Shown: one piece after another, positions 1-64,000 of the stretch
Position numbering within the stretch: the stretch's first letter is position 1
How the letters are laid out: each line of letters starts with the position of its first letter
Assembly (NCBI RefSeq): GCF_001194135.2
Contig: NC_068992.1
Coordinates: 19,149,618-19,213,617, forward strand
Direction: 5' to 3'
DNA: 64,000 nucleotides
Source: Octopus bimaculoides
Taxonomy: Eukaryota
Made by a program: the position numbers and the translations under genes
The notes under the pieces: model-generated
Seen by the model: the letters and a program-made list of their open reading frames with translations, nothing else
The model's database searches: none
What the model was told of the DNA's origin: nothing

Positions 1-12896: not shown

Positions 12897-14096
12897 CAGG
12901 CTGCGTAAGATATTTGAGGACAGATTTATGTTCATAAAATAAAACATATATGATAGGAAACAATACATTTATTTACCAAGAAAATGCTATGAGGTTAAAA
13001 ATAAACATTCATTTCTATAATGTTATTCAGTAAAGCCACCTTCAGCTTCAACAACTGCATCTATATGAGATCTAAATCATCTACATCCTCGAATCAAATG
13101 GTCCTACTTCATTTTAGACATTACTCTGACTATGGCAACTTTTAAACAATCTTTGGTGTTATGGGCGTGTTCATTGATCTCTCTCTCAACAACGCTCCAC
13201 ATGTAATAGTTCAATAGAATGAGATCTGGGAAATTCGGAGGCCAAATGTTAGCGGTTATGTGATCATGAAAATTTTCAGCCATCCATTCCCGTGTTACTA
13301 GAGCCATGTGTGATAGTGCAGAGTCTTACTGAAGCAAGTATGGCCTTCCGTTGCATATACTGTCTAACCATGGCTTAAGGAGGCATCACATGTCCTTCAT
13401 TGCTGACAACCCTTAAAACCTTGACAGTTGCAGGAAATTTTGTATGCATAGCACTTGGAACTTCAGAAGGGTCCGCACACAACCATCTGTCATTTCTTCT
13501 GTTAACTTCTTGATCTTGGTCGAAGTTTTTCTTGTTTGAGTAAAACCAAATCAAATCTTCTTCTGCTGGATTTTTCAATTTGCTTAAGAGCCTTTTAGAT
13601 CTAATGTAGGGATTGTTTTTGCTTTTTCTGACAAACTGACCTTTCCTCATCATGTAAGACATATATCTGATGTCTTCGTGGACAACATTTTTGACTGTTC
13701 CTTCTGACACATGGAGATCTTTTGCAATTAAGCTCGTGGACTTACTGGTATTATTATCAATGGTCTGTTGAACTTGCTGGATAAAATCAGCCGTTCTGAT
13801 CATTTCAGAATGTTTAGAATACTTTTTATGCTTTGAAACTGGTGATACATTCCTATCTTCAGTCTCTAGCTCCTTACGAACTTAATAGACTAAAGCTCAA
13901 GCAGCTTTTAAAAGTTGTGATATTTCTAAATTACCATGCTCAGCATTTATAACCACAATAACAGTATGCTTCTTCATTGCTTGAGTAAACCGAGGGTCTG
14001 CCATTATTATTTTCTGAACCAAAGATTTTATAGATTTAGCAAAAAATACAGTAGTGACTAAAAAAGGTATGTCCTCAAACACGTTACGCACCATAT
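12897..14096 (-). mobile_element. Decayed Tc1/mariner-superfamily transposon, maT/DD37D type
   Basis: ORF 13375..13803 contains WFYSNKKNFDQDQEVNRRNDRWL...HTKFPATVKVLRVVSNEGHVMPP, with the first D changed to N. After an internal deletion come KPWLDSICNGRPYLLQ*DSALSH and WPPNFPDLILLNYYMWS. There are 37 residues between the second D and the position of the third D, now N. TIRs: CAGGCTGCGTAAGATATTTGAGGACA (12897-12922) versus the reverse complement of 14070-14094, ATGGTGCGTAACGTGTTTGAGGACA. Confidence 0.9.
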
Positions 14097-14144
14097 ATGT
14101 ATGTTTGTATGTATGTATGTATGTATGCATGTATATATATATGT

Positions 14145-14175
<31 letters not shown>

Positions 14176-14437
14176 NNNNNNNNNNNNNNNNNNNNNNNNN
14201 NNNNNNNNNNNNNNNNNNNNNNNNNNNNNNNNNNNNNNNNNNNNNNNNNNNNNNNNNNNNNNNNNNNNNNNNNNNNNNNNNNNNNNNNNNNNNNNNNNNN
14301 NNNNNNNNNNNNNNNNNNNNNNNNNNNNNNNNNNNNNNNNNNNNNNNNNNNNNNNNNNNNNNNNNNNNNNNNNNNNNNNNNNNNNNNNNNNNNNNNNNNN
14401 NNNNNNNNNNNNNNNNNNNNNNNNNNNNNNNNNNNNN

Positions 14438-14479
<42 letters not shown>

Positions 14480-15183
14480 GCATATATGTATATATGCATG
14501 TATACATACACACACACACACATATATATGTATATATTGAACACATGTATTTACAGTTTAAACTAATAGTACAATCTAGGTTAATGAGACCTTTTCACTC
14601 GTAGTCTTCTGCAAAACTTATAGAATTTTGCATTGCATACTTCTAAAGAAAATTTGAATTTATATGAAACACCTTGTAAATTATATTTTTAAACTTCGTC
14701 TTGGTTTGTAAGTAAGTAGTTTATATTCTTGAATGATGTCAATTAAATCATGCTATTCTCGATGTATAAGTATTTGGATTTGCAGAAAACCAAATTATAC
14801 GATTCAGAAACTGGTTTCAGATAATGATGTTATAGTTTCTTAGAACGTTGGAGAATCTTCAGTCGATAAAACTCTTTGAAGATTTCTAAAACAACAAAGC
14901 ATCACGGAGAATTCAACCGAGCGTTTAGACAGTGCAAGAGATAATCAGTTCTTTCTTACCGCTACTACCCAAGTTGCGCGTTCACAAATTTATGAAAATG
15001 ACAATCAATTAGTATATATAACATACAGACGTAGCTGTATATATATGTATGTACATGTATATGGTATGTATATAGTTTAAAGACTATACATACCTCAAAA
15101 TTTAAGACATGTATTGATAAAGCAAGAACAATGCATACACACACATACATATATATAGACACAGGTATAGTTTTGTAGTTAAG

Positions 15184-15287
15184 AAGCTTGCTTTGTTACC
15201 ACGTAATTTTGGGTTCAGTACCAATGCGTGATACGCTCTATCAAAGTCCCGGGACCACCACAGCATTGTGAGTGGATTTGTTAGACG
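15184..15287 (+). mobile_element. SINE family C fragment
   Basis: AAGCTTGCTTTG...GGGTTCAGTACCAATGCGTG...TTGTGAGTGGATTTGTTAGACG matches the copy at 46439. Confidence 0.7.
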
Positions 15288-15306
15288 CTTTAATATCTCG
15301 CAAATA

Positions 15307-15516
15307 TACCGAGGGGAGACTGGAAATTTCCTGGCTTTAACGATACCGCGAAGGGCCTGGATGAAGGCCAAATCTTCCGAGTTCTTTTATAGGACTTAGA
15401 AACGCTGCAATAAGTGTGTGGATCTGAAAAGAAATATGTTCAATAAAATCATTATTAACTGATTCTCCTATATTTTCTTTTACTCAGAGCCAGGAACTTC
15501 TCAGCAGTCCCTCGTA
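15307..15516 (+). mobile_element. Mariner-type MITE, copy 1
   Basis: Ends TACCGAGGGGAGACTGGAAATTTCCTGGC and GCCAGGAACTTCTCAGCAGTCCCTCGTA are inverted repeats. The internal ATATGTTCAATAAAATCAT...AACTGAT is shared with the copies at 15814 and 44927. Confidence 0.82.
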
Positions 15517-15813
15517 TATATGCCAGACATTTCACAAACACACACACATACACGCACACACACGCACACACACGCACACACACACGCATACACACGCATA
15601 CATGCATACACATATATGTATATATATGTATGTATATATGNNNNNNNNNNNNNNNNNNNNNNNNNNNNNNNNNNNNNNNNNNNNNNNNNNNNNNNNATAT
15701 ACATATACGTATGTTAACACGCATAAAAAAATGGACCAGCATTTAAAGAGATCAAATGAAAATGATCATAGTTGATCTTACAAATTATTACTACATTTTT
15801 AGTTTTTAACATA

Positions 15814-16050
15814 TACGTGGGATGGAGGTGCTGAAAAAAAATACAGGAGGATCAGTTAAATATTATCTTATTCAACATATTCCACTCTCAAATTCACACA
15901 CTTATTATAGCAGTCCTTCAGTTTTACTAAGATTAAAATAAACCCTAGAATTTTTTCTAAGCCCTAATTAATAGAACTCGGAATGCCTGGCCTCTAACTA
16001 GGCCTTTCGCGATTTCCGTAATACCAGGAACGTTTCAGCTCACTCTCGTA
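15814..16050 (-). mobile_element. Mariner-type MITE, copy 2 (inverted relative to copy 1)
   Basis: Begins TACGTGGG...GGTGCTGAAAA and ends CCAGGAACGTTTCAGCTCACTCTCGTA. The internal TTCAACATATTCC...CACACACTTATT is the reverse complement of the copy 1 interior. Confidence 0.8.
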
Positions 16051-16412
16051 TTTAATATTTTAGTTAATCGAAATATTAGATAAAGATTTGAAATCTAATA
16101 CTTCGTAATTCTACGATGCATGCAATATATGTGGTTTTAAATGGAAATGTCAAATTAATAAAGATGTAGAAATTAATGCATGAGCAATTAAATAACTTCT
16201 AAATGTCAATTTGTGAGTTATTGTAATGTAACTGAAAGCGTGACTGGATGTTCTATTCAATGAAGCACTGAACAAATATATTCTATAAATACCCAGTATA
16301 TTCCTTATCAAGTATGGAGTATCTATAAGAAAAAAACATTTCACTGTAAACATATCAGTATCTATCGATATATCACTGTATCTCTTCCCCTCTCCCTCCC
16401 TCCCTCCCTCCC

Positions 16413-16459
<47 letters not shown>

Positions 16460-17340
16460 NNNNNNNNNNNNNNNNNNNNNNNNNNNNNNNNNNNNNNNNN
16501 NNNNNNNNNNNNNNNNNNNNNNNNNNNNNNNNNNNNNNNNNNNNNNNNNNNNNNNNNNNNNNNNNNNNNNNNNNNNNNNNNNNNNNNNNNNNNNNNNNNN
16601 NNNNNNNNNNNNNNNNNNNNNNNNNNNNNNNNNNNNNNNNNNNNNNNNNNNNNNNACACACACACACACACACATATATATACATATGCAACGAATGCGC
16701 ACACGTTTCTACTAATCGAAGGCTGTACATCTGTTCACCGAATTTTCCCTCTCTAGGGCGCTTTTCAAGGCATCTCTTAGAAATTCTAGGTTTCTAATGT
16801 CACAAACGTTAGTCCGTTTTTCCAATCTCTTGTCAACAGACGGTAGTTGCTCTGAAGATGGTTATCACCTTGACGTAGATTACCTCACTGGTTACCTACT
16901 GCTTTAATCAATTCAATTTGACAGTGACCATATGACGCATGATATTATTATAATCGTTTTCAGTATTCTTTCTGACCCCGTTACATGTCATGGATTATTA
17001 TCGTATCTCTAATTAGAATTTTGCTTTTTAAGCGATGCTTGCCTGCTATCGTACCTATACACTACCTTGTGTCGTTTGTCATTATATTTTTTGTTCTGAA
17101 TCTGAATCAAATGCATGTGGGTTGTATATTTTACTATCTCTCAGAACAAGCATCTTCTATTCATCCATTGATGAAAATGGCTGCTGCTTCGGTTACATTG
17201 AAGATTAACATGTTCTGCATGTATTGAGATAGTTCAATGGAATTATATTTGATCTTTAAAAATGAGGGTGATTTGAAAATGCCTGCTCTTCATATACACG
17301 TATCCGCTCACTCACTCTCTCACACACAAACACACATGTG

Positions 17341-17380
<40 letters not shown>

Positions 17381-17511
17381 TGTGCTGTGTTGGTGTGTAA
17401 GTGTCTTTGTGCGCGTTTATGCAAGTGTAATAGATATCAGCGTACCGATTTTTGATGCGTGTGTTTGTATACATACATATATATTGTATATTCCATAAAT
17501 AATCCTCTATA

Positions 17512-17704
17512 CTGGAAGCACAAGGCCTCAAATTTTGGGTAAGAGATTAAGTCGATTAAATCGATCCTGGTACTAATTTTATCGACCCCGAAGGATGAAA
17601 GGCAAAGCCGACCTCGGTGAAATTTGAACTCAGATGGTACCGCAGGCGAAATACCGCTATGTATTTCGCCCGGCGTGCTAACGATTCTGCCAGCTCCCTG
17701 CCCT
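17512..17704 (-). mobile_element. SINE family A
   Basis: Reverse-complement motifs TTTATCGACCCCGAAGGATGAAAGGC, GACCTCGG, TTTGAACTCAG and GCTAACGATTCTGCCAGCTC. Confidence 0.9.
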
Positions 17705-17707
17705 GAA

Positions 17708-18961
17708 TATGTACCATATATAATGCGATGTTTTCAATGCACGAAGTAACAGACGGAGGGGGACGGGATAAACTACCTGCATCAACTTGCTACAAAAGCA
17801 AGAAGTAATTTTAGCTTGACTTATTCTTAGTGCAAATTTTGAAGAGTGAAGTTTGAGTTTAACAGTTATTTTTCAAAGCTATAATGGAAAAGAAAAAGGA
17901 GCATTTTCGGCATATTTTGCTGTATGAGTTCAATAAAGACAACACGACGGCAAGTGCGAAGAATATTAATGCAATATATGGGGATCGGACAATAGGCTTA
18001 AGCCAGTGTCCACAGTGGTTCCAGCAATTCTGAGTCGGAACTACAACTTAGAAGACGGACCTCGTTGTAGAAAATCTGCAGAGCTCGGCGAGGACGATCT
18101 GCAAATCTTGGTGGAACAAATTCTCATCATAACTGCTGAGGAACTAGCAAAGTAGCCTGGATCTCGTCATTCAACCATTCCTCGACCCCTACGTACTATC
18201 GGAAAAGCCAGTAATTTGGGTGAAAGGATTTCTTACAAACTTTCCGAGTTTAACGGCGCACAGAGAGTGTGTGTGTTCTCCTTTGCTGTTACATCTCACA
18301 AATGAACATTCTTTTGACCGAATAGTGACTGGTGATGAGAAATGAGTTCTCTATAAAAATGTCAAGCGCCGAAGAAAGTGGGAAGAGAAAGGAGTAACAT
18401 CGAAACCCCAGGTCTTCACCCACGTAAGTTGTTGTGATCTGTTTGGTGGGATATGAAAGTTTAGTCCCCTTTGAACTTTTAAACCAAAATCAGTGATAAG
18501 AAAGGAAATCTACTGCGAGCAGCTTGAGAGGGTTCAGTCAGCACTACAAGAAAACGACCATCTTTGGTTTTAAGACGAAAGATGTTCTTCCAGGAGGATA
18601 ATGCTCGGCCACATACAACGAGCATGACATTCGTAAGGCCGGAGCAGTTTGAATGGGAAACGATGTCACACCAACATATTTGCCGGGGATTGCTCCATCT
18701 GATTATCATTTATTCCGCAGTTTCAAGATCATTTGGACGGAGGAAATATGAATTCTGTAGACGAGGTCAGAACAGTAGAAGAGAAGTATTTTTCCTCGCG
18801 GACAAGTGAATTTTGGAAGAGGTGCCTTGCAAGTCTATTAGATTGAAGAGAATTATAGATAATGAAGGTGAGTATGTTCTAGATTAAAAAAAGAACTTTG
18901 TTTATCTTAATTTTGAAAAATAAACATGTATGAAAAAACCGTATTATTTATAGGATGACCT

Positions 18962-18964
<3 letters not shown>
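17708..18964 (+). mobile_element. Second decayed mariner (D34D-type) transposon
   Basis: ATG at 17884 gives MEKKKEHFRHILLYEFNKDNTTASAKNINAIYG. DRIVTGDEK lies at about 18317-18343, FQEDNARPH at about 18587 and IAPSDYHLFRS at about 18688. The frame ends IIDNEGEYVLD* at 18887. The 3' TIR is TTTATAGGATGACCTAG and a degenerate 5' TIR lies at about 17708-17736. There are multiple stops and frameshifts. Confidence 0.92.
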
Positions 18965-19022
<58 letters not shown>

Positions 19023-19723
19023 NNNNNNNNNNNNNNNNNNNNNNNNNNNNNNNNNNNNNNNNNNNNNNNNNNNNNNNNNNNNNNNNNNNNNNNNNNNNNN
19101 NNNNNNNNNNNNNNNNNNNNNNNNNNNNNNNNNNNNNNNNNNNNNNNNNNNNNNNNNNNNNNNNNNNNNNNNNNNNNNNNNNNNNNNNNNNNNNNNNNNN
19201 NNNNNNNNNNNNNNNNNNNNNNNNNNNNNNNNNNNNNNNNNNNNNNNNNNNNNNNNNNNNNNNNNNNNNNNNNNNNNNNNNNNNNNNNNNNNNNNNNNNN
19301 NNNNNNNNNNNNNNNNNNNNNNNNNNNNNNNNNNNNNNNNNNNNNNNNNNNNNNNNNNNNNNNNNNNNNNNNNNNNNNNNNNNNNNNNNNNNNNNNNNNN
19401 NNNNNNNNNNNNNNNNNNNNNNNNNNNNNNNNNNNNNNNNNNNNNNNNNNNNNNNNNNNNNNNNNNNNNNNNNNNNNNNNNNNNNNNNNNNNNNNNNNNN
19501 NNNNNNNNNNNNNNNNNNNNNNNNNNNNNNNNNNNNNNNNNNNNNNNNNNNNNNNNNNNNNNNNNNNNNNNNNNNNNNNNNNNNNNNNNNNNNNNNNNNN
19601 NNNNNNNNNNNNNNNNNNNNNNNNNNNNNNNNNNNNNNNNNNNNNNNNNNNNNNNNNNNNNNNNNNNNNNNNNNNNNNNNNNNNNNNNNNNNNNNNNNNN
19701 NNNNNNNNNNNNNNNNNNNNNNN

Positions 19724-19776
<53 letters not shown>

Positions 19777-20130
19777 CGTTCATGTGTGTGTGTATGCGTC
19801 TGTGTGTGCATGTGTGTATGGTCGTATAACCATAATGGCTAGACGTATGCTTATGAAATTATAATTTATCCCAGTACACGCCGTTTCTGTACTTCGGATA
19901 TATAATAGAAAATGACAGTGAATATACTGATATCCAAGTGAGTTAAAATCGACGTTTGTTACTTTTAGTATTTTCACAGTTAGCTCTACAGTACTTCCTC
20001 TTTCACAGGGACGAATTGATTTGATAGGCTTAATATATCGGCAATAACCTATCGAAAGTTGCCGAGCTATTTTCGGATTCGTTCTAGAGAGAGTGTTTAC
20101 TAGTAAAACATATATATATATGTATATGTA

Positions 20131-20247
20131 TGAATGTATGTATGTATGTATGTATGTATGTATGTATGTATCTGTCTGTCTGTATGTCTGCCTGCCTGTC
20201 TGTCTGCCTGCCTGCCTGTCAGTATGCCTGCCTGCCTGTCTGCCTGC

Positions 20248-20301
<54 letters not shown>

Positions 20302-20310
20302 GTCTATCTG

Positions 20311-20374
<64 letters not shown>

Positions 20375-20375
20375 A
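20131..20375. repeat. Compound tetranucleotide array (ATGT)/(CTGT)/(CTGC)/(CTAT)
   Basis: Direct inspection. Confidence 0.95.
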
Positions 20376-21784
20376 CGAACTAACTATTAATCCATCTATT
20401 TATCTGTCTATCTACCCGTCTGCCTGTCTATCTATTTGACCATGTATCTTCCCCTCTGTTTCTCTCTTTACAAACATACACATACCCGTACGTATTCACA
20501 CATATACACGCGTGCCCGCCTGCACACACATACACATTCTTGTCTTTGTGGAAAATACGTGGGTGTCCAAATAGTCTTATGTATACAGAAATAGGTACAG
20601 AAACGTAAACTGCGAAAACCGCACGCGTATATTTGTTAACCGAACGTATATGTAATGTTTGTGTACGCAGCTATGATACCGGTACTTTTCTAAATATCAT
20701 GATGAATCAATGAATTTCAGAAAGATATAATTTTCTCTGTGTAGCAGACAAACAATCCGAACATCAAAGTGTCTTGCGATTGTATATACATTCGAAGATG
20801 TTCAAAGAATTTCGCCGCGAAAATGAACGGTTTCACTGAAGTTGTACTAGCCGCTTCATTTCAGCTGTTCGATTGTCGGAAGTGATAGCATTTCTGAGAT
20901 TAACTTAATGATCTGTTTAGTAATTCAGTAAAGAAAGTTAAAACAGTCATTCTAACAACGTCGTAGAAGATCTGTAGGCTTTTTTTCCTCCTCCAAATTC
21001 CGACCATTGCGAACAGATGGTGTGTAAGAGATTAATTTAAATGTCTAACGAGCAACTGATATACTTTATACATTCCTATCGATCCGAATGTATACGTTAG
21101 CCATGCCAGAACNNNNNNNNNNNNNNNNNNNNNNNNNNNNNNNNNNNNNNNNNNNNNNNNNNNNNNNNNNNNNNNNNNNNNNNNNNNNNNNNNNNNNNNN
21201 NNNNNNNNNNNNNNNNNNNNNNNNNNNNNNNNNNNNNNNNNNNNNNNNNNNNNNNNNNNNNNNNNNNNNNNNNNNNNNNNNNNNNNNNNNNNNNNNNNNN
21301 NNNNNNNNNNNNNNNNNNNNNNNNNNNNNNNNNNNNNNNNNNNNNNNNNNNNNNNNNNNNNNNNNNNNNNNNNNNNNNNNNNNNNNNNNNNNNNNNNNNN
21401 NNNNNNNNNNNNNNNNNNNNNNNNNNNNNNNNNNNNNNNNNNNNNNNNNNNNNNNNNNNNNNNNNNNNNNNNNNNNNNNNNNNNNNNNNNNNNNNNNNNN
21501 NNNNNNNNNNNNNNNNNNNNNNNNNNNNNNNNNNNNNNNNNNNNNNNNNNNNNNNNNATAAAACATTAAAAACAGACAGTGTTGGAACTCTTTTAAACAA
21601 AATAATATATTCCTCTATACACACTCACACACAAACATACGTATATATTTGTGTATTTATGTCTATATCTAGCTGTGTGCGTGTACGCGCGCATAGGTCT
21701 CTGCATAAGTATTTATGCCAGCATAACTGCATTCGTGCTTATGTATTTATATATATGTATCTATCGTTCTGTCTGTCTGTCTGG

Positions 21785-21845
<61 letters not shown>

Positions 21846-21878
21846 CGTATGTCTATCTGTCCGTGTATGTGTGTGTGC

Positions 21879-21919
<41 letters not shown>

Positions 21920-24900
21920 CGTCCGTGTATTTGCATACACAAACAAGCATTACTTTGTTATAAAACGATTGTACTCCGTGTTTTACCTATTCCATTCCTT
22001 ACATTCTCAGGATTTTAATCGTATGTTTATGAATCCCCTTCTTTCTTTCTTTCTTTCTTTCTTTATTTATTTTCTCTCTTTCTTTCTTTCCTTCTTTCTT
22101 GTTTCTTTTTCTCTCTCTCTCTCTCTCTCTATCTTTCGTTCCTTCTTATCCTGTTTTCTGCCCCTCCTTTTCTCTCTCTCAGAGATGTTTCGTGACGTTT
22201 GACATCTAAGTCATGCTACCGTGAGTCTCATTCCGAATAGAAAAGATTCTGCCAAATAGTTTAATTATTAGATCTTCTTGAAATACCTCAAATGTGAGAG
22301 AGAGATAACCATTAACAAAAACATTCGACAAGACATTGAATCTTTTTCTTTCGAGAATAACCTCCCGTATTACTTTCTTAAAACCAGACCTGCTGAAATT
22401 GTATTTTCCGATGTCACTTTAATTGCTTAAAGTAATGGTGCAGCCATTGCCATCAACTCGATCACGTCTTGCTCACAAATATCTCATCCAACCTGTGTAC
22501 GTTCAACATCCATTCATATGTCATTTCTTCGATAATTAGTTTCCTGTCAAATGATTATACCGTGGCATATAATAACGGAGTTCTCATTGACCCACACTAC
22601 ATTAAGAGGATAACCCCTGGTGTTATCCGTCGTTCAATAATTTCTTTCATGCACTTCCTCCTTCCATCAACGACCAGTCTCGGACACCCTTAACAATGGT
22701 TAAGTGGATGATATGACTCATTCCTCTCTAATCTTGCTAACCCAAAACGTTATGCATTTCTAACTTAAGTATCACATGTCAAATCTGCACAAGTGCACCA
22801 TGAACTTAGCTCAAAAGCAATCTCGAATAAGAAGATGCAATTTTTTCCATTGAATGTCAAGAGACTAATGCAATCAATGTACATATTAAGAGAACATAAC
22901 CCACTCAGTCCAATTTGTACAACGCATGATAGCTCATAACGAAAATTTCCTCATTCATTTTAAATATCAGTCGTGCTTATGAAGGAATATACATCCTTAT
23001 CTTCATACTCATTTTAAGCCCAATTCCGGAATCTCTAGTACTAAACACTAACCTCACGTCTTCCTATTCAGAACATCGGCCATCTGGAGACCTTCTTTGA
23101 ACATGTCTTTGCTTCTGTAGTCGACTTACAACAGTAGAAGTGGATCATTAACATTATGAATTTTACTGGTCTTGCAGTGTCTGTTAAGGCCATCGAAATG
23201 AAGCTACAACATGAAAAACATAGTTTCCAACCAAAATCTAAATATGTAATGCCCTTACATCATGATGATGATGAAATAGCTAAACAATAACTTCGTGATT
23301 TTTGGTTAGTGAATGGAAGATAAATGCAGTTCTTATTGCAGTGCGTGTAATACTTGAACAATGATTTCTATGCATTCTGAGTTAAATTGAAATGCTGCTA
23401 AAAGTGTTTCAAATTTGATCTAACTTCATATTTGAGAGTATTTGTAGTAATTACACATAGTTTAGATCTATTTACCGTCTGTAATTATTCTATCATTGAA
23501 CAGTGTACCAAGCATGGCTGTGACATACTAGTTACATTGTGGATTTCATAAAAAAAATAACTGTCCCTTCAGCCGAAAGTTGATTAACAATAACCATCCG
23601 TCACACATTCTCACTATGATTTCACTCTAAACTTCATTATCTCAACGGTGTCAACTTCTCTGGCAAGCAATCTTGCTAGATTTGGTTAGGAAGGGCTATA
23701 TGCGCACCTTTACCCACCTGTTTATATAAATTGGTATTCGTTTAAAGAAAATCTTACATGACGAGGATATATTTCCTTTTATACATTCAATATTGAGTTG
23801 TAAGTCTGTTTGTTTATTCTTATAGAAAATAAAACTGTTTGATCGATGGATACTGAAATCCATTCATCAGCACTACAACATTTAACACCTGTACCTTTTA
23901 TTGAGTTTTCTCTTTCGTAAATACAATGTAATTAATGTAATTATTCATCGTATTTTCATTCGTAGCTTCCAGCAACATGAGCCCAGACGAGATTGTACAT
24001 TTATCAATTTCCCATTCCCTTTCACAAATATCCAGCAAATAGATCATGAGCGCTGCCTTTAGTCGTATGACTAATGTATGCAAAAATGTCCCAGATATTT
24101 ATTGACTCAATTTGCTTCATACTATTTTATAAGTCAATCATATCATTATGAGAAAACAAACCGGAAATATTAGAACAATGATGTGCCGGTATTCTAATAA
24201 ACAGAACGAACTTTCACCTCCCATCTATCTGATCATGCGTTGTGCCAAGTATAATCATGCCGTTATTGTTGGGCTCACCAGCTGCACTGTAAATATGATT
24301 CCATGAAAATTATATTTATCATTATTTCAAATTAACCGGACCACCGTGTTCTTGGTATACGGGTTGCATTAAATTGCATCGAAAACAAACGCTCGATCTA
24401 ACCATTGGATAGATCGGTAATGATAAACTGAGTTGAAATATTTCTTAACTACTAGTGTATGGAAATCAAGATATCATATGAAATATTCCAACATGTATCG
24501 GAGTAAAAAGAAATCAGAAAGCAAAATGTAATAGATGCATAAATGAAAGCTATTATGTCTAGAACATCGGAAGTGTAATGCTGAAACGTTATTCAATAAA
24601 AATCTACAATCATCATGTGTTTACATAAATAATGTAGATTTTGTTAAGAAATGCTGTTTGTATTTTCTATCTCACATCAACACAAATTATACCGTTTTGA
24701 ATGAAATTAGTGTCAAGTTTCGTACATAGTCTTATAATATATGTACATATGTTTCAGCGTATTGTGAATTGAAAGGATTTCAATGGGAAAATGTGATAGT
24801 GTATCTTCTTACTGTACAATAAAATATCAAGTCAAAACTCAAAATATGTATCGATGATTGATGCAGCACATGGAGAAATCAGATATAGAGAGAAATTATT

Positions 24901-25693
24901 GATAGACACGTATTCGCTATGTGGAAGAAAGAACATTTCGATACTAGCAATCATAAAATATTTCTCTTCAAATCTAATATTAATATTTCGTTGTATTGAG
25001 TGGATAGAATGCAAATCTCAGAATAAAATGTGTTAATATCTCCTGTTAAGTGAGGAAGTACCGAGTTAAAAGGCTTACAGAGTATGTTCAGGTGTAAAAT
25101 TGGTAAGAATATTATTACTACAGTGATAAAACTAAAATCTGTAAAGTTTCTCAGTACATTATTTTAGGGATACATTTGCAGTTTAGGAAATTATGCGATG
25201 CGTTAAGCATTGACGTGAAATATTTTACTATGAAATATTACTTTGGGCCCGAAAAGGTGAAGAAAATTGAGATCAAAGCAAATATAACTGCATTGTGTAT
25301 ATGGAAACGATGTCATGCATAAATTGAAATTCAATCATGACTACGGCGATAATATATATGCATAAATATATATTTCTTTGTATCCAGAATGATAAAATAA
25401 ACTGTAGCAAGTTATGTCCCAGCGTGAAATGTATATAAACACTGAACTGACTCAAAATACCGTCGTAGTCTCAGTAGTATTGCTTAACTTTCATTTACAT
25501 ACTAACCGCAGATCTAAAGATTTGGATGTTGCTGTTGTTTTGCTCCAAGAATATCTTTTTATCAGAGAAATCTCTGTTCCAACTTAGATCTTAATGTTTT
25601 CTACGTCCAGAACTAGATTTTACAAAGCGTCCTATCGTTTCTTGAAACGGCTCGGATGTGAAATAGTGATTTTAGTTGATATTTTGATATTTA

Positions 25694-25910
25694 TAAGAAG
25701 GTCAGTTACCGGAATCGTTAGCCCGCTTGGCAAAATGTTTAGCAGCATTTTGTTCGTCTTTACGTTCTGCGTTCAAATTCCGCGGAGGTTGACTTGGCCT
25801 TTCATCATTTCGGGGTCAATAAAATAAGTACCAGTTGAATAATGTGGTCGATGTAATCGACGTAGCCCTGACCACGAACTTTCTGGCCTTGTGATAAAAT
25901 TTGAAACCAA
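25694..25910 (+). mobile_element. SINE family A
   Basis: GAATCGTTAGC...GTTCAAATTCCGCGGAGG...GCCTTTCATCATTTCGGGGTCAATAAAATAAGTACCAG...GGCCTTGTGATAAAATTTGAAACC. Confidence 0.9.
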
Positions 25911-27011
25911 TATATTGATATTTCTCCTACGTTGGCCATTCCTTGGAAATCACATTTACCTGATCGTGATCAATTTGCAAATAGAATAATAGTGATAAGA
26001 TATTAGTTACAATATATTCTTCGAATTTTTCGCCAATGGAATATGAAAGTCTAAGTGTGTACCAACTTCATGACTGGGATATCGCTGACGCAGTTCTAAA
26101 ACCATAAATTGGTTGTTCGTGAATAACAGTTTATGCAACCGCAAAATGTGAGCGTCTTTTCACGGACAGCAATTATTTCTGAGGCATATATCTGCTACAT
26201 TTTATTGCATAGTTTAGAATTTTTTATTCTTCACTCTTCAATCTAACGAAACACAAATCAAATATGAAAGTGAACCTGCTATATCTGTAGTGATCACTTC
26301 TTCCTCCTTTTAAACTCTATTCACACGAGTATTCAGAGGTGAATTAATTGACTAAGGACACGATGAATCACGTGTGTGTGTCGACATTTGTATGTTAGTC
26401 TTGACATCAGTTCAACTTTTGAGGCTGTCTATTATTATTGAACACTGTAGGAATCGATGATTTTACGAGGAAATTAATTGGGGGTTTTTTTTCAGAAAAT
26501 CCTAAGTGGTATACCAGCGAGTAATCATTTTAAAGTTAATTAACATTAATAACTATAATTTCGACGAAAAATATAAACTTCCTTTCCGTGTTCAAAATAC
26601 ATTAATATTTTTAAACCGATCTGCGACTGTCAACGTATAAATGAGCTTTCGTTAAAATTTAAAAATTCATTATTTTGGTCGATGAAAAAAAATCTGTGTT
26701 ATTCGGATAACGTTTATGGGTGTCATTTTTTACTCTGAAATAATTGTTTACGGAAACAAAATCTATCACTGTTTAACGTGTGAATTATATTTTATAAAAT
26801 TAATGCTCAATGAGCAATGCGCATGCAAATTACTAAAAGAGTATTTCAAATCCGGGAACTGTCAAAAATTAGAAAAGACGTTTGTAATCGATATTAGTTA
26901 AAGGCATGAACGTCACAGAATCATATTATCCTTAATAAATATGAGGCTTCTGGCTTTATGACTAACTTTCGCGAAATTATATATTCATGATTCAGGTTTT
27001 AGAATATATTG

Positions 27012-27222
27012 ATTGCAAATTTTGGCACAATACCAGCTATTTCGGTGGAACTGACAAGTGGATTACATCAATCTCAGTGTTCACTTGTACTTATTTTATC
27101 GATCCCAAAAGAATGGAAGGCAAAGTAGATCTCTGCAGAATCTGAACTCAGATCGTAAAGACAGACGAAATGCCGCTATGTATTTTGTCCGGTGTGTTTG
27201 CGATTCTACCGGGTAGCCGCAT
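27012..27222 (-). mobile_element. SINE family A
   Basis: Reverse-complement tail CAAATTTTGGCACAA, core GTACTTATTTTATCGATCCC and head GCGATTCTACC. Confidence 0.87.
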
Positions 27223-27934
27223 TGGTTTTAGAAAATATTCCAGGAACTGAAATGTGAAAGTGTTTCAATTTGGACTTTAAAATAAATAGAGAAATCTTAT
27301 ATGTAAAACAAATTAGAGTGAGTAGATGTGTATAAAAAAAAAAAAAAATTGGAATTCAATAAATTTACGATTTGTCTCCTGTAACAAATATAAAGCTCCA
27401 TAAGAAAAAAGGTTAAATTTGTGTTAGAATAATTGACTAATATATAGGACATTTAAATATATTGGTTCTTTATAAATAAAGAACACAAACGATGATATTG
27501 TGTGATGAACATTGCTTAGATTATCTTATAAGCGATGTAATGATATTTATAATGATATCTAATTAGAGAAAGATATCACTGAATGTGTAAGAGAATGATA
27601 TTAACTATTGTATTTTGTTTTAAATATCTGTCTAAACCAAAACTATGAACAGTAAAATTAACTATGCATTTTGTTTGTTCTTGGGTGGTTATAGTCAATC
27701 TCTAAATGTAGTCGGCAGCATAACTGGTAGGGCGTCCCTGTATTTATGTACACCCTTTCATATTCTGATTTACAATTTAATTGGTGTTAGATTGCCTGAC
27801 ACTGTTCTCGGTTTTGAAACAAAATATACCCATGCAGCACTCTAGAAATAATCAATGTCTTTCGTACATTTCATGAAATTGTCATTTTTCCCCCTTATAC
27901 AATATTATTGCTAATTATTCCAAGAATGAGCCTT

Positions 27935-28375
27935 CCCTTCCGTAATCAATAAGTTGAATCCATTGCTATGCTGGAAACCCTTCCGTATGTCAGCAGGTGT
28001 CTCAGGGTCTCTTATCCTGTACACAGCACCTAACTGGATCAGTGAGGACTTAACTAGTCTTCACCTACGGAAGTGTTCTACTTGCGGTCTCTCAACAACC
28101 ATAACCACCTTGAGCTAATTTCAGCTGCATTGCCTTTCTTCTTGATGGCTTTCTTCAACTGTCTGTTTTCCAGACCTATCTCCAGCAGAAAGCAACACTA
28201 ATCTAGTTAGAAGGCCGAGGCTGCCGACTTCAATGAGGAAGGAGGCCGCATACCATCCCATGACAAGTGCCTCGTCGACTAAGCTCTAACTTTTCGTTTT
28301 CTTTACTTGGTGGGAATTACAGAATCTTTTCTCCCAGGAAACAAGAGTTCGACCACGAAGATTTGTTTTTGCATG
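27935..28375 (-). mobile_element. 3' fragment of an RLE-type non-LTR retrotransposon, HERO-like
   Basis: Frameshifted minus-strand translation QIFVVEL..WEKRFCNSHQVKKTKS*SLVDEALVMGWYAASFLIEVGSLG...CFLLEIGLENRQLKKAIKKKGNAAEISSRWLWLLRDRK* (stop at 28078-28080). It matches the HERO-clade C-terminal pattern ELTVPWEE...IEVGCRG...AE.ASRWLW and is followed by a 3' UTR. Confidence 0.75.
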
Positions 28376-29722
28376 CCAGGGGAGCAAGAACTTCTTGCAC
28401 GGCTTCTCCGTTGCCTCAATCCAAATCATAGCAAAACTGCAATGCAAAAATGGCAACTACAGACTGGGTATGAAGCAACAGTGGAAGCATCATACTTTGA
28501 ACCGCCCAAGTAGCTTGCATAACCGATATAAGCCAATATAAACAATTTATTCGTATTCATTAAAATTATGAGAATTTTACATCTAGTTAGTTTCGTTAAT
28601 ATTCTTTCGTTTGTGTCTATTTCTGCATGTTGATCTTATCGCATTAAAATTTGTGCAGTTGCTCGGAGATATTTATTCAGTGTTATATTGCACAGGCATG
28701 TATATGTTTCTTTTAAGGAAAAAAGTATTCAGAGACTTATCTTAGAGGTGATTTATATATTATACATATTTGTGTTGATATTCACCATATCTACGCAGGC
28801 CCATATATATATATTGGGCAATATTTATTATTCATTTATATATCTTCCCCATATCTCGGTATTAATGGATAAACATTTTGATGTTTTTATCACCTATACC
28901 AGTATCCCTTTCACTTAAGAGATGAAAGCGTATATCTAAAATATTTCTATGTCTTTGAGTTTTGCATTATTAGGTATGATAGATTTTGAATAGGTTATTT
29001 ATGTATCAAAGGTACATATAAAGCTTTGAAAAACCTTAAAATTTCAGTTTGTTTCACCTTTTTATATACGAAAAAATCTGATATTTTAGCCGAGATATAT
29101 TTATCGACAATCCGAGATTATGTATTTAGAAATTACTCGGTGGGAATACGAACTGAATTTCTGTTCTGCAGCGCTACAGATATATTCGTTTTGATTTTTC
29201 ACGTATAGCAGGTGATGGCATAACAGAATATTTGTAAACAACCTCAAGGTTTATCAACGTTCTCGTGTTTCCTACAACATACGCAAACAACGTTTCTACA
29301 CTTCAAGAAAATATATTGAATGAAGTTATAATAGTTTCCTTGTATCTACGAATATATGAAAATGCATATCGATATATAATTTCGCTTTCAAGATAAAAAA
29401 AAAAATGCATACATTCAAGAAGAGATACGTATATTTATGTAAACAGAATGATCTTAATGTGGTTGGACTGAGCCGTTTGTGATTTCCTTTTGAAGGTCAT
29501 GAAAATGACTACGTGAAAAAATAAGAAAGTAGCATACACTATTATTTCACTGAAAGGCGGTTGTACTTTTCCGGCGAACTTTGTTCATATCAGCCTTTAC
29601 TATACAATACTTCTCAATAATTATCGTAACACTCAACTATTTTGTATAGTGGAAGTCATAGCAATGTATATATAGGGAGCTTAGCTGAATTTCTACTTCC
29701 CAGTGTATAAATGCATATATTT

Positions 29723-29836
<114 letters not shown>

Positions 29837-30443
29837 ATATTATTTAATTGAAATTCCAAGTCAGTTTATCTTCACCTTGTTGATGCCACTTCTACTCTGT
29901 ACTGTTTTCTTCCCCCGTCCTCCTCTAATTCCCTTTTCTCTCCCCCCTTACATCACTGTTTTCTATCTGGCTCTCTTTGTGCCTCTTTCTCTTTTTCTCT
30001 CTTCCTCCCTTCTTTCTTTTTTCCTCTCTCACTCTTTGCTCACACGTGACCATCGACCATCTTTCTTTTCCTCACTTGGCCATCTTTCTTTCCCTGCAAG
30101 GACGTTTAAACAACCGGGTTGTTTTTTTCTTTCTATCTTCTATCTTTTGTCTTTTCAGACAAAAAATATTTCTCCCAGCGTTCACTATTTTCATCTCGTT
30201 CTGGTCTAACCATCCTCCGTGTTTGTTTTCGTTCGATTTCCTTGTATGACTCCACTGTCAGTCTTTTGTTCCCAACTTTGACCCTCTATAAATCCTAAAT
30301 TTTATTTTATAATTTATTGCAGCAACTGTCTTTGAAGACTCATGTTGTCGTTGAATGCTCGAAATGAGGATCAGATAGACAACCGACAAATGATAAAGGG
30401 AATTCTCTCCATGTTAACCTTTCCTGTTTTCCATGTTTTACTC

Positions 30444-30498
30444 GTTTACGTATTTCCTTCGTTTGTTTACGTATTTCCTTCGTTTGCTTACGTATTTC
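30444..30498. repeat. 21-bp tandem repeat, about 2.6 copies (GTTTACGTATTTCCTTCGTTT)
   Basis: Units at 30444-30464 and 30465-30485, with a partial unit at 30486-30498. Confidence 0.9.
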
Positions 30499-30624
30499 AT
30501 GTTATTAGCACCGTTGGTCATATCTTTTACCCATATATGCACGTATATATATATTATGTATTATTCATTATTTATTATTTAACTGAACGTGACGGAACTG
30601 TTTCCAAGTAAGTTTATACGTATA

Positions 30625-30671
<47 letters not shown>

Positions 30672-30728
30672 NNNNNNNNNNNNNNNNNNNNNNNNNNNNN
30701 NNNNNNNNNNNNNNNNNNNNNNNNNNNN

Positions 30729-30766
<38 letters not shown>

Positions 30767-30804
30767 CTGTGTGTGCCTGTGTGTGTGTGTGTCTGTCTGT
30801 CTGT

Positions 30805-30846
<42 letters not shown>

Positions 30847-30959
30847 ATGTGTGTGTGTGTGTATGGCGGGGTGTATACTGAATGTCATTCGGAACTAATG
30901 ATGTTTCCGTCTCTTGTGACGCGCAAACACGAAAGAAACTAGATTTAGCAATCTATCGA

Positions 30960-31445
30960 CGCTACTGAATGATTTTCGTTTCCTACTGGCATTCTTCTCT
31001 GCTTTACGGTGTTATACGTCTATATGAAATGCTTTCTCGAGTCTAATACCGAAGTGGTGTGATTTTGCACAGTATATCCTCATTGAGGAAGATACACTGA
31101 ATGCTCTCCCGTACACAGATTCCTGTGACACTGTCACCATTCAATTCTATTTGAAGTGACAGCTTGCATCGTGGTGAGCCTTACGTTAGCTTCATACGCA
31201 AACCTAGATACCGCCCCTGTCGACGCATTGCAGTCTCTATCTTGATAGGGTTCAATAAACCTGACCGTTGGCCTTGGATTCTCCAATCAGCGTCAATGTT
31301 GGCTCAGCTGAGCTCTCCCAACACCCCTTCACAATCTGCCTTGCTGCAGTCCCATGAGGTCGCGGTATCCTTGGTGGGGTGACTGAACGGGTGATATGCC
31401 TTGCCAAAACGTAACCCCAAACTATAGAGAGTACGGTGGTCACTC
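30960..31445 (-). mobile_element. Probable LINE 5' UTR remnant (RTE-like), unverified
   Basis: GC-elevated block. The minus strand ends ...AAGAATGCCAGTAGGAAACGAAAATCATTCAGTAGCG, resembling the lead-in to an APE endonuclease start (I.VATWNV), but no intact motif is seen. Confidence 0.3.
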
Positions 31446-32270
31446 TGATATATTTTCAAAATATCTGCATACCCTCACCAAATACTATATTGAAATTATA
31501 CTGAATCTTTTGCTAAAAACAGATTAATTAATTAATTAGGAGGTTCTTATGGAATAGATGTTTTTGTAATAGATTTTTAAATGAATGCAAATATATAAAT
31601 ATGTATTTATTGTTATTTAGTGAAAATTATTCAACTGTTGAATCAGGAAGGACTCTTTAGATTTCTAAGTTAATGAATAGATAAATTATTATTATGCAAT
31701 AAAAGAAATAATTTTCTTAATTGAATGATAATAGAGCAAATAAACAATTAAATGATAAAGTAATTAAATCGGGAATGCAAATAAAATTATTATATGCATA
31801 AATTAATAGAAAATAAAACTACCAGTGCGTTCTAAGTGAATAATTATAATTGCTATTATTGTTATTTAGTAAATAACTACTGAACCATTAAATGAAGAAT
31901 AACTCAATAAGTTTTAAGTTGATATCACTAAGTTAATAAATATTAATAATACAACACGTAAATAAGGAATAACGTTCTTGACTAAGTGGAGGAAAACCAT
32001 ACTGATGTTAGCAATTAACAAATAATTAAATCAGAAGAAACATCGTAAGTTGACAGGAAAAGGAAAAGAAAGCGTTACAGGGAAGCGTGGTTTTTAAGTT
32101 CTTAATTATAGAGGCGAAAACTTATTTTAGATGTCATAAATGCGAAAAAAAAAATGTAATAAAAATTTTAATTTTTAAAGTTTATTAAACTGGCATAACA
32201 CCTATTGTTAAAATTGCTAAGGATATGGTGTAACCATTTATTGATAATGACAAGAGGAACAAAGACAAAG

Positions 32271-32329
<59 letters not shown>

Positions 32330-32363
32330 AAGAAGAAGAAGAAGGAGGAGGAGGAGGAGAAGG
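32271..32363. repeat. Compound microsatellite (TAA)n(GAA)n(GGA)n running into a gap
   Basis: Direct inspection. Confidence 0.95.
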
Positions 32364-33767
32364 NNNNNNNNNNNNNNNNNNNNNNNNNNNNNNNNNNNNN
32401 NNNNNNNNNNNNNNNNNNNNNNNNNNNNNNNNNNNNNNNNNNNNNNNNNNNNNNNNNNNNNNNNNNNNNNNNNNNNNNNNNNNNNNNNNNNNNNNNNNNN
32501 NNNNNNNNNNNNNNNNNNNNNNNNNNNNNNNNNNNNNNNNNNNNNNNNNNNNNNNNNNNNNNNNNNNNNNNNNNNNNNNNNNNNNNNNNNNNNNNNNNNN
32601 NNNNNNNNNNNNNNNNNNNNNNNNNNNNNNNNNNNNNNNNNNNNNNNNNNNNNNNNNNNNNNNNNNNNNNNNNNNNNNNNNNNNNNNNNNNNNNNNNNNN
32701 NNNNNNNNNNNNNNNNNNNNNNNNNNNNNNNNNNNNNNNNNNNNNNNNNNNNNNNNNNNNNNNNNNNNNNNNNNNNNNNNNNNNNNNNNNNNNNNNNNNT
32801 ATATATATTATATATATATATATTGAAAAAAAGTCGTCAGAATTATGGAATAACTTCTTTCATTTATTTTGTACATATATTAGCGCTTTCGTTCGTGTTT
32901 CGAACTTGTCAAATATAATTTTGTGAAAATACAGAGATCTTGCTTATTTATATAAAACAGGTGTATTTTGGGGTTTTGTTTATAACAGAACATTGTTTTG
33001 TTGTTTTTTTTTTGTTTTTTGGGGGTGAGGCTTTGGAGACAATGGAAGATGTATAAGCAGATAGATAGATAGATAGACAGGCAGATAGAGGGATAGATAG
33101 ATAGATAGATAGATTGATAGTCGACAGATAGAGAGCTGGATGTGGTAAAAGAGAGAGAGAAGGGCCATTGTATTGAATGGTCTTTTTAAGGGGTGTCAAA
33201 TAAATAAATAAGGGTAAAAACGTGTTTACTACTTACTCTATTGTTTCGAGAGGGTGACTAGGGATGGTAAGAGAAGGAAGAAAAGAAAAAGAAAGAAGAG
33301 AGAAGAAAAAATAGAGAATAATACATAGAAAATATAAATAATACAACAAATGTCTTCCTGATTTTTCTTTGTTTTTTAGTTCTTTGTTTTTATATTCTTT
33401 GTCCTTTCTTTTTATATACATTGAGTCCTATTTAGAATATATTCCTGTCATACATTCATTTATTTATTTATTTTTGGTAAGGTGTAGTTCTGCATGAGTG
33501 TATGTTTATATAATATTTGTAAATTTGAAAAATCAAATTAGTNNNNNNNNNNNNNNNNNNNNNNNNNNNNNNNNNNNNNNNNNNNNNNNNNNNNNNNNNN
33601 NNNNNNNNNNNNNNNNNNNNNNNNNNNNNNNNNNNNNNNNNNNNNNNNNNNNNNNNNNNNNNNNNNNNNNNNNNNNNNNNNNNNNNNNNNNNNNNNNNNN
33701 NNNNNNNNNNNNNNNNNNNNNNNNNNNNNNNNNNNNNNNNNNNNNNNNNNNNNNNNNNNNNNNNNNN

Positions 33768-33811
<44 letters not shown>

Positions 33812-33820
33812 CACACACGC

Positions 33821-34020
33821 TAGATGGCAAGCTGACAGAATCGTTAGCAGGCCGGGCGAAATGCTTACCGGCATTTCGTCCTTCCTTCGTTCTGAGTTCA
33901 AATACCACCGTAGTCGACTTTGCTCCCGCGTCATTTTGGGGTGCGAAGTCGATATGCTAAGCACCAGGTCAGTTCTGGAGTCGATGTAATCGACTTGTCC
34001 CCGAAATTGCTGGTCTTGTT
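33821..34020 (+). mobile_element. SINE family A
   Basis: GATGGCAAGCTGACAGAATCGTTAGCAGGCCGGGCGAAATGCTT...CTGAGTTCAAAT...GTCGATGTAATCGACTT...GAAATTGCTGGTCTTG. Confidence 0.9.
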
Positions 34021-34149
34021 GATTTTCCTAACTTTCAAACTGATATTAAGGTTTACACAGTCACCTTGATTTCTTTCCATCACATCTCTTGCAAACAACT
34101 TGCGTATGCAAGTGCTACCAGTCAAGAACTGTACATACCAGAAGCCAGC

Positions 34150-34236
34150 AAGTGTATGTTGTCAACAGGAGAGAATCTGCGCCGTTTCGGGGCCTACCTC
34201 TCGGCGCGCATTCTCTCCTGACGACCCTATACACTT
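34150..34236 (-). ncRNA. Candidate pri-/pre-microRNA hairpin
   Basis: 35-position stem with no bulges (plus-strand i pairs with 68386-i), 28 Watson-Crick pairs and a 17-nt loop (34185-34201). On the minus strand there is a basal UG at 34238-34237 and a CNNC (CUUC) at 34144-34141. No expression data. Confidence 0.5.
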
Positions 34237-34392
34237 CAAGCTGTAGTCGCAACACTTATATTCAGATATAAAACTTTAATTTCCGAAAGCTAGTTTTTAA
34301 GAAACATTAATCAATTTTTAACCAAATTCATCGACTTTACTTCAACGAGTCAGTCTTTAATGATTAAAGCGATTATGACTAACATAGACAGC

Positions 34393-35363
34393 TTAAGTCT
34401 TCTTCTGTGACATTGCACGGTCTCTTACTAAATAGTTTAAATCTTCTTCCTTAAATAAGCGTGGCTCATTTTTGTTTTTGTTTTTAGAATCAACTACGTA
34501 CGCTTCATCGATAGGGGAATCAGGGGGTTTATCATGTGACGTATCAAAGTCTTCAAGTGAATCATGTGAGAGTGGAACTAGGACAGGGTTCTCGAAGTCA
34601 AGTAGGACCGGCTTTAGAGCCGACTTACAATCTGCATACACAATTTTTGCTTTGGTCTTCTTTGAGAAACCACTAATATTAGTCATGCAAAAGTAACAAT
34701 CAGAGACATAATTCGTTGGCTCACGCCATACTATTGGTACAGCAAAAGTCATTCTCTTCCATTTTCCATTCAGCCACTGTGTAAGCTCTGAGTAACACAC
34801 GGTGCAGCATATATGAAGCGTCCACCTCCTGTCTTAGTCCCCAACTGTTACACCCGAAATAATTTGTAGTTTTTAATTTGGTGGCAATGTTCTTCCGCTG
34901 GTCACGCGGAGCAAATTTTCCACAAACATAACAAAAGTTATCTGGGGGATTCACACAGATTCTCCTATTCATGATCTAACACAATGAACACAATTAAATC
35001 AGCAATCATGCAGAGCGAGAGATACACATACCACAGGCGTCGGCAGCGCAAACGACATTGAAAGTTACCAAGAACAAACTGACGTATTTGGCGGTTGCAC
35101 ACAAAACGCCAGCGCCATCTATTGCTAAGCTAAATACTGAACCTTCTCATCGTTTGCTTTATTGCTGTTATTTCTTTAACCTTGAACTAAGACCGCTTTC
35201 ATTTTAGCAAATTTTACATTACGGACTTTATCTATCCGAAAGTATAGTTAAAATATGGCGCATCCGCATTATTCAAAATCCTGACATACTAGAACAATTT
35301 TGAATACAGATTCGGAACCAGAATCCTCGATTTAGTCTAAAACACATGTTTTTAATCCAGTAG
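34393..35363 (-). mobile_element. 5' fragment of a CMC/Chapaev3-like DNA transposon
   Basis: Frameshifted transposase N-terminus MNRRICVNPPDNFCYVCG...YFGC plus WLNG...FAVPIVWREPTNYVSDCYFCMTNISGFSKKTK...LFKEEDLNYLVRD (ORFs 34721..34972 and 34393..34800). This cysteine-rich pattern is typical of Chapaev3 transposases. A putative terminus ...CAGATTCGGA...TTAGTCTAAAACAC...CCAGTAG lies at about 35306-35363. The catalytic region is absent. Confidence 0.75.
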
Positions 35364-36358
35364 CAGAATCTTTATTGTTGTCCAGTGTTATCAGAAGATC
35401 CTTCGCAAAGTGCGGTGCAGAATACATCGACGCAGAAAATGCTGTCAGCAAAAATAGATACGATAAAATATATAGAGAAAAGGTATGGTTTGTCTGTAAA
35501 ATTCCCCTACACGTACACACACATACACACTCTCTCTGAACACGTCCAGCACTAGTGAGTTAATCTAGGAAACAGATCTACTTGACCGTCACCAATAGCG
35601 AAAACGGACGTACAATGGAAGTGGATACCTTTTTATGTTTTGTTTTGTTTTGAGAATCTCATTTCCCATAACGAATTTAAGCAATCTGAACGATAATGTA
35701 CAATATATATATATATATATATATANNNNNNNNNNNNNNNNNNNNNNNNNNNNNNNNNNNNNNNNNNNNNNNNNNNNNNNNNNNNNNNNNNNNNNNNNNN
35801 NNNNNNNNNNNNNNNNNNNNNNNNNNNNNNNNNNNNNNNNNNNNNNNNNNNNNNNNNNNNNNNNNNNNNNNNNNNNNNNNNNNNNNNNNNNNNNNNNNNN
35901 NNNNNNNNNNNNNNNNNNNNNNNNNNNNNNNNNNNNNNNNNNNNNNNNNNNNNNNNNNNNNNNNNNNNNNNNNNNNNNNNNNNNNNNNNNNNNNNNNNNN
36001 NNNNNNNNNNNNNNNNNNNNNNNNNNNNNNNNNNNNNNNNNNNNNNNNNNNNNNNNNNNNNNNNNNNNNNNNNNNNNNNNNNNNNNNNNNNNNNNNNNNN
36101 NNNNNNNNNNNNNNNNNNNNNNNNNNNNNNNNNNNNNNNNNNNNNNNNNNNNNNNNNNNNNNNNNNNNNNNNNNNNNNNNNNNNNNNNNNNNNNNNNNNN
36201 NNNNNNNNNNNNNNNNNNNNNNNNNNNNNNNNNNNNNNNNNNNNNNNNNNNNNNNNNNNNNNNNNNNNNNNNNNNTATATGTTCATATATTCATGTTCAT
36301 ATATTCATATATATAAATATACATGAATTTATATATATTCATTTGCATGTGGCTGTCT

Positions 36359-36398
<40 letters not shown>

Positions 36399-37360
36399 CA
36401 TGCATGTATACGTTTGTTTGCTTGTTTGTTTTTGTGTCCATGTATTTCTGTGAGTGCTTAAATACGTGTAGTTTGTCCAATCAAAGACAGTGATAGCCAC
36501 ATTATCTGAATATATATGTATGTGTACATGGGCGAATGTGTATTTGTATATGGTGTCTGGGTGTATGGCATTTGACATAACTAACTTAAGAATACATAAC
36601 TAACTTCAGACTATATTCTTATATCAGCAGACATTTTATTAACAGCAAAACCGCATAGGTAGCAGGTGGAAAAAATGATAGAACATTCAAGTCAGCTGAA
36701 AATGATATAAACTAAGAGAATTGTTGTGTTTGTTACATATATCATTTCATTTCAACAGACTTGACGCCGAAGTTAAATACATTGTCCTCAGGATATAAGA
36801 AGAACAGTAACTTACATTTGATTTTTTTAATTATAGGTAATTATGACAAATATCTGAAATATATACATACGTAAATTTTTAAAAATGATAAACAAGAAAC
36901 AACAAGACAAGTTGCTAAAGTAATGACATCAAGACTTCGTACTTCTAGACAGATGTAGACTAAAAATAAATAACACAAGAAGCAGACCATATTTTGTACT
37001 GATATTTTCATAATTTACAGTGTTTGTTGTTTGAGAGGCATTATTAATAATGTCATTCATATATAATCTACAGACACAATATTTAAATCAGCATATATTA
37101 TCTCCCACATATCTTGTTGCCTTGAGTCAATGTTAGAAATCATTATATAGAGGTCTGTACTTTTTTGGTACGTTTACACGAGAGTGATGAATAAACGTCA
37201 CTGAAGACAACAAGTATATCATTATTTAGTTACATTCTTTCACGTTGTAATTTTCAACCACACTAGGGCAACTGTAATTTACATCTTTTTGTGGGGCTAT
37301 CGATAAAATTTGGTGCCTGGAATCAATTTCAACTTTTGCAGACGTATATTATATGTTGTA

Positions 37361-37736
37361 TTGTTGGCACTCCGTCGCTTACGATGTCGAAGGTTCCAGT
37401 TGATGCAATCAACGGAACAGCCTGCTCGTGAAATTAACGTGCAAGTAGCAGAGCACTCCACAGACACGTGTACCCTTAACGTAGTTCTCGGGGATATTCA
37501 GCGTAACACAGTGTGACAAGGCTGACCCTTTGAATTACAGGCACGACAGAAACAGGAAGTAAGAGTAAATTGTGGTGGAAGAGTACAGCAAGGTTCGTCA
37601 CCATCCCCTGCCGGAGCCTCGTGGAGCTTTAGGTGTTTTCGCTCAATAAACACTCACAACGCCCGGTCTGGGAATCGAAACCGCGATCCTATGACTGCGA
37701 ATCCTCTGCCCTAACCACTGGGCCATTGCGCCTCCA
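37361..37736 (-). mobile_element. tRNA-derived SINE, family B (near full length)
   Basis: Minus-strand head TGGAGGCGCAATGGCCCAGTGGTTAGGGCAG...GGTTTCGATTCCC (A and B boxes) and tail ...GCGACGGAGTGCCAACAA. Highly similar to the copies at 39311 and 49971. Confidence 0.95.
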
Positions 37737-39310
37737 CATATGTTGTATTTTGCACATGTTTACTCTATTTCTTTTGGAAAGCGGATATATCCACTCAGAA
37801 CTGCGCAAAGCAGATATATCCACCTCGCCCTTAACTACAGGAAGTAGTTTTATATACAAGCTATCTCGAATATAAATATATTTTTCTCGAGTTATAGTAT
37901 ATTGGTAGATATTTAACATCGTTATTGTAATAACCATGAAATTTTAATTTCACAGTTAAAGGGTTAAATATCATTTGGCCCTTCATGTGTTAACGTTTTG
38001 GTACATAATGGAAAATATCCATAAGCATATTCAACGTTAACACATACTAAATGTCTAACCCAATATTTAGAGACGCTATAGCATTAATTCTGTTTGACGT
38101 GTCTATGGCTTCATATTTAAAGTGTTACTTTCGTTATAGAAGCTGTTTTGTGTCATTTCATCTGCAGTTATTAAAAATAGATGTACGGATATAATTTTAA
38201 ATATCCATGATGTTTTCATTGACCAGCATTTCGCCTTCCTTGAGATTCAAAATTATACATAAATGTTCCTACCAACTGTATAAGTACAATTAATTTTGTC
38301 TGATCTGGAGATGCACCATGCTATCTGGTTGACTATGCATCGCTGTAAAATCTATCGGTTCTCTCTATCGATAGCAAATATAGTTCTCTGTTGTTTTCTT
38401 TGTCCCCAATTTCTTATATTTCATGAAGGGTTAAGCAGGCTCTTCAACCATCTCTTCTTCATGGATAGCCTAAAGTTATACACTAAATATGATTCAGTTT
38501 CGGTTTCTCATTACTTTCAAATAAGGTAAAGAAATATCAACATATACTTCGTAATGAAAATTTGCAAAATACACATAGCTAAACGAAGCAAATTGTGAAG
38601 GAGAATTTCAATGGGGGAGGGAAACAATGCCCTTTTCTATGAAACCTTAAATAATAAAGCATAGTTAAAGGTAAAGCAGTGTCTGGATGATAAATTACAG
38701 CTTTCACGAAAAAGAACGGGAGTCAAAATAATGATTTCAGAATTCTTTGTTAATATTTGAAGCCCAACATGCAAACTGTCATTATATTTCATTGTTGGAG
38801 AACAACTTCTCTCAGACTCTGTGTTCGAGATACCGTTGTTTTGCTTTGATTGCGTCTCTGTGGGCAAAGTGACCACTGGGTCAATGTATTTAAACAACAG
38901 GAATGCTGGCTTTTGTTTATAGAGATCTAAAATGTCTTTTGCATAATATATATATATATATATATANNNNNNNNNNNNNNNNNNNNNNNNNNNNNNNNNN
39001 NNNNNNNNNNNNNNNNNNNNNNNNNNNNNNNNNNNNNNNNNNNNNNNNNNNNNNNNNNNNNNNNNNNNNNNNNNNNNNNNNNNNNNNNNNNNNNNNNNNN
39101 NNNNNNNNNNNNNNNNNNNNNNNNNNNNNNNNNNNNNNNNNNNNNNNNNNNNNNNNNNNNNNNNNNNNNNNNNNNNNNNNNNNNNNNNNNNNNNNNNNNN
39201 NNNNNNNNNNNNNNNNNNNNNNNNNNNNNNNNNNNNNNNNNNNNNNNNNNNNNNNNNNNNNNNNNNNNNNNNNNNNNNNNNNNNNNNNNNNNNNNNNNNN
39301 NNNNNNNNNN

Positions 39311-39666
39311 AGTGGACTGGCGGTCATAGGATCGCGGTTTCGATTCCCAGACTGGGCGTTGTGAGTGTTTATTGAGCGAAAAACACCTAAAGCTCCACGA
39401 GGCTCCGGCAGGGGATGGTGGCGAACCCTGCTGTACTCTTCCACCACAACTTTCTCTCACTCTTACTTCCTGTTTCTGTTGTACCTGTATTTCAAAGGGC
39501 CAGCCTTGTTACACTCTGTCACGCTGAATATCCCCGAGAACTGCGTTAAGAGTACACGTGTCTATGGAGTACTCAGCCACTTGCACGCTAATTTCACGAG
39601 CAGACTGTTCCGTTGATCGGATCAACTGGAACGCTCGACGTCGTAAGCGACGGAGTGCCAATAACA
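39311..39666 (+). mobile_element. SINE family B (head truncated by gap)
   Basis: GGATCGCGGTTTCGATTCCCAGAC...3' stem-loop GTTCCGTTGATCGGATCAACTGGAAC...GACGGAGTGCCAATAAC. Confidence 0.95.
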
Positions 39667-40599
39667 GCATCTGTGAACAGAAAGCGCGGTGTCATTGAAC
39701 TATTTATCAATCCTCTTTAAGTTTTCATTTGCAATTGAGTATCTCTTGAAAAGTCCACTGATACACAGCTTATAATAACTATTATTACTACAGGCTTAAG
39801 TAACTCGAATGAATTAATTCACATATGACACAATTTTGAGAATTCGCACGGTTAATAAATTACTTCTATATTAATAATGTTTTGTTTCGTTTCCATACTG
39901 TGCTAAAGAGTATAGCTATAGGTTTTAGCCAACGCTATGTAATATATGTATATAAATGTGTCCTTATGTACAATATATGGATGGACTGTATATACTAGAG
40001 AATATATACATAAATTTTAACTACTATTCCCAACACGGGATTTAATGTAGTGCGACTGTTACTGTTTCCTTCATTTTAGTATGTAAAGATGAGGAGTTTA
40101 CCATTGTCTACACCAAGCAATAGTAGTTAATATTTATGTATATGTTCTTTAGTAGTTACAGAATTTGAAAGAGAAAAAACATGATTAATACGCATGCAGT
40201 TAACAAAATGAGTTAGCTGCAAAAATGTGTTAAACATGCATATTAACTTTTGATATACGTAAGGAAATCATAATATTACGATTATAAGCACTGTCTTTGT
40301 GAAGACGCATAAAGCGGCTACACTACATCTGAGCAAATCCCAATAGAGGACTGTATGTACACTAGCTAATCTCTCTAATTTCTCCACTAAGATACTGTAT
40401 ATAGATAGGAGATATTTCCATCTATCTATTATATATAACATTCACTATAATATATGATATACCTAAATGGCAGCATACATTTATTTGTTCATTGGTACCA
40501 TGTATTGGTAGACTCTTATTATCCAAATATTCATTGAATGAAAACAAATAGGAACAATCCACCTCCTCCTCATCATCATCATAGTCGTCGTCGTCGTCA

Positions 40600-40681
<82 letters not shown>

Positions 40682-40683
<2 letters not shown>

Positions 40684-42300
40684 CATTTACACATAACAGA
40701 TTAGACTGTTGAAAAATTCCTAATATCGGGCTACAACACGTAACCTTAGCTGTCAAAGACCTTCATCCTTTTTTTCTGAAGCTGCACTAAACTAGGCTTT
40801 ATATATATTTCCTCTATCCATCTATACAAATCTTTAGAAATAATTCGTAATGCACCTATAACTACTGTGATACATTTTACCCGCACTTTCCATAGTATCT
40901 GTACTTCAATGGTTAGGTCCTGGTAATTTCCTTGCTTTTCTACACCTCTTATATTGACTTTCTCGTCATTTGGGACTGACAAGTCAATTACATAACATAT
41001 TTTGTTCTTTTTGTCTACAACTATTAAATCAAGCCTTCTAGGTTTTATTACTCAGTCAGTCTGAATGATAAAACCCGTAAATGTCTTATTTTCCTTACTT
41101 TTTAGCATTTTACTAGGTTCATGCCTCTTATCAGTATGTTCAAATCCGAGATTTCTACATAACACCTACAGGATTATTCTCCCTAGATTGACATATCTTT
41201 TCTTGCATTCTTTCTGTGCCTACACACTGCATTCATTAAGTATATCAGTAACACATTCCTCCTTTGATTTACATAACCTGCAATGGGAATCTACCTGATT
41301 TTTGTCTATCTTAAGTATTATCCAGGTACTCCTCAATGTCTGATCATGTGCTGCTACTAACAAACCTTTTCTCTCCTTTTTCAGCCTTCATTCCTGCAAT
41401 CGTAACCATGCTTCATTATTTCTATTTTCTGCCACTTTCTTTGGAAATCTACCATGCCAAGTCATCTCTTGCCAGTCAGACAATCTTGTTTTTTTTTCTG
41501 CTTTTTAACTACAATTGGCTTCATGGCTTTCCTATCTGATACTTTTACACTAGAAGCTCTTCATAAAATCTCCTCACTGTTACCTATATAGGAGGCTATA
41601 TCTAATCTAGCTAAATCAGCATGGTTTTCCAGTGATATTAACACTCTGTCACCTTCCTTCTAGGTAAATACCCTCTTGCTACTCCTGCTTTTTTATGATG
41701 TCCTTCATTTATATTGAACTCTTTCCCAGTTCTTCTGTCTAGTTTAACTAATTTAGATTTTGACCATCTACAAAAGCTGCTGATCCTCTGAATAACGATA
41801 CTGCTCAAGTATTTACAGCCCTTACTAGATTATGACAGTTTAGCCTTGACTTCATCAACTTCCTCTCCCTCCTGATATACTCCTCAATTTTCTATAGATA
41901 GTACTCTGTCAGATTCTAATTCTTCTAGATACTTATAACTTACACTTCTCAGTGATTTCAATGTCTGGCCATCTGGTAATTGAATGCCCTCTCTGCTGAC
42001 TACCTGTCACTTTTTTTATGACCGATACTTGGCACTTGTGTATGCCAATACCATACCTACATATTTGCTGAAGTCTTACAGTCTGTATCAAAGAATCTAC
42101 CACTTTTGTTTTCTTATTCTTAGAAAAAAATTCCGATCATCAATGTAGAGCAAATGCTTAATTTTTCCGTCACGATCTTTAAACTTTTACCTTCCTCAAG
42201 ACTAAACTGAGTGAGATTAAGCATAACACAGATATTAAAAGTGATAACGAGTCTCTGGCGAACTCATCTCTTGATACTAACTTTCCCTAAGTGTGTATCG
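40682..42300 (-). mobile_element. 5'-truncated R4/Dong-like non-LTR retrotransposon, copy 1 (RT to RLE)
   Basis: Minus-strand motifs: DSLSLLISVLCLI (RT motif GDSLSPLLF), KIKHLLYIDD (42133-42165), EGIQLPDGQT, KSRLNCHNLVRAVNT*AVS, a CRLC...C zinc knuckle, RRLDLIVVDKKNKICYVIDLSVPND...LW...VVIGAL and LQK. The 3' end abuts (TAA)n (plus strand (ATT)n, about 40603-40681). Confidence 0.9.
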
Positions 42301-43397
42301 TATCAACTTAGTATTTATTTATTATTTATAGTTTATAATTATTGCCAGTATCTGGTAGCCTCTCTTCTCAATTATTGTGTTTCCCTCTAAAGCTAATGTT
42401 GATTTTATTTATATATTTATTTAAACACGGCATGAATTTGTTCAAACGTAATTACGTTTTGAGTGCCACTGTTGCTTGCAATCTCCTAAATCTGTCTGTC
42501 TATATCTGGTTATTTCTGTCTGTCTAGATTTTCTCGTCTTATCTCTCCATCCCACACATTCTCTCATCAATAGCATTAACATGAACTCTTCAAATTCTGT
42601 CGTAAAAGCTCCAATTATATTCACACTTACCTTCAAAATCTTTGATTATTTAAAGCATTTGCTTTATAAAATTAACATCGGTAAATTATAAGATAACATT
42701 AGCAAATGCTAATTTGCTACAAATGGAAATACTGCGCAGTCTCCATTATTGGCAATCCACGTCGTATAATTCAGTTACCATAATGTCCATGTGAAAGTCG
42801 TAGATACTTGTTTCATTATATTTATATAAAAATAGTTCCATTCTCTCAAGCTGAGATAAAACTAATATTTATTTAGAGCTAAAATCAGAAATATGAAGGA
42901 ATAGAATTATTAGACTCATATGGACATTTATAGATCAACGTGGACTTTCAGAAATTCCCGTGTGATCACGGACATTCATGAACCTTCGTACAAGACTAAG
43001 GAAGAGTAAAAAAGCGCATGATAATGCTTGAGTTGAGTTACATTTCTAGCAGGTCATGCAACCACATACAGGCTCCGTCGTGGGTCAGTCGCAGTAGTAA
43101 TTTTGTAAAAATAATGAACCGGAAGTTGTTGTTCGCAAACAGCAGCAGTAATTTTCTTCAGCTGAATACACGTCATTAATTAGGTAAAATTACCCAGACA
43201 AGACAACTTTAAATCGAAATATCATCTAAAATACAAAATTTTGTCAAAAACCCTGTTCTACGAGACACATTCAAACAGTATCCGAAGTTTCAAAGTGTTT
43301 AACTAAAATGAATTAATTAAAAAATCTGTGATTGAACTGGAAAAGATCCGTGATTTTAACAAATATATAGATGAAAAGTTAATAATAATAATAATAA

Positions 43398-43980
43398 TTA
43401 ATTCGTTTTATTGGCCACAAGGGCTAATATCAATTCAAAACATATAAGGACAAAGGCAGGACGAAGGTTACAAAAGGTTTTGTCCGAAAAGGTAGGAAAG
43501 TTCGTCTAAACAGAGGAAGAAAACGGAGAAAGATATAATAAATAAATAGATAAATAAATAAGTAGAACTCCCAAAGGGGGAGGCGCTTCGAAAAAGGAAA
43601 GGTTACACGTGGAAAAACTCATAAAACCACGGGAGCCTGGTCAGAAAAAATAAGAAAGGGGTATAGAGCCCTTTCTCCTTTTGCATTACCTTTTTTCTTC
43701 TTTTTTTTTTATCTACAGGTGTNNNNNNNNNNGGTCCGTTTATACTGGCCATTCTTGCAACAGTCACCCATCTTTCAACGAATTTGCTATGAGACAGCAC
43801 TTCCCTCTCTACTCTCATCTTCCTTTTCAAGTGGAACTTGAAAAAGTTGATGAGGCCTTGGCCAAAGAGGAAAGTGTCTGTCTTTAGCCTTTTCAAACAG
43901 GTCCACCATATCACCTCTTTCGCTACAGCCACTAGGCATAGGAAATTGCCTTGCCCTCCCGGTTAAAGGAGGTCGGTGGG
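43398..43980 (-). mobile_element. 5'-truncated Tx1/L1-like LINE 3' end
   Basis: ORF end VAVAKEVIWWTCLKRLKTDTFLFGQGLINFFKFHLKRKMRVEREVLSHSKFVERWVTVARM (43603..43932) resembles L1/Tx1 ORF2 C-termini. A minus-strand AATAAA lies at 43407-43412. Both sides are flanked by plus-strand (TAA)n. Confidence 0.65.
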
Positions 43981-44003
43981 TAATAATAATAATGATAATA
44001 ATG

Positions 44004-44059
<56 letters not shown>

Positions 44060-44060
<1 letters not shown>

Positions 44061-44140
44061 TTGTCTCAAGGACATTAATTTCAGGGAAGGTGGTATGACG
44101 ATTACATCGATCCCAGAGATCAATTGGTACTTATCCAATA
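44060..44140 (-). mobile_element. SINE family A 3' fragment
   Basis: GATTACATCGATCCCAG...TGGTACTTAT. Confidence 0.6.
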
Positions 44141-44926
44141 GACACACACACACATAGATACAAATATGTATGCGTGTGTGTGTGAACACATATATATAGA
44201 GAGAGAGAAAGAGAGGGAGGAGGCAGGGGAAGAGATAGGGGGAGTGAAAGAAAGAGAGAGAGAGAGAGAGGAAAGGAAGGGGGAGTATGAAAAGTCTATT
44301 CGTCTGGCATAGGAGACAAGCGATGAATGGATCATGTCAAAGTGAGGCAAGGAGGAGGAAAATACTAATTTAATTAGAGTGTGCGGGACTTAAAGATCGA
44401 CTGCACCAAGAAACCTCTTCAAAATAAATTAATGCTCTTGTAGATTATCAATTCGGAAACTGGCCTCAGTGTTATCGGGAATGAAGAAGATACGTTCAGA
44501 GAAGGTGAGATTAAATGGTAAGCAGACTGGAAAGTGGTGTGAACGTGGCGGGAGCGGATGATGAGGATGGCAGAGGGTGTAAAGAGAACAAAGTTCATAA
44601 GCAAGACAAAACAATCAGATTAAGTGAAGGGACAGCAGTAACTGGAGGAAGAAGCAGGCATGAAAGCAACTGACCATAGCAAAGATATTTAGGTGCTGAA
44701 GTCTATCTTAAATTGAGATTGTCTTTATTATTTGGTCAGTTGTACTAAGCAATTGATACATGCTCTCATACCTACACATACACGTGCGTGCACACGTACA
44801 CACATATACATACGCACGCACACACACGCCGCACAACGCATAAAATCAAGCAAGCAATAGTATATGTATGAATGTGTATACACTGCTACACTCACCACTA
44901 TATATACACGTATACAACACACAATG

Positions 44927-45465
44927 TATGTTGGGGCTGGAGTGCAGAGGGTTTCCTAGCTTTAATCCTATCGCGAAAGTGCTGGTTCGAGGCCCAACCT
45001 TCCGAGTACTTTTACACTAGGGGTCGGAGAACTTTTTAAACCAATTACCCCAAAATATATTTATTTAGACCGACGTTACCACTTTGATTTGAAAGGAAAA
45101 GAATCATAAATTCTTTTAATTCAAAAGGTTTATTGAATCTATCTTATCGAATATATTTATAGTTATCTCTTTATACGTCTATTACATAGGACAAATGCAG
45201 TGTTGTCACAAGAATATCTTCTGTCAAAACAAGGAACACGATTTTTAAAATCCTCATTACCCACAAGAATTTCATTTTTACCCCACTTGAAGTAACTTAC
45301 CCCTATTCACCGATCCCTGTTTTACAGAGCTTAAAAAAAATCTGAAGAGCTTCTGCAAGAAGTGTTCCTATTGGAGAGGGGAATATGTTCAATAAAATCA
45401 TAATTAACTGATCTTCCTGTATTTTCTTTTACCCAAAGCCAAGACCTTGTCAGCACCTTCTCGTA
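44927..45465 (+). mobile_element. Mariner-type MITE, copy 3, interrupted by a hAT MITE
   Basis: The left part TTTCCTAGCTTTAA...TCGCGAAAG...GGCCCAACCTTCCGAGTACTTTTAC and the right part ATATGTTCAATAAAATCATAATTAACTGATC...CAGCACCTTCTCGTA join into the same element as 15307-15516. Confidence 0.8.
45018..45319. mobile_element. hAT-type MITE with 8-bp TSD
   Basis: TIRs TAGGGGTCGGAGAAC (45018) and ATTCACCGATCCCTG (to 45319). Flanks TTTTACAC (45010-45017) and TTTTACAG (45320-45327) match at 7 of 8 positions. Confidence 0.85.
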
Positions 45466-45614
45466 AATATCCAATATTCTAGCATAACAGAGGCGGGAAT
45501 TCGACATTCAATGTGAGTTGAGGAAAGAACTAAGCCCCATTCTCAAGCAAAGTTGGATTCAGAATCGCAATGTTACGTTACATTTTACGATGATACTATA
45601 ATGAGAAACAGCGT

Positions 45615-45810
45615 TGAGCGGTCAGCTAGCAGAAGAGTTAGAACGCCGGACAAAACGCTTTAGCAGCATTTCTTCCGGTTTTACGGTCTGAATTCCAATA
45701 CAATTTTTCAACTTTTGGAGTCAATGAAAGAAGTACCAGTCGATTACTGGGGTGGATGTAATAGATTTCCCACTCCCTCAAAAGTGCCGACCATGTGCTA
45801 GCAGTTAGAA
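45615..45810 (+). mobile_element. SINE family A (degenerate)
   Basis: GCTAGCAGAAGAGTTAGAACGCCGGACAAAACGCTT...AAGTACCAGTCG...TGGGGTGGATGTAATAGA. Confidence 0.75.
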
Positions 45811-46219
45811 AACGTTATGATAAAAGTGTTCATTGCTTAACAATATATGTCGCAATATCCTTTACACCTTAAGGCAGCGAGCTGACAATGTCTTTTTAAA
45901 ATCGATTATAGGATATAACGTGGAACTTTCTTTATCACAGTTAACCAAATTGTAAAATGTACAAGTACTTAATCAAATTGTGTGCGTCAGCTAGAACCAA
46001 CAAATCTGATATTCTAACAGTATTATCACTATGACAAAATGGCTTAATCATGGATTACGGGATTAGTAGCATGCAGTATTTCTAAACATATATAAACACT
46101 AGCCGTAATCCTAACCAAATCGAGCTTTTATTCCCAGTTACAGCATTTAATGTAGTATATATTATATTGTACAAATACTAATAATCTTTTAAAACAGATT
46201 CGAAGTATTCACTCAAGTA

Positions 46220-46399
46220 AGCTTTGGGGAAGGAAGTAAGTCCATAACATCGACCCCAGTGTTCAGCTAGTACTTACTTTATCGATCCCAAATGGATGAA
46301 AGGCAAAGTCAACATCCGCGGAATTCGAAGCCAGAATGTGTTGTGTAGTCGGACAAAATATTGCACGGCGTGATAACGAGTCTGCCAGCTCGCCGTCCT
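46220..46399 (-). mobile_element. SINE family A
   Basis: CATCGACCCCAGTG...TACTTACTTTATCGATCCC...GGATGAAAGGCAAAGTC...TCTGCCAGCTCGCCG. Confidence 0.88.
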
Positions 46400-46438
46400 C
46401 ATATTTACATATTAAAATAACTTACACATCTTATACGT

Positions 46439-46960
46439 AGGCGCAGGAATGGCTGTGTGGTAAGAAGCTGGCTTTCCAACAACATGCTTCTTGTTTCAGT
46501 TCTACTATGTAGCACCTTGGGCAACTATCTTCCTCTATAGGTTCGAGCCGACCAAAGCCTTGTAAGTGGATTTGGTAGACGGAAGCTGAAAGAAATCCGT
46601 CGTATATATNNNNNNNNNNNNNNNNNNNNNNNNNNNNNNNNNNNNNNNNNNNNNNNNNNNNNNNNNNNNNNNNNNNNNNNNNNNNNNNNNNNNNNNNNNN
46701 NNNNNNNNNNNNNNNNNNNNNNNNNNNNNNNNNNNNNNNNNNNNNNNNNNNNNNNNNNNTAAAGAAAAGAACCAAGGTTCATGAGTGTCTGTGTTTGTCT
46801 CCCCCACCATCGATTGACGACTGATGTTGGTGTCTTTATGTTCATGTAACCTAGGAATTCGGCAAAAGACTGATAGAATAAGTCCTGGGGTAGATTTGCT
46901 CAACTAAGGATGGTGGTCCAGCATGGCCACAGTCAAATTGACTGGAACCAGTAAAAGAAT
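46439..46960 (+). mobile_element. tRNA-derived SINE, family C (internal microsatellite and gap)
   Basis: Head AGGCGCAGGAATGGCTGTGTGGTAAGAAG, CACCTTGGGCAA core-like segment, GTGGATTTGGTAGACGG, then (TA)/gap, then 3' half ...CCAGCATGGCCACAGTCAAATTGACTGGAACCAGTAAAAGAAT. Confidence 0.88.
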
Positions 46961-48131
46961 CTGTCTACTCCATTTCAAAAGCTCACCCAAAGCAAGGATG
47001 AATTTCCACGATATTTAAGCATATGATAGTAATTGTAATTCTCTAATGGCCGATAAAAATAAATCCCTGTTTATAAGAGATTCATTTATACGTGGATATG
47101 TTCAAGCATTTTAATAACCAGACTGTCGGACTTCATAACATAATTATATAGTCTCTAATCATTTCTGTTTGTTTCCTTATATTATTCCTGAGACATTTTG
47201 TATAATTCAACAGTATTCGAATGGAGACTAACATGTTATCAGTTAATTAGATTAATATAATAGATAATAGACCCTTAATAATGTATAGTGTCGTCTAACA
47301 ATGTAAATCATTCGGTGGAGCTCAGTCTAATTTAGATACGTATTAATGTATAATACTTCAGTGGAATAGAGTTAATTTAAGGAAGAAAATTTAGACAACG
47401 TCAAAAAATTATTAGCACTCTCTGTCGAAAAAATGCGGTGAATCAGCATTAATAATTAATCGCTACTTTTATCGTCAGTAAAAAATCTCTGTTATAAACG
47501 CTATCCGTTTATTTGCATGCTAACGAAATTGAAAAAAGAATGGATGTATTTTAATTATTAGAATAATAAAATACTTTTTCCTCATAATGAAAATATAATA
47601 ATAATTCAAATTATACTTATTAAGATCGACGAATATTCTTCTTTACCGTTGTTTATTGAAAGCATGATCCAAGTACCTCTGTTATCTCACTCATTTCCCT
47701 TGCTTGATTTACCCCTAACCTGCTTCCCTTACTACCTAAATTGAAATTACTGCTATCTTGCCCCTCTTTCTAGAAAGAAGAACAAATAGAATATATAGAA
47801 ATTAAATTCCTGTCTGGTTCACTACACTGTTTATTAACAGCCCAGTCAAGATGGTATTTTCTTCATCTCCTACTCTTGTATTTGCACACATTTACAAAAT
47901 GACTTTCTGAAATGAACCTCCATTATGCAGCTGAGGAGTACATTTTCATTGCACATCTTATGTGGTGTTCTCACTACATAAATACGTACTGCTATAACCT
48001 AATACATTTTTGATGCTTTTTTTTCAAATTTTATTCACCAAATCTCTTGATTTTGTTTTTGGTTTTTACCCTACCAAATTCTGGTGCCACAAACATTTTA
48101 AGTACCACATTTAATCTTTTGATTAAATCTA

Positions 48132-48185
<54 letters not shown>

Positions 48186-48220
48186 NNNNNNNNNNNNNNN
48201 NNNNNNNNNNNNNNNNNNNN

Positions 48221-48943
48221 ATGATCTTGTTTTCTCCATGCGCAGTTTTCTTGCGCCTACAGAGTATCTCAACAGGCATGACAGAGCTGCACAATATATT
48301 CACTGCGTAATTTGCAAAATCTGGACTTGCTCCACGATAAAAAAAAACTGGTGGGAACACAAACCACCCCCAGTGCTTGAAAATGATCACATCTTACTCC
48401 GCTGGAACTTCACTCTTCAAACTGACAGAAAGATAGATACGAATAGGCCAGATATTATATTAAAAGGCTTCAGACAAAAATCATGCCTCCCCATTGATAT
48501 GACTGTCCCAATCGATATAAACGTATCTGTCAAGACCTACCAAAAACTGAGGAAGTATAAAGATCTTGAAATAGAAATTGGCAAAATCTGGAACCTGAAT
48601 ACTAAAACAATACCTGTTGTCATTGGTGCCCTAGGAATGATAGGAAAAGGGGCTGATCGCTACCTGGCTCAAATACCAAAGTTGCAGAAATTCAAAAGAT
48701 AGTGCTCAGGGAAACTGCCCATATCCTACGTTAAAGGCTGTCTATGTAATCTCAAATTTTAAAGCAATCTTATAATTTTCTTATGGTTTCTTAATCATTC
48801 TCTAGAATAATACAATGTACAAAACCAAATATATGGCACCCTAGGCATAACAGCAACATGAACTTCTAACTTGTTGTCTCTTGAGGTCTCTGTGTGAGAC
48901 TTGGAGCTATCTTCTAGAAATGCAAAGCAAATGTCTAACATAA
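48221..48943 (+). mobile_element. R4/Dong-like non-LTR retrotransposon, copy 2 (RLE domain plus 3' UTR)
   Basis: ORF 48238..48702 reads YLNRHDRAAQYIH...WWEHKPPPVLEN...TDRKIDTNRPDIILK...IDMTVP...KYKDLEIEI..IW...IPVVIGALG, then a frameshifted QKIVLRETAHILR. It is followed by a 3' UTR and (TAA)n at about 48944-49107. Confidence 0.92.
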
Positions 48944-48950
48944 AATAATA

Positions 48951-49004
<54 letters not shown>

Positions 49005-49106
49005 TTGATGATTATGATGATGATGATGGTGATGATGATGATGATAATACTAATAATAATAATAATAATTATAATAATAATAATGATAATTATAATAATA
49101 ATAATA

Positions 49107-49323
49107 ATGGTTTCAAATTTTTCCACAATGGCAAGAATCTTAGAGGAGAGAATGAGTCGATTACATCGACCATAGTGTTTCACTGGTGTTTATTTTATCG
49201 ATCCCTTAAAGAATGAAAGGCAAAGACGACCTCAGCGGAATTTGAACTCAGAACGAGAGGTCAGACGAAATGCCGAAAAAAGTTTTGCCCGAAGTGCTAA
49301 CGATTCTGCAACGTGACCGCCTT
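49107..49323 (-). mobile_element. SINE family A
   Basis: GGTTTCAAATTTTTCCACAA...GTCGATTACATCGAC...GAATTTGAACTCAGAAC...GCTAACGATTCTGC...CCGCCTT. Confidence 0.9.
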
Positions 49324-49368
49324 ATTTAATATAACAACAACAGCAACAACGACAACAACAACGACAGC

Positions 49369-49401
<33 letters not shown>

Positions 49402-49405
49402 AATA

Positions 49406-49436
<31 letters not shown>

Positions 49437-49970
49437 TATCCCTCTAGATATCCTGGGAGACTGCAACTACAATATACAGTTGATATAACAACACTCATAT
49501 CCGATATCTCTAACAAGTTAGTGGGTAATTTGGATGTGTACTTTCTAGATCAACAAGAAATAGATAAACGGTTGACCGTTTAAATTTGTAGATTCTATAT
49601 TTTATAAATTGTAATTATAAGTTTTATTGGTCGCGTAATTGAGATGTTCAATACACTAAAAATATTCAAACTGGTTAAATATCTTAATGCACTCGATAAA
49701 TGACGATAATGACTGTGTGATGCGTACATTAATATATATTCACGTGTAGCAACAATTTATCACATCCGGGAAATATTATGATAAGCGTTGTTTATCTATG
49801 AAAAAAAAAAAAAAAACTTTAATACTTATTACCTCATCTTCCTGAACAGCGCCAGCTTTGGTAATTGGGGATATGTTTCATTTCAATTGATAAAAGGTAT
49901 GCTATTTAGAATTTCCCAACCACAATGACTGCTATTACTTGTATTAGAGATTGATACTATCTGTGCTATC

Positions 49971-50345
49971 TTGTTGGCACTCCGTCGCTTACGACGTCGA
50001 GGGTTCCAGTTGATCCGATAAACGGAACAGCCTGCTCATGAAATTAACGTGCAAGTGGCTGAGCACTCCACAGACACGTGTCACCTTAACGTAGTTCTCG
50101 GTGATATTCAGCGTGACACAGTTTGACAAGGCTGACCCTTTGAATTACAAACACAACAGAAACAGGAAGTAAGAGTGAGAGAAAGTTGTGGTGGAAGAGT
50201 ACAGCAAGGTTCACCACCATCCCCTGCCGGAACCTTGTGGAGCTTTAGGTGTTTTCGCTCAATAAACACGCCTGGTCTGGGAGTCGAAACCGCGATGCTA
50301 TGACCGCGAGTCCGCTGCCCTAACCACTGGGCCATTGCGCCTCCA
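49971..50345 (-). mobile_element. SINE family B (near full length)
   Basis: Colinear and highly similar to 37361-37736. Confidence 0.95.
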
Positions 50346-50986
50346 CTTCTGTGTTACCTAAGTATTCTGTTAATGTAGCAGAGCAGTGAGGGTTACAGAC
50401 CTTCAATAACATGATTAATCTGTAGTACTATGCGAAACACTGACGCTTTGATTCGTTGCTAGAAAAATACTGAATCGCCTACCAGTGGATATATTTCGAT
50501 ATTTATTACTAAACGAATCATAAAGATATAATTCGAAAATTCAACTTCACAGCAATAGGAACAGTAGGAGTAGCAGCAGCAGTAGCAGCGGTAGAAGCAG
50601 TAGGAGTAGCAGCGGCAGCTGTGGTACTAGAATTATTGCGCAATATTCATCAGGGACGGATAGAAACTGCCAAAAATCTACAGCGATACGATCAATGATG
50701 TCATTGATAGGTTTAATACTTTCATTACTATTTATTCTGGATCCTATCGTCTTCATTGTGGGAATATTTCCGCTGGCCTCTAAACTTTTCGAGTGCTATA
50801 ATTGATTATAAGTAGAGTTGTATTCCCTGGGGTTTTCATTCGTGATCTGTCGGTGTAGTTAAACAAATATAATCTTAGTCCCAATGTTACTTACAGAATG
50901 TTTCCCGTTTGAGAACCAAAACACTTAAACATACACACGCGCATACAGAGATAGATTGATAGACAGTCCTTTCTACTCTCTACACA

Positions 50987-51164
50987 TGGCCCGAAAATTT
51001 TGCGGATGTGGGACCAGTCGATTAGATCGACCCAGTACGTAACTGGTATTTAATTTATCGACCCCCGAAAGAATTCAAGGCAAAGTCGACCTCGGTAGAA
51101 TGTTAACTTAGAACTTGAAGACAGATGAAATACCGTTAGATATTTCGCCCGGCATCCTAACGTT
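50987..51164 (-). mobile_element. SINE family A
   Basis: GTCGATTAGATCGACCCAG...TTTATCGACCCCCGAAAG...GTCGACCTCGG...TATTTCGCCCGGCATCCTAACG. Confidence 0.88.
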
Positions 51165-51298
51165 TCTTATTTCTTTATTGCTCACAAGTTGCTAAACACA
51201 GCGGGGACAAACAAGGACAGACAAAGTGATTAAGTCGATTACATCAACCCCAGTGCTTAACTGGTACTTAATTTATCGATCCCGAAAGGATGAAAGGC
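51165..51298 (-). mobile_element. SINE family A variant with a different 3' tail (truncated by gap)
   Basis: Family A core (AAGTCGATTACATCAACCCCAG...TTTATCGATCCCGAAAGGATGAAAGGC) joined to the tail TTTCTTTATTGCTCACAAG...GGACAAACAAGGACAGAC instead of the usual GGTTTCAAATTTTGGCACAAG. Confidence 0.85.
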
Positions 51299-51780
51299 NN
51301 NNNNNNNNNNNNNNNNNNNNNNNNNNNNNNNNNNNNNNNNNNNNNNNNNNNNNNNNNNNNNNNNNNNNNNNNNNNNNNNNNNNNNNNNNNNNNNNNNNNN
51401 NNNNNNNNNNNNNNNNNNNNNNNNNNNNNNNNNNNNNNNNNNNNNNNNNNNNNNNNNNNNNNNNNNNNNNNNNNNNNNNNNNNNNNNNNNNNNNNNNNNN
51501 NNNNNNNNNNNNNNNNNNNNNNNNNNNNNNNNNNNNNNNNNNNNNNNNNNNNNNNNNNNNNNNNNNNNNNNNNNNNNNNNNNNNNNNNNNNNNNNNNNNN
51601 NNNNNNNNNNNNNNNNNNNNNNNNNNNNNNNNNNNNNNNNNNNNNNNNNNNNNNNNNNNNNNNNNNNNNNNNNNNNNNNNNNNNNNNNNNNNNNNNNNNN
51701 NNNNNNNNNNNNNNNNNNNNNNNNNNNNNNNNNNNNNNNNNNNNNNNNNNNNNNNNNNNNNNNNNNNNNNNNNNNNNNNN

Positions 51781-51811
<31 letters not shown>

Positions 51812-51814
<3 letters not shown>

Positions 51815-64000: not shown

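What the first reader, a model, noticed from the sequence alone, without database searches (positions are those of the whole stretch)
34141..34238. Unannotated hairpin with canonical Microprocessor geometry: candidate novel microRNA gene (minus strand)
Seen in sequence: 34150-34184 pairs with 34202-34236 in a single register with no bulges. Of 35 positions, 28 are Watson-Crick pairs (blocks of 8, 3, 11 and 6 bp), closing a 17-nt loop. The hairpin is GC-rich in an AT-rich background and lies between a SINE and a Chapaev3 fragment, outside any repeat I recognise. On the minus strand, a 5' Drosha cut before 34224 puts UG (34238-34237) at -14/-13. It leaves 11 nt of lower stem on the 3' arm and puts CUUC (34144-34141) 16 nt after the 3' cut. 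Predicted products are 5p UCGUCAGGAGAGAAUGCGCGCC (34224-34203) and 3p CGCAGAUUCUCUCCUGUUGACA (34181-34160). The plus strand lacks CNNC at the equivalent position, so the motifs are strand-specific. Established knowledge: an approximately 35-bp stem, a loop of at least 10 nt, a basal UG and a CNNC at +16 to +18 are pri-miRNA determinants, and coleoid cephalopods have a large lineage-specific miRNA expansion. Inference: this is a miRNA locus. I do not recognise either arm as a conserved bilaterian or molluscan family, but it could already be catalogued as an octopus-specific one.
Basis: partly seen in the sequence, partly recalled or inferred. Interest (0 to 1): 0.8.

Follow-up and report, generated by a model that had tools for sequence, protein, structure and literature searches.

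The report
Lone 87-base hairpin, unproven microRNA candidate
The hairpin is really there and has the right shape for a microRNA precursor. Nothing I could test shows that it is a gene rather than one of the many leftover inverted repeats in a transposon-rich genome, so it stays a low-probability candidate.

Summary
Positions 34150-34184 pair with 34202-34236 (35 positions, 28 Watson-Crick, no bulges) around a 17-nt loop. This is the most stable non-repetitive fold in the window (-55 kcal/mol, z about -5 to -6). About 5e-4 such repeats are expected by chance per window.

The proposed minus-strand products give correct 2-nt overhangs. UG at -14/-13 and CUUC at +16 are present on the minus strand only.

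These facts do not make it a microRNA:
- Both strands fold equally well.
- G:U-compatible differences are split between the strands.
- The two motifs coincide in about 3% of arbitrary window positions once strand and a ±1-nt shift of the cut position are left free.
- An equally good "Helitron 3' end" reading can be made from the same bases.
- No Rfam family matches.

The decisive tests could not be run with these tools: small-RNA reads, conservation in another cephalopod, genomic copy number and a MirGeneDB lookup. My attempts through proteins, metagenomes and paper supplements found nothing.

The hairpin sits in about 400 nt of unassigned DNA between a SINE and a truncated transposon fragment, and it belongs to neither.

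Best reading (about 0.6): a decayed, non-genic inverted repeat. A real, probably lineage-specific microRNA: about 0.15.

The parts
34150..34184 (.). Left arm of the inverted repeat (the 3' arm if the minus strand is transcribed)
   Evidence: the repeat finder I1; local alignment bounded exactly at 34150-34184 / 34236-34202
34185..34201 (.). 17-nt spacer / apical loop. RNAfold adds a weak 2-bp inner helix, 34197-34198 with 34189-34190
34202..34236 (.). Right arm of the inverted repeat (the 5' arm on the minus strand)
34203..34224 (-). Hypothetical 5p product UCGUCAGGAGAGAAUGCGCGCC. This is a prediction only, with no read evidence
   Evidence: sequence confirmed; pairs so as to leave 2-nt overhangs
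34160..34181 (-). Hypothetical 3p product CGCAGAUUCUCUCCUGUUGACA. This is a prediction only
   Evidence: pair table
34237..34238 (-). UG dinucleotide at -14/-13 from the proposed 5' cut
   Evidence: test returns True; the position convention is taken from PMC8616936
34141..34144 (-). CUUC (CNNC) starting 16 nt after the proposed 3' cut. Its last C also begins CUGG (34141-34138), which is followed by U. Those same bases support the rival Helitron-end reading

Best explanation
An isolated, partly decayed 87-nt inverted repeat in repeat-rich, apparently non-coding DNA, not a dedicated gene. It most likely arose at the DNA level. One route is insertion of a very short foldback or MITE-type element, built almost entirely of two 35-bp terminal inverted repeats, like the 80-bp MADE1 elements of primates. 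The other is a local inverted duplication made by template switching or fold-back repair. It has since accumulated substitutions.

Shown: the repeat exists, is far beyond chance, has sharp ends, and belongs to neither neighbouring repeat.

Inferred: its origin, and that it has no dedicated function. If the region is transcribed, the RNA would form a hairpin that Drosha and Dicer could plausibly cut. Any small RNAs made that way would be incidental until shown otherwise.
For: - The repeat is real and not a chance match.
- It ends abruptly at 34150 and 34236. Flank-versus-flank inverted similarity equals the shuffles (score 16 against 16.2 ± 2.4). That suits a discrete DNA unit.
- There are no indels between the arms, as expected when a once-perfect palindrome decays by substitution.
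- Both strands fold equally well. The three wobble-compatible differences are split between the strands (alignment), so there is no strand-specific RNA-level signal.
- The setting is transposon debris. A SINE lies 130 nt upstream (33822-34019, with at least 8 other copies or fragments in the window). A truncated transposon 5' fragment lies 185 nt downstream (35387 to about 34421, minus strand). There are mariner pieces elsewhere. No host exon, tRNA or Rfam family was found in 64 kb.
- Base rate: Zolotarov et al. report about 162-164 curated miRNA genes per octopus genome (PMC9699675). This window alone holds one such complex hairpin per 58 kb.
- The immediately flanking 5-mers CCAGC and CAAGC match at 4 of 5 positions. 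This could be a decayed target-site duplication, but it is weak (read).
Against: - No second copy of either arm or of the whole hairpin was found in the window or in 13.7 kb of related loci, even with profile search. A multi-copy element is therefore not demonstrated.
- The seven mismatches cluster in three symmetric internal loops (P = 0.0085 under random placement). Simple neutral decay does not predict this. Processed hairpins often look like this.
- The stem length of 35 bp falls in the 33-39 nt optimum, which is more than 6-fold enriched in real miRNAs over other hairpins (PMC5340965).
- UG and CNNC coincide on one strand (about 3% by chance).
- The candidate target-site duplication is not significant once other lengths and offsets are allowed.
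Confidence: 0.6

Rival explanations
1. A genuine, probably young and lineage-specific, microRNA gene on the minus strand. A transcript through 34250 to 34130 folds into the hairpin. Drosha, guided by the basal UG and the downstream CNNC, cuts before 34224 and after 34160. Dicer removes the loop. The 5p arm (5' U, weaker 5' end pairing) would be loaded as the guide.
For: - Stem of 35 bp and loop of 17 nt, with no bulges.
- 2-nt overhangs at both ends for the proposed duplex.
- UG at -14/-13 and CNNC at +16 on the minus strand only. The motif positions are those described in PMC8616936.
- Stem length lies in the optimal range (PMC5340965).
- Mismatches cluster as symmetric internal loops (P = 0.0085).
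- No other copy is detectable, so a high-copy MITE is not shown.
- The octopus lineage has many novel miRNA families, and the published count is called an underestimate (PMC9699675).
Against: - There is no expression, conservation or database evidence of any kind.
- No Rfam miRNA family matches; the best is mir-942 at E about 2.
- None of 12 candidate seed-site 7-mers occurs among the target-site lists held for Zolotarov et al. Those files are truncated, so this is weak.
- The plus strand folds as well or better. G:U-compatible differences do not favour the minus strand.
- The apical UGU/GUG and the mismatched GHG are absent.
- The proposed 3' cut lies inside a 3x3 internal loop.
- The motif coincidence is about 3% by chance once the free choices are counted. 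That is about as good as a Helitron-end reading of the same bases.
- The prior is low: hundreds of miRNA genes against probably thousands or more transposon-derived hairpins.
Confidence: 0.15
2. A hairpin that yields small RNAs of another kind. Examples are a plus-strand or bidirectionally transcribed hairpin processed by Dicer into endo-siRNAs, or one that feeds the piRNA pathway as part of a transposon-rich transcript. It would not be a canonical Drosha-dependent miRNA.
For: - Both strands fold into equally stable hairpins.
- The locus is embedded in transposon fragments.
Against: - There are no read data.
- A 35-bp imperfect stem is short for a hairpin-RNA type siRNA source (my own knowledge of Drosophila hpRNA loci).
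- Nothing marks the region as a small-RNA cluster.
Confidence: 0.08
3. The 3' terminus of a Helitron lying on the minus strand. A terminal hairpin is followed about 12 nt later by CTRR (CUGG, 34141-34138), with the insertion junction before a T (34137). The element body would extend towards higher coordinates.
For: On the minus strand the stem ends at 34150. The next bases are GCUGGCUUCUGG|U, which places CTGG-T 12 nt after the stem (sequence). This matches the textbook Helitron 3' end layout, which I am recalling from my own knowledge of Kapitonov and Jurka's description. My rough estimate is that this has a chance probability of a few percent, similar to the miRNA motifs.
Against: - Helitron terminal hairpins are usually palindromes of 16-20 nt with small loops, not 35-bp stems with a 17-nt loop.
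- The body upstream is a different, truncated transposon fragment.
- No second copy, 5' TC end or Rep/helicase remnant was found.
Confidence: 0.05
4. A chance match, an assembly artefact, or part of a known structured RNA or ribozyme (for example a Penelope-like-element hammerhead).
For: - A 16-nt identity (CGUCAGGAGAGAAUGC) with the Poseidon_Ac Penelope-like element (PMC11167929).
- A CGAAAC string in the loop.
- The window is a gapped draft assembly with 20 runs of N.
Against: - The chance expectation is 5e-4.
- The arms are only 80% identical, whereas artefactual palindromes are perfect.
- There is no similarity to Poseidon_Ac beyond the 16-mer by blastn or tblastx.
- No hammerhead or any other Rfam family appears even at E up to 10.
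Confidence: 0.02

Closest known systems
Canonical animal pri-miRNA hairpins (Drosha/DGCR8 substrates; octopus novel families in MirGeneDB, Zolotarov et al. 2022)
   Same: - Stem of about 35 bp and loop above 10 nt, with no bulges.
- A duplex with 2-nt overhangs can be drawn.
- Basal UG and downstream CNNC at the canonical distances on one strand.
- 5' U on the predicted guide.
   Different: - No reads, no orthologue, no family match and no strand asymmetry in folding.
- The apical UGU and the mismatched GHG are absent.
- RNAfold extends weak pairing below the basal junction.
- None of the defining expression or conservation criteria could be tested.
Palindromic MITEs such as primate MADE1 (80 bp: two 37-bp terminal inverted repeats around 6 bp), the source of the miR-548 family (my own knowledge)
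   Same: - Almost the whole 87-nt unit is two 35-bp inverted repeats around a short spacer.
- The ends are sharp.
- It lies among other transposon fragments, including mariner pieces.
- Such elements can be adopted as miRNA genes, so the two readings do not exclude each other.
   Different: - No second copy was found in the 58 kb of window plus 13.7 kb of loci.
- There is no TA target-site duplication, only a weak 4-of-5 match of the flanking 5-mers.
- There is no similarity to the mariner fragments in the window.
Helitron 3' terminal hairpin followed by CTRR
   Same: A GC-rich hairpin followed 12 nt later by CTGG and then T on the minus strand.
   Different: - The stem and loop are far larger than is typical.
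- No other Helitron feature is present.
- The upstream sequence is an unrelated transposon fragment.
Drosophila-type hairpin RNA (hpRNA) endo-siRNA loci (my own knowledge)
   Same: An inverted repeat that folds on itself and could be cut by Dicer.
   Different: hpRNA stems run to hundreds of base pairs. This one is 35 bp.

Membership tests
Animal microRNA gene (MirGeneDB / Zolotarov 2022 criteria) | Imperfect hairpin whose two arms pair over at least about 16 nt, with total stem about 33-39 bp | tested here: met
   28/35 Watson-Crick plus 1-2 G:U pairs; 19 of 22 positions paired in the proposed duplex. The optimal range is taken from PMC5340965.
Animal microRNA gene (MirGeneDB / Zolotarov 2022 criteria) | Terminal loop of at least 8-10 nt | tested here: met
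   17 nt between the arms
Animal microRNA gene (MirGeneDB / Zolotarov 2022 criteria) | Single-stranded flanks below a defined basal junction | tested here: inconclusive
   RNAfold adds about 13 weak pairs below the stem (p 0.65-0.96), and more in longer contexts. The flanks show no inverted similarity above shuffles.
Animal microRNA gene (MirGeneDB / Zolotarov 2022 criteria) | Reads from both arms, 20-26 nt, with homogeneous 5' ends and 2-nt 3' overhangs | not testable with these tools
   No small-RNA read data are reachable. The overhang geometry is merely possible on the predicted fold.
Animal microRNA gene (MirGeneDB / Zolotarov 2022 criteria) | Presence in a second species (required for a novel octopus family, PMC9699675) | not testable with these tools
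   No cephalopod genome is searchable by DNA. Indirect attempts found nothing: six-frame ORF search, exact-protein look-ups and two metagenome scans.
Animal microRNA gene (MirGeneDB / Zolotarov 2022 criteria) | Processing motifs: basal UG, CNNC, apical UGU/GUG, mismatched GHG (enhancers, not obligatory) | tested here: inconclusive
   UG and CNNC are present on the minus strand. Their chance coincidence is 0.6% with strand and cut position fixed, and 3.1% with strand and a ±1-nt shift free. UGU/GUG at the apical junction and GHG at -7 to -5 are absent (sequence).
Animal microRNA gene (MirGeneDB / Zolotarov 2022 criteria) | Match to a catalogued family | tested here: not met
   Rfam 15: nothing at gathering score in the whole window. 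Around the hairpin the best hit is mir-942 at E 2.2. MirGeneDB itself is not available. No supplements are held for PMC11701709 or PMC10435380. There are no seed-site matches in the Zolotarov data.
MITE / foldback transposon | Terminal inverted repeats that make up the ends of a short unit | tested here: met
   35-bp arms with sharp outer ends
MITE / foldback transposon | Target-site duplication flanking the unit | tested here: inconclusive
   CCAGC (34145-34149) against CAAGC (34237-34241) matches at 4 of 5 positions. This is not significant once other lengths and offsets are allowed (sequence).
MITE / foldback transposon | Multiple dispersed copies | tested here: not met
   No other copy in the window or in L001-L003 by pattern search, blastn or nhmmer. 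A family of up to about 10^4 copies per genome could still leave no second copy in 58 kb. Genome-wide copy number is not testable here.
Helitron 3' end | Short hairpin about 10-12 nt upstream of a 3' CTRR, inserted before T | tested here: inconclusive
   CTGG then T, 12 nt after the stem on the minus strand. The hairpin is much larger than typical, and no second copy or 5' end was found.
Hammerhead ribozyme of Penelope-like elements | Conserved CUGANGA ... GAAA core with three helices | tested here: not met
   No hammerhead family at E up to 10. The 16-mer shared with Poseidon_Ac does not extend.

The most novel reading that the evidence does not exclude
A young, lineage-specific microRNA gene caught soon after its birth from an 87-nt inverted repeat lodged between transposon fragments. 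It would be transcribed from the minus strand, already carry a basal UG and a CNNC, and not yet be in any catalogue.
Probability: 0.13. Interest if true: 0.35.

Novelty: new member of a known kind. Interest (0 to 1): 0.2.

Why it matters
If it is a real miRNA, it adds one species- or genus-specific gene to a lineage where about 90 novel families are already known. It would also be a small example of miRNA birth from a palindromic repeat. That is useful but not surprising.

If it is a relic repeat, as I think more likely, the value lies in the method. A 35-bp stem with a UG and a CNNC can be found by choosing the cut site after the fact. The same bases support an unrelated Helitron-end reading about equally well. 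Structure and motifs alone should therefore not be used to call miRNAs in transposon-rich genomes.

Tried and rejected
1. Known RNA family. Rfam 15 with E up to 10 around the hairpin, and at gathering score over the whole window, gave nothing. The mir-297 hits are (TA/TG)n artefacts.
2. Other copies in the window. Pattern search with up to 3 mismatches, blastn with word size 9, blastn-short, and nhmmer with an arm profile and with the whole hairpin found only the hairpin itself.
3. Reaching orthologues or paralogues through proteins. Exact look-up of two window ORFs returned nothing on record. A concatenated six-frame translation across the hairpin had no hit in 5.8 billion proteins. The collection clearly does not cover this genome's ORFs, so this negative carries almost no weight.
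4. Metagenome scans with a two-arm pattern and a degenerate 22-mer returned 0 hits.
5. Is the hairpin part of the neighbouring transposon? Relatives P0001-P0005 and loci L001-L003 show that homology stops at about 34421-34441, while L002 continues coding. Nothing in those loci resembles 34020-34420. Rejected.
6. Is it part of the SINE? The longer SINE copies in the window align no further than 34019. Rejected.
7. Penelope-like element or hammerhead, suggested by a 16-mer literature hit. Rejected.
8. Octopus miRNA catalogues. The Zolotarov supplements hold no precursor or mature sequences. None of 12 seed-site 7-mers and none of six 11- and 12-mers were found. The MirGeneDB 3.0 and MirMachine supplements are not held.
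9. Host gene or intron context. Ten long, non-repetitive stop-free segments (73-168 aa) gave only a mariner transposase piece in Pfam. No exon was recognised.
10. CpG content as an age signal. The window has CpG observed/expected of 0.81 and the hairpin 1.12, which is uninformative.
11. SRA and ENA accession numbers of the related loci were not found in the literature, so the organism was not verified.
12. A first fold scan timed out. It was repeated with a coarser step.

Full report
**1. The observation**

The sequence at 34141-34238 is as described.
- The repeat finder reports arms 34150-34184 and 34202-34236, 35 nt, 80% complementary, with 17 nt between them.
- A direct alignment of arm 1 with the reverse complement of arm 2 gives matched blocks of 8, 3, 11 and 6. 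They are separated by 3, 2 and 2 mismatches, with no indels.
- The 121-nt stretch 34130-34250 folds at -55.0 kcal/mol on the minus strand (z = -5.35) and at -54.5 on the plus strand (z = -6.20). In each case 0 of 200 shuffles did as well.
- A repeat of at least 28/35 with a 3-60 nt spacer is expected 5e-4 times in the 58,458 non-N bases of the window, and only about 22 times in 2.7 Gb of random sequence. The repeat is therefore real and was produced by a biological process.
- In a scan of 7,488 110-nt folds (mean -16.4, sd 7.3 kcal/mol) it ranks third. The two above it are microsatellite palindromes.
- GC is 0.54 in the hairpin against 0.345 for the window.

**2. The proposed processing geometry**

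I checked this on the MFE pair table.
- The first base of 5p, 34224, pairs with 34162.
- 3p ends at 34160, and the last base of 5p, 34203, pairs with 34183.
- 3p starts at 34181. Both ends of the duplex therefore have 2-nt 3' overhangs.
- UG sits at -14/-13 (34238-34237) and CUUC starts at +16 (34144). No plus-strand cut position from 34158 to 34165 has either motif. These are the positions given in the literature (PMC8616936; PMC5340965).

How much this is worth:
- At arbitrary positions of this window, UG occurs at 6.7%, CNNC at +16 to +18 at 9.5%, and both at 0.6%.
- Allowing either strand and a ±1-nt shift of the cut position, both occur at 3.1%.
- The cut site was chosen to fit. A 35-bp stem splits into about 11 + 22 + 2 by arithmetic.
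- The apical UGU/GUG and the mismatched GHG are absent, and the 3' cut would fall inside a 3x3 internal loop.
- RNAfold continues weak pairing below the stem (34237-34250 with 34133-34148, p 0.65-0.96) and further in longer contexts. At the DNA level the flanks have no inverted similarity above shuffles (16 against 16.2 ± 2.4). The 35-bp repeat therefore has sharp ends, and the extra pairs are incidental.

**3. Strand and selection signals**

- Both strands fold equally well.
- Of the seven arm differences, three are transitions that allow G:U. Two of these help the plus strand (34158 and 34178 on the left arm) and one helps the minus strand (34164:34222). Nothing marks the minus strand as the RNA under selection (alignment, pairs).
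- One unexplained feature remains. The seven differences fall in three runs, which has P = 0.0085 under random placement. This is typical of processed hairpins. It could also come from multi-base mutation events.

**4. Surroundings**

- A SINE copy occupies 33822-34019 on the plus strand. At least eight other copies or fragments in the window match it at 67-81% identity, and the longer ones align no further than 34019.
- On the minus strand, two overlapping ORFs (34972 to 34724 and 34800 to 34393) encode a Cys-rich transposon N-terminus. They have no Pfam family.
- A protein search found five relatives, the best at 62% identity. Their contigs L001, L002 and L003 align to the window from 35387 down to about 34421-34441. 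L002 continues coding beyond that point. The window copy is therefore a 5' fragment truncated about 185 nt before the hairpin.
- Nothing in those loci resembles 34020-34420. The hairpin lies in about 400 nt of unassigned, AT-rich DNA and belongs to neither neighbour.
- The label 'Chapaev3' could not be verified: Pfam finds nothing even in the fuller L003 copy.
- Elsewhere the window holds mariner transposase fragments and many microsatellites. It has no tRNA, no Rfam family and no recognisable host exon.

**5. Is it catalogued, conserved or multi-copy?**

None of this could be tested properly.
- Rfam has no match.
- MirGeneDB is not available. The supplements of the octopus miRNA paper hold only target-site k-mers. 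None of 12 candidate seed sites occurs there, but the files are truncated.
- Two other MirGeneDB-related papers have no supplements held.
- A full-text search for 14-mers of the arms gave only two hits. One of them extends to a 16-mer in the Poseidon_Ac Penelope-like element, and that match goes no further.
- No cephalopod genome can be searched by DNA here.
- The indirect routes found nothing: exact ORF look-ups, a six-frame translation search and two metagenome scans. These negatives carry little weight, because the window's own ORFs are absent from those collections.
- Within the window and the fetched loci there is no second copy, not even a diverged half-site. This excludes only very high copy numbers.

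**6. Weighing the readings**

- Published curation gives about 162-164 miRNA genes per octopus genome, which the authors call an underestimate (PMC9699675).
- Complex hairpins of this quality are not chance events. In transposon-rich genomes they are produced in large numbers by foldback or MITE elements and by inverted duplications (established knowledge; MADE1 and miR-548 is the classic case). This window contributes one per 58 kb, although that figure is biased because the hairpin is the reason for the finding.
- Starting from a prior of well under a few percent, I apply three factors. Optimal stem length is more than 6-fold enriched in real miRNAs (PMC5340965). The UG+CNNC pair is worth roughly 5-fold by my estimate. 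The clustered mismatches are worth roughly 2-fold at most. This gives about 0.1-0.2 for a genuine miRNA.
- The same bases also fit a Helitron 3' end. The stem is followed by 12 nt ending in CTGG, then T, with a chance probability of a few percent. This shows how little such motif coincidences prove.

**7. Verdict**

The interpretation cannot be decided with the tools at hand.
- Most likely (about 0.6): a solitary, decayed inverted repeat of DNA-level origin that is not a dedicated gene.
- About 0.15: a real, probably lineage-specific miRNA on the minus strand.
- Smaller shares go to other small-RNA sources (0.08), a Helitron end (0.05) and artefacts (0.02).

Either way it is a new member of a known kind, of modest interest. 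Three ordinary analyses would settle it: small-RNA read mapping, genome-wide copy count and synteny in a sister species.

Noticed in passing
33822-34019 (+); also 8208-8407, 8479-8674, 11518-11672, 25712-25892 (+); 17602-17695, 27027-27207, 49220-49308, 51010-51167 (-): A SINE family with nine or more copies or fragments in 64 kb at 67-81% identity. It has a tRNA-like B-box region (GAGTTCAAAT), but ARAGORN calls no tRNA. The longer copies align no further than 34019.
   Followed up: partly
about 34421-35387 (-); ORFs 34972-34724 and 34800-34393: A 5' fragment of a transposon with a Cys-rich N-terminal ORF (CYVCG..., WREP..DCYFC, LNYLVRD) and one frameshift near 34800. It is truncated at about 34421-34441. 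Relatives exist in Logan and ENA assemblies (L001-L003, 76-79% nucleotide identity).
   Followed up: partly
40923-41024 (-) and ORF 40749-41051 (-): A weak second match (35% over 34 aa, E 0.014) to the CxxC N-terminus of the same transposon protein. It lies next to a 101-aa ORF that resembles the C-terminal part of retroelement polyproteins (my own recognition). Pfam finds nothing.
   Followed up: no
3574-3849 (+), 13107-13881 (-), 18528-18806 (+): Mariner-type transposase fragments. The first hits Pfam PF01359 Transposase_1 (E 1.3e-6). I recognised the others by motif only (…FFQEDNARPHT…, …NFPDL…).
   Followed up: partly
All 20 runs of N (e.g. 33543-33767, 35726-36275); 9991-10100; 58006-58115: Many of the assembly gaps border (TA)n or (TG/CA)n microsatellites. 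These tracts give the most stable 'hairpins' in the fold scan and sub-threshold Rfam mir-297, mir-3149 and mir-1277 hits, which are artefacts of low complexity.
   Followed up: yes
34208-34223 (-): A 16-nt identity (CGUCAGGAGAGAAUGC) with the start of the ORF of the Anolis Penelope-like element Poseidon_Ac, printed in PMC11167929. There is no further similarity by blastn or tblastx, so I judge it a coincidence.
   Followed up: yes
34145-34149 and 34237-34241: The 5-mers that directly flank the inverted repeat, CCAGC and CAAGC, match at 4 of 5 positions. This could be a decayed 5-bp target-site duplication, but it is not significant once other lengths are allowed.
   Followed up: partly
34090-34113: A small separate palindrome, CTTGC-GTAT-GCAAG, about 40 nt upstream of the hairpin. 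RNAfold also draws a short hairpin at 34120-34132. Both are at chance level.
   Followed up: no
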